A DNA stretch of 64,000 bases from a virus, in IMG/VR virus record IMGVR_UViG_3300025598_000020; one strand, 5' to 3'. A program made the translations under genes and the position numbers. Every line of letters begins with the position of its first letter. Positions within the stretch are counted from its first letter, which is position 1. The notes under the pieces were generated by a model. That model did not search any database. It saw only the letters and a program-made list of their open reading frames with translations, and had not been told where the DNA came from. Below, piece after piece: positions 1-64,000 of this stretch.

Positions 1-2097
1 GGCAAAAGCACCGTTAGCATATATGCCAGCAGAGTTAGCAGTTGAAAACGCAGAGTTGGCATATGAACTGGCTGCAGCTGCATTTGTGGTTGCAGTATTT
101 GCCTGATTAAATGCTGAATTAGCATAAGAACTGGCTGCAGCTGCGTTGGTTACAGCTGTATTTGCAGTTGAATATGCAGAGTTTGCTTCTGTAAATGCAC
201 CATTAGCATATAAAGCTGCACTGTTAGCTGTACTATATGCCGAATTGGCTTCTACGAATGCCGCATTAGCTTGTACAAAGATTGAATTTGAGAAACTAAA
301 TGGCGCAGCTGCCGTATTTTGTTTAGTGGAATCTGCAAAAGTGAGTGGTAAAGATTTTAATACAAGACCCGTATTGTATTTGAAACGAGCAATTTCATTA
401 CCTGTTGTTGCACCATTTGCAGCAAAAATGATATCTTTTGGTGTATTTGTATAAAATATTAAATTACCACCACCGGTTGTTGTATTACCTGAAGCATAAA
501 CATAACCATCATTCGGTCCAAACAAATTATAGTTTGGATTTGAGTATGTTGAACTTGTAATACCCATGTCAATATAACCATCATTTGCAGTACCGTTGTC
601 GGATGTTGCAGTATAATCGGCCGTTGCATTGGCACCATTGTTCAGATTTTGCAAGTTTATCTGTACATAATCACCATAATTACCACTTGATTGTATAATT
701 GTTTGTGGTTCAAAAGTAAATCCTGTTGGAACACCAGCATACAAAGCGCCAAAACCATTTGCACTTGTACCAAAAAATTCACCAGTGTTACCGGAAATTG
801 TTTGATTGATAACGTTACCGGTATATGTAATGTTACCTGTAACACTCAAATCACCGGAAATAGTGACATTACCAGAAATTGTACCACCGGTAGATGAGAA
901 CTTACTATTGGCAGTATTGAAGGCCGCATTTGCTTGTACAAAAGCACCATTAGCATATATGCCAGCAGAGTTTGCTGTTAGATAAGCTGAGTTGGCATAT
1001 GCGCCAGCAGAATTGGCTGCTGTGAAAGCACTATTGGCATAAGAACTGGCTGCAGTTGCATTAGTTGCAGCGGAGTTAGCCTGAGTGTATGCTGAATTGG
1101 CATAAGAACTGGCTGCAGCTGCGTTGGTAGTTGCCGTATTGGCCTGAGTGTATGCTGAATTGGCATATGAAGATGCTGCTAACGCATTGGTTACAGCTGT
1201 ATTTGCTTGTGTGTAAGCAGAGTTGGCATAAGAACTGGCTGCAGCTGCATTGGTTACAGCTGTATTTGCTTGTGTATAAGCTGCATTGGCTTCCGCAAAA
1301 GCACCATTTGCATATGATGCTGCCGAAGTAATATTAGTATTTTGCGTTAAGTCTACACCAGTTTGCAAAGTGAACTGGGTATTAGCATAATTGTATGCAG
1401 AATTTGCTTCTGCAAATGCCCCATTAGCATAAGAAGATGCGGAGTTTGCAGTTATAAAAGCAGAGTTGGCATAAGAACTAGCCGCACCAGCATTGGTAGT
1501 TGCCGTGTTTGCTTGGTTATATGCAGAGTTGGCAGTTAATCTTGCAACATTATCAATTGCCGAACCACCACTAATTGTATTGGCAAAAGCATACACTATA
1601 TTTGCCAAGGCAAAAGCACCATTGGCATATACACCAGCAGAAGTTGCTGTAGAATTTGCAAGATTGGCTTCTGCATATGCTGAATTGGCTTGAACAAACG
1701 CTGCATTGGCCTGTATGAATGCTGGTTGTGCATATGTGCCTGCATTGTTGGCAGCATTGAAGGCTGCGTTAGCTTGTAAAAATGCTAAATTGGCCTGATT
1801 GTATCCATTACCTGCTAATACGAATGCACTATTAGCTTCTATAAATGCTGCATTGGCATATGCACCAGCAGAATTGGCTGCTGTGAAAGCTAAATTGGCT
1901 TGTATAAAACTTGAATTGGCTTCAGAAAATAAAACGTTTACAGTATTTTGTGTAGCAATATAGTGACCGCCTCTGGTCACACCGTCTTGTAATACTAAAG
2001 TGTTGGCTTGTGTATCAACAGTAAGTTCACCAATGACACCAGTAAATGCCGCAATCTGTGATGTATTACCTCGTCTTAATTGTAATTGTGTTGACAT
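1..2097 (-). CDS. Tail/fibre protein, partial (runs off window start), Mtd-N-like N-terminus
   Basis: Not in the ORF track. ATG at 2097 reads MSTQLQLRRGNTSQIAAFTGVIGELTVDT..., followed by many AASSYANSA(Y/F) repeats like the neighbouring fibre genes. Confidence 0.8.
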   Translation of the reverse strand, partial: MSTQLQLRRGNTSQIAAFTGVIGELTVDTQANTLVLQDGVTRGGHYIATQNTVNVLFSEANSSFIQANLAFTAANSAGAYANAAFIEANSAFVLAGNGYNQANLAFLQANAAFNAANNAGTYAQPAFIQANAAFVQANSAYAEANLANSTATSAGVYANGAFALANIVYAFANTISGGSAIDNVARLTANSAYNQANTATTNAGAASSYANSAFITANSASSYANGAFAEANSAYNYANTQFTLQTGVDLTQNTNITSAASYANGAFAEANAAYTQANTAVTNAAAASSYANSAYTQANTAVTNALAASSYANSAYTQANTATTNAAAASSYANSAYTQANSAATNATAASSYANSAFTAANSAGAYANSAYLTANSAGIYANGAFVQANAAFNTANSKFSSTGGTISGNVTISGDLSVTGNITYTGNVINQTISGNTGEFFGTSANGFGALYAGVPTGFTFEPQTIIQSSGNYGDYVQINLQNLNNGANATADYTATSDNGTANDGYIDMGITSSTYSNPNYNLFGPNDGYVYASGNTTTGGGNLIFYTNTPKDIIFAANGATTGNEIARFKYNTGLVLKSLPLTFADSTKQNTAAAPFSFSNSIFVQANAAFVEANSAYSTANSAALYANGAFTEANSAYSTANTAVTNAAAASSYANSAFNQANTATTNAAAASSYANSAFSTANSAGIYANGAFA

Positions 2098-2140
2098 GAA
2101 TAATAGCCTTTGTTAACCTTTTTTATTTATGTTATTCTTT

Positions 2141-2758
2141 TTAGTATACTGTGCCTAAATCCACATCACCATATATTTCTATGCCTGTATCCACTGAGCC
2201 CAAATCTATGTATGGAAAACCACTACTAGAAGATGTATTTGCAGTAATTGTTATTTGTGATGTTGAAGGATTTGCAGTAATAACAACACCATCACCACCA
2301 ACAAATTGTACTGTTTGACTGGTACTACCACTAATGGTATCACCCATAGTATCTGTGAAAGCATTAAAACTTGTTGAAGCTAAACTATATGCAGAACAAG
2401 CAGTGGAATATGCAGAACTGGCTAAAGTATATGCTGAATTAGCCTCATCAAATGCCGCATTTGCAGTTGCTCTGGCCACATTATCGGATGAACTACCGGA
2501 ACCAGAAGAATTGATTGTAACTGAATTTGTTACTGTATTGGTTGTTAGAGTAACATTGTTGCCTGCCACCAAAGTCAATGGTGAGTTTGCACTATTCGCA
2601 AGTACAGTTGACTGTCCTGATACTACAATCGTACCAAAAGAGTTACCACCTTGATTGGAGACTTGTAAATCCCATGCATAACCATTGTATACCCAAGTCT
2701 TATTACCTACGGTATAACTTTGTCCTACTGATGGAGATGATGGAAAATTTATTGCCAT
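2141..2758 (-). CDS. Virion fibre/adaptor protein
   Basis: [23 protein letters not shown]-terminus typical of phage fibre modules; ends DLGTVY. Confidence 0.65.
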
Positions 2759-2761
2759 TTA

Positions 2762-4426
2762 TTATCCTATGTAAGCCACAGACCAATTGTCGTTGCTATC
2801 AAATATGATTGTACCAGAACTTGCAATTAATTGTAGTGTATCGCCTACCGCCAGTTTCACAATGTTGGCGCCACCGGCATGGTTCATTGAAGTGTTTGGA
2901 CCAAATTCAACCATAATACAAGTTGTTGTCCCACCACCAATTGCAGCAGTTTTTCTAACTAAGGCTTGAGCAATACCACTTGAACTATTATTATATGTTC
3001 TAATCACTAAATTAACTTGATATAAACCTGCAACAGGCGCTGTAAATATACCAGTAGTTCCGTTCAGGTAACTTCCTTGATTATATTCAATATTCCAATT
3101 GCTATTCGTTAATGTGTTTGAGGAAGCAACTGAGCCACCATTACCTCTTACACAAAATGCTGGACGATTTGGTGCATAACCAGCAGCAATACCGTTTGTT
3201 GTTGTATTACCTGCAAGTGTTAAGTCGCCCGCATCACTCAAAGAAAATGATGTTATTAGGTATGCACTATTAACAACTTGTAATTCACCAACAGAACTTA
3301 AACGGATTGTTTTGTTTCCGTTTGTTGCGCCAGCAGATGTATTTGTAAATTTTAATACATCTGCATAACCTGTACCACCAATTGTATTGGCTGCAGTAAT
3401 AGACAATCCTGAACCTGTTGTTGTGACAGGTTGATATGTTATACTTACATTTCCTGTTATACTTCCACCAGTGTTTGCAAGTGCGTTGTTTGCTTTGGAG
3501 AAAGCACTATTAGCATATGAACCAGCTGAGTTTGCGGCAGTAAATGCTGAGTTTGCATAAGAACTGGCCGCATTAATAGAGTTATTTTGTGTAAGTTCTA
3601 TGCCTGCTAAATTCACCGTATTGGATGCTGCGGTATTAGCTGCCGTAAATGCTGAATTGGCATAGGCACCAGCAGAATTAGATGCTGTGAAAGCTGAATT
3701 GGCATAAGATCCAGCACTATTAGCAGTTGAAAATGCACTATTAGCATAAGAACCAGCTGCATTGATGGAACTGTTTTGTGTTAATTCAATACCCACCAAA
3801 TTAACAGTATTGGATGCTGATGTATTGGCTGCATTAAATGCCGCATTGGCTTGTGCAAAGATACTATTAGAATATAGTAATAATTCTACACCGCTGTCAT
3901 AGATTGTATTTGAACTAACACTATTGAATGTAGAAGTTGTGACATTACTTTGAGCACCAGTTGGTCCAAATTCTGCCCATATTGGATATGCCGTGTTGCC
4001 AAAGTTTTCATACATTACACCTGTATTAGAATTCAACCACAAATCGTTTGAATTTGGATTACTTGGTGCAGTATTTTGATAATATGTTTGTGTTTTTGCA
4101 TTGGCTGCTGAGTAGACAATACTGCCATCTAATGTAATTGTCTTACTAGTAGTATTAGCAAAAACACCAATACCATTTGCGCCTTTGAAACTTAGAGTGT
4201 CTGTGTTAGATGTTGCAAGTATTAGTGAACCAGATACGTTCATTGTTGAGAACGAATTGGTAAACTGACCGCTAGAGATATATGTTATTGTACCTGTAGC
4301 ATTTTTATAATACAACTTTCCATCGTAGTAGTTAAGTGCCAACTCACCATAATTTAGTGATGCTGGTACGTTACCTGATACGCCAGATTTTCTTAGTTGA
4401 ATTGTTGTATTTGCAATTGTTGCCAT
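2762..4426 (-). CDS. Tail fibre protein with C-terminal gC1q-like domain
   Basis: N-term IQLRKS..GELALN; YANSAF repeats; C-term PAF...FTAPVAGLY...VKLAVGD matches the C1q pattern. Confidence 0.75.
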   Translation of the reverse strand: MATIANTTIQLRKSGVSGNVPASLNYGELALNYYDGKLYYKNATGTITYISSGQFTNSFSTMNVSGSLILATSNTDTLSFKGANGIGVFANTTSKTITLDGSIVYSAANAKTQTYYQNTAPSNPNSNDLWLNSNTGVMYENFGNTAYPIWAEFGPTGAQSNVTTSTFNSVSSNTIYDSGVELLLYSNSIFAQANAAFNAANTSASNTVNLVGIELTQNSSINAAGSYANSAFSTANSAGSYANSAFTASNSAGAYANSAFTAANTAASNTVNLAGIELTQNNSINAASSYANSAFTAANSAGSYANSAFSKANNALANTGGSITGNVSITYQPVTTTGSGLSITAANTIGGTGYADVLKFTNTSAGATNGNKTIRLSSVGELQVVNSAYLITSFSLSDAGDLTLAGNTTTNGIAAGYAPNRPAFCVRGNGGSVASSNTLTNSNWNIEYNQGSYLNGTTGIFTAPVAGLYQVNLVIRTYNNSSSGIAQALVRKTAAIGGGTTTCIMVEFGPNTSMNHAGGANIVKLAVGDTLQLIASSGTIIFDSNDNWSVAYIG

Positions 4427-4429
4427 CTA

Positions 4430-4954
4430 TTAAAAACTTCCGCCATCCTCTATTGGATTTATAATTGTTGATGTCGTAATCAATTTATTTTCATCAATTT
4501 TCTTACGCTTTGCCGGAGTTAATTGCAAATAATTTATTTGTTCATTCAATGATTTAATTTTTGATTCATAATCGTCACGAGTTTTTTGGTGTTCATCTCG
4601 TTCTCTAATCAATTCATTTCTAAATGTATCAACATGTTGAACTTGATGACGCACATTTTCATATTCATGTTTCACACTACTTAGATTATTGATTTCTTTT
4701 CTCAAGTCTTCAATAATTCTATCTTTATTTTCAGATATAGTTCTCACTTGGTCACTCGCAATTTGTTGAGAACTTGATGTTTCTTTTCTTAGGTTCTCAA
4801 CAATGCTTTCTAATTCTTCAACTTTTTGATTTAATTCACCAATTGCTTCGTCACTTATTTTAAGATTGGTCTGTAATGAAATATTTCTCAGTACAGCATC
4901 TTGCATCGTATTGGTCACCATTTCAATATAATAGTTCACATATTTCTCACTCAT
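4430..4954 (-). CDS. Coiled-coil hypothetical protein
   Basis: 174-aa ORF with GGAG RBS, heptad-rich; ends DGGSF. Confidence 0.7.
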   Translation of the reverse strand: MSEKYVNYYIEMVTNTMQDAVLRNISLQTNLKISDEAIGELNQKVEELESIVENLRKETSSSQQIASDQVRTISENKDRIIEDLRKEINNLSSVKHEYENVRHQVQHVDTFRNELIRERDEHQKTRDDYESKIKSLNEQINYLQLTPAKRKKIDENKLITTSTIINPIEDGGSF

Positions 4955-4985
4955 CTCAAACTCCTAATAAATCATAATATAGTAT

Positions 4986-6266
4986 TTAGAAGCTGCCTCC
5001 ATCCATAGTTGTTGTCCACACTGGAACACCTGCATTTGTGACAGTCAAAACTTGATTAGAATATGTTTGGTCTGAATTACCCGCAGCTGCAGTTACACCT
5101 AATCCACTGGAACCATTTCCGTATGTAATACCATTTGTTGTGAATGATGTTTGTCCTGTACCACCTTGGCCAACTGCAAGTGCATTAGTCAGTGATAGTG
5201 TACCAACTGTTGCATTTGTAATATTTGCAGTTGCAAATGTACCTTGGAAACCATTAACGTTTGTATATAATGTGGCAGTATTTGCCTGTGTAAAATAATT
5301 GTTACTTAATGTATTTGCTATTGAAGCATTAGTAGCCGCAATGTTTGCAAACAAATAATAGTTTTTAGAACCTGCATCACGCAACAAACCAGTAATATTG
5401 TTTGTTGATCCGTTGTTATACAATCCATAGAAACCAATATCAATTACGTCACCCGTAGTATTATTGGCTGCCAACTCAATCATTGAGTCATTGGTTTGTA
5501 CAATAGATGTATTGACGTATGTTGCGGTACCAGAAACAATCAAGTTACCAGAGATAGAAAGGTCTGTACCAATTGTTTGTGGACCAACACCAGAAGTATT
5601 AGAACGTAAAATTGTATTGTCTGTACCAATCAATACCGTCTCTGAACCACCAGAACCAGTTACTGTTGTCGTAATACCAGATCCATTACCCTCAATTGTT
5701 AGTGTACCACCACCAGATTGTGAACCAGAACCTGTGTTACCAGATACAGTGAATGATGTTGCAATTGTGTTATTGGAAATGGCGGTGATACGACCTTTTG
5801 CATCTACTGTGATAGATGGAATTGTTGTTGTATTACCGTATGTACCAATGTTGGAGTTAACTGTTGCTAATGTGAATCCTAATTCAACGTTGGCAGTACC
5901 ATTAAATGCTACGTTAGCCGCAGTAGCATCACCATACGCACCAAAATATGTCGTTTGTGTTAATGAATTTGCTGAGTTAGCAATTAAACTACCAACAGTA
6001 ATACCTGCCGCAGTAATATAACCAACAGAAATGTTACCGGATGCATCACGTTTAACAATGGTGCTTGGTGTATTTGCACTGGTCGCATTGTCAATTTGCG
6101 AAGTGTAGTATTGGCCACCTACGTTTACAACACCAGTACCTGTTGAATTACCAATAAAAATGGTATTTGACAGATATGAATATGCTAATTCACCTGCCTT
6201 AAGCGAACTTGGTGTACCCGTTGCGGTAGAACGTTTAATTAAAATACTTGTATTGGAGATGGCCAT
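4986..6266 (-). CDS. Tail fibre protein
   Basis: N-term ILIKRS..LKAGELAYS; fibre repeats ITVDAKGRITA and LAVGQGGTG; ends DGGSF. Confidence 0.75.
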   Translation of the reverse strand: MAISNTSILIKRSTATGTPSSLKAGELAYSYLSNTIFIGNSTGTGVVNVGGQYYTSQIDNATSANTPSTIVKRDASGNISVGYITAAGITVGSLIANSANSLTQTTYFGAYGDATAANVAFNGTANVELGFTLATVNSNIGTYGNTTTIPSITVDAKGRITAISNNTIATSFTVSGNTGSGSQSGGGTLTIEGNGSGITTTVTGSGGSETVLIGTDNTILRSNTSGVGPQTIGTDLSISGNLIVSGTATYVNTSIVQTNDSMIELAANNTTGDVIDIGFYGLYNNGSTNNITGLLRDAGSKNYYLFANIAATNASIANTLSNNYFTQANTATLYTNVNGFQGTFATANITNATVGTLSLTNALAVGQGGTGQTSFTTNGITYGNGSSGLGVTAAAGNSDQTYSNQVLTVTNAGVPVWTTTMDGGSF

Positions 6267-6316
6267 TTTAGGTCCTTTTTATAATTGTTATAAGACTATT
6301 TATTGGAAAAGGTAAA

Positions 6317-6688
6317 TCAAAAAGTTCCCCCATCAATATTACCATTCGTTAACTGAGCAGAATTATTTGCTAAATAATATGCTGTATTGGCTTCAGTTAT
6401 AGCGTTGTTAGCCAAAATCAATGCAGTATTTGCTTCCGACAATGCTGAGTTGGCTGTACCACTTACTCCGCTAGCCAATGAATATGCAGTGTTGGCTTCA
6501 GCCAAAGCGGAAGTAGCAAGACCATAGACTGAATTGGCATAAGTGTATGCTACATTTGCTTCTTGAGAAGCTGCATTGGCTGTTGCACCAATCACAGTTA
6601 TTTCTGTTGCTAAGTTGGCTGAACCAACAAAAGTGGTTGTACCCCTAACAGAAATATTTTGATTTGGATTTACTGTAAAGACTGCCAT
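6317..6688 (-). CDS. Small Ala/Asn-rich virion protein
   Basis: EANTAY repeats; ends IDGGTF. Confidence 0.6.
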   Translation of the reverse strand: MAVFTVNPNQNISVRGTTTFVGSANLATEITVIGATANAASQEANVAYTYANSVYGLATSALAEANTAYSLASGVSGTANSALSEANTALILANNAITEANTAYYLANNSAQLTNGNIDGGTF

Positions 6689-7053
6689 TATACCTCTGAT
6701 CCGTATGATGAAGATACACCAGTAACTCCAGGATTAACAAAAACTTGGCCCTCTACCACTCTTGTGATTGTATTACTTGAATCTTTGATGGTGATATCGT
6801 ATACCAATTTACCTGCGGGAACATTAGCAGAATTTGCAGCAGATAAACTTAATTGTACAATTCCACCATTAGCATCTACAATTGAGGTTGTAAAATTAAT
6901 AAAAACGTTACTGGAGTAATAAGATTTTTTGGCCTGTGCAGCAACAGTGAACCCTGTCAAATTATAACCATTACCATAAAGGTCGGTCAATGTGGTCTGA
7001 GAATTGAATGTTGAACCTTGGTCAAGGTACAAATCTGCGTAGGCTGCTGGCAT
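6688..7053 (-). CDS. Virion structural/fibre-attachment protein (T4-like family)
   Basis: Pattern LYLDQGSTF..YDI..RVVEGQV.V.PGVT; late-promoter-like CATAAATA upstream. Confidence 0.65.
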   Translation of the reverse strand: MPAAYADLYLDQGSTFNSQTTLTDLYGNGYNLTGFTVAAQAKKSYYSSNVFINFTTSIVDANGGIVQLSLSAANSANVPAGKLVYDITIKDSSNTITRVVEGQVFVNPGVTGVSSSYGSEV

Positions 7054-7123
7054 GATAATATCCTATAGGTGTATACTACAGGATATTTATGCCTTTATTA
7101 ACCAGAAGTATACCTGAGTGTAC

Positions 7124-10100
7124 TCATTTATTATTTCCTTTGAGTACATCTATCTCTGCTTTGAGTTCTTTAATGGCCGCAAATGCAAGAGCACACATTT
7201 TTTCGTAATCTACTGCAAGAATTCCGTCATCTCTCAATCTTACCGCTAGTGGGAATACTGATTGAACGTCTTGTGCCACAACACCAAAGTCTTGTTTACG
7301 TACATAGTATCCGTCTTCACCACCACGTGCCTGAATGACTTCATCTTTCCAGTCAAATGTTTTACCACCAATTGTTGTGACTATATCAAGTGCATTTGAA
7401 ATGTCTTGAATATTTTCTTTAAGACTTATGTCTGAAGAATAATATGCAGTAATATTATTGGCCGCACGAATCTCACCAGATGCTCCAGATGCACCGGTGC
7501 CTACGCCAAATGAACCAAATTGAACACTACTACTTGTTCCAAAATTACTAGAAATGGTGTTTGCCGCAGAAAAAGCACCATTAGCCTGCGTAAATGCTGA
7601 ACCTGCATAAGAACTTGCATTGTTGGCCGCAGTAAATGCTGAATTTGCATATGAACTGGCTGCAGTTGCATTTGTGGTTGCAGTATTAGCCTGATTGTAT
7701 GCTGAATTGGCATATGAACTGGCTGCAGCTGCATTGGTTGTAGCCGTATTAGCCTGATTGTATGCTGAACCAGCATATGAATTGGCTGCAGCTGCGTTGG
7801 TTGTAGCCGTATTTGCTTGTGTGTAAGCTGAATTAGCGTATGCACCAGCACTGTTAGCCGCAGTAAATGCTGAATTTGCATATGAGGCCGCAGAAGCAAT
7901 ATTCGTATTCTGTGTTGCATCTATAGGATTTTGTACAGTATTGTTGGCATAGTATGTCACCAACTTACTTGTTAAACCATCAATTGCTAATTGAATTGTA
8001 TTAGCAGTAGATGAAATATTACTATTAACTGTAAATGCAATACTGTTCGCATAATTGGAAGCCCAATAGTAACTTCCTGAACCACCAGTTGTTAAAACAT
8101 ATCCAAAAGTTGCTCCTGTTGGTAAAATGTTAGTTAATGCACCACCAGATGTTGTTGCACCGGTACCGCCAGATGTGATTGGCAACGCTGTGCTTAATGT
8201 TAGGCCATTAAATGTTGGAGATGCTGATGTTCTCAGGTCTTGTGGTGTATTAACATACAGTGTGTTAACTTGTCCAGATACAACAACACCATTGTTACTA
8301 GAAAATGTTACTGCACCAGAACTGGCTGTTGCTGTGCCTGTAGTACCAAAGAATGTATTGGTTGAGGTATTTGCTCTAGAATATGCTGCATTTGCCTGAG
8401 AGAATACTGCAAGTATATTTGAAGATATATTTGTATTCAGAGTTGATACGTTTGAAGATATATTTGTATTCAGAGTTGATACGTTTGAAGATATATTTGT
8501 ATTCAGAGTTGATACGTTTGATGTCAAATAATTCAATAGTGTATTTGCAACTGCTGATGCGGCAACTGTTGATGTACTTGTAGATATCAAACTATTGCTA
8601 ATCAAATTAGCAGTCATAATCTGAGAGTAGTTTGTACCGTTGTTTACATCAAGTATATCCCAATATTTTGAACCTTCATTCCAACGAATTGATGCATTTG
8701 CACCAGAAGTTCCTCTATTTACATTTAATGAAGCATTTTGACCTATTGTCGCATTTGCATTTAATACAAAAGTGTTACTATTGTAAACTGTAGAACCATT
8801 AATAACAAAGTTACCACCAATAGATAATTGGTTTGAAACACTTAAATTATTAATAAAAGCTGTTGCATTATTGGCGAATAATGTTGAAGTAACATTTACT
8901 GTTGGTGTAGTAACACTAGTATTTGCTACAACGAAATTTGAGTAAGATGTTCCGGTTACAGAAATTGCGGCAGTATTGATACCAGAATTTGCTTGTGTAA
9001 AATTAACATAATCTGTTCCAGTAACCGACATCGATGCAGCATTAACAACTGAATTGGCTTGTAATACATTAACGAAACCTGTTCCTGTTGCAGAAAAAGT
9101 TGCTGTATTAACTGAAGTATTAGCCTGTACAGCATTCAGATAACCAGTAGTTGTGACACTTAATGTAGATGTGTTAACTAGTGTATTTGCTTGAACTGCA
9201 TTTAAGTAACCAGTAGTTGTAACACTTAATGTAGATGTATTAACTAGTGTATTTGCTTGAACTGCATTCAGATAACCAGTAGTTGTAACACTTACAGTAC
9301 CAGTATTGATACTTGTATTTGCTTGTAATAAATTAGTAAATGTTGTACCTGTGACACTTAATGTAGATGTATTAACTGAAGTATTTGCTTGTAATAAATT
9401 AGTAAATGTTGTACCTGTGACACTTAATGTAGATGTATTAACTGAAGTATTAGCCTGTACAGCATTCAGATAACCAGTAGTTGTGACACTTAATGTAGAT
9501 GTATTAACTAGTGTATTTGCTTGTAATAAATTAGTAAATGTTGTACCTGTAACACTTATAGTACTAGTATTGACACTTGTATTGGCCTGAACAATATTCA
9601 GATAACCATTAGTTGTAACACTTAATGATGCGGTATTGATATTGGTGTTAGCCTGAATAATTGGCACATATAAATTTGTTGCACCAATAATTGTATTCGA
9701 AAACTGTGCGGCACCTGTAACAAATATAGTATTAGAAATGCTGGTGTTTCCAGATACAGAGAGTGTACTACTTAGTGATGTGGCACCAGTAACACCTAGT
9801 GTTCCACCGACTGTTTCATTACTTCCAATTGTTAATGTTCCAGATACGGTTGCATTATTTGCAACAGAAAGACCTGTACCAGAACCGTATGCGGAAATTT
9901 GTCCATTTGCAAAAAGACTTAATGCTGTGTTGGTGAAGTTAACTGTACCACCAACTCTAAGAGTGTTTTGAATGTATGCGGAAGAGCCAGTGCCTTGAAC
10001 CTGGAATGCACCAGCAACAATAGCAGCAGTATTAACCTGTAGACCAAGAGAACCATCACCTAAAAATAATGTTCCAGATGGTTTTGTAAAATTGTTGGCC

Positions 10101-10210
10101 GCAAGGTCGTTATTTTGTTGTAGTAATCCGTTAGTCGAAACCACCCAATCAGAGAATGTGTTGGCGTAACTTAAAACCGGAAATACTTGTGCTTGAGAAT
10201 AATTAGCCAT
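7124..10210 (-). CDS. Long tail fibre with C-terminal intramolecular chaperone (peptidase S74-like)
   Basis: SSDISLKENI cleavage motif, GVVAQDV..VFP, LAVDYEK, AIKELKAEI; internal 22-aa and 18-aa repeats. Confidence 0.85.
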   Translation of the reverse strand: MANYSQAQVFPVLSYANTFSDWVVSTNGLLQQNNDLAANNFTKPSGTLFLGDGSLGLQVNTAAIVAGAFQVQGTGSSAYIQNTLRVGGTVNFTNTALSLFANGQISAYGSGTGLSVANNATVSGTLTIGSNETVGGTLGVTGATSLSSTLSVSGNTSISNTIFVTGAAQFSNTIIGATNLYVPIIQANTNINTASLSVTTNGYLNIVQANTSVNTSTISVTGTTFTNLLQANTLVNTSTLSVTTTGYLNAVQANTSVNTSTLSVTGTTFTNLLQANTSVNTSTLSVTGTTFTNLLQANTSINTGTVSVTTTGYLNAVQANTLVNTSTLSVTTTGYLNAVQANTLVNTSTLSVTTTGYLNAVQANTSVNTATFSATGTGFVNVLQANSVVNAASMSVTGTDYVNFTQANSGINTAAISVTGTSYSNFVVANTSVTTPTVNVTSTLFANNATAFINNLSVSNQLSIGGNFVINGSTVYNSNTFVLNANATIGQNASLNVNRGTSGANASIRWNEGSKYWDILDVNNGTNYSQIMTANLISNSLISTSTSTVAASAVANTLLNYLTSNVSTLNTNISSNVSTLNTNISSNVSTLNTNISSNILAVFSQANAAYSRANTSTNTFFGTTGTATASSGAVTFSSNNGVVVSGQVNTLYVNTPQDLRTSASPTFNGLTLSTALPITSGGTGATTSGGALTNILPTGATFGYVLTTGGSGSYYWASNYANSIAFTVNSNISSTANTIQLAIDGLTSKLVTYYANNTVQNPIDATQNTNIASAASYANSAFTAANSAGAYANSAYTQANTATTNAAAANSYAGSAYNQANTATTNAAAASSYANSAYNQANTATTNATAASSYANSAFTAANNASSYAGSAFTQANGAFSAANTISSNFGTSSSVQFGSFGVGTGASGASGEIRAANNITAYYSSDISLKENIQDISNALDIVTTIGGKTFDWKDEVIQARGGEDGYYVRKQDFGVVAQDVQSVFPLAVRLRDDGILAVDYEKMCALAFAAIKELKAEIDVLKGNNK
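8418..8521. repeat. Perfect in-frame 33-bp tandem repeat x3 (NISSNVSTLNT)
   Basis: tttgaagatatatttgtattcagagttgatacg occurs three times with no spacers. Confidence 0.9.
9105..9630. repeat. Degenerate in-frame 66-bp tandem repeats (QANTxVNTSTLSVTxT)
   Basis: About 8 units visible in both DNA and protein. Confidence 0.85.
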
Positions 10211-10238
10211 TTTTGCCTTTGTCTATCATTGCCTTTTT

Positions 10239-10436
10239 CTATTTATTCAACAACGCCTGAAGCATTTTCTTTATCTCACCCACATCGGACTTCAAAGAAT
10301 TTAATTCTTCTTCCATCTGTTTCTTCTTTCTATATTCAACTAAGGCTGCATAATTGGTATTTAATACAGCCTTACTTTCCATATCTCTCACTAAGTGTGG
10401 GTGGTCTTTGACTTTTGCTATTTTCATATTCATCAT
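10239..10436 (-). CDS. Small conserved T4-like hypothetical protein
   Basis: KVKDHPHLVRD..S.AVLN pattern plus C-terminal coil; directly downstream of the VrlC-like gene. Confidence 0.7.
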   Translation of the reverse strand: MMNMKIAKVKDHPHLVRDMESKAVLNTNYAALVEYRKKKQMEEELNSLKSDVGEIKKMLQALLNK

Positions 10437-13400
10437 TATGCAGTCGCAATCGCACGGAAGTTTTTAATTTGTGGTGTGATTGATGGATTACTTGAATACA
10501 TTACAACCTTAATTGCAAATGTATTGAAGTTGTTGTATAATGCACCAGTTGTAATATCATTATATGAAATATTCAAAGCTTGATATGTGTCTGTTGTAAA
10601 TGTGGTTGCATCTGTGTAAACAACACCAGATCCTGGAATTAGAATTGGGTTCATTAACACATATGGATTATTGTCAAAGTTGTTTGCATCATTAGAATTT
10701 AATACTTTGTAATACACTTCAATCTTAGTACCAATTTGACGGTTAACATCCAAAACAACAGTTATACCAGTTGACTGGAAGTTATTGTTCAAAGTAACTC
10801 GGCGTGTGATGTAACGTGCGGCCGCAGTACCATTACCAAAACCACCCAATGATTCGGAAACTGTATTGGCAGAATAATATGGTTTGATGGTATTTTGAAC
10901 AAGGATAGTGTTCAAACGATCCAAGTCAATAACTGGAGATGTCCATCTATCACTATTTGTAACAGTTGGTTCAACAATCAAGTCGCCAGCAGTACTGTGT
11001 GTTTGTCTTGCTGAGAAATTGTAGTTTTGATGTGGTACAACTTTTACAGCAGAAGACAGTGTATTAGCAGATAAATTAGTTGTTTTAACTGCATAACTGA
11101 TTGAATCTATACCATTAAATGATAGGTCATTATTCATCAGTTGCAACAAATCAAAGTTTGCGGTTGTTGGTGCAGAGTTAGCAGTTACATCAAATGTCAC
11201 AGTTCCACCAGCAAAATCACAAATCTTCAAGTTAAAACACAATGTCTCAGACGGTGCAGGTATCCATGTAGAAGCATTTTGTGACTTGAATAGAGAAGCT
11301 GCATAATTCAATTGCGATAATGTAGCATTTTGGCCATAAATTGTTTGACCAACTTTAGATGAATACATTGTATAATTGTTGGAGTTTGTTGCAACCATCA
11401 ATGAATATTGACCTGGTGCCAAATAAATTGGATGGTCAAATGTAAATGTTGTTGAAGGTCCAATGTTATTAGTAATCGAACTTGATGAGGGAACATTGAT
11501 ATCGGCAGGATTCATGTAAACAACTGAACCAGGAATCTCATTTACAGAATCAGGATAACCATTAACTGTTGGTCTGATACGAACAGAGACTGGAATTGTA
11601 GGATCAATAGTTGCGAAATACAAATCTACTGATGATAAGAACACACCATTAGGATATTGTGCTGCATTGACATAGAAGTTTTGTGATAATGGATCGACTG
11701 CACCAGACGTGGCATTTGCTGTAGTACTGGATGTTGCGGATGCAGTTGCAGAGGCTAAGACTTTTTGAACAATAGCCGAAGAAGCTGTTAGTGTTGAAGC
11801 ATCAACACCTTGAGCAACAGCAGTTGACCAAATTTGTTCTCCAAGTGAAGCTATTGATGATGCTAATGATGATGCTCCAAAACCTGAAGCGGAAGCATTT
11901 CCTGGAGCGGTTTCACCAGTTATTGATTGTGCTGCATTTACAATAGATGTATATAATCCACCATTATCCGATACCAAAGCTCCTTGATACCCCGCAACAC
12001 CTTGAGTTTTTCCTTGACCCGAAATGATTGATTGTCCATCAATACAAATTTTGGTCACAACAGTTGTTAATGGATCGGTTGAACTACCAAATAATAAGGG
12101 TTGATAACCAGTATTTCCATCACTTCCATTATCTGCTGGAGGACCTGGATCATTTGGCACATCAACAACTTGTGGTTGTGGTTTAGCTGTCGCCTGTGGT
12201 GGTCTTGTTGATACTACTGTTGTTTGTACAGTTTGCAATGTTCCTTGTGAATAGAAAGAAGTTGTTGCATACGAATGTGATAGAGCTGGAGATATGATAC
12301 TATCAGACCACTCTACTTTCAAAGTTCCTGTTGGAAATAATAAAGCATTAGCTGAATTATTTAATGAAATTCCAAGAATACTTGCGGTGTTTTGTGCTGC
12401 CGCAGTAACTCCATTAGGAATTGTTAATGTGCCTGATGCACTACCATTAATATCTGTAACTAACTGTGAACTTTGTGTTGGTGCTTGTGCAGTCAAAATA
12501 GCTTGAACTGTATTGCTACCTGTTACAGTAACATTAGGTGTTGAAGTATAACCAGCACCAGTTTGTACTAGATTAACTGCAATAATTTGTCCACCAGATA
12601 CATTGGCTGTAAAGACAGCTGGAGATGTATTTGCACCAGTAATACTAATAATAGGTAAGTTATTACCATTAGTGTATCCTGAACCAGCGTTACTAATTGT
12701 CAGATTGTAAACTCTATCTGTAAATCCTGGTGTAACAAAACCATCTACATTTATACCATTGATATATGTGTGAATTGGTGTAAATGGTACCATACCATTA
12801 ACATTAAAAGATACTGGAACACTTCTGGCATAAGGAATAATTGCACTAGACAGAACTTGAGTTGTGGATGAAACTTGAATTGGTCCACCTTGCAACGCAG
12901 AAGTTAATCCTTGAGACTGAATTGCGTTGGTAATTCCAGTTGTATCTCTTGTGATAGAAGCTTGGTCACTGGAGTTTACAATAGTATCAGTTGGTTGACC
13001 GGTCCAGTTTAGTTGCCAATCGTTCCATTGAGAACCATTGCCTGTTCCATTAACTGCAGCCGTCCATGCAGCTTGGTCTTCTGTTGTAATATTGATATTT
13101 GGTTGTGTGGTTGTTGAATACCATACATCACTTGATGGTGAAATTGTTGCATCACCATGAAAACTATAAACATTAAATGGATTAACAGAAATAACTTCTG
13201 TAGCTACATTTTGATAAATTAGTGACGCTTCATCATAAGAGAAGGTGATTAAATTATTATTGATTGATAACTGGTTGTTTGTTTTATTGCCAGGTGAAGT
13301 TACAAAAGTACCTTGACTTTGGTTGACATAATAATTGGCAACATTAGATAAGAATGTTGGTCTTGCTAATTGACTAACAGGATCGATAGCAATTGCATAA

Positions 13401-16400
13401 TCAGGATTTTTCACATCACCAACACTTGAACCAGTGAAACCATCAACCAAGTAACCATTCTTAAACAACAAGTTCAAACCAGTTGAATCGGTTACACTAG
13501 AACCAGTAACTTGATTTTCCAATATGGACAGAGCCGTAAATTGTTCCAAATTACCAATACGTTTGTCTAACACACCAATATCACGCATGGAATATTTACG
13601 AATGATATTAGGTGTTACAACAATATCACCTTTAGAGAATGTATATGGTGCGTAATTGAGTGTAAACAGCGTCAATGTTCCAGGAACATCAGAAGGTGTT
13701 ACAGGATTTGTATAAGAACTTGTGCCAGTAATTGTTTTGAATTGACCATTAGGATACAATACAATCTTATCTGTTCTAGACAAATAATAACCATAAGTTG
13801 CTGTGATGAATTCATTAGCAAATGGTGATGGCAATTGGAATGTACTTAAACCAGTTTGGCCAACACCATCTGTTCTACGTGGTCTAAAGTCAATAACATC
13901 TCTCAGATTATATGTGGTACCATACTGTTGAGATGTGAATGATGGAATATTTGGATAAGAAACAGGATATGAATTCACATCAAAGAATCCTGTACCACCT
14001 GAATGTGTAAAATAAGTTAGAGTTACAACAACATTACCTTTTGCTGCGCCACTAATATTTGTGATTTTACCATGGTCATAGAATGTGTCTCTTTGACCAT
14101 TGTCTAATGTGTAATTTGCAATATTGTTTGAAATTTGCGACCACACAGTTACAATTGTATTTGGTGTATTGGCTACATTGGTATTTGCTGTAGACATGTA
14201 AACATGACCATCAGTAAATGAAACATATGTGTTGCTAGAATAAATTGCGGTATTAGACCATGCACCAACATAGTTGGCTGTGTTGCCTAACTCATAAACA
14301 CCAACATAATTATAAACATCAGAGTAACCAACATCAATTGCTGTGTTTAATGTATTTGCAGAAACAAGAACTGCAACATTTGCTTGTAGTGTTTTACTCT
14401 TGATTGTATCGTTTGTTACACCAACTGTTGCATAGATTGTAGCAGAACCACCAAATCCGCCACCAATATTGATTGTGGCTTGTGGTGTTGCAGCACTATT
14501 ATTGATTGTGATAGTTACGTTGGCACTGTCCATTGGAATAAATTGACCAGCAGTATAACTTCCACTTGTTGATGTTGCTACAACAGCAAAATATTGTTGA
14601 GCTTGAGATGAACTGATTGTTCCTGTACCTGGATAGAACTGTTCATTAGTACCATTTGATGTAATTGTATATGAACCGTTTGTAAAACTTGTAGCAGTAA
14701 AATATCTGCGTGTACTATAGTTTACAGAGGAAACATTTGAGATGTTTGTCTGTGGCAATGGGAAAATCAAAGATTGATATGTATTATCAACTAAGTTGGC
14801 TGATGCAACTGTATTTGCTGAGAATGTAACACTTGAATAATTGTTTGCAGAACCGGGGATAATGAATGATTGTACGTTTGAGAATGAGTTGTTGGCCAAC
14901 TTGACATCAAACATAAATGCTTTATATGCAGTGTTTGCCAAAGTGCCGCTATCATAATCAAAATCACGAATACGAGCATATCCAATTTTTGTATTTGTGT
15001 TGGCTGTGCCAAAATGCACATTGTGTAATTCTACTTGTGTACCAACTTGGAAGTTAGGTATTTCACCATTCAAATTTTTAATTGTGGTGTAATTACCATA
15101 ATATGTGTCAATTTGCTGGGCTGATAGAACATTGATATCTCTTGCTTTGCTCAATACATAATTTGTCGGTGCACGATGTTCTACTGGATAACCATTTAGA
15201 TAAACTTTACCTGCACTAATTGAAGAAAAGAATACATTAGATGTTGCATTACTTCCTGGAACACTATCAACAACTCTTAGGTTAAAAGGTTTAACAATGA
15301 AATCACCAGAAGTATCAGATACAGATTGAGCAATTGCTGCCGAAACATCAGTTAACACTGGAACATTTACAATATCTTCAACAGTACCAGCATTAATTCT
15401 AACCAATTCAATAAATTTACCATTAGTTAAGTTACCAAAAGCAATTGTTTGGTCACTTACATATGGTTGTGATGCAAGTACAAGTTGAATGCTGTAACGA
15501 TCCGCACCGGGAGCTTGATAGTTAGATGCACCAATTGCAGGATCCAACAAAGAAGGATCGGATGTAGAATCTATAATTGTTTCTTCTACTGTGTAACCAA
15601 CAACAACAGATGGATATACACTTAAAGAATTAGGAACAATAGATGATGCATATGATTCAACAAAAACTCCATTGGTGAACCAAACACCAGCATCAATACT
15701 TACTTCCATAGCCTTAACAGAAATGTTATTTGTGATAACAACTGCTGCATTAGTTACATCACTTGTTAGTGGTTTATTTACTGTAAGTGATGAAGATGAA
15801 TCAATAGAAACAACTGTGGCTAAAAAATTGATAGAAGAAATACTAATAGTATCACCAACACTAATACCAGATGTGGTCATTGATAGTGACTGTGATAGAT
15901 AAGTTCCAGTAACCGTTCTGTTGATAGTTGCTGTTGTTAGTGTAGTTGAAGTGAACTGTGGAGTAACTATAGAATTCAAAGAATTCAATGCATCAATTTT
16001 GGATGTATAGAAATTGATGGTTTCTCCAGATGCAAAAGCGGAACCGTTGGAGATATTGATTAGTTTTGTAATGATATAGTAATTTGAAGTATCAACACTA
16101 TTGACGTAACCAATAAAACCTGATGTTGCACCAACAACATATAGACCAGTCACATTATTGATAATTGTTGATGCGGATGCAACAAGCTTAGCAGTAACAA
16201 CATTTGTATCAACTGTGATGTTACCACCAGAAACTTTGGAACCATCAGCATAAACGCCTAAACCAAACTTAGAAATTTGGTCTTGTAGTATTGATTGAGA
16301 TTGTGTTAGTTCTCTTGCCTGTACCGCATATCCTGGCTTAAAAAGAATACGATAGAAATTCTTTTTAGGATCAAAATCGTCATAATATGGTGATACGTCA

Positions 16401-16414
16401 AAATCGAGTGCCAT
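10436..16414 (-). CDS. Large virion structural protein (VrlC/DUF4815-like)
   Basis: N-term SPYYDDFD..FYRILFKPG.AVQARELTQ.QSILQ; APGADR; DPLSQ.F; C-term FRAIATA. Confidence 0.85.
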   Translation of the reverse strand: MALDFDVSPYYDDFDPKKNFYRILFKPGYAVQARELTQSQSILQDQISKFGLGVYADGSKVSGGNITVDTNVVTAKLVASASTIINNVTGLYVVGATSGFIGYVNSVDTSNYYIITKLINISNGSAFASGETINFYTSKIDALNSLNSIVTPQFTSTTLTTATINRTVTGTYLSQSLSMTTSGISVGDTISISSINFLATVVSIDSSSSLTVNKPLTSDVTNAAVVITNNISVKAMEVSIDAGVWFTNGVFVESYASSIVPNSLSVYPSVVVGYTVEETIIDSTSDPSLLDPAIGASNYQAPGADRYSIQLVLASQPYVSDQTIAFGNLTNGKFIELVRINAGTVEDIVNVPVLTDVSAAIAQSVSDTSGDFIVKPFNLRVVDSVPGSNATSNVFFSSISAGKVYLNGYPVEHRAPTNYVLSKARDINVLSAQQIDTYYGNYTTIKNLNGEIPNFQVGTQVELHNVHFGTANTNTKIGYARIRDFDYDSGTLANTAYKAFMFDVKLANNSFSNVQSFIIPGSANNYSSVTFSANTVASANLVDNTYQSLIFPLPQTNISNVSSVNYSTRRYFTATSFTNGSYTITSNGTNEQFYPGTGTISSSQAQQYFAVVATSTSGSYTAGQFIPMDSANVTITINNSAATPQATINIGGGFGGSATIYATVGVTNDTIKSKTLQANVAVLVSANTLNTAIDVGYSDVYNYVGVYELGNTANYVGAWSNTAIYSSNTYVSFTDGHVYMSTANTNVANTPNTIVTVWSQISNNIANYTLDNGQRDTFYDHGKITNISGAAKGNVVVTLTYFTHSGGTGFFDVNSYPVSYPNIPSFTSQQYGTTYNLRDVIDFRPRRTDGVGQTGLSTFQLPSPFANEFITATYGYYLSRTDKIVLYPNGQFKTITGTSSYTNPVTPSDVPGTLTLFTLNYAPYTFSKGDIVVTPNIIRKYSMRDIGVLDKRIGNLEQFTALSILENQVTGSSVTDSTGLNLLFKNGYLVDGFTGSSVGDVKNPDYAIAIDPVSQLARPTFLSNVANYYVNQSQGTFVTSPGNKTNNQLSINNNLITFSYDEASLIYQNVATEVISVNPFNVYSFHGDATISPSSDVWYSTTTQPNINITTEDQAAWTAAVNGTGNGSQWNDWQLNWTGQPTDTIVNSSDQASITRDTTGITNAIQSQGLTSALQGGPIQVSSTTQVLSSAIIPYARSVPVSFNVNGMVPFTPIHTYINGINVDGFVTPGFTDRVYNLTISNAGSGYTNGNNLPIISITGANTSPAVFTANVSGGQIIAVNLVQTGAGYTSTPNVTVTGSNTVQAILTAQAPTQSSQLVTDINGSASGTLTIPNGVTAAAQNTASILGISLNNSANALLFPTGTLKVEWSDSIISPALSHSYATTSFYSQGTLQTVQTTVVSTRPPQATAKPQPQVVDVPNDPGPPADNGSDGNTGYQPLLFGSSTDPLTTVVTKICIDGQSIISGQGKTQGVAGYQGALVSDNGGLYTSIVNAAQSITGETAPGNASASGFGASSLASSIASLGEQIWSTAVAQGVDASTLTASSAIVQKVLASATASATSSTTANATSGAVDPLSQNFYVNAAQYPNGVFLSSVDLYFATIDPTIPVSVRIRPTVNGYPDSVNEIPGSVVYMNPADINVPSSSSITNNIGPSTTFTFDHPIYLAPGQYSLMVATNSNNYTMYSSKVGQTIYGQNATLSQLNYAASLFKSQNASTWIPAPSETLCFNLKICDFAGGTVTFDVTANSAPTTANFDLLQLMNNDLSFNGIDSISYAVKTTNLSANTLSSAVKVVPHQNYNFSARQTHSTAGDLIVEPTVTNSDRWTSPVIDLDRLNTILVQNTIKPYYSANTVSESLGGFGNGTAAARYITRRVTLNNNFQSTGITVVLDVNRQIGTKIEVYYKVLNSNDANNFDNNPYVLMNPILIPGSGVVYTDATTFTTDTYQALNISYNDITTGALYNNFNTFAIKVVMYSSNPSITPQIKNFRAIATA

Positions 16415-16423
16415 TTTTTTCCT

Positions 16424-17791
16424 TTAGTAACCTAATACAATCTTAAATTGTTCTATTCCGTCTGTACTTCTCTGGATACCACTTCTATTTTCAATGAATG
16501 ACATATAACCAGAGAATAATGTATAATTTGGAACACTATACGATAATAATGTTCTTGTTGTTCCAGAAGTTTGTCCAAATATTGGTGAGTTAATCACTGG
16601 AGTACCGTTTGTATTTATGAGTTTTACCACATTGTTTCCAACATCGTAACTCAATATGGTTGCAGTAAATGTAGCTGCAGCCAAACTGGTACCTTGATAG
16701 ATGATTTCATCACTTAGATATGTACCAAAACCTGGAGCGACCACAAAATTAGTTGTAGAAGAATAAATTGTTCCGTTTGCAGGTATAGGTGAATATTGAG
16801 ATGTGGTTGGGTTAACTATAATACCCAACTGATGATATGTAATATCTGTTGGAATATAACCACCTTCTGAACCATTAAAGTCAACAGTGACCATAATGTT
16901 TGAACAACCCAATTCAGAAATTGGATCAAATGAATGACCACCAACTGGTGAAGCAAAAGCAACAGCTGCAGCATTAGAACCAGAAGCAGAAGTAATACTT
17001 ACATTTGCATAAGAATAATTGGTACCTGTGTTTGCAACTAGAATGTCGGTGATTACACCACCAGAAACTACTGCTGTTCCAGATGCACCTACACCATCAC
17101 CTGTAACAGTTACAGCAATGGTTGCATTAGCTGGATCATATCCAGTACCACCATTTGTAACATTGATTACTTCAATATCACCATAACCAGCAGAAGTAAG
17201 TAGGGGATTTGGTGTGTTTGCGCCTACTGGAACTGGAATCCATGTTGTGTCCATAAACTTAACTTTAAGTCCTGAACTAATGGTATACATGTATTTCCAT
17301 TTGTATCCATCTACACTCTGAAAAATATTATCTGTGCCATATGTTCCAGGTTGGAAAAAAGGCATTTGTGTTGAACCTGCACCATTATTGTTCCATAGAC
17401 ACTTAAACACTTGGTCATAAGCATTTTTCACATAGAACTGATAGATTGGCAATCCAGATATTGAATCTTTTTTGAACATATCAATACCGTCTTGATAATA
17501 ATCATAAACAGTATTTGCGGTCCAATCAATACGAGAAATTACAGGACACAAATCATTTGATGTGACTTTTTTGGCCACAAATATGTTTTTAAATACAGAT
17601 TTGATGTATTGTTGGTCTTGTGTTGGAATTGGTGGTGTTGAATCATTTGGCCATGGGTTCACTCTTGATAAGAAAACATAAGAGGTTCCCAATGGAACAT
17701 TAGTTCCTGGTATAACAGCGGAAGGCGAATAGTACAGCTGTTCTATGTTGCTGATTGCTGCGCCGTAAGTAAGAATGTTTTGATTTGCCAT
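16424..17791 (-). CDS. Baseplate wedge subunit gp8-like
   Basis: FYV..Y.VFKCL.N and DGYKWKYMYTI motifs; C-term ENR..IQRS..E.FKIVL. Confidence 0.85.
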   Translation of the reverse strand: MANQNILTYGAAISNIEQLYYSPSAVIPGTNVPLGTSYVFLSRVNPWPNDSTPPIPTQDQQYIKSVFKNIFVAKKVTSNDLCPVISRIDWTANTVYDYYQDGIDMFKKDSISGLPIYQFYVKNAYDQVFKCLWNNNGAGSTQMPFFQPGTYGTDNIFQSVDGYKWKYMYTISSGLKVKFMDTTWIPVPVGANTPNPLLTSAGYGDIEVINVTNGGTGYDPANATIAVTVTGDGVGASGTAVVSGGVITDILVANTGTNYSYANVSITSASGSNAAAVAFASPVGGHSFDPISELGCSNIMVTVDFNGSEGGYIPTDITYHQLGIIVNPTTSQYSPIPANGTIYSSTTNFVVAPGFGTYLSDEIIYQGTSLAAATFTATILSYDVGNNVVKLINTNGTPVINSPIFGQTSGTTRTLLSYSVPNYTLFSGYMSFIENRSGIQRSTDGIEQFKIVLGY

Positions 17792-17805
17792 GATGTATTT
17801 ATCTC

Positions 17806-20343
17806 TTAATTACCAACTCTTAACAATGCCCAATTCAACACAATTGCATCTGATGCATCTTGTGGTGCTCCTGCACCATTATTGTAAACAAAAATATCAA
17901 AACTACCAACACGAACCGCACCTACTGTAACAGTATATAATCCAGCGGTAACAGGATTTTGTATTGCAATAATAGGTATATCATAAACGTGTTGCACATA
18001 ACTATTATTAACTGTAAATGTAACTCCAGTTTGGTGATTCAATTTAGCATTGTTCATGGTAATTTGACCAGAAATACCGTTTGCGGTCACCGCAGTAGAT
18101 TTGCTGGACAACTGAGTTACCATTGAGTTTGCAGTGTATGAACTCATTACAAAGGTGTTTGCAACAACAGTATTTGCAGTTGTTGTATTTGAACTAATTG
18201 CAAACAATGAAGTATTAATAGAGGCGGATTGTGTTCTTACATTAGTACCAGTTTGTGTGGTATTAAATGTGATTGTAGAACCTTTGCTGGAATCAGTATA
18301 GTTTTCTGCAGCCAAATAATCAATTGTTGCACCACCAGATAAAGCAAACGTATTACTATAACCGTTGCCACCCCAACGCATCAATATATCACCAGATTGA
18401 ACAGCTGTTGGGTTTGCAGAATTACCGCGAGCTGCACGACCTGCAAGTAAAGGATATGCATTAGCATTACCTAAACTGTAGTTATCAATAATCATTCGTG
18501 TTGCATAACCACCATCAAGTCCACTAATTTGCAACATTGTACCAGCTGCGGTAGTTTGTTGTGCAATAGCATTATTTGAACCATCAATTCTTACACCAGA
18601 TGTTGTTGATGGAAAATTAGAATTTTGTATTGTGACTGTACCGTTCATGGTCAATGTCTGTGCCGGTACATTAATTGTAAACACAGTATTGGCATTCAAA
18701 TTATTTGTTATTGAAACTGAACCATTGAATTGTGTATTTCCATTGAATATTGATTGTCCGTTTGCAGTCAAAGTACCAACACTTACAACATTACCTGTGG
18801 TTGTTAAGTTACCATTATTAATTGTATTGCCATTGTTTGTGGTTGCACCATTATTGATAAAGTTACCATTAAATGTTACTGGTCCTGTTGCAGTCAAATT
18901 GCCTGTGGTCACCACATTACCAGTAGTTGTCATTGCACCATACGTTACAATGTTACTATTAAATGCCGTATTTGCACCATTAATAGTTAGATTACCACTA
19001 ACAGATAAATTTCCTGCAACAACAACAGAACCATTAGTTACATTACCTGTACCTGGGATCAAATTGATGTTGCCGCCAGTTCCACCGATTGCTGAACTGC
19101 TACCTGATGTGATGGTAATTGTACCTCCTGGATAACCACCAACATCAGAACCAGCAGTTAAATTCAAATTCTTATTATTGTTACTGCCATTAGATGTTAA
19201 AATTGTACCATTGCCAGATACAAAATCTACTTGATTTGAAATGAGAACATAATTTGCAGACACATTTCCAGTAATTGTTAATGAACCAGATAGTGTTCCT
19301 GTTGTATTTGCAAGAGCATTGTTTGCAGTTATGAAGGCAGCATTGGCTTGTGCAAACGCAGCAGTAATACTTGTATTTTGTGTAAGTTGTATACCTGCCA
19401 AATTAGCGGCCAAATTGGCGGTATTGGAAGCTGCGGTATTAGCTGCCGTAAATGCTGAATTGGCATATGCGCCAGCAGAATTGGCTGTTGTGAAAGCTGA
19501 ATTGGCTTGTGTGAATGATGATGCAATACTTGTATTTTGTGTTGCATTAATTGCTGTTTGTTGTGAATTAATTGTATTAGCTGCCGTAAATGCTGAATTG
19601 GCATATGCGCCAGCAGAATTCGCAGCAGTAAAAGATGCATTGGCTTGTGCAAACGCAGCAGTAATACTTGTATTTTGTGTTGCATTAATTGCTGTTTGTT
19701 GTGAATTAATTGTATTAGCAAAAGCAAATGCAGCTTGTGAGTATGCATATGTGGCCGCATTGGTTGTTTGTACTGTACCATCAGCAAAAGTCAAATAAGA
19801 TTGTGTATTCAACACCAATCCATTTGCAGTCATTTTTGCAGAAATATTGTTTGCATATTGTCCACCAACAGCAAATACTAGATTAGTACCTGGATTTGCA
19901 GTACCAATTACTAAATTACCTGTTGCATTTGAGGCTGGACCATCAACAATCAAATAACCATCTAATGCAAATTGTGAGGTTTGACCATATAAAACCGGAT
20001 TCCATTGTGAGTTATTGATACCAAGGTCAATAAAACCACTAGTATCTGTACCCACATCAGTGGTAATAACCATATCACCTGCACCAGTGTTACTGAAGTT
20101 TTGCAAATTAACTTGAATGTAATTTGTATCAGTACCAGAAAATTGTGCAACTGTGTTTGTTAATAGAATTGGATTTATACCAACTACAAGAGCATTGTTT
20201 GAATACAGACCTGCAGCTAATGTGGTTGCAGTAAACTTACCTGTTGTATCAGAAGGCACATCAACACCAACAAACAGCGTATTGGCTGTGTTTGAATTTA
20301 GTTGTGTCAGTGTGGGTAACTGTGAAATTTTTATCGTACTCAT
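17806..20343 (-). CDS. Tail fibre/spike protein
   Basis: MSTIKISQLP N-terminus, YANSAF repeats, beta-helix-like TGN repeats. Confidence 0.7.
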   Translation of the reverse strand: MSTIKISQLPTLTQLNSNTANTLFVGVDVPSDTTGKFTATTLAAGLYSNNALVVGINPILLTNTVAQFSGTDTNYIQVNLQNFSNTGAGDMVITTDVGTDTSGFIDLGINNSQWNPVLYGQTSQFALDGYLIVDGPASNATGNLVIGTANPGTNLVFAVGGQYANNISAKMTANGLVLNTQSYLTFADGTVQTTNAATYAYSQAAFAFANTINSQQTAINATQNTSITAAFAQANASFTAANSAGAYANSAFTAANTINSQQTAINATQNTSIASSFTQANSAFTTANSAGAYANSAFTAANTAASNTANLAANLAGIQLTQNTSITAAFAQANAAFITANNALANTTGTLSGSLTITGNVSANYVLISNQVDFVSGNGTILTSNGSNNNKNLNLTAGSDVGGYPGGTITITSGSSSAIGGTGGNINLIPGTGNVTNGSVVVAGNLSVSGNLTINGANTAFNSNIVTYGAMTTTGNVVTTGNLTATGPVTFNGNFINNGATTNNGNTINNGNLTTTGNVVSVGTLTANGQSIFNGNTQFNGSVSITNNLNANTVFTINVPAQTLTMNGTVTIQNSNFPSTTSGVRIDGSNNAIAQQTTAAGTMLQISGLDGGYATRMIIDNYSLGNANAYPLLAGRAARGNSANPTAVQSGDILMRWGGNGYSNTFALSGGATIDYLAAENYTDSSKGSTITFNTTQTGTNVRTQSASINTSLFAISSNTTTANTVVANTFVMSSYTANSMVTQLSSKSTAVTANGISGQITMNNAKLNHQTGVTFTVNNSYVQHVYDIPIIAIQNPVTAGLYTVTVGAVRVGSFDIFVYNNGAGAPQDASDAIVLNWALLRVGN

Positions 20344-20350
20344 TTTTGTC

Positions 20351-23296
20351 CTAGTCTAATATGAGAATGTTTCCGTCTTCTGTTATCAATAATATTCCAT
20401 CTTCAGTAGTCAATTCTGGAGTATAAGGTAGACCCAATGGTCCATAAATTACTATCTGTCCGTCACTTGCTGTCAATGTTCTGTTAACTGATAAGAAACC
20501 ATTTGCGTTTGAAGTGAAATTGTTTGCTACTCTAATTGTACCATGAATATAATCCACACTGGATACAGTATAAATTGTATTATTGACTTGAACTAAATCA
20601 CCTGCATATACAATATCCATTAACGGATACATTGTATTACTATAAACACCGTCATTAATAATATCATAAGAACCAGTTAGTGACACTATATTTATTGTAT
20701 TAGAACCTGAATTTGCAGTAACTGTTGCAACATTCGGGAAAGTGAGCCAATAACTTTCTCTTAAATTGATTGTTGTTGATTCGGCCATAAAGTCTTCCGA
20801 ACCAGTTTCAACAGCCAAATCTTCTGATCCTGTTGCTTTCAATAAGTCTATTGGAGGTACGTCTGCTATACTCCAGACTTCAGACCTCACATTTGGTCCG
20901 TGCGGTGTTTCAATTTGAATAATACTGTTTGCATAACCAACTTGATTACTGAATATGAAAGAAGTAATATCTGCACCAGCCAAATTATTAAACACAACTG
21001 TATTGGAACTCAATGAAGTGAAGTTTGCACTCATTGTTAAACCAGAACCATTTGTTCCAGTATAATATGATAATGGAACACCACGATATACAGCTTCTTG
21101 TGCAGTTGTTTGAATTGTTGCATTGGCTTTCAATGCAAAACGGCCGAGAACTTGCATACCAGATGGGTGTAGTAAGTTCAACAACACTTCACGGTATTTG
21201 GCAATTTCTTTTTGTACCGTAATTTCATATGTGTAATTATTGTATATTGAACTTTGTAACACATCATATGAACTTGGTTGGCCACTTGAATTTAGATATT
21301 GACCTTGGCCAACCACCAAACCGTTTAAGAATGAAGCTGTAGCAACTGCTTTACCATCACCATAGTTTCTGACACCAAATGAATTATATTTTTCATTGTA
21401 GGCCACATTTTGTGTGACCATATGAATACTTTTACCAAAGATATTAATATTTTGACCAGGATTTGGTTGTGATGTATAATTAAATACTCTTAAGTTATAC
21501 AATGATTGTGTTGGGTCTGCGTTTGGTACCAACAATGTTACATTATTGACTGTTGATTTATAGAGTGCGGTATATACATTAGAACCTTGATATGCAATGT
21601 CACCAGTTTGTGGTAAGTTTGCAATCGTTACATTAGACACCACAATATCTTGAACCACCAATGAAACATTTGGTGCAGACACATAATCTTCACCAGGATT
21701 GATGATATTGATTGTGGTGATAGAACCAACTCTGTCAGTAACAGTTTGGAATGTGGCACCTACTCCAAGAATTCCTGGTATGGTCAGGACTGCATTGGCT
21801 GCTTGATTGTTTGCAGAAACCACGGTTACAACTGGTATTTGTGAAGGAATGTAACCCATACCACCTAACGGATAATGATGTGGATCATCTGGATTAGGAT
21901 AAACATAACCAACATTTTGAATTGCACCGGTTGAATTAACCGATAAAACATTAGCATGTGCACCAATACCACCACCGCCTGTAATTACAATTGTGTCATT
22001 AACTTGATAACCATTACCACCGGATACAATTTGAATCGGTGCCAAAATGCCTAAAGAAGAAATAAATGCAGATGCATTGGCCGTATCTGGATTATCTGTT
22101 TGTTCTTGTGAAATTGCTGTTACAACCGGTGGTGTAGAAATTCCACCGCCGCCATTCAATACAGTAATAGATGAAATTGGAAATGTTGAGAAAGATTGAA
22201 ATGTTAATGCATTTGCCAATGTTGTATTTGCATTGGCTGTATTAAGATTTGCAAAATGATATGCAGAATTACCAATTGTAATTCCTAATTTTGTTGCAAT
22301 AGAATCAACAGAAAAATATGTAACATTAGCTTCTGAGTTTGCAGTAGGAACTAAACTACCAACAATTGCACTTGCGCCTGGTGCATTAGAAATATTGATT
22401 ATTGTATTGGGAGAATAAGTGTAACCATAACCACCTGTCAATACATTGATATTTTGAATTGAACCAGATGTAACAGTACCCACTTCTGCTGTTGCACCGA
22501 TTGGGTTTGTAGTATTTGGATTCAAACCACCATATACAATAACAGGATCACCTGGTTGATATAGTGTACCACGATAGTTTGAATTGATGTTGATTTTACT
22601 AATTTGGCCAACAATTTTTGCAACTAGTGTCTCAGCACCTATTGTTCCTGCCGTAACTTGAGCACCATTTTTGAAGTATACTGGTTGATTGTTTGAATCT
22701 ACAACAATAACACTTTCACCTGATTGGAAAAGACGTTCAATGTTGGAAATAAAGACTTCTGTTTTTGTTCCAGATAGAACAGAATTTTCTACTGTAGCAA
22801 TAGATTTTGAAGTAATACCAAAAAGTCTTAGATTGTTAATTTCTAAAAAGTTTTTGTCTACTGTAGCCAATCTCAAACTTTTAGGTACGTACCAATTACC
22901 AGCAGAAGCTCTAAGAACAGAATCACCAGTTACGTTATAGTCAAAATCTGAATTGAATAAGACTCTGAATAGAAATTGATATGATGCTGGTGTACCCTTA
23001 GATTGGTACATTTGTTTTGCAATTTTAATAACTTTACTTTTATCCGCAAGAATATCCTGCGGAAAGTATGACATAAAATCGTTAACAAAGTAATTTAAAA
23101 ATTCGGCCGTGGTTGTATCCACATCCATGTAAGTCAATAGACTTTTAGTAAAGTCTAAGGTATTACCACTTTGTTCCATCCATTCATAATACGCCTTAAT
23201 GAAAAGAACAAAATTGGCGTAATTTGGATCTTCACCAATGAACTTGGGTAGTTCATATGGTACCAGCAACGATGTTTTTTGGTTACTTTGTATCAT
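20351..23296 (-). CDS. Baseplate wedge initiator gp7-like
   Basis: F..FIKAYYEWME, YQSKGT..S..FLFRVLF and LLHPSGM motifs; lies between gp6 and gp8. Confidence 0.8.
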   Translation of the reverse strand: MIQSNQKTSLLVPYELPKFIGEDPNYANFVLFIKAYYEWMEQSGNTLDFTKSLLTYMDVDTTTAEFLNYFVNDFMSYFPQDILADKSKVIKIAKQMYQSKGTPASYQFLFRVLFNSDFDYNVTGDSVLRASAGNWYVPKSLRLATVDKNFLEINNLRLFGITSKSIATVENSVLSGTKTEVFISNIERLFQSGESVIVVDSNNQPVYFKNGAQVTAGTIGAETLVAKIVGQISKININSNYRGTLYQPGDPVIVYGGLNPNTTNPIGATAEVGTVTSGSIQNINVLTGGYGYTYSPNTIINISNAPGASAIVGSLVPTANSEANVTYFSVDSIATKLGITIGNSAYHFANLNTANANTTLANALTFQSFSTFPISSITVLNGGGGISTPPVVTAISQEQTDNPDTANASAFISSLGILAPIQIVSGGNGYQVNDTIVITGGGGIGAHANVLSVNSTGAIQNVGYVYPNPDDPHHYPLGGMGYIPSQIPVVTVVSANNQAANAVLTIPGILGVGATFQTVTDRVGSITTINIINPGEDYVSAPNVSLVVQDIVVSNVTIANLPQTGDIAYQGSNVYTALYKSTVNNVTLLVPNADPTQSLYNLRVFNYTSQPNPGQNINIFGKSIHMVTQNVAYNEKYNSFGVRNYGDGKAVATASFLNGLVVGQGQYLNSSGQPSSYDVLQSSIYNNYTYEITVQKEIAKYREVLLNLLHPSGMQVLGRFALKANATIQTTAQEAVYRGVPLSYYTGTNGSGLTMSANFTSLSSNTVVFNNLAGADITSFIFSNQVGYANSIIQIETPHGPNVRSEVWSIADVPPIDLLKATGSEDLAVETGSEDFMAESTTINLRESYWLTFPNVATVTANSGSNTINIVSLTGSYDIINDGVYSNTMYPLMDIVYAGDLVQVNNTIYTVSSVDYIHGTIRVANNFTSNANGFLSVNRTLTASDGQIVIYGPLGLPYTPELTTEDGILLITEDGNILILD

Positions 23297-23305
23297 TCTT
23301 AGCTA

Positions 23306-25378
23306 TTAGTTCTTTGCGTTGACAGTAACACTTACTGCTGCTGGGTCATATGGGTCTATTGTAATGATTCTATTATATGAAGAAGAAATAATTGTTGTGG
23401 TTGGTACTGTTGAGATAGTCAGTTGACCTAATTCATTATCAATATTGATTGGATTAAAGTTTGTTAATGTAATAATACCATTTGTGTAATCAATTGTTCC
23501 TACATTGGCATTTAGAATTGTTTTAACATTTAATGTATTGTTGTAATATGTTCTTAATGTACCAAATTGACCTTGTAGGTTAACCGTTACTGCACCATTT
23601 GTGCCTGTTGTATCATTGGCCAAAGGTGTAATAGTTGCAATTGCACTTGTATAACCAGAACCTACATTAGTTATTGTGACAGCAGAAATACTTCCGTTGA
23701 CAATTGTTGCGGTTGCGGTTGCACCAGAACCATCTCCAGATATAGTGATTGTTGGTGCATATTGATAACCAAAACCAGGATTCAATATCGAAATTGATGA
23801 GATGCCACTTGTAGAAGATGGAATTTCTTCAATGAATACACCATCAATAATACTTGCATTGTTTGCTGGGTCAACAAATTGCATAGCTGGTGTACTTGAT
23901 ACACCACTTTGGAACATACCTTTTTGTAATGAACTATTGTAATACAATGTGTATGTTTCAGAAGTTCCTAATGTTGGATAGAATTTCTTTTGTAAATTTA
24001 GTTTGAAATCACTGGTTATGACAGAAGGATCATAATTGTTAATTGTACTCAATACGTCAAATGAACTGAATGTGGAGTTAAAAGTATTCAAATTGTTAGC
24101 TGCATAACCATAAATGGCCTGTTGAATGCCTGTTTTTAATGCAGATGGTGTTAATGTTGTTTGTGATTGATTGAACAATACATTTGATGTGACCTGAAAA
24201 TATGTGTAATCTGGGTCTATAATTGTGGGTTGAACTGTCAAAACACTATATGGTTTCAGTACTTGATTGGCAATTAATTGTTTTTGTGTTGCAGTTAAGT
24301 CATATGCACCAGTTGGTTTTAGAGAAATAAACACTTGGCCATATGCTGGTGGATTGTTTTCTTCTCCACCCCATACAGATACTGCATCAAAACTGATACC
24401 CAAATTATTTTGTTGTAGTAATGTAATGTAGTCATTTTTTGTAACTGCACGACCTTGAGCCGCAAATGCTTTTGGTGCTTGAAACTTAATAGAATCAATA
24501 TCTTCTTTATTTTCACCTTGTGTGGCAGAAAGATAAGGAGTTATGGTAACTGTACTATATGGTGCAAAGTTGGTCATCAAAGTAAAACCATTTGCTAATC
24601 CACCCGCAGTACCTTTTGTAGAAACATAGGTAACTTTAATAACATTACCATCACTAAGTTTTTGACCTAAAATACCATCTCCAAAATAAATTTGGTAGTT
24701 GCCATCTGTTGCTTCTTGTAAAAAATATACCGGATCAGTTGGTGTTAGTTCCAAATAATTGGTTGTTGGATAGAATACTTGTTGTGAGGTATTAGATGTT
24801 GATTGTTTAACCGTAACAGACATTGTGGATGTATCAATACCTGAATCGGGAATCTCAAAAATATATTTTGGATTTGTCGTGCTGTTGACTGTAAACGTAT
24901 AGTTTTGCACTGAGCCTTGTTTGATTTCAACACCATTGAATGTGGCCACATTGGCACTTACAGGTACGGTTGTTTCATTCAATGTTACATAATTATAATT
25001 TATGTTGTTGATAGCTTCAGAACGGAAACTTGTATATTGTGGAAGTGTATATGTACTAGTTGTTATTCCGGTGAATCTAAGATTGATAACAGCAACAGGA
25101 CCAACAGCTGAACGTGGCACATAATTCAACATTTTTGCATGGGAAACCACAGATGAACGTTGTATCGCAGAGTCCAAGAACATTTCATTGGCTACCATGT
25201 TCAAATAGAAAGCATTGTATTGTGTATTGTATGCAAGAACATCCAACAAAGTAGACAAAGAAGAACCTGTGAAGTTATAATCTTTGAAAGTATCTTGTGT
25301 TTGCAGATAATTGATGAAGTTCTGCTTAATGTTACTAAAATCTAAGCTAGCAACTTGAACATTTGTATTAGATGCCAT
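23306..25378 (-). CDS. Baseplate wedge subunit gp6
   Basis: LDF..IK, DYNF.GS.LS.LLDVLAYNT.YN, NEMFLDSA and Q.RAVT..DY motifs. Confidence 0.92.
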   Translation of the reverse strand: MASNTNVQVASLDFSNIKQNFINYLQTQDTFKDYNFTGSSLSTLLDVLAYNTQYNAFYLNMVANEMFLDSAIQRSSVVSHAKMLNYVPRSAVGPVAVINLRFTGITTSTYTLPQYTSFRSEAINNINYNYVTLNETTVPVSANVATFNGVEIKQGSVQNYTFTVNSTTNPKYIFEIPDSGIDTSTMSVTVKQSTSNTSQQVFYPTTNYLELTPTDPVYFLQEATDGNYQIYFGDGILGQKLSDGNVIKVTYVSTKGTAGGLANGFTLMTNFAPYSTVTITPYLSATQGENKEDIDSIKFQAPKAFAAQGRAVTKNDYITLLQQNNLGISFDAVSVWGGEENNPPAYGQVFISLKPTGAYDLTATQKQLIANQVLKPYSVLTVQPTIIDPDYTYFQVTSNVLFNQSQTTLTPSALKTGIQQAIYGYAANNLNTFNSTFSSFDVLSTINNYDPSVITSDFKLNLQKKFYPTLGTSETYTLYYNSSLQKGMFQSGVSSTPAMQFVDPANNASIIDGVFIEEIPSSTSGISSISILNPGFGYQYAPTITISGDGSGATATATIVNGSISAVTITNVGSGYTSAIATITPLANDTTGTNGAVTVNLQGQFGTLRTYYNNTLNVKTILNANVGTIDYTNGIITLTNFNPINIDNELGQLTISTVPTTTIISSSYNRIITIDPYDPAAVSVTVNAKN

Positions 25379-25770
25379 TATCTGGACCTTTGAAGAAAGA
25401 GATTAACATTTGTTGGTGTAGTATTATTTCCAATAAAAAAGGTCAAGGTGACGCTGAAACCATTTTTATCCGTTGAAAGTTGCACATCAATATTACTAAT
25501 TTTTGCTCTTGGTTCAAAATTTGCAACAACATTTTGAATTTCATCAGCCAAAATACTTGAAGTGACATTAGTTGCAGGTTCAAACAATAAACCAGTTAAA
25601 TTGGATCCAACGGTTGGTTGAAATGGTCTCTCATAAAAGTTTGTCAATAATAGATTTCTTACAGAAGCTATTACCGCCTGGTCGTCATAACGCAGGGCAA
25701 CATCTTTTGTTACCGGTAACATTCTAAATGTTAAGTCTAAGTCTGAATAGATTTTCTGTAAATTTGCCAT
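25378..25770 (-). CDS. Baseplate wedge subunit gp25
   Basis: YSDLDL.F, SVRNLLLT..YERPF.P.GS, LLFE and FEPR motifs. Confidence 0.9.
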   Translation of the reverse strand: MANLQKIYSDLDLTFRMLPVTKDVALRYDDQAVIASVRNLLLTNFYERPFQPTVGSNLTGLLFEPATNVTSSILADEIQNVVANFEPRAKISNIDVQLSTDKNGFSVTLTFFIGNNTTPTNVNLFLQRSR

Positions 25771-25777
25771 CTGTTAT

Positions 25778-26602
25778 TTATGAGTTCAAATGGGCCTTTA
25801 ATGCAGGAGTACCAATATAATTGTTTAAAAGAAAGTTTTGTGACTGTCCAAGATTATTAAGACCACTCAATTTGTTATAATCATGTATCACATTTGCAGA
25901 ATTTTGAAAGAATTGTGAGTCTTGCTGTGGATAGTAATACATGACAAAATTGGCAGTTGAAACTACATTTTGTAAGGCTAGAGCGTTTGCGGTACTTATA
26001 CTTGTAATGTATGTATTTGTTATAAAATCATATGTTATGGAGTTTGATAAAATAATAGTCAATGTGTTCATTGAACTATACAAGTTGGCCAAAGTATTAC
26101 CTAATGTAACACTTGAAAAATTACCCATAATAACAGAAGTGTTTGCAATACCATCAGTTTGACTTGTGATGTATGACAACATTTTACCTTGAGCCGTAGC
26201 TGTGGTGTAATGTGGTGTCGTTGTGTCAGAATCTGGTGGAATAACGTTGGATTCTTTATTTGTTACATACAAATAGTTATTTGCTGTTGTGTTTGCTAAT
26301 GTGACAGATGTTGCAACTATATTAGCCAACGCAGTTGTTACGGTTGGGTCCGATGATGTTAAATTGGCTGTAAGTCCAACCAGAGTATTTGACGTATTCC
26401 AAATTAACTGTGTCACATTTGCCACAGGATTCACAAAAAAACCATCAGTTCCGGTGCCAGTAGCCAAAGCATTAGCTTGCCATGGTTTCAATAACGATGG
26501 CAAAATTGTCATTTGTGTATTTACATTACTACTGTAAGTTGATGACAATGAATTGATTGTTGGATTACTCGAATTGAAACCTAATCTTGCGTAAACGCTC
26601 AT
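25778..26602 (-). CDS. Hypothetical baseplate-associated protein
   Basis: 274-aa ORF between the gp5 C-part and gp25. Confidence 0.6.
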   Translation of the reverse strand: MSVYARLGFNSSNPTINSLSSTYSSNVNTQMTILPSLLKPWQANALATGTGTDGFFVNPVANVTQLIWNTSNTLVGLTANLTSSDPTVTTALANIVATSVTLANTTANNYLYVTNKESNVIPPDSDTTTPHYTTATAQGKMLSYITSQTDGIANTSVIMGNFSSVTLGNTLANLYSSMNTLTIILSNSITYDFITNTYITSISTANALALQNVVSTANFVMYYYPQQDSQFFQNSANVIHDYNKLSGLNNLGQSQNFLLNNYIGTPALKAHLNS

Positions 26603-26608
26603 AATATA

Positions 26609-27412
26609 TTAAACTCCTATTTCTTGTGGAATTGGTGGACCCGTTGGTCCTTTAGGTGATATATGTATGTGTGCATTGTGTAGACTTAAATTAACCGTAT
26701 CATAAGCCCATAATGCACTCATAACACCAAATTCACCAAGTGGTGCAGAAACTTCAGCTAATGCGGTGACTGAACCTGGCGTTGCAATTGGTATTCCAGC
26801 AGAAACGCCACCCAAAACTGTAACAAATCCTTCTACACCTGCACTCATGCCGGTCAAAGCGTCTATTCGACCAGTGGATGTTATTTTGCCAGCTGTAATC
26901 TCACCATCAACGGTCAAATCACCTGTGATATGTTGGTAGTCACCTGTGTTTAATTTCAATCCACCACCAAGAGAACCACCTGCATTGATAACCGTATCAC
27001 CAATTGAAGTTATACTGTATACACCTTGAACAACTTGTGTGAAATTTCCTTGTACATGTTGTTCAACATTACCATCAACCTGTTCAATTAAGTCTCCCGC
27101 AACATGAAGCTCGCAATCGCCTTGAACTTCAATTTTCATTCTGCCTTGCACCAATAAATTTTTATTTTTAATTGTGATTTCATATCCATCACCATAAACC
27201 TTATGCACCTCATCACCATTAGGATGCATTTCAATGAATGTACCTGTGCGGTGTTGCAGTCTTACACGTTCTCTTGTTGGTGTGTCATCCAATTCAAATG
27301 AATGTCCACTAGGTGTTTGTGTGGCATTATTATATGGGTATACTGGTTGATATTGTGAATTGGCTGCCGATTCAGGCTCTGTCCATGCTGTAAAAAAATC
27401 TGGTTGATCCAT
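26609..27412 (-). CDS. Baseplate central spike, gp5 C-terminal part
   Basis: YPYN..T.SGH.FE.DDTP..ER...HR.GTF.E motif, VxG beta-helix repeats, C-terminal HxH. Confidence 0.85.
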   Translation of the reverse strand: MDQPDFFTAWTEPESAANSQYQPVYPYNNATQTPSGHSFELDDTPTRERVRLQHRTGTFIEMHPNGDEVHKVYGDGYEITIKNKNLLVQGRMKIEVQGDCELHVAGDLIEQVDGNVEQHVQGNFTQVVQGVYSITSIGDTVINAGGSLGGGLKLNTGDYQHITGDLTVDGEITAGKITSTGRIDALTGMSAGVEGFVTVLGGVSAGIPIATPGSVTALAEVSAPLGEFGVMSALWAYDTVNLSLHNAHIHISPKGPTGPPIPQEIGV

Positions 27413-27421
27413 TCAAAGTCC

Positions 27422-28357
27422 TTAAGGTTGAGATGCTGTTTTTGCAGTTGTACCATAAGATGGTGTAGCTGACGCAACTGTTTCCGTTATATGATTGGTT
27501 AATGCACCAGCTGATGCAGCGGTTGGATTAGTTACAGCATTTACTACTGCACTATTCAATGTGCTACCATAACTAGCGGTACTGTTAGTCAGTTGATTAA
27601 TTGCACCACTAGTTATATTGTGTATGTTTGTTTGTGATTGAATGTTATTTACGGTTGAATTCAAAGAATTTTTAAAATTTGTCAAACAATGTGCCACAAT
27701 TGCTTTTAATTGTGCTGGTAAAGTTTCTATCCATGTGATAATTTGTTGTAAATCTTTGGCTAAATTAACAATCAGAGATACATCATAAACAATTTGAGCA
27801 GCTCTATTGATTGCTTCAGTAACCAGTCTAACATAGTATTTGGCTGTAGAAAAGGAAAGAGATGCAACACCTGTTGGATCAAGATTTAATGCTGATAATA
27901 TACCAGTCACGATAAGTCTGAAACCTTGTTGTAGTTGACTAATGGCTGCACGAATTGCATTAGCTGCGGCCATCTTACCATTCTTAACTGCATTTTGAAG
28001 TGCCGCAATGGGATTAATCAATCCACCTAAATCCAAACCAAGACTAAAAGTAAACTTGAAGTCACAAACGTGTGATAAATCTGCATTGTTAGTTGCTAAT
28101 GAGGCATTTGCCAATGAACCTCTTGAAAGGCCTGGTGTGGTTTGTGAACCGGCCGTGTAGAAGAATCCACCATTTGGTAACTGTGGTGATTTTAATTCAA
28201 AGACTGCACCAACTGGAGAAATATTTGTTGGTGCTGCATTGACAAAAGATGTAGTAAAAGCATTCTCAGCACTAGTTATTGCACCAGTTACTGTGTTATA
28301 AATTATGTTGCTTGCGTTGTTAACCGAACTTGCTGCTATATCTGATGCTGTTGCCAT
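27422..28357 (-). CDS. Hypothetical protein between the two gp5 parts
   Basis: 311-aa helical, Ala-rich ORF; start/stop overlap with the upstream gene. Confidence 0.6.
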   Translation of the reverse strand: MATASDIAASSVNNASNIIYNTVTGAITSAENAFTTSFVNAAPTNISPVGAVFELKSPQLPNGGFFYTAGSQTTPGLSRGSLANASLATNNADLSHVCDFKFTFSLGLDLGGLINPIAALQNAVKNGKMAAANAIRAAISQLQQGFRLIVTGILSALNLDPTGVASLSFSTAKYYVRLVTEAINRAAQIVYDVSLIVNLAKDLQQIITWIETLPAQLKAIVAHCLTNFKNSLNSTVNNIQSQTNIHNITSGAINQLTNSTASYGSTLNSAVVNAVTNPTAASAGALTNHITETVASATPSYGTTAKTASQP

Positions 28358-28734
28358 TATGTTCCACTTTCTTCTTCTGAACTTGAATAATCAGTTGAAC
28401 CAGTTGTAACAGATGATGAGGTTGCTGTGTTGGCGGCTGCAAAACCAGGCAATACACCCATCATAATAGGAAACTGACCACTTTCACCGTCCATAAAAAA
28501 CCCTAAAACCCAATCACCTATCTCAAGTGGTTGGAATTGTTTAGCTGTATTTATTGAGTTCATTGGATGAGCCCAAGGTAAATCTGTGGTAGGAATTAAA
28601 CTTGTATCGTCTGTATGCCAACCAAAGATACGGACTTGACAACGACCAAGTGCAAGCGGATCAACTCTATTTTCAACTGCACCGACCCACCATATAAAAC
28701 CATTAAGTCCTGCAAAATTATTTACTGTTTTCAT
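28357..28734 (-). CDS. gp5 N-terminal OB-fold protein (stand-alone)
   Basis: F.WW.G.VE.R.DP..LGRC.VRI.G.H, LPWA, G.WV.GFF.DG...Q.P. Confidence 0.88.
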   Translation of the reverse strand: MKTVNNFAGLNGFIWWVGAVENRVDPLALGRCQVRIFGWHTDDTSLIPTTDLPWAHPMNSINTAKQFQPLEIGDWVLGFFMDGESGQFPIMMGVLPGFAAANTATSSSVTTGSTDYSSSEEESGT

Positions 28735-30093
28735 TTAACCACCCACTGCTGTTTTCCAAGCAGAAGACTCAACTGGAATATCTGGATACTGATTTGGAAC
28801 ACTTTCTTTGGCTATTTCCATAACAGTCTTATAGTCATTTTGCGTCACCAAATGTCTCACCGCAGTAACTAGATAGTTTCCAGAATAAAATAAATCCAAA
28901 CCTTTGCTGGATGGGTCTCGTGATATCAATTCAAATTCAATAACAGTACCAACAGTAAGATTTGGGTCACCAGGAACAGAAACTTTAAGTCTTGTATAGT
29001 TTGCTAAGGCTAACTGTGCTGTCCTATATGGTATGTATGTCTCTGCAAAAATGTTTGGTGCAACAGAACCTGGATTGGCTTGCACTACTGCATTATTAGC
29101 TTCATCAAAGTTGGAAAAAACCAATTTAAGTGTAGCTTGGTTTGTTTCGTTTAGTTTTTTGCCAAAACGGTTTTGATAGTTGTTTGTTATCGGATAGTTA
29201 TTCAAACCACCTGTAGAACTATCATTCCAATACGCAAAGTAGTCAAAATTAGTTGTCATTCTCTTTCTTGTTAGAATGTCTACAGATAACAACTGATTGG
29301 CAAACATGCCAGAATTGATAGCATTTAATGTATCATATGAATCTAGTATTTCATATGTTGTTACATTAAGAACTTCTTCTGTTAGATTTGCTTCATTGAT
29401 ATTTTTTGGATCATAACGATAAGTATTATAGACGGTCAAATTATTACCGTCTGTTAAGGTCTGTAACGATTTGAAGTTAAACCCTTTGTTGTTTTCAAAA
29501 AACAACATATCCGCACCTGTGAATTTGTCTCCTGCGGAGTTACCATCATTTGGTCTAGCATATGTTGATAACCAATTGATAGCATCTAATGGCTTTAATT
29601 TCGGTATAACAAAACTATAGACACCATAAGTCTCATCAATACTTAATCTGTCACTACTAATCCCCAATCCAGTTGTGCAAATATCTGTAATAACTTGGTT
29701 TATCTGTTGATTTGGATAAGATTTACTGAGTTTATACTGTTCTGAAACCAAAAGTTCTTCTGAACAAAATTGTAAACAAAAGGCTTCAGTATACATTGTA
29801 CCACTAAGTTTTCTTTTGTCCATTTTATAAACACGAAACTTTTTACTGATTATATCATTAGTATCAGCATACTTACTGAAGTTCAAAAGTAAGAATTCAT
29901 TTCCCGTCAATGACAAAAGTTCCGAATATGCATTTGATTCTGTTACCATGACATAACCAGAAACCACACCACCAAACAAATCTTCATGGTATGATATTTC
30001 ATTCATAATGTAACGCAGGTCGATAAAACCGACCGAAGTCATTAGTGTTACCGTATCAAGTTGATAGTCACGGGTATTAAGAATTCCAGACAC
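28735..30093 (-). CDS. Baseplate hub / tail protein (gp27-like position)
   Basis: FFE...GF.FKSL and VPG...L.VG...SG.YLV..V.H motifs; GTG start; between gp53 and gp5. Confidence 0.65.
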   Translation of the reverse strand: MSGILNTRDYQLDTVTLMTSVGFIDLRYIMNEISYHEDLFGGVVSGYVMVTESNAYSELLSLTGNEFLLLNFSKYADTNDIISKKFRVYKMDKRKLSGTMYTEAFCLQFCSEELLVSEQYKLSKSYPNQQINQVITDICTTGLGISSDRLSIDETYGVYSFVIPKLKPLDAINWLSTYARPNDGNSAGDKFTGADMLFFENNKGFNFKSLQTLTDGNNLTVYNTYRYDPKNINEANLTEEVLNVTTYEILDSYDTLNAINSGMFANQLLSVDILTRKRMTTNFDYFAYWNDSSTGGLNNYPITNNYQNRFGKKLNETNQATLKLVFSNFDEANNAVVQANPGSVAPNIFAETYIPYRTAQLALANYTRLKVSVPGDPNLTVGTVIEFELISRDPSSKGLDLFYSGNYLVTAVRHLVTQNDYKTVMEIAKESVPNQYPDIPVESSAWKTAVGG

Positions 30094-30097
30094 TTTA

Positions 30098-30754
30098 TTA
30101 TCCTAATAATGAAGACAGTTGTTTTTCTAGTGCTCCAGCAAGATTCACATTTACAAGATTGATGCTTCGTTTAGCTTCATTAACTTGAACCTCATATTCA
30201 AAAATGCTTTGTGGTGCTGCAGCTGTTATAACAGTTACACCTGCACCACTAGGTAATACAGCATTTTGAGTACCTTGAATTACATTTACATATGCATTTT
30301 CATCAATAATATAGATGTTTGTATTTGATTCTCTTGATGTTGAATCTATTGTGGTTATTGTTTCAACATATTGGTATACGGTATTTTGTGTATATGTTAA
30401 AATTTGTGAAGATGTTACATTTGCAACCGAAATATTTAATGAATTGGCTGTTGCTGATGCATACTTATCAACCAAATAATCATTGAACAAATTAGGATTC
30501 ATTGGCCAATCACCAATAGAGTCGAAAAGTTGACTACCAAACATGGTAATCCAATATCTATAACTGTCACCATAATACTTTTGAGCAATGATATCTGGTG
30601 TATCACCATCTTTAATGTTATATGAATAGAACACTAAAGCATTGTTCAATACAGTTGGAATAATTTCCGTTCTCTCCATGATGTTTGTTACATTGACAAA
30701 ATTGCCATTGTAATCAGTCACTTTAATGGTGGGAAATTGTTGAAAGTATTTCAT
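30098..30754 (-). CDS. Baseplate wedge subunit gp53
   Basis: MKYF..FP, Y.IKDGDTPDIIA.KYYG..Y.W, YE...NE.KR.I. Confidence 0.88.
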   Translation of the reverse strand: MKYFQQFPTIKVTDYNGNFVNVTNIMERTEIIPTVLNNALVFYSYNIKDGDTPDIIAQKYYGDSYRYWITMFGSQLFDSIGDWPMNPNLFNDYLVDKYASATANSLNISVANVTSSQILTYTQNTVYQYVETITTIDSTSRESNTNIYIIDENAYVNVIQGTQNAVLPSGAGVTVITAAAPQSIFEYEVQVNEAKRSINLVNVNLAGALEKQLSSLLG

Positions 30755-31794
30755 TATCGTAATCCAGCAACAGAATTTGGTGAAGTTGTAACAGTTGGTG
30801 AACCGACAGTTGCACCATAACCAGCAGCAATTTTTGCTTTTGTAACAATTTCAATTTCTTGGAATGATAGTGACAATTGTGTTTGAACAGGTGCACCATC
30901 ATTGTGAGCTGCAAAACCATTTGGTGCATAATTGACATCAATATCAGTTAATACACAATCACCATATCTCGGTAAAAATTGATTCTCATTATTATTGAAC
31001 ATAAATTCAATATTGAAGAAAGATGGTGGTATAAAGAACATACCACTAACTGCATTACCGGCTAACAGTAAGTCTGGTGCAAAATGGTATTTAAACGTTC
31101 CAATAATTTGATTAACCATTGTTGCTTCTGCTTGAGATGCTGGTGTAAACACAAAGTTTAATTGAAATTTTCTAAAACCAAGACCACGATAAATGACTTG
31201 CAATTGTGGGTTAATAGCAAAACCTTGTGAATTAAGTGCAATGTCGGTAACTCCACTACCACTTAAATCTATTGAAGTTTTGCCCACTTTTATGTTACTC
31301 AAAAATTTATTAAACGAAGATGCACCTGCATAAATTGCTGCTGGGTCAGAAGCACTAGCCGATGCTGAATTTTTTGATGCATTATCTTTTCCAGCAAATG
31401 ATTGTATAGCTTGTAAACCTTGAATACCTTTACCCAAATCGTTTGTTATACTCAATTCGTCATAAGAAGCATTGTATGATGCAGTCAAACTATCTGGCAT
31501 GTATAAACAAATTACACCGACCGCATCTTGAACTGGGGTTTGAAAGTTCAATGATAATAATCTATCGATAACTCCTTTTGATTCTGTGGAATCTGGGTTT
31601 GTGCTAGATACTGGTGTTGACGGATTTACTTTTTTGATAGAAAACTTAACGTAATGGTTTTTAGTTGAAGAACCCAAATCGGCTGGATAAACCAATGGTG
31701 TCAGACCTGGACTTTTTTGATCCAAGGCGGCTAAAGGTCCAGTGGTCTGGTCTGCTGATGGTCCAGTTGAAATGGAAGTTATATCTATTGCCAT
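30754..31794 (-). CDS. Baseplate tail tube cap gp48
   Basis: LYMP, NP....YRG..FR.F..F.F.P.S..EA and L.L.F.E motifs. Confidence 0.85.
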   Translation of the reverse strand: MAIDITSISTGPSADQTTGPLAALDQKSPGLTPLVYPADLGSSTKNHYVKFSIKKVNPSTPVSSTNPDSTESKGVIDRLLSLNFQTPVQDAVGVICLYMPDSLTASYNASYDELSITNDLGKGIQGLQAIQSFAGKDNASKNSASASASDPAAIYAGASSFNKFLSNIKVGKTSIDLSGSGVTDIALNSQGFAINPQLQVIYRGLGFRKFQLNFVFTPASQAEATMVNQIIGTFKYHFAPDLLLAGNAVSGMFFIPPSFFNIEFMFNNNENQFLPRYGDCVLTDIDVNYAPNGFAAHNDGAPVQTQLSLSFQEIEIVTKAKIAAGYGATVGSPTVTTSPNSVAGLR

Positions 31795-31827
31795 TAATTT
31801 CTCTAAAAAAGATTATACATACTATTT

Positions 31828-32262
31828 ATGGCTTATTCTGGCAAATTTACACCTAAGAATCCACAGAAGTACGTGGGTGACTATACCAATATTATTTATC
31901 GCTCGTCTTGGGAGGCGAGGGTGATGACTTGGCTCGACAAAGAACCAAGTATAGTATCATGGGCTTCAGAAGAACTTATAGTACCTTACATTTCACCTGT
32001 GGATGGTAAAAAACATAGGTATTTTCCAGATTTTCTGGTCAAAGTTAGAAACAAAGACGGTCAGTTAAAGACCATGTTGATTGAGATTAAACCTAAAAAA
32101 CAGGCTATGGAACCTGTTAAGAAGAAAAGAGTTACTAAACAATATATCCAAGAAGTGGTTACTTATAGTGTCAACCAAGCCAAATGGAAGGCTGCAACCG
32201 AATATTGTTTAGACAGAGGTTGGGATTTCAAAGTTTTGACTGAAGAACATCTTGGATTCTAA
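31828..32262 (+). CDS. Head completion protein gp4 (TnsA-like nuclease fold)
   Basis: YSGKF.P.NP.KY.GD...I.YRSSWE, HRYFPDF, EIKP, NQAKW.AA. Confidence 0.9.
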   Translation: MAYSGKFTPKNPQKYVGDYTNIIYRSSWEARVMTWLDKEPSIVSWASEELIVPYISPVDGKKHRYFPDFLVKVRNKDGQLKTMLIEIKPKKQAMEPVKKKRVTKQYIQEVVTYSVNQAKWKAATEYCLDRGWDFKVLTEEHLGF

Positions 32263-32274
32263 CCTAAATATATT

Positions 32275-32904
32275 ATGACTTCAAAACTTACATCACTCGC
32301 AGAAGCAAAGAAACTAAATGGACATAAAACTATGTCCAAAGATGCCGTATCTTGGCTTCAAGATAAGATAGATGAGATTAAAAGACCGTCTGCAATACCA
32401 AATACTATTAAAGGTGAGGTAAACAGACACAAACAACAAGGCCAGTTAAGAATTGGCATGTTATATTGTTATTATTATGACCCTAAGACTAAAGATGATT
32501 TGCCATATTGGGACAGATTTCCAATGGTGTTGGTCTTAGAAAAGTATAATGATGGATTTCTTGGTTTAAATTTGCACTACTTGCCAGTCAGATATCGTAT
32601 TGCATTTTTACAGAAGTTAATGAAGTATGCTCAGTTGACACCTGAACAAGATATTAGAAGAATGAGAATTTCTTATGATATCTTACAGTCAACCAAAAGA
32701 TTTGCAGAGTTTAGGCCATGTTTGAAACGATATTTGTTTAGTCATATGAGGTCTAGATTGTTGATGATAGAACCTGATGAGTGGGATGTAGCAACCATGT
32801 TACCTATCCAACAATTTAGAGGTGCAAAACCACAAAAAGTTTGGATGGATTCAGTAAAAGAGTACAAAGAGCATATGGCTCATTTTAACCAAGACGAAGA
32901 ATAA
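32275..32904 (+). CDS. DNA end protector protein gp2
   Basis: YDPKTK..LPYWDRFP, GFLGLNLHYLP, PCLKRYL..H. Confidence 0.9.
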   Translation: MTSKLTSLAEAKKLNGHKTMSKDAVSWLQDKIDEIKRPSAIPNTIKGEVNRHKQQGQLRIGMLYCYYYDPKTKDDLPYWDRFPMVLVLEKYNDGFLGLNLHYLPVRYRIAFLQKLMKYAQLTPEQDIRRMRISYDILQSTKRFAEFRPCLKRYLFSHMRSRLLMIEPDEWDVATMLPIQQFRGAKPQKVWMDSVKEYKEHMAHFNQDEE

Positions 32905-33683
32905 TGGCACTAGTAGACTTTATTTCATCTTTCACAACTGATGTAGCAAGACCTAATAAGTTTGATGCTACTATTGTTGTTCCTGGTCTGTTAAGAGACT
33001 ATAATCCAATACTACGCAACCTAACTTTGCGTTGTGAAGCTACTGAATTGCCTGGTAGAACATTTGGTACAGTAGAACAAAAGTTTGGTTCTAATCCAAC
33101 AACCAAATTTCCAATGCATTCATCATACAATGACCTAACAATGACATTTATTGTATCTGGTGATATGTCTGAAAAAACATTTTTTGATGTATGGATGGAA
33201 TATATTAATCCAACCACATCATTTGACTTTGATTATAAACAAAACTTTGCTGGCACAATCAACATTAAACAATACGACCTGCAAGATGTAATTGTTTATT
33301 CTGTTAACCTCTTTAATGCATATCCTATTGCCGTCAATCAAATGGATTTAGATTGGTCTAATGACGGTTTTCATAAACTGACTGTGGTTTTTGCTTATGA
33401 TTACTGGCAAAATGCTGGTATCGAAAATCTAGGAAACTTATTGCCAGCATACAATCAATCAGGTTTATCATTTAATTCATTCTTTGACCAAGGCACAGCA
33501 AGTGATTTCTTTACACCACAAATTGCTACCAATACATTGACAACAATTCCTGACAATCAATACGACCAGTCTTTAGTTGATTCTTTTGCAGAACAACAAC
33601 GTGCTGAAGCTGCTGCAAATTATGAAGCAGAACAAGAACAGAATCAAGCAGCAATTGATGCTGCTTTATCTGGAGAAGAATAA
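32904..33683 (+). CDS. Baseplate tail tube initiator gp54 (tube-like)
   Basis: ARPNKF, CE..ELPG, F..W, AYP....L.W, L.V.FAY..W. Confidence 0.8.
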   Translation: MALVDFISSFTTDVARPNKFDATIVVPGLLRDYNPILRNLTLRCEATELPGRTFGTVEQKFGSNPTTKFPMHSSYNDLTMTFIVSGDMSEKTFFDVWMEYINPTTSFDFDYKQNFAGTINIKQYDLQDVIVYSVNLFNAYPIAVNQMDLDWSNDGFHKLTVVFAYDYWQNAGIENLGNLLPAYNQSGLSFNSFFDQGTASDFFTPQIATNTLTTIPDNQYDQSLVDSFAEQQRAEAAANYEAEQEQNQAAIDAALSGEE

Positions 33684-33709
33684 TTTTATTTTTAATGGAG
33701 TGAATTATA

Positions 33710-34435
33710 ATGGCTTTACCTAAAATTGATGTGCCAATCTATGAATTGGATTTACCACTTTCTAAAAAGAAGATTCGTTTTAGACCATTCTTGGTTAAAG
33801 AACAACGAAATCTTATGATGGCCATGGAGGCCGATGATAAAGAAACAATTGAAAAGAACATCAAACAAGTTCTACACAATTGTACCTTGACAGAAAATAT
33901 TGATATTGAATCATTGCCTATCATTGACATTGAATTTTACTTTTTGAACCTACGTGCAAGGTCAGTAGGTGAAATCGTAGAAAACAAGTATCGTTGTGAG
34001 AATGAAGTTGATGGTAAGAAATGTAACAACTTGATGGATTCTAAAGTTAATCTATTGGACGTTAAAGTTGACATGACCAATGTGCCAGATAAAGATATTA
34101 AGTTAACTAATACTATCAGTGTTGGCATGAAGTATCCAGAATTCTCCATTCTAGAACGTGCAACAAGGTTTGAAAATCCAACAGACATGGCTTTTGATAT
34201 GATTGTTGAAAGTATTGAATACATTTTTGATGGTGACCAATATTACTATGCAAAAGAATCGAGTCCTGGTGAATTAATTGAGTTTGTTGAATCATTAAAC
34301 CAAGAACAGTTTGCAAAAATTGAAGAATTCTTTAGTAATTTACCAAAGTTAAATAAGAAGATAGAATTGACCTGCAAGAAATGTAAGTTTCATCACACTA
34401 TTGAAGTGGAGGGCTTGGACAGTTTTTTCGGTTAA
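33710..34435 (+). CDS. Baseplate hub assembly protein gp26
   Basis: MALPKI..P.YEL.LP, FRPFLVKE, RARSVGE; C-term EGL.SFF. Confidence 0.9.
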   Translation: MALPKIDVPIYELDLPLSKKKIRFRPFLVKEQRNLMMAMEADDKETIEKNIKQVLHNCTLTENIDIESLPIIDIEFYFLNLRARSVGEIVENKYRCENEVDGKKCNNLMDSKVNLLDVKVDMTNVPDKDIKLTNTISVGMKYPEFSILERATRFENPTDMAFDMIVESIEYIFDGDQYYYAKESSPGELIEFVESLNQEQFAKIEEFFSNLPKLNKKIELTCKKCKFHHTIEVEGLDSFFG

Positions 34436-34437
34436 CG

Positions 34438-34617
34438 ATGCGGCATGACAACTTGAGAAACTATTATACAACTAATTTCTCACTCATGCAGCATCACAAG
34501 TACAGTTTGATTGAACTTGAGAATATGATTCCTTGGGAAAGGGACATTTACGTTGCTATGCTTATACAATACATTGAACAAGAAAACGAAAAGATTAAGC
34601 AAAAGCAAAGTAGATGA
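34438..34617 (+). CDS. Baseplate hub assembly catalyst gp51 (59 aa, below track cut-off)
   Basis: MRHDNLRNYYTTNFSLMQHHKYSLIELENMIPWERDIYVAML...; NF.LMQHHKYSL.E.ENM.PWER is the gp51 signature. Confidence 0.88.
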   Translation: MRHDNLRNYYTTNFSLMQHHKYSLIELENMIPWERDIYVAMLIQYIEQENEKIKQKQSR

Positions 34618-36239
34618 CACAATCCAGCAGTAAAGATTTGCAAAAAGACCTTGATGCACTCAATCAAAAGATTGCGGACAAAAACCGTCATGAGTCTTAT
34701 GAAAAAGCATCCGAAATGAGAAATCGTGGTGTGATTGGTAATATCACCGACAATATAATTGCCGGCAACAGTATTCGTGGTTCTATCAAATCTGGTATTT
34801 CTGATACATTCAAGGCCAAAATGACTGGTCTTAAAGAGAAGTTTGACCCAATCAACATTGCAAAAACCTTTACAGGTAATCTCGGTGCAGCCGTTGTTGG
34901 TAAATTAACATCTAGAAGTGCGGGAGACATTTCACATTTTACTGGCATTAAGTCGAGTATGGGTGATGAAAATAAAGTTGGTTCTGTTGATACAGCATTC
35001 TATACCACAGTAACAAGAGGTAACCGATTAAGAAGAGGTGATAGTCTATCTGATATCGCCACAAAATTGTTTTCATTCATGCAAACAACACGTGAAGAAA
35101 AACAAAAACAATATGAATTGAATAAAGATTTCGATAAAACCAAACACGAAAAAGATAAAGAAAGACATGAACAGTTACTAGAGGCTATAGAAGAGTCTAA
35201 AAGTAGGGAAATTCCAGAAAAAATGGAAAAGCCTAAAGAAGAACCTAGAAAATCTGAAACTACGACTCCAACCGAACCTCCTAAACCTTCTACTGCAAAA
35301 CCAGTAGAGGCGCCTAAACCTACAGTTAAACCTACAGTTAAACCAGTTGAGGCTGAAGCTCCAATTGCTCCACCCAAAACAACATCATCTGTTTCACAAA
35401 CCGTTGTTCAAAAAGCAAAAGAAATAATTACACCAAGTGCAGTATCAACTGCCGCAAAAGTTGCTATTGGTGTGACCGCAGCTGTTACACCAACCACATT
35501 AGGTGATTTGATTGCTAAAAAAGGTGAATCTGGCAAAGCAGGTTATAATGCTGCTAACATGGGTACCAAAGGTGGTAAGATTCAAGGATTAAAACAACCT
35601 GTGAACTTAGAACAACTGACGGTTGGTGAAGTCATGGAAAGACAAGCAATCAAATGGGGTTCTAAAGACGAAGATAAAAAGTTATTTGCCGTTGGTAAAT
35701 ATCAAGTTATTCCAGGAACATTAAAAGATGCTGTTACTGCATTAGGTATCAGTAAGAGTGATCCTTTTGATGCCAAAACTCAGGAAAGAATCTTTAATGA
35801 TTACTTATTAAAGGTTAGAAAACCTTCTTTGCAAGCCTACCTGGTTAGTAAGGAAGATGATCCTGTGTTGTTAAAGAAAGCAATACATGAATTGTCCTTA
35901 GAATGGGCATCTATTGCTGATCCTAATATTCCTGGTGGTACAACCTCACATTATGGTAGTGGTAATAAAGCATCTATTTTTGTTTCCGAAATGGAAAAAA
36001 CATTAAGACTGGAAAGAGAAAAGAATAATAGAACTACCGCAGCACCAACAACCTCATCTTCTGGTATTGGTGAAAGATTGACCAAATCTTCTGTGCAGAA
36101 TCAGGAATTGACTGAGACAACACCATCAAACCTTGTGGTAGTAAATAATTCCGTAACAGCTATTAGTGGTGGAGTAGTAAACAAACAGATAATGAGTACT
36201 CCACCTAAAGACATTAAACCAACTTACATGGCAAACTAA
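34614..36239 (+). CDS. Tape-measure/hub-like protein with lysozyme-like domain
   Basis: GES..YNA.N, AVGKYQ.IP.TL, FD..TQE and EWAS motifs after a Pro/Lys-rich linker. Confidence 0.65.
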   Translation: MTQSSSKDLQKDLDALNQKIADKNRHESYEKASEMRNRGVIGNITDNIIAGNSIRGSIKSGISDTFKAKMTGLKEKFDPINIAKTFTGNLGAAVVGKLTSRSAGDISHFTGIKSSMGDENKVGSVDTAFYTTVTRGNRLRRGDSLSDIATKLFSFMQTTREEKQKQYELNKDFDKTKHEKDKERHEQLLEAIEESKSREIPEKMEKPKEEPRKSETTTPTEPPKPSTAKPVEAPKPTVKPTVKPVEAEAPIAPPKTTSSVSQTVVQKAKEIITPSAVSTAAKVAIGVTAAVTPTTLGDLIAKKGESGKAGYNAANMGTKGGKIQGLKQPVNLEQLTVGEVMERQAIKWGSKDEDKKLFAVGKYQVIPGTLKDAVTALGISKSDPFDAKTQERIFNDYLLKVRKPSLQAYLVSKEDDPVLLKKAIHELSLEWASIADPNIPGGTTSHYGSGNKASIFVSEMEKTLRLEREKNNRTTAAPTTSSSGIGERLTKSSVQNQELTETTPSNLVVVNNSVTAISGGVVNKQIMSTPPKDIKPTYMAN

Positions 36240-37984
36240 TGAAAACATTAACAAAAAAATTACAAGAAGAAATCTTTGTATGGGATGCAAATGCTTTTGG
36301 TGGCAAAGGTTATTGGTTTGTGTTGGGTAAAAATGGTGGGTATGGTAAGGCTGCCAGTAAAAAAGAAGCGGACATTTTGGGTAAACCAGAAATACCTAAA
36401 GAAACCGCAACACAAGAAACTGCATCAATAAGGCCTGTTAGTAATAACATTAAAGAAATACCTGTAAAAGAAACACTAGAACAGGCACCCGTAACTAATA
36501 TTATCAAAGAAGTTAATAACACAGAAACCATCATAAGAGAAGTTTCAAGTTATAATGAAGCTGCTCAGGTTAGAAAAACTAAATTGTCTGACCTCATTGC
36601 CAAAAAAATTATTGAAGGTGGTAACATTGGTTCTTCTATTAAATCTAGCATATCAGAAAAATCAAGAGCAAGATTAACGGGAATCAAAGAGGTATTTGAT
36701 CCACTAAACATCGCAAAAAAATTAACTGGCAATCTTGGTACAGCCATGTTAGGACGTGCAACTGGAAGAAAACAAGAAGATATTGAACACTTTACCGGAA
36801 ACAAAGCTCTGTATACTAAAGTGGCAGAAGGACAAAAACAAAAAGTCCTAAAAGGTGATAGTGTTGCTAATGTGTTTGGTAAACTTTATAACTTAATGAA
36901 ACAATACCATGAAGAAGATGTTACTCGCATGGAATTGGAAAGAAGTGCCAAGAAATTTAGAGAAGAAGAAGAACAAACTTGGCACGAAGAGATTATTGCT
37001 GCACTAATGGGTAAAGGAACAAAACAAAAAAAACAAACCGCAAACAAAGAAGAAAACAAAAGTTGGTTTGATAAGATAAAAGAATTGTTTCAGGAATGGC
37101 AATCACTTAAAGATGTCTTTAATATATTAAAGAAAATAGGTTCCAATGTTTGGAAAGGAATAGTAACTATCGGTGAAGCATTACTTGCTCCTGCAACCTT
37201 ATGGTTATTAACTATTGGTGCATCTACAGTTATGGCTTATTTCTTAGGCACCAAATTAAAAAATGCAATTGAAGAATCTCAGGCAAAACAAGCGGAAAAA
37301 CTTGGTGGTCCTGAAGCAGTTAAGGCATTACAAGAAGAACAAAATAGTCGTAATGCATTAAACGAAAGTGGTATGCCAAATGAAGATGAATCTGCAGCAG
37401 TAGATAGAAAAGAAGCAGCTATCCAAAAGAAACAGGATGCCATTGGAACATACATGCTTCAAAAAGGTTATGACAGATATAATGTCAAAAATTTATGGGG
37501 TGGAAAAACTTTTGATTATGTCTATAGAAAAGGTGGACCAAATGGTCAATTAGCACCACAATCCTTAGTTGATGAAGCGGAAAAATATGTTTCAGAAAAT
37601 AGACAATTTCCAGCTCCCGTATCAACTGCAACGAAGATGAAATTACCTAAAGAAGTTGCACCATCTACTGCTGGTGCTGGTAGAGGTTCATCCGAATCGG
37701 CCTCAACAGACGTAAGGCGAGTTGATATTCCAAGAGAGACAGCAATACCAACAGCACCTGCAGCAAATCCTTTAGGTGAAAGGGTGCAAGGTGTTATTAG
37801 TAAAAATAATGATATGAGGATGGAACAAAATATAGCTGCGAAAACTACTGTTATTGATAACTCAAAAAATATTACTGCTGGTGGTGGTTCAACAACAGAA
37901 GATATTACTACAAGTGCTATACCTGTTCGTAATGATGAAGATACCTGGATGAAATTGCAGAGATTGAATTACAGAGCGGTATAA
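36239..37984 (+). CDS. Tape-measure-like protein, paralog of the upstream gene
   Basis: Shares SIKS.IS...TG.KE.FDP.NIAK..TGNLG.A..G...I.HFTG with 34614..36239; contains a hydrophobic segment. Confidence 0.55.
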   Translation: MKTLTKKLQEEIFVWDANAFGGKGYWFVLGKNGGYGKAASKKEADILGKPEIPKETATQETASIRPVSNNIKEIPVKETLEQAPVTNIIKEVNNTETIIREVSSYNEAAQVRKTKLSDLIAKKIIEGGNIGSSIKSSISEKSRARLTGIKEVFDPLNIAKKLTGNLGTAMLGRATGRKQEDIEHFTGNKALYTKVAEGQKQKVLKGDSVANVFGKLYNLMKQYHEEDVTRMELERSAKKFREEEEQTWHEEIIAALMGKGTKQKKQTANKEENKSWFDKIKELFQEWQSLKDVFNILKKIGSNVWKGIVTIGEALLAPATLWLLTIGASTVMAYFLGTKLKNAIEESQAKQAEKLGGPEAVKALQEEQNSRNALNESGMPNEDESAAVDRKEAAIQKKQDAIGTYMLQKGYDRYNVKNLWGGKTFDYVYRKGGPNGQLAPQSLVDEAEKYVSENRQFPAPVSTATKMKLPKEVAPSTAGAGRGSSESASTDVRRVDIPRETAIPTAPAANPLGERVQGVISKNNDMRMEQNIAAKTTVIDNSKNITAGGGSTTEDITTSAIPVRNDEDTWMKLQRLNYRAV

Positions 37985-38015
37985 AAAACCCCGCACTAGG
38001 CGGGGTCTGTATTTT
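37983..38015. terminator. Probable bidirectional intrinsic terminator
   Basis: aaaaaa-ccccgc-actag-gcgggg-tctgtatttt between convergent genes. Confidence 0.75.
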
Positions 38016-38889
38016 AGTCATCAGCCAACTTGCTGAAATAGGCCAAATCGTCATCATCAGTAACCAACTCAGGTTCTTCCTGAACTGGTTTCTTAGGTGC
38101 AGACTTCAATGTCTCTACTGTGGTTTTAGGCATTGGTGTATCACCATTCAAACCTAGAACCTTTTCAAGGCGAGCCTTCAAGTCATCATAAGACTTGAAT
38201 TCTTTGTCTGCAACCAACTCTGCAAGAGAGTGTTCTGACTTCCAAATCTTTTCCAATTCATCGTCATCATCAAGCAATGCTGATGGTGCAGCGAATTCAG
38301 ACTTGTCATAGTTTTGATAACCAGCAACCTTGGTGATACGCAACTTGAAGTTAGCACCAGTCCACATATCAAATGGATTGATTGCTGTCTCATCTTCAAA
38401 AGCAGGATTCATTGCACCTGTAATCTTCTCAAAAATCTTAGCACCGAACTTGAACAACTTAACTTGTCCTTCATTCTCTGGATGCTTAGGATCAGAAACG
38501 ATATACACGTTAGCAATGTAATTCAACTTACGTTTTTGCTTACGAACGATTTCTTTGTTGGCTTCAATGCCAGAATTCCACAACTTGTTATTGTGTTCAC
38601 ACACAGGACATTGTTGATTCTTGGTTGTGAGGCAGTTATCAATTAACCAACCGCCAGGACCTTGAAAGCCGTGACCAAAAATCTTGACCCATGGCAATGC
38701 ATCATCACCATCTACTGCTGGTGCCGGCAAGAAACGGAAGACAGCAGAACCGTTCCCAATTTTGTCAACCTCGCACTTCCAGTAGTTGTCTTTGTTATCT
38801 GGCGCACCTGTGGAATTTAGTGCTTCAACGGCTTTGGCCAATTTATCCAAGTTGCCTGAGTTTCTTTTAAGATTTGCAAATGATGTCAT
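38014..38889 (-). CDS. Single-stranded DNA-binding protein gp32
   Basis: GNGSAV.RFLPAP, HGFQGPGGW.I.NC.TT, CPVC, GANFKL, YF.KLA acidic tail. Confidence 0.95.
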   Translation of the reverse strand: MTSFANLKRNSGNLDKLAKAVEALNSTGAPDNKDNYWKCEVDKIGNGSAVFRFLPAPAVDGDDALPWVKIFGHGFQGPGGWLIDNCLTTKNQQCPVCEHNNKLWNSGIEANKEIVRKQKRKLNYIANVYIVSDPKHPENEGQVKLFKFGAKIFEKITGAMNPAFEDETAINPFDMWTGANFKLRITKVAGYQNYDKSEFAAPSALLDDDDELEKIWKSEHSLAELVADKEFKSYDDLKARLEKVLGLNGDTPMPKTTVETLKSAPKKPVQEEPELVTDDDDLAYFSKLADD

Positions 38890-38959
38890 ATTATTTCCTT
38901 TGTATAACGGTATATAAAAAATATTAGCGGTTTGTCCACTTTATGCATAACGAAAATTT

Positions 38960-38988
38960 ATTGTAACACAGTATTTGAACCATGTCAA
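38960..38988 (-). promoter_or_regulatory. Sigma70-type promoter for gp32
   Basis: TTGACA-17-TACAAT on the minus strand. Confidence 0.75.
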
Positions 38989-38993
38989 CATAT

Positions 38994-39548
38994 TTATGTG
39001 GCATTTTTACAATTGCTGAAATGATATCTTGTCATATTTGAACCTTTTCCTGTTAAGTTACAATGAGGACAAGTTACCGATTTCAGTGTTTTTGGTTTGC
39101 CTTTTAGTGAGTTTGCAATTTTTTGTTTTTGTTCTTCGGTATGTTTTTTACCAAGATGTGATATGCTCAAATTTTTCAAATGAGATTCACTAAATTTCAT
39201 TCCTTTTCTGGAATCACTTAGTTTTTTTCTGGATTCTTCTGATAAATTTCCTCCACTACCTCCTGTTTTGGTATTGTAACCATAAGGTGAAAGTGTATTA
39301 TATTCATTGATAAAGAAATCTTCCATTACTGACAATGTATATAATTTGTCTTTGGATTGATAAAGAACTTCCCACACAAAGTTTTCAAATCCATGTTTGT
39401 TTATGGAATTATAGAACAAATAATTTCGTTTACTTGTTTTTGCCGTGTGTTTATGTATTCTTTTTCTTTGAGACCAATTTGAGGAATAACCAATATATGA
39501 TTTGCCGGTAATGGTGTTTGTGGCTTTATAGATAGAATAAATAACCAT
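38994..39548 (-). CDS. Free-standing GIY-YIG homing endonuclease (Seg-like, NUMOD3 repeats)
   Basis: SIYKATN..TGKSYIG, GYN...GG, HTEE.KQKI, C-terminal CPHC..HF..C. Confidence 0.85.
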   Translation of the reverse strand: MVIYSIYKATNTITGKSYIGYSSNWSQRKRIHKHTAKTSKRNYLFYNSINKHGFENFVWEVLYQSKDKLYTLSVMEDFFINEYNTLSPYGYNTKTGGSGGNLSEESRKKLSDSRKGMKFSESHLKNLSISHLGKKHTEEQKQKIANSLKGKPKTLKSVTCPHCNLTGKGSNMTRYHFSNCKNAT

Positions 39549-39615
39549 GCTGACATTCCTTTACAATGTTAGAGTAGGTAGATACTGGTAATATCGTGAC
39601 CTACACTTATTTATA
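39549..39615 (-). promoter_or_regulatory. Late promoter plus structured leader (copy 1)
   Basis: TATAAATAAGTGTAGGTC-N18-ACCTACTCTAACA..AAGGAA..TCAGC-ATG, same scaffold as 60752..60820. Confidence 0.8.
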
Positions 39616-39619
39616 AAGG

Positions 39620-40114
39620 TTACACTCGTAACAATGCGTCCAAGATACTAATTGTTGTCAAGGCATCCTTGTGAAGAATGCCAGTACCACCTGCTTTATT
39701 CCAATCATCAATAACAGAAGGTGTGTCATCAATGATTATGGAATTTTCGTCAGCAAATTTATACTTGAACTGTTTGCCAGGTACAAAGTTTGCAGGATAG
39801 TTAATGCTGTGTTTACGAAGCCAAACTTCTTTTTGACGAGAAATTTCTGCATTGTTAATTGGTCTTGCAGTAGAAGAAAGAATCTCTACAGGAGGAACAG
39901 GTTGATATTTAAGATAATCTAAAAGAACGTTTGCATCAGGCATCAAATCAAGGTTCTGAAACTCTTTGTTTTGAATAAAGATTGCAAACCTTTGGCCAAA
40001 GCGTTTACGAGCATCATCACTTGATGGACTTGTATTATACAACTCATGGTATCTTTTATGGAAATCGGCAATTACACCATCAAGGTCCAAATAAATCTTA
40101 GTAAACTTATGCAT
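39620..40114 (-). CDS. HAD-family 5'(3')-deoxyribonucleotidase-like protein
   Basis: IYLDLDGVIADF, ILSS, K..W, IIIDD. Confidence 0.8.
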   Translation of the reverse strand: MHKFTKIYLDLDGVIADFHKRYHELYNTSPSSDDARKRFGQRFAIFIQNKEFQNLDLMPDANVLLDYLKYQPVPPVEILSSTARPINNAEISRQKEVWLRKHSINYPANFVPGKQFKYKFADENSIIIDDTPSVIDDWNKAGGTGILHKDALTTISILDALLRV

Positions 40115-40712
40115 GTTCTGTTATCACTTCTTTAAGTATGTTTTTGAATTTAACTTTGTCGTATTGTATAAAAGGTGCATACTTTTCACATTTCAATCGC
40201 CAGTTGGGCCAGATAATATCATCGCTGATTTTACGGTCCCACATGGGAAAGAAGTTCATAATATCATTAAGTATGCACAAAGTTTCTACTGAAATAGTAC
40301 CGGACATTACCTCACGGAGTAAGGTTGGGTGTTGACCATCATTGACAATCAACATTTGTTCCGGTGAATCATTTCCTACAAGACCAAGTATATCATTTTC
40401 AAAGACATATGTCAAGCTTTGGTTTATCTTCTTCCACTTTTTGTATGCAACCTCACCTTCAGGTCCTGTCATTTCACCAACCCAAGATGCATCACCATAT
40501 ACAAAATTGGCAATGTAAAAGTTCCGTAATTCTTCCAAGGAAAACTTCCGTGAAAGTTTATAGAAACTGTATTTGTCTTTGCGTTTTAAGAATGTTTCTT
40601 TTGATACATTGGTCTTGCCATTATACTTAAAGAAGTCATAGGATTTTGAGGTGAAGTGTGTCTTCAATGCATTATAAAGAGCGAAAGAGGCAAAGCCTGT
40701 ACCTTCATTCAT
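40107..40712 (-). CDS. Helicase loader gp59
   Basis: Y.ALK.HF....YDFFKYNGK, F.KRKD.Y.F.KL; between gp33 and gp32 as in T4. Confidence 0.88.
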   Translation of the reverse strand: MNEGTGFASFALYNALKTHFTSKSYDFFKYNGKTNVSKETFLKRKDKYSFYKLSRKFSLEELRNFYIANFVYGDASWVGEMTGPEGEVAYKKWKKINQSLTYVFENDILGLVGNDSPEQMLIVNDGQHPTLLREVMSGTISVETLCILNDIMNFFPMWDRKISDDIIWPNWRLKCEKYAPFIQYDKVKFKNILKEVITEHA

Positions 40713-40933
40713 AGTGGAAGTTTAGATGATTTCTTGATTAGGTTAACTGATTGTGCTTCTTCACGGATTCTTGCTTTGAGGTATGGAGAAATCAAGGTGG
40801 CAGCCACCTCAATTTCAATACCAGTATCATCACAATGTTGAACAATGGCATCCATACAATGAATAGAGTGTGTATTGGCCAATGATTCAATCTTCAATGA
40901 GAAGTCACGGATTTCATCTTTAGTTGGCATCAC
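40709..40933 (-). CDS. Late-promoter transcription co-activator gp33
   Basis: FS..IE, DAIV..C...IE.E....LIS..LK.RI..EA...NLI. Confidence 0.85.
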   Translation of the reverse strand: MMPTKDEIRDFSLKIESLANTHSIHCMDAIVQHCDDTGIEIEVAATLISPYLKARIREEAQSVNLIKKSSKLPL

Positions 40934-41163
40934 TTAGCCTTCAATGCATAGACCATGCAAAGATTATCTGTCTGTGTTGCATATGCACACTTAACAGAGA
41001 TGGGATCAATACCTTTTTGAATGGCGGTGTCCATGTTGCCTGCCATGTTGTTTCGGTCATTGATGTTCGACAAATAACCACTAATGATTACCGATACGAT
41101 AACAATGGTGATACACGCCAATGAAGTAATAACAACTTTCATGTATGAATTTTGGTTTTCCAT
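40930..41163 (-). CDS. Small membrane protein (likely start MENQNS)
   Basis: One TM helix and AI.KGIDP.SV.CAY; the track ORF is over-extended into the upstream gene. Confidence 0.6.
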   Translation of the reverse strand: MENQNSYMKVVITSLACITIVIVSVIISGYLSNINDRNNMAGNMDTAIQKGIDPISVKCAYATQTDNLCMVYALKAK

Positions 41164-41164
41164 A

Positions 41165-41716
41165 TTAAATGATTTCCTTGTTTCTGTCAATTGAGTCTTT
41201 GTTGGATCGGTAGAAGATGTGCTGTCCGATTTGCTTGACTTTCTGCAAATGATTCCACCCAGGATGGATGTAATCTGCATGGTAGTATGTCGCACCGTCT
41301 GTAACATCTTTTTGCCTTTCATAGTTAACAACCAAATTGGTTGCGAGATCCAAGATTTCATTATACAACCTTTTATCGGTGATTGGCAAGCCTTTACCAT
41401 CTTTCTTTTCGCAATACCAAGAAAACTGACATGTACCGCCTGTCTTTTGCTTCACCACGGAACAAATATCTTCACCATAACCGGATTGTAAACGGTTAAT
41501 TGTAACGAAAGCAACGGCCTTCTTACCATCTAGTGGTTCGTGTGCTGCTTCGTGGTAGATATTTTGTGCCAAACAATTCACTTGAATCTTAGTTTCCTTA
41601 GACAGTGCATCATATGTGGTCTTAAACGGCAAGTTATATGTGTTTACATTCACACAAGATAACATCAGAATGATTGCTGAAAAGAATACTGCTACAAGTA
41701 TAAATCTACTTTGCAT
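41165..41716 (-). CDS. Cell wall hydrolase (SleB/Hydrolase_2)
   Basis: CLA.NIYHEA, AVA.VT.NR, CQFSW, GATYYHADY..P.W, IG.HIFY; N-terminal signal/anchor. Confidence 0.9.
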   Translation of the reverse strand: MQSRFILVAVFFSAIILMLSCVNVNTYNLPFKTTYDALSKETKIQVNCLAQNIYHEAAHEPLDGKKAVAFVTINRLQSGYGEDICSVVKQKTGGTCQFSWYCEKKDGKGLPITDKRLYNEILDLATNLVVNYERQKDVTDGATYYHADYIHPGWNHLQKVKQIGQHIFYRSNKDSIDRNKEII

Positions 41717-41774
41717 GTGATTCTCCAGTTAAATGGGTGGGTTTTGTAAGAACCCACCAAAACTTATTGGACTC

Positions 41775-42227
41775 TTAGAAAGAGAACTTTGCGCCTACAG
41801 CAACAGTATTACCGTCAAACTTCTTGTAACGTGAAGGACCATCTTGATAACGATAGTCAGCAGTCAAAGCAACGGCCTTTGTAACTGGAACAGTAACGCC
41901 TGCACCAACTTCGGCAACAAAACGGTCATCTTGCTTGATAGCCTTTGTGTCAAGATAACCAACACCGGCCTTAGCTGTCAATGTTGCACCATTGAATGTG
42001 ATAACATCATAACCAGCAGTTGCAACCAACTTGTCTAGATTACGTTTGATTTCACGGTCAGCTTCAGCAGTAACGCTAAACTTACCAAAGTGTTCACCAA
42101 CAGTCAAGCCATAACCATTACGGTCTTTCTTGCTGCTGTTGTCGATAGAACCATTAACACCAACTTCAACGGCTGATGCAACTCCAAATGCAGCCATCAA
42201 AGTGGCCAATAGAACTAACTTCTTCAT
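41775..42227 (-). CDS. Outer-membrane beta-barrel protein (OmpA/Ail/Lom-like)
   Basis: Signal peptide, alternating beta strands, C-terminal ..GAKFSF (BAM-type signal). Confidence 0.8.
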   Translation of the reverse strand: MKKLVLLATLMAAFGVASAVEVGVNGSIDNSSKKDRNGYGLTVGEHFGKFSVTAEADREIKRNLDKLVATAGYDVITFNGATLTAKAGVGYLDTKAIKQDDRFVAEVGAGVTVPVTKAVALTADYRYQDGPSRYKKFDGNTVAVGAKFSF

Positions 42228-42249
42228 TAAAAACTCCTTTAAGTTAAGA

Positions 42250-42570
42250 TAAGATGGTTGGTTATTCTGTTACGAGGAAACCAACCGAAACCCTAAGCTG
42301 CCTTTAAGCTGCTAATGCGAACTTTTCATCGTTTGCGTTTGTTTTGATTTAGTGTTTACGTCAACTCTGACGGATAGCCTAATATAATACTTGTTACCCT
42401 GTCGAAACCATTGCATCCCCATCATAAAAATTCAGGCTTAGATTATGTGGATGTCCGTGATACCTTAGTCATCTTCATTAACGCACGGCGCAGGCCTGAA
42501 TTTTTATGGTGGAGATGGGGAGAGTCGAACTCCCGTCCAGAATACTTTTCTTATACCAAGTTTACTATCA
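42250..42570 (-). ncRNA. ssrA: Circularly permuted (two-piece) tmRNA
   Basis: Acceptor piece about 42570-42507 ends GGGAGTTCGACTCTCCCCATCTCCACCA. Intervening segment 42506-42421. Coding piece starts GGGGATGCAATGGTTTCGAC at 42420. Tag ANDEKFALAA* at 42336-42304. G3.U70 pair present. Confidence 0.92.
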
Positions 42571-42573
42571 TTA

Positions 42574-42705
42574 TTAGCGCACCGCTTCGGTGTGCTTACC
42601 TTTGACAGACTTCTTTAATAACTTCAACCAAAATTTCTTGGCTTTTTCTAAGTTATGTTCAAACTCTGCACGATTTAGTTTTTGGATTAATTTTTTGATT
42701 TTCAT
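42574..42705 (-). CDS. Small basic hypothetical protein (43 aa)
   Basis: MKIKKLIQKLNRAEFEHNLEKAKKFWLKLLKKSVKGKHTEAVR; ATGA overlap with the upstream gene. Confidence 0.5.
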   Translation of the reverse strand: MKIKKLIQKLNRAEFEHNLEKAKKFWLKLLKKSVKGKHTEAVR

Positions 42706-43028
42706 TGATTTGGTACCAATACAATTCGTTTAGTGTTAGTCTGAGGGTCAAACATCTCTTGCCAATGATAACCTGGTGGTGGTAATTGAACCGTAGGTTG
42801 TGGTGGCTGAATGTATACTGGTGGTTGTTGAATGTAAACCGGTGATTGTTCAACCATAATAGGTCTAGGTTGTGATGCAAGTTCAACACCAATCACAACA
42901 CCAGCAGCCAATGGCACCCAACCAACACTAGGACCACCCCAATGGTGATGAGGACGATAACAACAGTAATCAGCAGAGGCCGCAGTTGCTAAAGTCGCCA
43001 ATAAGAATAAAGTAATAAATTTTTTCAT
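42702..43028 (-). CDS. Secreted proline-rich protein (likely start MKKFIT)
   Basis: Signal peptide, PVYIQQPP repeats. Confidence 0.7.
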   Translation of the reverse strand: MKKFITLFLLATLATAASADYCCYRPHHHWGGPSVGWVPLAAGVVIGVELASQPRPIMVEQSPVYIQQPPVYIQPPQPTVQLPPPGYHWQEMFDPQTNTKRIVLVPNQ

Positions 43029-43034
43029 GGTGAT

Positions 43035-43063
43035 ATTATAACCTTTCTTGGAAAGTTTGTCAA
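43035..43063 (-). promoter_or_regulatory. Consensus sigma70 promoter, likely leaderless mRNA
   Basis: TTGACA-17-TATAAT with 6 nt to the ATG at 43028. Confidence 0.8.
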
Positions 43064-43545
43064 GCGTTAATTTCTTTATATACCACAAGACCAGTAAAAC
43101 TAGTCATCTTCTCTTGAACCTTGAATAAATTATGATGATAACCTATTTGTACATTCACATCCACACTAGGATCATATGAATCATTTAGTTTATTTAGGAG
43201 ATTTACCTTATTTTGCACATCCTGAGCAACTGCCTCTTCTAAAGTATCAAATTCCAATTCAGTTTTTGCAAAGTTATCCACAGCCAAATACGTTGATTTG
43301 TAGTATTCTGGATGTAATCTTTTCTTTACACGGTCAAAAACATGGTGTGAAAGGTGTGTTTCTTCCCAATCTTCCAACCATTCAGGTTTACCTTTTGATG
43401 CAATGAATTCTTTAATCTCACCATTAGGTTTACCGAACATATTTGCATTTTTAAGGAAGTTTACAACATCTGGACACATACCAAAAGAAACATATTCTCT
43501 TTCTGTTAAAATGGTTGTGTCATCAAAGTCTATTGGTTTATCCAT
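43060..43545 (-). CDS. Hypothetical protein
   Basis: 161-aa ORF coupled to its neighbours. Confidence 0.6.
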   Translation of the reverse strand: MDKPIDFDDTTILTEREYVSFGMCPDVVNFLKNANMFGKPNGEIKEFIASKGKPEWLEDWEETHLSHHVFDRVKKRLHPEYYKSTYLAVDNFAKTELEFDTLEEAVAQDVQNKVNLLNKLNDSYDPSVDVNVQIGYHHNLFKVQEKMTSFTGLVVYKEINA

Positions 43546-44200
43546 GATTGTGGTAGTAATTGATTGCTTCGGCTAAGCCATCAATATGATCCTGCACATT
43601 CTCTTTAAAAATTAATGGGTCTGAATCTTTGACAGCCATGATAATGATTAAGTTATTTATTGGTCTGCCAATCATTTCTTCATACATGAGGCTGTATGCT
43701 GTCGTTTGCCAGAAGTAATCAAGAATATCTTCTCTCTTTTTTACTCTTGATGAGGTTTTAAAGTCAATAACTGCCAATTCACCTTCATATTCTGCAATAC
43801 AATCTACACGACCAGCCATTCCCAACTGTTTAGACCACAATGCAGCCTCTTGGTAATGAATGTTGTTAATCTTATTAAGATATGGTTTGATAGACAAGAA
43901 GTATTCCAAGGCATCAGGCATGATACCTTTCATATAATCTTGTTTGTTGTTAAGATAGTTTTCGCAAATCGTATGAACATTGGTGCCACGTGAAGTGGCT
44001 TGTTTGCTGATACGATTGGCTTCTTCATCACCAACACGCTTGCGCCATTCAAAAATGGCTTGTTTTTTCTGAACACCGAGAACGGTGGTTACAGAAGGCA
44101 AACGAGTACCATCTTCAAGAGTATAGTATCGTTTACCGTCAGGAAAAGTTTCAGATTTTAAGTCACTAAGTTCCCGTGGAGGGCAATAATTAAATGTCAT
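43538..44200 (-). CDS. PD-(D/E)XK exonuclease (Cas4-like phage nuclease)
   Basis: PSVTTVL, W..RVG..EA.RI...A..RGT.VH, AGRVDCIAE, IDFKTS, Q..AY. Confidence 0.85.
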   Translation of the reverse strand: MTFNYCPPRELSDLKSETFPDGKRYYTLEDGTRLPSVTTVLGVQKKQAIFEWRKRVGDEEANRISKQATSRGTNVHTICENYLNNKQDYMKGIMPDALEYFLSIKPYLNKINNIHYQEAALWSKQLGMAGRVDCIAEYEGELAVIDFKTSSRVKKREDILDYFWQTTAYSLMYEEMIGRPINNLIIIMAVKDSDPLIFKENVQDHIDGLAEAINYYHNHG

Positions 44201-44450
44201 TAGGTTTTGTTTCGTTGATTGTGGCAGTGGAGGTACTCTTATCGAAAGTTATATACCCATCACAGGCCATATTCCAATCATCACCACCAATACCGTTGCC
44301 GGTCACTTCATCATATACAGGAACATTTACCTTGAAATGTTTTACCAAATATTCTTTTTCACGATTTTCAAAGACACGCCAAGCGTGGTCTAAAGAACCA
44401 CGACCTGTTTGTCCTCTACTTTTGTTAAATCTAATTGTATAATGGTTCAT
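44190..44450 (-). CDS. Hypothetical protein (likely start MNHYTIRFNKSRG)
   Basis: ORF coupled within the operon. Confidence 0.6.
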   Translation of the reverse strand: MNHYTIRFNKSRGQTGRGSLDHAWRVFENREKEYLVKHFKVNVPVYDEVTGNGIGGDDWNMACDGYITFDKSTSTATINETKPNDI

Positions 44451-44454
44451 TTTT

Positions 44455-45027
44455 TTACCTAAAAGGAGGTCCTTCAACCCAAACAACAAGGCTATATCTG
44501 GTGCCTTTTGTTACTGGTTTAACTTCATGTAAAGTGTAACTAGGAAAAGCTGCAGCAAAACCAAAGTCTTTTGGTGCTGAAACACCTTTTTTTTCGGCAT
44601 ACAACATCAATTCTCCACCTTCATAATCATTTGGGTCAGATAATTGTATAGTCAAAGATAATTTGCGTCTTGGTTGTGATGGAGTAATATCTATATGTTT
44701 AGAATAATTACCACCGGGTGCCGCATAACGAGTAAATTGTATTTTATTAAAATATTCCAAATCATAATGAAATACATTTTCATTTACATTATTTACTGCA
44801 TCTGTAATTCTTCTAAAAATCCATTCGTTTTCTGAATTTGCAGACAAAAAATTTATATCACTATTTCTATATTCAGAATCAACAATACCTTCAGACAAAC
44901 TGCCTTGAATCTTAGCAGGTTCGAGTGATTTGGTGCCAATTTCTATTATTTGTTTGCATTCGTCTGAAGTAAACAAATTTTCAACATAAGCCCAAGAATT
45001 ATAATACGGTTTTTTTAAACGCCACAT
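44455..45027 (-). CDS. 2OG-Fe(II) oxygenase (prolyl-4-hydroxylase-like)
   Basis: HxD, RKLS.TIQLSDP.DYEGGEL, FPSY.LHEV.PVTKG.RYSLV.W. Confidence 0.9.
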   Translation of the reverse strand: MWRLKKPYYNSWAYVENLFTSDECKQIIEIGTKSLEPAKIQGSLSEGIVDSEYRNSDINFLSANSENEWIFRRITDAVNNVNENVFHYDLEYFNKIQFTRYAAPGGNYSKHIDITPSQPRRKLSLTIQLSDPNDYEGGELMLYAEKKGVSAPKDFGFAAAFPSYTLHEVKPVTKGTRYSLVVWVEGPPFR

Positions 45028-45042
45028 AATATATAAATTATT

Positions 45043-45765
45043 TTATAGAATTTCTGTTGGTGTATTATTTACATCAGTCAATTGTTGTCTGGCAGGTTGA
45101 ATACTCATATTGAAGTGAATAAACCTGAATGGTTTCTTAGAACCGTGTCTACTGAAAGCATGAGGTAACCATGCGGGTGCAAACATAAACATACCGGGTT
45201 TTGGTGCAAAGTTAACTGCGGTGGAACCAAGTGTTACATCAGCCATGTTACGTTCTGGCAAGTTGATTTGTTTCTTTGCTGGCCTTGGGTCATGAATAAC
45301 CACATGGGAACAATCCGGCGGACACTCTAAGAAATAAAAACCAGTTAATTGGGCACCAAATGGGTGTACATGTTCTTCATTAGCTGAGTGCATATGGTGG
45401 TCTTGTAACCACCAATCAGTAAGAGTTACCTCAAATAGATTCATATCAAACCCTTGTTCATTCAAGATATTCCAACCTGTATGTACAGTCCATGAAACCA
45501 TTTCACGAATACGTTCATCCATTACATGACTTTCACTCATCGTAACAGGATATAATTTTTCAGCTAATTTGTTTTTAGGTCCTTTTGCCTTCTCCATTTT
45601 TGCTTTTTCCAAATACTCACGACCAACACCATTGATTGTGTTTAACCATTCTGGTTTTTCAATAGTGTAGATGGGAGTGGGAAAATAAAAGTTAACAGCA
45701 AGTTGGTCCTTAGGAATTCCACAGGCTGGTGCGTCAGAAACTTCACCAATGATTTCGGTTGTCAT
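45043..45765 (-). CDS. Putative 2OG-Fe(II) oxygenase (TIGR02466-like)
   Basis: FPTPIY, HVH, G.YFL, HDPRP, P.WL.H, HFN. Confidence 0.8.
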   Translation of the reverse strand: MTTEIIGEVSDAPACGIPKDQLAVNFYFPTPIYTIEKPEWLNTINGVGREYLEKAKMEKAKGPKNKLAEKLYPVTMSESHVMDERIREMVSWTVHTGWNILNEQGFDMNLFEVTLTDWWLQDHHMHSANEEHVHPFGAQLTGFYFLECPPDCSHVVIHDPRPAKKQINLPERNMADVTLGSTAVNFAPKPGMFMFAPAWLPHAFSRHGSKKPFRFIHFNMSIQPARQQLTDVNNTPTEIL

Positions 45766-45790
45766 AATATCTCCAAAGTTTAATTATGTA

Positions 45791-45819
45791 ATTGTATCAC
45801 TTATTATATATTGTGTCAA
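45791..45819 (-). promoter_or_regulatory. Sigma70-type promoter
   Basis: TTGACA-17-TACAAT. Confidence 0.7.
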
Positions 45820-45843
45820 GCCACCTCGGTGGCTTGAGGTGGA

Positions 45844-46128
45844 TCAAGTGTTTGCTGTGTTTGCTAATGCAGCCATTTGTTGCGTGAGTGAAATCAATTG
45901 TGCTTGTAGTTGTGCTAGTGTTGGTGTTGCTTCTACCACAATTCGTTCTGGTTCTGGAGGAGCTATAAAAACACCGTTATTGTATGTGTGACCCATGTCA
46001 ACATACGGTTTATCTTCGATGTTGATTACTAGATGTTTATCCAATGGAGTCCAAGGAGTTTCTCCATCCCATAGAACAAGATTTTCCACTATATTAGTTT
46101 CTTTATTTACAAGTGCATGTCTTAACAT
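45844..46128 (-). CDS. Tail fibre assembly-like small protein (likely start MLRHAL)
   Basis: V.N...WDG...W.P...G.TY..G.F.AP pattern; AGGA RBS; follows the Gly-rich gene. Confidence 0.6.
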   Translation of the reverse strand: MLRHALVNKETNIVENLVLWDGETPWTPLDKHLVINIEDKPYVDMGHTYNNGVFIAPPEPERIVVEATPTLAQLQAQLISLTQQMAALANTANT

Positions 46129-46138
46129 TTTTATTTCC

Positions 46139-47167
46139 TTACCACGAATAAACAATAACTTGGCCGTTGCCACCAGCACCACCATTTCCAGATGATCCAC
46201 CTTGATATGCTGCTCCGCCTCCTCCTCCACCACCAGAAGGAAATCCACCTGCACCACCAGGACCACCGTTGACTCCACCTGATCCAGAACCACCACCTCC
46301 GCCGCCACTGCCACTACCATAGTATGAATTTTTTGATCCGGCTGTTCCTGCTGTTCCACTATTAGCAGCTGAACCTTGTGGTCCTTTTGGACAAGATAAA
46401 TATCCGCAAATACCTAATCCCGATGGTCCACCGTACGCACCACCATTGCCAATCTTTGTACATGACGAACAATAGAAATGTCCGCCATATCCACCTCCTC
46501 CGCCACCCCATATAGAACCGCCGGCACCTGAACGACAATCATGGCAATAAATGACTTGTCTTCCTAAACCAGCTCCTCCACCCCATTCGGCGCTGTTGCC
46601 ATTGCCCTGAGATCCGTAAGCCCCGGAGCCGCCTACCGTACATAAAACAAAGTACGGGCCGCCGACACTAACTCTTGGAAAAGAATAACCGCAACAGTTT
46701 TGATATAATGGAGCTGAACTAGCTCCTCCTCCGCCACCGCCTTGGGAGAACTTAGTTTTGGCACTAGGACCAGCTCCACCTCCAAAAGCATAAAAACTTC
46801 CAAAAGATGAGTTTCCTCCGGCGGAGCCGGCATTTCCAGAAGAAGCGTAGGTTGCGGATCCGGAACCACCAGTTCCTCCACTTCCTACGGTAACCGAAAC
46901 TGTAGAAGGTAAACAAGCAGCTAAAGTAAACAATCTATATCTTGCTCCGCCTCCTCCACCGGGACCGGCCGTATATGCTGTACCACCTACTCCTGCGGCA
47001 CCCCCACCACCAGCACCCCATACACACACTTGAACAAAAGTTACGCCCGCTGGTTTAGTCCATGTTCCACTTGAAGTAAATTTTTGTACATTGGGTGAAC
47101 CTGCAGCTGAAGTTTGTATAGTTGAGTCCGGAAATTGAACTCCGGTAGATACGAGAGATACTGACAT
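46139..47167 (-). CDS. Glycine-rich adhesin/fibre protein
   Basis: FTSSGTWTKP.G...V.V.GAGGGG, polyglycine blocks, GG.G.VIV.W terminus. Confidence 0.8.
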   Translation of the reverse strand: MSVSLVSTGVQFPDSTIQTSAAGSPNVQKFTSSGTWTKPAGVTFVQVCVWGAGGGGAAGVGGTAYTAGPGGGGGARYRLFTLAACLPSTVSVTVGSGGTGGSGSATYASSGNAGSAGGNSSFGSFYAFGGGAGPSAKTKFSQGGGGGGASSAPLYQNCCGYSFPRVSVGGPYFVLCTVGGSGAYGSQGNGNSAEWGGGAGLGRQVIYCHDCRSGAGGSIWGGGGGGYGGHFYCSSCTKIGNGGAYGGPSGLGICGYLSCPKGPQGSAANSGTAGTAGSKNSYYGSGSGGGGGGSGSGGVNGGPGGAGGFPSGGGGGGGAAYQGGSSGNGGAGGNGQVIVYSW

Positions 47168-47274
47168 TTAAATGCTCCTTAAGATGTGATATAAACAGTC
47201 ACATTTACTACCTTATTAATGTTCAAACTGTTATATATTGTCATTTTTTATTCTTTTTATAGTTGACACGTTTC

Positions 47275-47282
47275 TATTTATA
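47275..47282 (-). promoter_or_regulatory. T4-type late promoter
   Basis: TATAAATA upstream of the Gly-rich gene; related NATAAATA boxes precede several structural genes. Confidence 0.6.
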
Positions 47283-47286
47283 TAGG

Positions 47287-48051
47287 TTAATATCCAAGTT
47301 TGTCACACGCCACAATCCAAGATTTCACCAAACTACTTCTTACAATATCGTCTGGTGTAAACTGAATTTCACTAAAATCATCCATATGTCTGGCCACGTC
47401 CAAAAATGCTTGTAATCCAGATACATCATTTCTACTCTTAATCAAGTCATTTTGTTTCAAGTCACCGATAAAAATAATCTTAGAACGGTGACCGACACGA
47501 GAAATCACCGAATTCAATTCATGGAAGGTCATTGACTGACATTCATCCACGATAATGATTGAATTATCGATAGAAATACCACGTATGGCAGTAGTAGATA
47601 TAAACCTGGCATGTCCTTGCTCCTTTAATCTGTCCCACGCATCCTTACGACCGAAAAGTGTCTCACAAATTTCTTTGTAAGGCACCTCATAAATCTCCAT
47701 CTTTTCTTCCAAAGTACCAGGAACATAACCTTGGTCACGAACCTGAACTGCCGAACGAACCACTACAACGTGTTCAAACGGATTGCTTCTGTCTAATACT
47801 TCCTCAATTGCTCTATACAATGCTAAGAATGTTTTACCTACACCTGGTGAGCCTAACAGACCCATGAAGTAATCACCTCTTTTATACGCATCAAAAAACT
47901 TTTGTTGATTCGATGTCAACGCCTCAAAAGTTTTCAAGTGGTCCAGTTTAATCTTTAATGCGTTTGAAGTGACTGGTTGATGTATATAAGTTACTGTATC
48001 GTCAGCCACATCTTCACGTTTTTGTAATGCACTTTTTCTATTGCTTGCCAT
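47287..48051 (-). CDS. phoH: PhoH-family ATPase (likely start MASNRK)
   Basis: G.PG.GKTFLA, GYVPG.LEEK, IRG.S...IIVDECQ, GD..Q.D, DIVRS.LV. Confidence 0.92.
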   Translation of the reverse strand: MASNRKSALQKREDVADDTVTYIHQPVTSNALKIKLDHLKTFEALTSNQQKFFDAYKRGDYFMGLLGSPGVGKTFLALYRAIEEVLDRSNPFEHVVVVRSAVQVRDQGYVPGTLEEKMEIYEVPYKEICETLFGRKDAWDRLKEQGHARFISTTAIRGISIDNSIIIVDECQSMTFHELNSVISRVGHRSKIIFIGDLKQNDLIKSRNDVSGLQAFLDVARHMDDFSEIQFTPDDIVRSSLVKSWIVACDKLGY

Positions 48052-48222
48052 TGAGACCTTCCTTGCTGGTTGTTTATGAGTTTTATTTGGAAGTTTTGTT
48101 GTAGACAGGTGTATCCTTTCTAAGCAGTGCTGGCACTTTTGGTTGAGGTTTCTTCTTGGTGGGTTGTAGATATACCTGTGGTTTGTAAAAACCACCACCA
48201 AGAAGGGCGGGAATTCTTTGTA

Positions 48223-48504
48223 TTACCATTCTCTGGGGATGCTTGTTTTGTGAGTTTCACCTAAACGATTACCAGCCACATTCTCTTTCATGCGACCAAT
48301 AACGTATTTTTGGAATGTGGAATCTGGACGACCAACACCAGGAACACTTAGACGTTGACCATCGGACATAACGTGAAGTGATTCAACGCTATGGTATCGT
48401 TCAAGGTGTGGGTTTTGTTCCTTGAATTCATCAAGGACTTTATACGACATGGTGTGTTCTTCAACTTCACCAGTGTTTTTGTTTAAAAAATCATATCGTG
48501 GCAT
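48223..48504 (-). CDS. Conserved T4-like small protein (FmdB-like position)
   Basis: MP.Y.F.N..TGEV.E..MS....F...NPHL pattern upstream of phoH. Confidence 0.65.
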   Translation of the reverse strand: MPRYDFLNKNTGEVEEHTMSYKVLDEFKEQNPHLERYHSVESLHVMSDGQRLSVPGVGRPDSTFQKYVIGRMKENVAGNRLGETHKTSIPREW

Positions 48505-49057
48505 CTGTGCTCCATGGTACATAATTAAACCAACCGGTCACAATATATTTAGTTTTGGTATTAGAAACTATACCTCTATGAGTGTGTGTCCAATCAGCTG
48601 GCCAAATTAAAGTTAAACCTTTTTTTGCTTCAGTTTTCAGACCTTGATGATAAAATTCGGTACCACCATCTTCAACATCATTGAGATACGTCATAAAAAC
48701 CAAATGTCTTGATGAGAGTGGTGCATGTGGGTTCGACCTTTCGCAATGCCATGCATAAAAACCTTCACCCTCAAGGTATCTTTGTATATTTATATTTTGT
48801 ATAATACGCCAAGGATTATTGGCATTACAAAAAGGAAATTCTTCAATATATTTGTTGACTATTTTTTGCAATTCATCATTATATTTTTTCATTAAAGGAC
48901 CCTGAAGCATACAATCTGTTGATTTTTTGTATTCATCATTTACTCCCATGCCAACAGAACCTGGACTTTTTAATGGGTTATTCTCAAAAAAATCAATTAT
49001 GTCATCACATAAAGATATGTCTTTAATATAATCTTGAAAGATAAAGTTATTTTTCAT
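48491..49057 (-). CDS. 2OG-Fe(II) oxygenase
   Basis: IQRY..GEG...WHCE, MTYLNDV..GGTEF, IWPA.WTH.HRG, KYI.TGW. Confidence 0.9.
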   Translation of the reverse strand: MKNNFIFQDYIKDISLCDDIIDFFENNPLKSPGSVGMGVNDEYKKSTDCMLQGPLMKKYNDELQKIVNKYIEEFPFCNANNPWRIIQNINIQRYLEGEGFYAWHCERSNPHAPLSSRHLVFMTYLNDVEDGGTEFYHQGLKTEAKKGLTLIWPADWTHTHRGIVSNTKTKYIVTGWFNYVPWSTDATI

Positions 49058-49607
49058 AAAACCATTCTGGCACATTACGAGAGTTAATCTTACCTGACCA
49101 TTTAGCCAGATGTTGTTTATTATTTATGTAATAGTTATGATACGACTTGATAGAACTACCGGCAATTTTAACATGTTCAGGCATTGCAGGCGTAGGTTCT
49201 GTGAATTCTACATGTGCAGGAATGTTCATTGGTGGGTACATTAGTTCATCAACAAGACCAGTTTCTTGGCACTTGTGGACTTTACCATAACGATAGGTGT
49301 ATTCGGTGCAGAGTGCATCTAGCAATTTCCACAGCCAAACATAGTTTTGGTAAGATTTGCGTACCCAAATGGCAGAAGGATGGTTAATGTGTGTTGCCTT
49401 GTAAAGTTTGCCTTCACGGTCATCAGGAAGAACCCACCGGCGCATCATACGACCGGTAGCAGACTTGCCTGTAGATTCTGTGCCATCAATCACCCGGTGC
49501 GCTGTGGACAAGAGTTGGCTATATTCCAAGACCATTTTAATCAGGTGCTTATCGCAATGGAATCTTGCACATTCTTCTACATCGTGCGATAGATAAAAGA
49601 TATTCAT
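49047..49607 (-). CDS. Pyrimidine-dimer DNA glycosylase-like protein
   Basis: MNIFYL, H.DKH..KM.LE..QLLSTAH, YK.TH.NHPS..W, EY..RYGK.H, AMP. Confidence 0.75.
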   Translation of the reverse strand: MNIFYLSHDVEECARFHCDKHLIKMVLEYSQLLSTAHRVIDGTESTGKSATGRMMRRWVLPDDREGKLYKATHINHPSAIWVRKSYQNYVWLWKLLDALCTEYTYRYGKVHKCQETGLVDELMYPPMNIPAHVEFTEPTPAMPEHVKIAGSSIKSYHNYYINNKQHLAKWSGKINSRNVPEWFYEK

Positions 49608-49834
49608 TTTTCAACTCCAAAATGTTTTTCAATTCTTCGTTTAACGGCATGAGCAGTATGAATTGGTTCGACAGGATTATGATTGCTCTTTCCAACCCAT
49701 ACGGCACAATCAATACATTCTTTCACAATCAACTCGGCGAACTTTTTGTATTCAAAGTCATCATAATGAACCCAGTTCATCATTTCAAACCTTGCGCCAG
49801 CCTGTATCATAAGTTCATCAATTCGTTCGTTCAT
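49604..49834 (-). CDS. MNERI-family mini-protein
   Basis: MNERIDEL..QAG / KFAELIVKEC / KHFGVEK. Confidence 0.75.
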   Translation of the reverse strand: MNERIDELMIQAGARFEMMNWVHYDDFEYKKFAELIVKECIDCAVWVGKSNHNPVEPIHTAHAVKRRIEKHFGVEK

Positions 49835-50115
49835 AGTTTCACCTTAACTCGTTCAACATCAGTCCAACTTTTCAATATAGTAGCAGTACCATATTGGTTG
49901 TGTTCATATACTTGAACCTGTAGTCCAACTTTCACAACATTTTCTGGAATGTCTGAATAATATTCAGCCACACGGAACTCATATGATACTGGTCTTGGTA
50001 TTGAAAGACTATATGTCGGAAGGTTAAAAGTTATTTGGTTAGAAATGCCAGTTGGATATGATGGTGCTGGCGTACTTGAGGTAATACTAGCGTATTCTGT
50101 ATTCAATGTAATCAT
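49831..50115 (-). CDS. Hypothetical protein
   Basis: ORF with ATGA coupling. Confidence 0.55.
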   Translation of the reverse strand: MITLNTEYASITSSTPAPSYPTGISNQITFNLPTYSLSIPRPVSYEFRVAEYYSDIPENVVKVGLQVQVYEHNQYGTATILKSWTDVERVKVKL

Positions 50116-50118
50116 AAT

Positions 50119-50394
50119 TTATTCATAAAAAATGTTAGACCATTGCTTGAGTTTAGCAATTTTGTTGTCTGCTGCAATACTTACTTGTTCACTTCCTACC
50201 AGATTAAACTGAATGCATAGGTCAATCATTGCTTGCAGGTCACCTAGTTCTTCTGCTAGATGCTCTCGATTGGTCTTAGGTTTACCAGGTTTAAAGTTGT
50301 CTATACCAAATCGGTTAATCTTACTGATAGCAACAATTACCTCTGCACATTCTTCTTGCGTAATGTCGAGGATTTCTTTCTCTTTTGAATTCAT
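50119..50394 (-). CDS. MazG-like nucleotide pyrophosphohydrolase
   Basis: QEECAEV..AISK..RFG...L.EELGDL. Confidence 0.75.
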   Translation of the reverse strand: MNSKEKEILDITQEECAEVIVAISKINRFGIDNFKPGKPKTNREHLAEELGDLQAMIDLCIQFNLVGSEQVSIAADNKIAKLKQWSNIFYE

Positions 50395-50397
50395 ATA

Positions 50398-50547
50398 TCA
50401 CCAGTGTCGGATTACTCCGGCTATAATAAAAAGGTTTGTAGTGATATAGGATAACACAATTACAGTACGAATGCAAGCAATTTTATTGGATTCATCATCA
50501 GATTTGCCACTTTTTTCGCCTAGTGCCGATGCCCACAGTCTCCACAT
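50398..50547 (-). CDS. Small conserved membrane protein (49 aa)
   Basis: MWRLWASALGEKSG..D...A.IRT....Y..TN.FI.AGVIRHW. Confidence 0.65.
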   Translation of the reverse strand: MWRLWASALGEKSGKSDDESNKIACIRTVIVLSYITTNLFIIAGVIRHW

Positions 50548-50548
50548 A

Positions 50549-50836
50549 TCAACTCAACAGGTAACGGATTAATCCAAAGGCGTCAATAGTGACAAGGAAT
50601 GCATAGTTGACCATTAGTCCAAATGAACCACGAGTCCATGCACAATAGAACGTAGAACAACATCCAGCAATAAAGATGGAATACAATGGAACAACTGGAA
50701 TATTGGGTACCGTAGCGGCAAAGATGATTGAGGTGATGATACTACAGGTCCAAGAAAAGACTTCTAAGAAGAATCTAACCTTGTTTGACCTGTAGTCCTC
50801 GATGATGTAATTTTGTGTATCTTTCAAAAACTTCAT
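50549..50836 (-). CDS. Small membrane protein (3 TM)
   Basis: Hydrophobic helices. Confidence 0.65.
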   Translation of the reverse strand: MKFLKDTQNYIIEDYRSNKVRFFLEVFSWTCSIITSIIFAATVPNIPVVPLYSIFIAGCCSTFYCAWTRGSFGLMVNYAFLVTIDAFGLIRYLLS

Positions 50837-50851
50837 AATATACTTTAGATT

Positions 50852-52315
50852 TTAATACCAGACTCTGAAATTTTCGAGTGCGTTTGGATGTTTCTTGTTG
50901 AATGGTCTGTGGAAGATTTTGTTCTTATCTTCTTCTGGTCTCCAATCGGTTTCAACGAATGGAACTGCACCAAGATATGGCATTGCATGTTCTAACACAA
51001 ATTCATGTGGAATCTTTTCAGGTTCAACATAACCCATACGTGGATTTTGAATGGCCCACATCATTTCACCAAGAATAGATGCAACAACCTGTAGAGAGGT
51101 TGCATTCTCACCAGGAATCAACTTACGTGCTTCTTTGATGTCTAACTGTGAACCATGCCAGTAAGATTTACCTTTGTTTGTAATCAAAAGTACACCAAGT
51201 TCATCCATACCAGAGATGATTTCATCCTTAATGATACGTGTTTTTGATTGCATGTCAAGCTCTTTACCACGCATTTCATGTACGGATGCAATGGCTGCAT
51301 CAGTTGGTTGATATGCATAGTATACTGTTGGACGGTATTTACCATCGGCAGTCTCTAGGAACTTAGACAATGTAACAGCTTCTGAGTGTTGTACCAAGAA
51401 ACCATTGAAAGGTCCGCCATTTGGAACCCATGATTTGACCAATACAGTCAGACCAGGTTGGTGCAAGAAGGCGGTATGTCCTTGAACTGTGCCATTTTCT
51501 GGTTCTGTTGGTTCATGTGTACCATAACCCATTTCGGATGGTGCACGACCTTCTGCCCAAAAGCCTTCACATGACCATGAGTTGGTGAATTCATCTTTTA
51601 GTTTAGGACTAGAAATGATTTGTGTATCACGTTCAGCAATTTGAATGACTTCAACACCTAATTTCTTGGCCAATTGTGCCCAACCTTCTTTATCTTTAGG
51701 TTGTTCTACTTTACGACCTGCCTTCTCAGCAATCTTCAATAGTGCAGATTTGGCCAAGTATGTAACTAGACCTGGATTTGCACCACCTGTTGCAACAACT
51801 GTGGCAGCACCTGGATACTTAGATGCAACTTCACGGATGTGATTGTGTGTATGGAATAGAGTTCTATCTTTCAACTCAGGGATTTTCTCGTCCTGATGGT
51901 CACCCCAACGTTCCAATGATGTATTAACATACATGACATTGTGTTGTAGACACCATTCAATAATGGCATCAGCAGCAATGTTCAATGATACGTCAATAAT
52001 GAAACCACCTTCTTCGGTGTATTGTTTCAATGTAGCGTCAAGGTTATTGCGTAGAATTTCTTTTTTAACATACTTAACACCATTGTTGGCGTTACGTTTA
52101 CGGAACAGTTTACCATGATTGTCTTTTTCAAGCACAGTAACTTTCTTTGGATCGTTTGTGATGTGCTTCAAAACCAATGGCAAAATGGCTTGACCGACTG
52201 ATCCATAACCAATGATTAGAATCTTTTTGTCAAAATTTGCGTGGTTTTTGTCTTTTTTTGGTTTTGCTGCTTCGTTTAATGTCTCAGCAAAACTAGTGAA
52301 ACTCTTTAATGCCAT
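50852..52315 (-). CDS. hss: Homospermidine synthase
   Basis: Rossmann IIGYGSVGQ, GANPGLV, I.IAERDTQ, F.NSWS.EGF..EG, H.EA, YRPTV.YAY.P, G.DELGVL, NAT.LQV. Confidence 0.9.
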   Translation of the reverse strand: MALKSFTSFAETLNEAAKPKKDKNHANFDKKILIIGYGSVGQAILPLVLKHITNDPKKVTVLEKDNHGKLFRKRNANNGVKYVKKEILRNNLDATLKQYTEEGGFIIDVSLNIAADAIIEWCLQHNVMYVNTSLERWGDHQDEKIPELKDRTLFHTHNHIREVASKYPGAATVVATGGANPGLVTYLAKSALLKIAEKAGRKVEQPKDKEGWAQLAKKLGVEVIQIAERDTQIISSPKLKDEFTNSWSCEGFWAEGRAPSEMGYGTHEPTEPENGTVQGHTAFLHQPGLTVLVKSWVPNGGPFNGFLVQHSEAVTLSKFLETADGKYRPTVYYAYQPTDAAIASVHEMRGKELDMQSKTRIIKDEIISGMDELGVLLITNKGKSYWHGSQLDIKEARKLIPGENATSLQVVASILGEMMWAIQNPRMGYVEPEKIPHEFVLEHAMPYLGAVPFVETDWRPEEDKNKIFHRPFNKKHPNALENFRVWY

Positions 52316-52320
52316 TGTAA

Positions 52321-52353
52321 ACTCCGGATAATTGTCATTACCCGGTATTTATC
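52321..52353 (-). promoter_or_regulatory. Late promoter with RBS-sequestering hairpin for hss
   Basis: GATAAATA-CCGGGTAAT-gaca-ATTATCCGG-AG...ATG; the hairpin 3' arm overlaps GGAG. Confidence 0.65.
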
Positions 52354-52355
52354 GT

Positions 52356-52757
52356 TTAACCCAAGTCAGCAGTAGTCATCATGCCACTTTTTGGTGGACG
52401 GCCACGACCACGAGGTTGTTCTGCTTGTGGTGGATTTGCATGAGAGTTTGGTGTTACTTCAGCGTCAGAGATAAACCTTGGATAGGGTTCTTTTTCAACC
52501 TTTGGTAGGTTTTTGATACGTGCCGCAATATCTTCTTCTGATACAGTTTGCAATACGAATTGTTGGAACATTGCGTAAGAATCTTTGACTTTCATTGCAG
52601 TCTTACCACCAACAGCGGCAGAGTCAGCAAAGAATAAGTGACAACCACCGCTACGGAGTGGTGCAATTTCAATAACTGATTCGAGGTTGACAATAACCTT
52701 ACAGTTCTTTTCTTCAGATTCAACTTCAATAAACAAGCTCATAGTATTTCCTTTCAA
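52356..52757 (-). CDS. Hypothetical protein with AT-hook-like RGRGRPPK
   Basis: ORF track; true start may be MSLFIE. Confidence 0.65.
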   Translation of the reverse strand: MKGNTMSLFIEVESEEKNCKVIVNLESVIEIAPLRSGGCHLFFADSAAVGGKTAMKVKDSYAMFQQFVLQTVSEEDIAARIKNLPKVEKEPYPRFISDAEVTPNSHANPPQAEQPRGRGRPPKSGMMTTADLG

Positions 52758-52771
52758 TATGGGACTGATAT

Positions 52772-52945
52772 TTAGTCGTTGCCGCCTTTGGCACCAATCA
52801 ATACACGTTCAACTGTTGACGCATGAATCTCTGCGTTAATCATACGGTTCTTGAATCGTGAACGTTCTTCGGTGGTTTCAAACTTCATCAAGGCCAACAT
52901 GGTCTTGAGTTGCTTGGACATTTTGTAGGTTGCTGTGCGTTTCAT
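52772..52945 (-). CDS. Small hypothetical protein (57 aa)
   Basis: MKRTATYKMSKQLKTMLAL...; GAGGA RBS. Confidence 0.55.
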   Translation of the reverse strand: MKRTATYKMSKQLKTMLALMKFETTEERSRFKNRMINAEIHASTVERVLIGAKGGND

Positions 52946-52957
52946 AAGTTCCTCAGG

Positions 52958-53203
52958 TTAATATTTGATAAAAAAGATGTAGTATGTTGATAATGCAATC
53001 ATCAAGAATGCAAGAAACATGCCGGTTTGAAATAGAAGGTCTCGCATTTCTTCCTTGTAATACTTCATTTCAAGTTCAACCATATCTCGTTGTGCAAGAA
53101 TCATTGGTTGACATTCAGATTCACCACCGAGCATCATGATAGTCTTTTCATGTTCGGCCAATCGTTCTTTAGCAGACCAATAGTGAAAGATAGATAACAT
53201 CAT
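52958..53203 (-). CDS. Small protein with C-terminal TM helix
   Basis: ORF track. Confidence 0.55.
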   Translation of the reverse strand: MMLSIFHYWSAKERLAEHEKTIMMLGGESECQPMILAQRDMVELEMKYYKEEMRDLLFQTGMFLAFLMIALSTYYIFFIKY

Positions 53204-53943
53204 TCACCCCCAAATCCAAATGGACATTTCTTTTTTTCCTTTTCTTTGTAAAGAGTTTTATATGTATAATATTTTCTACAAAAAGAAATAGATGCACTTT
53301 TTTTGTCAAACCTAGTCCATTCACTGTCTGTTAACAAATGATTTTTTAATACAACTTCTCTTTCAGAGAGTGGAACAAGATTAACCATCGGTTGTCCGAC
53401 TGGAATAAAAATTTCATTTGAACAACGTTCTATTAACATATTCACATTAGTACTATTCTGATAGAAATATTCAACAGTTCCGGGTACTATATCATAATTT
53501 ACATCATTCAAATTGTAATAGTGTGGAACAAACATAAAATAAACATTTTTTTCTGAACGAATGCGCCAAGGAGAAATAAACTTAAGATGCATGTAATTAT
53601 CTTTAAAACCAGCTCTTTGGTTTACAGGATGTTCCGTTGCAGAAGAAAATCCATCTGAATAAATCCATCTATAACTTCCATCTGTTTCTTGTTTAAAAAC
53701 AAAATCTGACCACATTGGCAAAGTTATGCCATTTTTGTGAAAATCAATAATTGCTGTACAAGATTTAGCATTAGTATCTAGACTGAATGTATTGGAATTA
53801 AATTCTTTTCTTTCTAAATTTTTCCACCATTGTGGATAATATTTTTTGGAGTAATCTAAAGGAACAGTATCATATGCTGCTGAATATCTTTCATGAATAA
53901 ATCCATCAACATGAAGCTTAGGTTTTTTAAAGAAGAATAACAT
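53200..53943 (-). CDS. Conserved phage hypothetical protein (ends KCPFG)
   Basis: P.WWK.L, K.C.AI, LKFISPW, I.PG motifs; GGAG RBS. Confidence 0.65.
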   Translation of the reverse strand: MLFFFKKPKLHVDGFIHERYSAAYDTVPLDYSKKYYPQWWKNLERKEFNSNTFSLDTNAKSCTAIIDFHKNGITLPMWSDFVFKQETDGSYRWIYSDGFSSATEHPVNQRAGFKDNYMHLKFISPWRIRSEKNVYFMFVPHYYNLNDVNYDIVPGTVEYFYQNSTNVNMLIERCSNEIFIPVGQPMVNLVPLSEREVVLKNHLLTDSEWTRFDKKSASISFCRKYYTYKTLYKEKEKKKCPFGFGGE

Positions 53944-54082
53944 TGTTTATACTCCGTAATCAGGATTGGTACCCTCACCTGATTCCAATCCATCAATAAT
54001 TTCTTGCGCTTTTTCAATAATCCAAGCACTATTGTATGGTTGGTCTACACTATCAAGGTAGTCTTCAATAACGGCCAATAAA

Positions 54083-54532
54083 TCAAACAGTTGCATCATC
54101 ACCCCAATATTTCTTTTCAAGTTTTTCTAAAATTTGCCAGGCCTTGTATGCAGTCATTTCACCTTTACCAGTTTCAGGAAATATAATTTCCCAGTCTTGG
54201 TTTTCAACATCATGCCATGCATACAGGTGATATTCATCTTTTGGTCGGTGAATTAGGCACCAAGGTGTTAAATCGTGTTCTGGAAATGGTTTAGTTGCTG
54301 AAGTCTTATGTATAAACATGGCAAAAGACCTCATATTTTTGTTACCACGTTCAATATATTCTTCTTCAGTTTCTAGGTCACCAAAGCCATCAAAGATGAT
54401 TTTAATTTCCATCATATCGGAAATGTCTTTACCAATTTCCAAAGAATCTGGATCATCTTCATGGTACCACATACTGAGCAATTGGTTTTTTACCAACTGT
54501 TCAAATCGTTCATAATCACATTGTTTGGACAT
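54083..54532 (-). CDS. Hypothetical protein
   Basis: ORF track, coupled to neighbours. Confidence 0.6.
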   Translation of the reverse strand: MSKQCDYERFEQLVKNQLLSMWYHEDDPDSLEIGKDISDMMEIKIIFDGFGDLETEEEYIERGNKNMRSFAMFIHKTSATKPFPEHDLTPWCLIHRPKDEYHLYAWHDVENQDWEIIFPETGKGEMTAYKAWQILEKLEKKYWGDDATV

Positions 54533-55035
54533 TATAGAAACCCTTGTTCGTTTTGTGGTGGTGATTTTGGTTCCGCATCCGATTGACGATACTCATAGAT
54601 TGGTTTATCAGGTGCGGTGTAAGGGAAAGTTACAGTAACTCTTGAATCTCGGCTAGTATAGTAAGACTTGAATGGATTACCATCTTCATCTTTGTACCAT
54701 TCCCAAAAGACCTTGCCGTCAATGTTGTATGCTTCACCGTCTTTACCTTCTTTGAATACGGAAGAACAACGCTTGTTTTGATATGTGGTTGTTCCACTAT
54801 ATTCACTAACATCACACCATTCATCATCTTCACCGGTCAACGGTGTCAATGGTTTGAATGACAACAGTTTGCTTAGAATATCAATTGCATATTGAGCAGA
54901 GAAACCAGAATGTCCTTCATCAGCAAACTCTTTAATCATATGCAGGATGTGCTTACGCATCATTCCATTGTATTCATCTTCTTCAGTTAGACCAATATGG
55001 TCCAATTCACTTTCAGCATAAGATAATAAACTCAA
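54532..55035 (-). CDS. Conserved phage hypothetical protein
   Basis: F..EGHSGFSA, PLTPLTGEDDEW, QN.RCS.VFK. Confidence 0.7.
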   Translation of the reverse strand: MSLLSYAESELDHIGLTEEDEYNGMMRKHILHMIKEFADEGHSGFSAQYAIDILSKLLSFKPLTPLTGEDDEWCDVSEYSGTTTYQNKRCSSVFKEGKDGEAYNIDGKVFWEWYKDEDGNPFKSYYTSRDSRVTVTFPYTAPDKPIYEYRQSDAEPKSPPQNEQGFL

Positions 55036-55388
55036 TTGTATTCTCCGTTTTCATTTTTTAAAGCCGGTTTACGGCGCAACATGCTACCAATCTTGAACAA
55101 CCATGTCCAATGCCACATATGGTGAAATCCAATGAACACCCGCAGATATGGAACCATTAGACCAATTGATATACTGTCTGGTGCAATGTTAGCCTCAATA
55201 TTAAATGCAAAATGTTCCAGTGTCCAAATATGGAATATCAACCAATGCAACGACCAACCATTAGCATTATACTCATCGCCTTTCTGGTAATCAAAGCGTG
55301 GCACCAATGGACATGCATCATTGCACCATAGTTTGTGTAATGGGTAATTCTCCCACCAATACTTTTCTCGGTATGCAACTTTACTCAT
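55032..55388 (-). CDS. Hypothetical Trp-rich protein
   Basis: ORF track, coupled to neighbours. Confidence 0.55.
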   Translation of the reverse strand: MSKVAYREKYWWENYPLHKLWCNDACPLVPRFDYQKGDEYNANGWSLHWLIFHIWTLEHFAFNIEANIAPDSISIGLMVPYLRVFIGFHHMWHWTWLFKIGSMLRRKPALKNENGEYN

Positions 55389-55608
55389 TTCTTGCCTTCC
55401 ACATTACGATTGCTTTATCCAGTTGGTCAATTTGTTCTAAACGAATTTGATCCATAATATTGAATAGGTCGTTATTCATGTTGGATTCAGTCATCTTCCA
55501 GAGAATTGCTCGTTGATTCTGTAACGTATTCAGCACCATATCGTAATCTTCTTCACTCATCATATAATCCTGATTGTTCAAATCTTTGTTCTTGAATTGT
55601 TTTCTCAC
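55381..55608 (-). CDS. Hypothetical protein (start probably at an internal Met)
   Basis: ORF track. Confidence 0.5.
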   Translation of the reverse strand: MRKQFKNKDLNNQDYMMSEEDYDMVLNTLQNQRAILWKMTESNMNNDLFNIMDQIRLEQIDQLDKAIVMWKARNE

Positions 55609-55819
55609 CCATAGACTTACGAGGATTCATGCACAAAACACATTTTGGATCACCACAATTTGCAACATGGTGCTTGGCCAATCGGTGTGGTTCTCGAATA
55701 ACCTTGTCATTGAATTGGTGCCCTAGAACCTCTTTAGCAATCTTAACTTGTTTTTTGATTGCAGATTCTTCTTTATGGAGGCGTTTGCTGTGTTTGATTT
55801 TGTCTTGCTCGTTGCTCAT
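55553..55819 (-). CDS. Small Cys/His hypothetical protein
   Basis: KHH..NCG.P.C..C.NPR; GAGG RBS. Confidence 0.65.
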   Translation of the reverse strand: MSNEQDKIKHSKRLHKEESAIKKQVKIAKEVLGHQFNDKVIREPHRLAKHHVANCGDPKCVLCMNPRKSMGEKTIQEQRFEQSGLYDE

Positions 55820-55944
55820 TCAAGTACCTCTCATAGAAAAACAAATTTAAGTAATATTTGAACCGAATTGGTTCTTGTTCTGGATTAGGTAGTCTATCAC
55901 CAAACTCAGCAATTAGTTCTTGACCAAGTTGTTCTAAATCCATT

Positions 55945-56646
55945 TTAATCCCATAGTCCTCTAAAATAGAGGCCAAATAATCTCAAACCATTACGAATAC
56001 GGTCTTCAACCACTTTCATGCCATCATAATCACATTTGTATGTATGGTTTGGTCCATCAACCATTTGATACATAGTTGCTTTACCATTTTCATCCCATGC
56101 ACACGCAACCGTCTTTGTGTCAAATTCACCACTACGGTACGCATCTTGCCATGAATCATCAGCAAGGTGTTCAAATGCAAAAATCATTTCATCCATGACC
56201 CAATCCCAACGGTCGTGGATATTTTTATAATTCAAATCTTCATCACCTTCATGATAAAATTCAAAACAACTTTGAGCATCATATTCTTCGGTGTTGGTTG
56301 TTCTCATTGACTCTGGAACATCCTCCATATCCACAAACTGAGAACCGTGTTTAGTTGCCTTCAATTGTTTCAACATGGGTAGAATGATTGTTGTCAATGT
56401 GCTGTCCATGTTCCATGTGTCGTATTTGTCAATCTTCACATAATTGATTCTAGGATGCACAATGTCCAATAACTTCTGCCATGCTTCGCAAATTGGATTA
56501 AGAAAGTTCACCCATTTTGTATACTTGTTACCCTTTTCTTCAAGGTCATAGAATACGTCTGTATCTTTCTCCCAAAAACAAATAGTTTCCAGGATAGTGT
56601 ATGGACTTACCCAATGGTTGCGATAACCTGATATATAGACTTTCAT
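55945..56646 (-). CDS. Conserved phage hypothetical protein
   Basis: V.ID.YDTW.MD.TL..IILPMLKQL, RWDWV.DEMI.AF, GL.LFG.YF..LWD. Confidence 0.75.
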   Translation of the reverse strand: MKVYISGYRNHWVSPYTILETICFWEKDTDVFYDLEEKGNKYTKWVNFLNPICEAWQKLLDIVHPRINYVKIDKYDTWNMDSTLTTIILPMLKQLKATKHGSQFVDMEDVPESMRTTNTEEYDAQSCFEFYHEGDEDLNYKNIHDRWDWVMDEMIFAFEHLADDSWQDAYRSGEFDTKTVACAWDENGKATMYQMVDGPNHTYKCDYDGMKVVEDRIRNGLRLFGLYFRGLWD

Positions 56647-57077
56647 GTAATTTCTTTCAATTCAAAAATATAGTGGCCACCACGGCGTGATTGAACCCAA
56701 TTAAAATACCACATCCAATCATTCTTTTGCATTGCATGTATGATTGCTTCATTGCCAGACCAACCGGCAGTGGAGATGTGATAGCGATAACACATTTCAT
56801 CTTTCTTCCAGTCGTGTGGTTCTTCACCCTCATCCCAACCCCATGAACTCAGATACCAAAGTGATTTGATAAACTCAAACCAACCTTTTGAATCATTCCA
56901 ATACCAATTCTCAATAATAATCAGTGCATCATCGGTCGGATAACCATCTTCATCCAACATATCCTTATCGATATGTTCATCGTATAGTTTTTTCCAATTG
57001 GCAATGTCTTCTTCCATTTGAAGTTGAGCATTTTCCATGATTTCTTCACGAGATGGTTTGGCTTTTTCGATGGCCAT
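56643..57077 (-). CDS. Hypothetical protein (likely start MAIEK)
   Basis: D.DGYPT, HIST.GWSGNE, RGGHY motifs; GAGG RBS. Confidence 0.65.
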   Translation of the reverse strand: MAIEKAKPSREEIMENAQLQMEEDIANWKKLYDEHIDKDMLDEDGYPTDDALIIIENWYWNDSKGWFEFIKSLWYLSSWGWDEGEEPHDWKKDEMCYRYHISTAGWSGNEAIIHAMQKNDWMWYFNWVQSRRGGHYIFELKEIT

Positions 57078-57078
57078 A

Positions 57079-57912
57079 TCAAACCTCAATATACATGAGT
57101 TCAAAGTCATCTGCAACATCTTCATAGTTTGCATATTCTCTCGGCCGGCAAACAATACGAGTAGAACCAATCATATAATCGAACGTATCATGTGTATGGC
57201 CATGAGTCCATACTTTAATCATAGGACGATCCAATATAAAGTCAGACAAGTCGGAACTATATGCACCATTGACCATTACATCACCTTGATATTTTGGCTT
57301 AGTAGACATTTTAGATGGTGCATGATGTCCAACAACCACAAACTTTCCAGTGACATTATCTTTAGTAACTTCATCAATCACTTTCAACATGGCCTTGTGT
57401 TCTTCAACAGACTGTTCAGGACTAAACTTAGATGTGCGAGTGTGGAAGTTACCATCAGAATCACGGAAGTGAACAGGACGTGCAGAGTCTTCAATGATAC
57501 GATAATCATTCATGTAACCCTTGATACCATACAAAGTATTGGGGTCTTCTTTGTTCATATCAGTCCAAAGAGTACCTGCGATAAAGGTCACATCACCAAT
57601 GTGAATGAATTCTTTTTCCATCACATGAATGTTAGGCAGTTCAGCCAATGCTTCTTTTAATTGACCATATGATTTAGCAAAGTCACCATGATAATGCTCA
57701 TGGTTACCCATAATGTAAATCACATCTTTGAATTGTTCAGAGCAATGAGTAAAGAATTTCATCCAGATTTCACTGCGCTCAGTATCTTTATGCCACAAAT
57801 CTTTAGCAAGGCAGATATCACCGGACAGAACCAATACATCAGCACCTTCGGTGTTGTTCAATTCAATTGGTGCGAATTCCAGGTGTAGGTCCGAGCATAG
57901 TGCAAATTTCAT
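57079..57912 (-). CDS. Calcineurin-like metallophosphoesterase
   Basis: SDLHLE, L.GDI, GNHE.Y, HHAP, W.HGHTH. Confidence 0.9.
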   Translation of the reverse strand: MKFALCSDLHLEFAPIELNNTEGADVLVLSGDICLAKDLWHKDTERSEIWMKFFTHCSEQFKDVIYIMGNHEHYHGDFAKSYGQLKEALAELPNIHVMEKEFIHIGDVTFIAGTLWTDMNKEDPNTLYGIKGYMNDYRIIEDSARPVHFRDSDGNFHTRTSKFSPEQSVEEHKAMLKVIDEVTKDNVTGKFVVVGHHAPSKMSTKPKYQGDVMVNGAYSSDLSDFILDRPMIKVWTHGHTHDTFDYMIGSTRIVCRPREYANYEDVADDFELMYIEV

Positions 57913-57932
57913 TTTAATCTCCTAAGGTTACC

Positions 57933-57960
57933 ATTGTATCACAACTGGACAGGATGGCAA
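57933..57960 (-). promoter_or_regulatory. Sigma70-like promoter
   Basis: TTGCCA-16-TACAAT with TG extension. Confidence 0.5.
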
Positions 57961-57964
57961 CCAC

Positions 57965-58261
57965 TTATTCTTCAATTGTAAGACCGACTTGCTTAACAGA
58001 TTCCCACTTGAATGCCCGCCATCCTTGTGCTTCAACATCAAACACAGCCAATGATGTATTGGATGTTTGGCGAACCTCAGACACTTCGGTTGCTTCTTTT
58101 TGGATTTGTGGTAGTTGTTCACCGTTTAGTGTGCATTTCATCACACGTTCATCACCATTCTTTTTTGTGAAGGTAATAGTAACAACACCTTCACGCAAAT
58201 GGCCCTTCAACCATTCTTGGAATTCTGGATCAGTACCAACAATTTCTTTCACTTCACTCAT
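57965..58261 (-). CDS. WYL_2/DUF2693-like SH3-fold protein
   Basis: V..TF.K.NG.ER.M.CTL...VFD.E..GWR.F. Confidence 0.75.
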   Translation of the reverse strand: MSEVKEIVGTDPEFQEWLKGHLREGVVTITFTKKNGDERVMKCTLNGEQLPQIQKEATEVSEVRQTSNTSLAVFDVEAQGWRAFKWESVKQVGLTIEE

Positions 58262-58276
58262 AATATAACTCCCGTT

Positions 58277-58534
58277 TCACTTCTTCAATGTAAACTTACT
58301 TAAATACTCCCTAGCATCAGGGAAATCATCAACTTCAAAATCATCCTGTGACACATACTCATAGATTCTATTCTCATACATTTCAGAGTTTTTGGCAACC
58401 TCTTCCTTGTGTCGGTTCAACAATTCTGCCGCATATAACATATCATCTTCTGAAGCCTGTGATAGAAACCTCATTAGACCAACCTTACCAAGGCTTAACA
58501 AGAATCGGAGGTTTCGTTTATCGTGTTCGTTCAT
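58277..58534 (-). CDS. Hypothetical protein
   Basis: ORF track. Confidence 0.6.
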   Translation of the reverse strand: MNEHDKRNLRFLLSLGKVGLMRFLSQASEDDMLYAAELLNRHKEEVAKNSEMYENRIYEYVSQDDFEVDDFPDAREYLSKFTLKK

Positions 58535-58755
58535 TTTAGTGATAGTTTTAAGAATTTAATGATATCGTGTTTGGAGCCATCGGCCATACTCTTGTCAAAT
58601 GTTGTGTAGCAATTATGTATTGGTGCTGCTTGTACCATCTTAATACATTCATCAATCAATAGTTCGGCAAACTTTTGAAAATTATCCCCTTGAATGTGCA
58701 GGTCTTTTTCGGAAAATTCAGCCTGTCCGGCAAGTTCTTTAATACGTTCATTCAT
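58531..58755 (-). CDS. MNERI-family mini-protein
   Basis: MNERIKELAGQA / KFAELLIDEC. Confidence 0.75.
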   Translation of the reverse strand: MNERIKELAGQAEFSEKDLHIQGDNFQKFAELLIDECIKMVQAAPIHNCYTTFDKSMADGSKHDIIKFLKLSLK

Positions 58756-59362
58756 AGTCTTGTCTCAAGTCGGGGTCAATCAACTGACCTTTCATCAAAT
58801 AAAGTGGTGATTTACGGTATATCATAACATCATGGAACGGGTCTGTCAAGATTTTTATTACCCATGTGATGGCAGTCTCAAAGTTTTCTTTGACCATCAA
58901 CTGTACCGACCTAAATGCAACACCTAGGATACCCAACCACAACCAACCCATACCCACACGGTTAAAGAATGTTTCTGTATCTTGCTGTGGCACCAATAGG
59001 TTCATTGTGGTTGCATCAAAGTATGCTAACAAGGGCACTGCCAACCAACAGGACAATAGAATACGCTTGCGGTTCAAATTAAAGCCAACTTTAATATCTT
59101 CTTTGTGATTAAAGGTTGCTTTATTGTATTCATCATATCCCTTTGGTTCAAAGAAGAAATGGCCTGCTTGTCGTGTCATCATAGCAATCAACCATGCAAT
59201 GTATGATGATACAACAGGATCAATGAACAAATAAACATATGCAACTAGAAACGAACATGCAGATATCAAATGTAAGAATTGGTTGATTCGGCTGTGATGG
59301 TAATACCTATGGTCATCCCATCTTTGTGTTCTTAATGTTTCTAGTATGTTCATGCTACCCAT
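58748..59362 (-). CDS. Mpo1/DUF962-like membrane protein
   Basis: RWDDHRYYHH.RINQ.LH and RQ.GHFFFE motifs; several TM helices. Confidence 0.65.
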   Translation of the reverse strand: MGSMNILETLRTQRWDDHRYYHHSRINQFLHLISACSFLVAYVYLFIDPVVSSYIAWLIAMMTRQAGHFFFEPKGYDEYNKATFNHKEDIKVGFNLNRKRILLSCWLAVPLLAYFDATTMNLLVPQQDTETFFNRVGMGWLWLGILGVAFRSVQLMVKENFETAITWVIKILTDPFHDVMIYRKSPLYLMKGQLIDPDLRQDYE

Positions 59363-59496
59363 CCTTGTATAATTTCCATTGCCGTTTGCACAACATCCAT
59401 ATCAATTTTCAGTCTATGGGCAATTTCATAAACCGAGAGATGTAAATCCATCAACTCTTTGATTTGCAAAAGCATTGGCTTATACATGAATGTTCC

Positions 59497-59706
59497 TTAA
59501 AGTGGTTTCTTATTTATTGCAATGTAATCGGTCAACCTATCAATACGTGCTTGGTTGTACCGCACCATTGCATCAGCATATTCACGACTGGTGAATGCCT
59601 TTAGAATATCTACTTTTGCTTCTTCAAGTTCACGTTCAGCCATTTCCAATGCGGTTGGTCCTGCTGTGAGGCCATCAACAAATTTACTGAGAACCTTCAA
59701 CCTCAT
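59497..59706 (-). CDS. Hypothetical protein
   Basis: P...E.A.REL.EA...EYA..MV.Y...RI.RL pattern. Confidence 0.6.
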   Translation of the reverse strand: MRLKVLSKFVDGLTAGPTALEMAERELEEAKVDILKAFTSREYADAMVRYNQARIDRLTDYIAINKKPL

Positions 59707-60044
59707 ACTGTTTCCAATTCTTCAGTTACAATTTCAGGAACATTTTCATTCTTATTCACAGATTCAACAACCTTACGTCCAACATAACGACCATCCGCAT
59801 TAAACTCTTGTGCGTTCATCAACTGATAAGCCTTGACCTTACGGCCATCTTTATGTACCTTGATAACACCACCGTCCAATCGGATGTTATAGATGTTGGT
59901 GGAAATTCTATAACCAACCTTTTCCTGGTCTGTACCTTGAAGACACTGTAAAATTTCTTCTGGTGTGGTAGGGTTTCCACTCAATAAAATTTGAGTAATT
60001 CGTTCATGACGGTTAATCTTACCACTGCGTTTTGCTCGTACCAT
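59703..60044 (-). CDS. Putative winged-helix DNA-binding protein
   Basis: GGAG RBS; basic helical region followed by a beta hairpin. Confidence 0.5.
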   Translation of the reverse strand: MVRAKRSGKINRHERITQILLSGNPTTPEEILQCLQGTDQEKVGYRISTNIYNIRLDGGVIKVHKDGRKVKAYQLMNAQEFNADGRYVGRKVVESVNKNENVPEIVTEELETV

Positions 60045-60070
60045 AATAACTCCATAATATAAAATTAAAA

Positions 60071-60751
60071 TTAAGACTTTTGAATCAACTTACACTTATC
60101 AAAATGCCAAGTCATCATAGGTCCATTTCTTCCCTCTTTTTTGCAATGAGGACAAACCAACTTAGGTAAACTATTCAAATGACTTTTTAGTCTTTCTTTA
60201 TGATTATCCGATTTACTTTTACCTTTGTTGGATTTACTCATATTTTCCTTCCAAGAGTCCGGTAAAGACTTTCCTTTATTCGGTCCGGGTTTACCAATCA
60301 TTGCTTTTCTTTTTTTCTCGGAGGATTCAGCACTCATAACTTTACCTGTATTAACAATTCTCAGTTTTTCTATGTGTGTCTGGGATTTTTTAATACCTTT
60401 GTTGAGTACACCAAATTTATTTCCTTCTTCAAAAAGTTTTCTTTTAGATTTGTGTTCATCACTTTGAGTATAACCGGAGGATCCCTCGCCACCATCCGTT
60501 TTGTTCTCCAAAATACCGGTGTTATTGTCTAATCTTCCATACCAACGAATATATCTTCTTTCTAAAGCAAAAGATCCAATTTCGCTTAAATTTTTTTCAA
60601 GAATGACAATGTGTTTTTTATCTGGCACAAAAACACTGTGTCGTTTATCACACATCCGGTTATCTTTACCTTTTCCAATGTAATAGGGTTTTCCATTTGG
60701 CCTCAAATATGCATAAACATAAAACACAAAATTGTCTTTATAAATAGACAT
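60071..60751 (-). CDS. Free-standing GIY-YIG homing endonuclease (NUMOD3 repeats)
   Basis: FYVYAYLR..G.PYYIGKG, E...I..YGR, L.N.TDGGEG, C-terminal CPHC..HF..C. Confidence 0.85.
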   Translation of the reverse strand: MSIYKDNFVFYVYAYLRPNGKPYYIGKGKDNRMCDKRHSVFVPDKKHIVILEKNLSEIGSFALERRYIRWYGRLDNNTGILENKTDGGEGSSGYTQSDEHKSKRKLFEEGNKFGVLNKGIKKSQTHIEKLRIVNTGKVMSAESSEKKRKAMIGKPGPNKGKSLPDSWKENMSKSNKGKSKSDNHKERLKSHLNSLPKLVCPHCKKEGRNGPMMTWHFDKCKLIQKS

Positions 60752-60820
60752 GCTGATAGTTCCTTATAAACTGTTAGAGTAGGTGGGCCTGTGGTGGGTG
60801 GCGACCTACACTTATTTATA
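60752..60820 (-). promoter_or_regulatory. Late promoter plus structured leader (copy 2)
   Basis: Same scaffold as 39549..39615. Confidence 0.8.
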
Positions 60821-60833
60821 AGAAATTATAACA

Positions 60834-62003
60834 TCAAAATGGAATTTCTTGGTCTGCTTTAGGTGCTTCAACAACAGGTGCTTCAGTTGCATTGACCTTG
60901 GCATCAATCTTTGAATACAAATCCAGAAAGGCCGTTTTTGTTTCTTCTTCAAAACGGTTTACGCACAAAGTGATTGCTTTCATTTTGTCCTTAAAGATTT
61001 CATAAGCCTTGGCGATATGCACCAAACGGCGAGTGGAGATAATTTCATCAATAGCACCTTCGGCATATGATTTTCTGACCACCTCGGCCCACATAACTAA
61101 ACACTTAACAAAATCTTGGTCATCAATCAGAGGTGATAGTATTTTTGTTTCGGTTTTTGCATCAGGATATTCTTGTTCAACAGTAATAGGGAACCGTTCC
61201 AAGAATGCTGAATCCAAAATCTGTGCAAGGTACTTACCTTCATCAGAACCAATACCTTTGGTGTTGGCGGTAGCAATGATATTGAAACCAGGTTTAGCCA
61301 CAATCAACTCACCAGATTTCTTATTGTAATAAGGTTTACCCTCTAAAATACCTTGCAAACACATCAATTTTGAACTACCACGATCCACTTCATCAATTAG
61401 CAAAATTGCACCACGCTTCATGGCGATAATTACTGGACCATCACGATTGACCACATTACCGTTAACAAGAGTAGGACCACCCAAAAGGTCGGATTCATCT
61501 GTCTCAATTGAAATATTTACCCGAATACATTCACGAGACAACTCGGCCGCCACTTGTTCAACCATTAAGGTTTTACCATTGCCGCTGTGTCCTGTAATGA
61601 ACACAGGATAAAACATATTAGATTTAACGATATTACGCAAGTCTTTAAAAAATCCAAATGGAACATAATCGGGATACTTTACAGGGATTGAGGTATCGGA
61701 ATCATCTTGCAACTTAGGTTGGCGCAGGACCATAACTTGTGCAAGGTCAACTTCTGCCAGTTCAGGTTCTGCTACCTTGATAGCATTAGGCAACTCAGAA
61801 GCAGGCAACATCGGCACTTGGTAAGCACCACGACCAGCACGGTGTTCGGCTTTAGAGGTCAACCAGAATGGATAGGGCAGGTTTGCTTCTTCAACCAAAT
61901 CACTAATCTGGTCACGGGTTAAAGTTGCAGACACACCATACTTGCGTTCAGATGCCGCAATAAAGGCTTTTTGGTTCTTGTTCATCAAATTCTCCATAAT
62001 CAA
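60834..62003 (-). CDS. CobS/MoxR-like AAA+ ATPase
   Basis: G.SGNGKT, R.NI..ETDE.DL.GG, LLIDE.D, LQGILEG, ATANTKG, AFLERF, ISTRRL. Confidence 0.85.
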   Translation of the reverse strand: MIMENLMNKNQKAFIAASERKYGVSATLTRDQISDLVEEANLPYPFWLTSKAEHRAGRGAYQVPMLPASELPNAIKVAEPELAEVDLAQVMVLRQPKLQDDSDTSIPVKYPDYVPFGFFKDLRNIVKSNMFYPVFITGHSGNGKTLMVEQVAAELSRECIRVNISIETDESDLLGGPTLVNGNVVNRDGPVIIAMKRGAILLIDEVDRGSSKLMCLQGILEGKPYYNKKSGELIVAKPGFNIIATANTKGIGSDEGKYLAQILDSAFLERFPITVEQEYPDAKTETKILSPLIDDQDFVKCLVMWAEVVRKSYAEGAIDEIISTRRLVHIAKAYEIFKDKMKAITLCVNRFEEETKTAFLDLYSKIDAKVNATEAPVVEAPKADQEIPF

Positions 62004-62290
62004 TAAGGCACGTTGTTGGCGCTGGGGTTGTTGAGGCTATCTAACAACGCTTGCACATCTTCTACCGGTATAGTCAAAACAGCCGCAATATCGTCTGAAT
62101 CATAACCGTTTTCATACATATCTACAATTTCATTGAACAAATCTTTCGTTCTTCCCATCACAAACTCCTAAAAAGTGATGCAATTCTAACATAGGTTTTG
62201 GTAATTGGCAACCATTCATTTATACCGAAACATTTGGTTGCCAAGGACATTTTCTGTGATAGAGTCATCGGTGTTCCGTATGATGTAGAA

Positions 62291-62566
62291 TTAATACCAG
62301 GACCTATGTGTTTCATGGATTTCTTCTCTACCATCATATTCATGGATATACCAAGAGGTTCCATCTGGAATTTCCACCACTCTCAATTCAGAGTAACGAG
62401 TATTGGCTTCTTGGCCAAGTTCTTCAACCACTTGAACCAATACAATATCATCTCGTGTAATATCATTTTGATATTTAACGTTTTTACCTGTCAATGCATT
62501 GTAACGGTCATATACGGCTTGGCTTAAACCAAAACCACCAAAACAAACATTGATTACTACTTTCAT
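62291..62566 (-). CDS. Conserved phage hypothetical protein
   Basis: MKVVIN.C.GGFGLS, R.D..LV.VVEELG, EYDG.E. Confidence 0.75.
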   Translation of the reverse strand: MKVVINVCFGGFGLSQAVYDRYNALTGKNVKYQNDITRDDIVLVQVVEELGQEANTRYSELRVVEIPDGTSWYIHEYDGREEIHETHRSWY

Positions 62567-62802
62567 TCTTCAACTCCGAAATGTTCTTTAATATACGCGG
62601 CGGCCTTTAGTTGCCCGGCATACAGTTCATCATTCATACCACGATTATAGCATTGATCCAAACACTCTTTCACAATCAACTCAGTAAAATCTTCTAAGTA
62701 TTTTGTCAAGTCCGCATCTTCTCGATGGCAACTTAGCAGTTTACCTTTATGTTCGCTAACTAACCATGATTTAATAGCAAGTTCTTTAATTCGTCGGTTC
62801 AT
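62563..62802 (-). CDS. MNERI-family mini-protein
   Basis: MNRRIKELA / F.ELIVKEC / EHFGVEE. Confidence 0.75.
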   Translation of the reverse strand: MNRRIKELAIKSWLVSEHKGKLLSCHREDADLTKYLEDFTELIVKECLDQCYNRGMNDELYAGQLKAAAYIKEHFGVEE

Positions 62803-62974
62803 CTTTTGTTTTCTTAATGAATAGTTGCGTACCAGCAGGAAGATTCTTAAACATCATAGGCACAGTTCGTTCGTCAGATTGATTGGTATGGACTGTATGC
62901 CCGTCCCATAATTGTCTAACTTCAGGAAACTTTTCTGTTCCTATCACTCCTGCTATTTCAAATTCTTCGTTCAT
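62786..62974 (-). CDS. Duplicated 62-aa mini-protein (copy 2)
   Basis: Near-identical to 63630..63818. Confidence 0.7.
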   Translation of the reverse strand: MNEEFEIAGVIGTEKFPEVRQLWDGHTVHTNQSDERTVPMMFKNLPAGTQLFIKKTKDEPTN

Positions 62975-63210
62975 TCTTCAACTCCGAAATGTTCTCTAAT
63001 CTCTACCGCACAATCCTGTCTGCCTGACTTAGCTTCAATGCTATCCTCGCCATCCACATCTTGACAAATAGCGGCACATTCTCGCACAATCAACTCGGCG
63101 AACTTTTCAAAATCATCTTCTGCAAATTTGACAAAGTTCGTACTTCCAGCAAATCCTTCATAAAATTCTCCACCAGCCTGTTCGGCAAGTTCTTTAATTC
63201 GTTCGTTCAT
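62971..63210 (-). CDS. MNERI-family mini-protein
   Basis: MNERIKELAEQAG / KFAELIVREC / EHFGVEE. Confidence 0.75.
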   Translation of the reverse strand: MNERIKELAEQAGGEFYEGFAGSTNFVKFAEDDFEKFAELIVRECAAICQDVDGEDSIEAKSGRQDCAVEIREHFGVEE

Positions 63211-63407
63211 TCTTTACTTTCCCAAGCCCAATGAACAACTATCCAATCTTGTAAACAATCTTCAGCAGAATAACATTCATCCACTTTTTCTTTACCAAAT
63301 TCTCTACACATTGCGGCATACCAATAATCCCAATAGGATTTGTGAATTTCCACTTCAGATAATGTTGTTAAATTGTCAACACCATCCCAAAAACTATAGT
63401 ACCTCAT
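63207..63407 (-). CDS. Small hypothetical protein
   Basis: YW.YW...M and CL.DW.VVHWAW; ATGA-coupled on both sides. Confidence 0.65.
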   Translation of the reverse strand: MRYYSFWDGVDNLTTLSEVEIHKSYWDYWYAAMCREFGKEKVDECYSAEDCLQDWIVVHWAWESKE

Positions 63408-63646
63408 TTTTTAATCCCAAAGGTTCTTTCAATCTCATCCATACAACTCAACACGACTTGCTGTTGAGTCGGTGGTACAAAATGCCTAATCTCATTTGCT
63501 CTGCTACAAGCCTCTACACATTCCTTAACAATCAACTCGGCGAATTTTTCTACCTTGTCTTTAGTAAGATTGAAATATAAAGAGTAATCTTTGCCAATTT
63601 CATCAAAACAAGCCTGTTCAGCAAGTTGTCTAATTCGTTCGTTCAT
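63404..63646 (-). CDS. MNERI-family mini-protein
   Basis: MNERIRQLAEQA / KFAELIVKEC / FGIKK. Confidence 0.75.
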   Translation of the reverse strand: MNERIRQLAEQACFDEIGKDYSLYFNLTKDKVEKFAELIVKECVEACSRANEIRHFVPPTQQQVVLSCMDEIERTFGIKK

Positions 63647-63818
63647 CTTTTACTTTCTTAATGAATAGTTGCGTACCAGCAGGAAGATTCTTAAACATCA
63701 TAGGCACAGTTCGTTCGTCAGATTGATCAGTATAGACTGTATGCCCGTTCCATAATTGTCTAACTTCGGGAAACTTTTCTGTTCCTATCACTCCTGCTAT
63801 TTCAAATTCTTCGTTCAT
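63630..63818 (-). CDS. Duplicated 62-aa mini-protein (copy 1)
   Basis: Near-identical to 62786..62974. Confidence 0.7.
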   Translation of the reverse strand: MNEEFEIAGVIGTEKFPEVRQLWNGHTVYTDQSDERTVPMMFKNLPAGTQLFIKKVKDERTN

Positions 63819-64000
63819 TCTTCAACTCCAAAATGTTTTTCAATTCTTCGTTTAACGGCATGAGCAGTATGAATTGGTTCGACAGGATTATGATTGTTCT
63901 TTCCAACCCATACGGCACAATCAATACATTCTTTCACAATTAACTCGGCGAACTTTTCCATTTCATTTAATGTAACAGTTCTTTGTGGTGATAGATCTGG
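63815..64000 (-). CDS. MNERI-family mini-protein, partial (start beyond window)
   Basis: Reads ...PDLSPQRTVTLNEMEKFAELIVKECIDCAVWVGKNNHNPVEPIHTAHAVKRRIEKHFGVEE*. Confidence 0.75.
   Translation of the reverse strand, partial: PDLSPQRTVTLNEMEKFAELIVKECIDCAVWVGKNNHNPVEPIHTAHAVKRRIEKHFGVEE

Follow-up and report, generated by a model that had tools for sequence, protein, structure and literature searches.

Two-piece tmRNAs of aquatic T4-like phages are already known. The one encoded by phage Melnitz was published by Buchholz et al. in 2022 (PMC9004378), and the same study counted, by ARAGORN, 53 permuted tmRNA structures in 18,146 phage genomes, with 50 of the 53 being aquatic. In Melnitz and the pelagimyophage group the presence of a tmRNA is common but not defining, and the Melnitz gene sits downstream of an early promoter (PMC9004378). 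One-piece tmRNAs are encoded by the Bxz1-group mycobacteriophages and by Bacillus phage G (PMC4131195). In our hands, permuted tmRNAs were confirmed in Melnitz, Mosig and HTVC008M. We analysed a 64,000-nucleotide stretch of viral DNA (hereafter the window), for which a sequence-only reading had proposed a permuted tmRNA that would be unusual in a T4-like phage. The claim of rarity fails because such genes have been published in the Melnitz group (PMC9004378); they are found in Melnitz, HTVC008M, Mosig, cyanomyophages and at least 140 viral contigs with a beta-type gene.

The window encodes gp32, gp59, the gp33 late-transcription coactivator, a gp6-like baseplate wedge protein and tail fibre proteins, and it is therefore part of a T4-like myophage genome. 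It also encodes PhoH and a PD-(D/E)XK nuclease, and its GC content is 35-39% across most of its length. The nearest cultured phages are HTVC008M, Mosig and Melnitz by gp6 (approximately 38% identity) and cyanomyophages by gp32 (approximately 57% identity), all of which are classed as Kyanoviridae.

Over the whole 64 kb, ARAGORN called one gene only, which it labels as a permuted tmRNA (tmRNA*); the call lies at 42213-42599 on the minus strand and has the tag ANDEKFALAA. Rfam searches of the window matched the full RF01850 model (beta_tmRNA) at 134.1 bits (threshold 84, E 1e-40) and the full RF04321 model (tmRNA_permuted, positions 1-213) at 132.8 bits (threshold 47, E 8.5e-26), and RF01850 was the best-scoring permuted type when the sub-models were ranked. 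The ARAGORN call and the covariance-model scores bear out the proposal of a phage-encoded, circularly permuted two-piece tmRNA. The elements that had been picked out by eye, namely the T arm, CAUCUCC-ACCA, GGGGAUG, G3.U70 and the P2 pairing, are all present on the minus strand, and the tag frame ANDEKFALAA* was correctly read, from GCA to UAA at 42336-42304. This confirms that the window carries a real, intact beta-type two-piece tmRNA gene, whose parts are as follows.

42507..42569, minus strand: acceptor piece, first in the gene (from sequence, Rfam, pair mapping and covariation)
42569-42565, 42560-42551 and 42544-42538, minus strand: P2c, P2b and P2a strands, respectively, in the acceptor piece
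42534-42518, minus strand: T arm, GGGAG/CUCCC, 5 bp, loop UUCGACU
42517-42511, minus strand: acceptor 3' strand, CAUCUCC
42510 and 42509-42507, minus strand: discriminator A and encoded CCA
42421..42506, minus strand: spacer of 86 nt, with predicted removal on maturation
42256..42420, minus strand: coding piece, 3' boundary putative (from sequence, ARAGORN, Rfam and pair mapping)
42420-42414, minus strand: acceptor 5' strand, GGGGAUG, with G3 at 42418
42401-42395, 42387-42378 and 42377-42373, minus strand: P2a, P2b and P2c strands, respectively, in the coding piece
42372-42359, minus strand: hairpin of 4 bp at the PK1 position
42304..42336, minus strand: tag ORF, resume codon GCA, 10 codons, stop UAA (ARAGORN: ANDEKFALAA*)
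42286-42256, minus strand: 3' hairpin

The gene order is permuted: the acceptor 3' half comes first, then the spacer, and then the 5' half with the coding part. Pair mapping showed that all seven pairs of the acceptor stem can form, including G3.U70, and the P2 helices of the window are fully paired (7/7, 10/10 and 5/5 pairs). On visual inspection of the PK1 region, no second stem beside the 4-bp hairpin was convincing, and the family alignment loses its register at this place. The stability of the 3' hairpin of the window tmRNA was not significant by itself (z -1.0).

We analysed helix conservation in 71 distinct viral copies, using a MAFFT alignment (A2) and the structure taken from the window. 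The acceptor stem and the T arm were 100% paired across the 71 copies, with A-U/G-C/C-G and A-U/G-C swaps, and G3.U70 was conserved in 71/71. P2a and P2c were 96.7% and 90.4% paired in the same set, and 10 of the 12 pairs of these two helices had undergone two-sided changes. The covariation score of 0.279 compares with 0.130 for shuffled columns, none of the 500 shuffles reaching as high a value, and sliding the partner strand as a control gave scores no higher than 0.11. P2b and the PK1 hairpin appeared approximately 40% paired in A2, and their covariation was not judged because the window's sub-clade is out of register in the MAFFT alignment. Of 119 permuted genes, 113 form 7/7 acceptor pairs, and acceptor position 5:68 alternates among A-U, G-C and C-G in this larger set. 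These substitution patterns argue that the RNA structure is maintained by selection.

The spacer of the window is predicted to fold into a 13-bp basal stem that extends from directly after CCA to 4 nt (UGAU) before G1, with a folding energy of -20.8 kcal/mol (z -2.4). Among 69 distinct viral spacers, 60 end in TGAT, and the basal stem mostly comprises 9-13 consecutive pairs, with a mean of 9.4 vs 5.0 for mismatched partners. The spacers of bacterial beta-type genes are shorter, yet they have the identical stem-plus-4-nt layout; lengths are 86 nt in the window, 27-237 nt in phages and 23-44 nt in bacteria. In four related phages, the spacer is 100% identical despite approximately 16% divergence of the flanking ORFs. 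A new point is thus that the excised part most likely consists of a conserved stem and then a UGAU leader. As a side observation, 6 of 89 distinct spacers (in L082, L076, L015, L060, L093 and L136, the latter being Melnitz) contain a Shine-Dalgarno sequence and an ATG directly after CCA, with which a reading frame of 22-64 codons begins; two of the six frames encode short, hydrophobic peptides, and that of Melnitz continues into the coding piece. A small ORF in the spacer of the window was rejected because it has no Shine-Dalgarno sequence and only approximately 11 codons.

The tmRNA gene occupies a slot in which the order is PhoH, PD-(D/E)XK nuclease, small ORFs, tmRNA, gp33, gp59 and gp32. 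The nuclease is the upstream anchor of this slot, and gp33 and gp59 (40107..40933) are its downstream anchors.

47287-48201, in the window: PhoH
43538..44200, minus strand: PD-(D/E)XK nuclease (Pfam PF12705, synteny)
43035..43063, minus strand: consensus sigma-70 promoter, TTGACA-17-TATAAT, 12/12
43028-42702, minus strand: 108-aa ORF with a signal-peptide-like start
42705-42574, minus strand: 43-aa ORF, in ATGA overlap with the 108-aa ORF
41775-42227, minus strand: ORF of 150 aa, signal peptide present, immediately 3' of the tmRNA
40933-40709 and 40712-40107, minus strand: gp33 late-transcription coactivator and gp59 helicase loader (PF16805, PF08993, PF08994)

The -35 box of the sigma-70 promoter is conserved in four relatives. 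This element is likely the early promoter of the 108-aa and 43-aa ORFs, the tmRNA and the outer-membrane protein (OMP) gene, and we infer that it drives the tmRNA. Neither of the two small ORFs has a Pfam match. The 150-aa ORF has its own ribosome-binding site and a weak match to an outer-membrane beta-barrel family (PF13505, 26 bits, below the cut-off), and it is also found 3' of the tmRNA in a subset of relatives, with 40-100% identity. On the strand of the gene, we found no terminator-like site between the promoter and the tmRNA and no intrinsic terminator after the tmRNA, and the model hairpin 309-328, which is probably a terminator, is missing from the window tmRNA in the Rfam alignment. 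A search for a glutamine riboswitch in the window returned none at E<=1. It can be inferred from this arrangement that the pre-tmRNA would be cut out of an early polycistronic transcript.

Other features of this part of the genome were observed. The sigma-70 promoter ends just 6 nt ahead of the ATG of the 108-aa ORF, which has no Shine-Dalgarno sequence; the transcript should therefore start at or beside the start codon and would be leaderless. The promoter-ATG spacing is identical in L096 and L001, with the -10 box TAGGAT. A GIY-YIG/NUMOD3 homing-endonuclease-like ORF (38994-39548, minus strand) lies between an NT5C-like gene and gp32; it looks recently inserted, because its matches in the related contigs are limited to L055 (100% identity) and L104 (46%). 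The gap between PhoH and the nuclease (44455-47167, minus strand) contains two ORFs of the 2OG-Fe(II) oxygenase family and an ORF with a glycine-rich domain, and in the stretch 46001-48000 the local GC content rises to 0.43 with a strong negative GC skew. The distance between nuclease and tmRNA ranges from 10 to approximately 2,900 nt in close relatives (L189-L268), indicating that small ORFs are gained and lost there, as in a hyperplastic region.

To describe the spread of the gene, we used a degenerate pattern of the T arm and acceptor end, which matched at least 118 IMG/VR contigs. Among the 118 matches listed, ARAGORN called approximately 95 permuted tmRNAs, with tags that are mostly AND-x-x-(F/Y)-ALAA, and tblastn of the neighbouring proteins revealed a gene order common with the window in 84. 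In these listed contigs the typical order is PhoH, PDDEXK, tmRNA, hydrolase, gp59, gp32, and gp32 identity to the window ranges from 96% down to approximately 49%. In all, beta-type tmRNAs are present in at least 140 viral contigs, and comparable tags, with an Ala resume codon and a hydrophobic A-A end, in about 140. The gene of L055 is 100% identical to that of the window and that of L096 99.7%. RF01850 scored above threshold in 14 of 18 sampled viral relatives, and L003, L014, L086 and L089 matched the general permuted model only. As a control for bias, we fetched 80 loci by the PD-(D/E)XK protein alone and counted the 61 that have at least 2.5 kb downstream; 46 of these 61 harbor a permuted tmRNA on the same strand downstream of the nuclease. 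The gene is thus dispensable, since about a quarter of close relatives are without it. Altogether, its setting argues that the tmRNA is phage-borne and not host contamination. A blastn search of the window tmRNA against 50,697 GenBank phage records gave no match at E<=1e-5; with L054, which is closer to the consensus, partial matches of 72-83% identity were obtained in Stenotrophomonas, Alcaligenes, Ralstonia and S. elongatus phages. The locus L150 (unpublished genome G036) was left out of all analyses.

In one sub-branch of the viral family (L008, also L040 and L051), there are two permuted tmRNA-like genes approximately 600 nt apart. In L008 (2072-2362 and 2951-3156), one is full length (RF01850, 102 bits), and the second comprises a tRNA-like and P2 part only (RF04321, 58 bits, model positions 3-131), with an odd ARAGORN "tag", ESYALLHL.

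We then compared the gene with bacterial two-piece tmRNAs. A pattern demanding the permuted gene order matched 13 bacterial genomes, and all those labelled more finely than Proteobacteria are Burkholderiales (Oxalobacteraceae/Herbaspirillum, Comamonadaceae, Pseudaquabacterium and Rhodocyclaceae/Azonexus). In an even sample of this order, 4 of 151 species gave a strong permuted match (139-166 bits), and nearly all other Burkholderiales examined with ARAGORN have standard tmRNAs. A maximum-likelihood tree of viral and bacterial rows, built from 149 scaffold columns, split the alpha-type phage rows from all viral and bacterial beta rows (support 100/96), recovered bacterial family-level clades and placed the window inside an all-viral clade of 54 rows (support 85/96); the backbone and the order within the beta group are not resolved in this tree. 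Such a phylogeny had been suggested by the sequence-only reading, and its outcome is that the window groups with the Burkholderiales beta type, apart from the alpha phages. The core of the window tmRNA is 57-65% identical to every sampled bacterial copy and 71-98% identical to viral copies. The tmRNA does not appear to be a recent capture, as judged from these identities, and it has no close donor among the sampled bacterial copies. Among the candidate host genomes, the one with the lowest GC content (G075, about 0.40; 2.0 Mb; tag ANDENFALAA) shows no greater sequence similarity than the rest do.

A betaproteobacterial host had been proposed from the tag. This argument is weak, because the AND-x-x-(F/Y)-ALAA pattern is found on standard and permuted tmRNAs alike across the sampled Burkholderiales, and the tag alone is therefore no pointer to the host. 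What remains of the proposal comes from the scaffold type, which points to a Burkholderiales-type host, with the reservation that type and host class can disagree, as they do in Melnitz.

We also searched for a phage-encoded partner protein. In agreement with the initial reading, which had noted no smpB, tblastn with Burkholderiales SmpB queries detected none in the window (best E=0.63), and as a control the queries find each other at 1e-55 or better. PF01668 was absent from five related large contigs, three of them 100% complete and one 90% complete according to CheckV, in a search whose control was positive in 10 of 14 genomes. With no phage SmpB, the RNA would rely on host SmpB.

We therefore favor, with a probability of approximately 80%, a functional permuted ssrA of the beta sub-type that is inherited and recombined within a large uncultured clade of aquatic T4-like phages. 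Its production would begin at the early sigma-70 promoter approximately 460 nt upstream, with one transcript covering the two small ORFs, the pre-tmRNA and the downstream genes. Host RNase P would cut before G1, just past the UGAU leader, and host nucleases would trim away the 86-nt spacer with its closing stem as far as the encoded CCA; the two resulting pieces would stay attached to each other through the acceptor stem and P2 pairing. In its mechanism, the RNA should resemble bacterial two-piece tmRNA. The RNA would be charged by host AlaRS via G3.U70 and brought by host SmpB and EF-Tu to ribosomes stalled on broken mRNAs, where translation would resume at GCA and append ANDEKFALAA, a label that would direct host proteases to the peptide. 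For the phage, the probable gain is additional capacity for ribosome rescue at a time when host transcripts are being degraded and expression of host ssrA declines.

The locus is mosaic in sequence. We compared four phages, including the window, L104 and L096, in a four-way alignment (A1), with the following numbers of differences.

Upstream region, 545 columns: window vs L104, 9; window vs L096, 87
Scaffold, 230 columns: window vs L104, 1; window vs L096, 0
Tag plus 3' hairpin, 97 columns: window vs L104, 47; window vs L096, 0

When the four phages are compared two by two (six pairs), 0-3 of the 230 scaffold columns differ. The alternative cassette consists of the tag ANESVYRLAA and then a hairpin of wholly different sequence that is still paired. 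Near relatives have scaffolds that are 100% to 71% identical to that of the window, and these values do not follow nuclease identity. These comparisons identify the tmRNA locus as an apparent recombination hot spot, and they bring out a second new point, that the tag-plus-hairpin cassette has most likely been swapped by recombination between near-identical scaffolds. A more far-reaching version would make the locus a modular hot spot in which the cassette is a host-adaptation unit that matches or manipulates the degron-recognition machinery of the host, and in which the scaffold and, on a longer time scale, the entire sub-type (alpha or beta in one slot) are likewise exchanged. We regard this version as possible, if rather unlikely; if true, phages could be vehicles that spread permuted ssrA patchily among Burkholderiales-type hosts.

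The same data raise the question of whether the main role of the RNA might be tag reprogramming, a degron chosen by the phage steering tagged host or phage peptides to, or away from, particular proteases, with the tag cassette as the adaptive module. Consistent with this idea, the tag and the 3' hairpin are exchanged as a unit, and the grouping of the phages reverses relative to the upstream region. Moreover, four different tags (ANDEKFALAA, ANESVYRLAA, ANDEKFVLAA and ANDERFLMAA) occur in relatives whose nuclease is at least 85% identical, and the same tags are scattered over the scaffold tree, where the 8 rows with ANDEKFALAA need 5 changes. However, nearly all tags keep the AND start and a hydrophobic residue followed by two alanines, and with such canonical ends the tags look more like a conventional degron than like a novel signal. 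The mosaicism also spans the whole locus, scaffold included, so that the tag swaps may be neutral by-products of the hot spot. We thus consider reprogramming as the main role doubtful.

A role in counter-defence, which the sequence-only reading had put forward, is improbable as well. The RNA would then be a spare part that replaces host tmRNA hit by abortive-infection nucleases, or that clears toxin-stalled ribosomes. Judged by its sequence, it is complete, chargeable and tag-competent, as such a part should be, and its distance from all sampled bacterial copies could in principle let it escape a sequence-specific nuclease. However, neither the window nor its relatives show any sign of a tmRNA-targeting defence, the gene is missing in about 25% of close relatives, and the proposal in the literature is a general maintenance of translation. 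That the RNA acts as an inhibitor or decoy, titrating host SmpB, EF-Tu or AlaRS and thereby blocking host trans-translation, is very unlikely. The phage supplies no SmpB, which would fit such a role, and the role has been proposed for the RNA of mycobacteriophage DS6A, which has a tRNA-like domain only. Strong inhibition of tmRNA, perhaps through titration of SmpB, is reported for a molecule that resembles the DS6A RNA and has little beyond this domain (PMC4131195). However, the tag frame, the resume Ala codon and the stop are intact and conserved in nearly every copy, which speaks against this role because a pure decoy would not need a tag frame. Finally, tmRNA genes are common integration sites that leave fragments in prophages (PMC9004378), but an inert passenger, i.e., a non-functional host ssrA fragment or integration-site remnant, is barely credible here, as both pieces are complete, the compensatory changes already contradict it, the slot is conserved in a lytic T4-like backbone down to gp32 identities of approximately 50%, and no sampled bacterial copy is a close donor.

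Beyond the known existence of such genes, the functional two-piece tmRNA that we favor adds that a large and old lineage of the betaproteobacterial sub-type resides in phages, and that this lineage fills the slot that marine relatives give to an alpha-type gene. It further adds that the tag moves as a cassette between otherwise identical RNAs, and that the part cut out retains a conserved stem and UGAU leader. These features offer handles on why ribosome rescue is worth an investment for lytic phages and on whether the tag is host-tuned.

The closest described systems resemble the window in different respects. Melnitz, Mosig and HTVC008M are, like the window, T4-like Kyanoviridae myophages, and their tmRNA occupies the same PhoH-to-gp32 slot. 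In contrast to the beta-type RNA of the window, those of Melnitz, HTVC008M and Mosig are of the alpha type (RF01849; 107, 84 and 68 bits, respectively), and the cores of the Melnitz-group tmRNAs are 48-52% identical to that of the window. Melnitz has a glutamine riboswitch after its tmRNA, whereas the search of the window at E<=1 yielded none. The cyanophages S-CAM1, S-CRM01 and S-SSM7 also have a permuted tmRNA in a T4-like Kyanoviridae genome, but theirs is of the cyano type, with RF01851 as the best model, and in S-CRM01 and S-CAM1 it adjoins tRNA genes, outside the PDDEXK-gp59 slot. The gene of S-CRM01, a cultured freshwater phage (NC_015569.1, 88361-88533), is absent from the RefSeq annotation and lies just before tRNA-Leu and tRNA-Met. 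The ssrA genes of the Bxz1 group and phage G are likewise phage-encoded, but they are of the standard, unpermuted form and belong to unrelated phage groups and hosts. The bacterial beta type (RF01850) of Burkholderiales, among them Rhodocyclaceae, Comamonadaceae/Sphaerotilaceae and Oxalobacteraceae, shares with the window the permuted order, the spacer stem at CCA and the 4-nt leader before G1, and the bacterial loci L146 and L147 have an ANDExFALAA-type tag, as the window does. It differs in that the core of the window is 57-65% identical to it, that the viral copies form clades of their own, that the spacer is longer in the window, that the window lacks the last 3' hairpin of the bacterial model (309-328), and that the gene of the window lies inside a phage operon. 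As alpha, beta and cyano types all occur in phages, none of the three permuted lineages of bacteria lacks a counterpart in phages.
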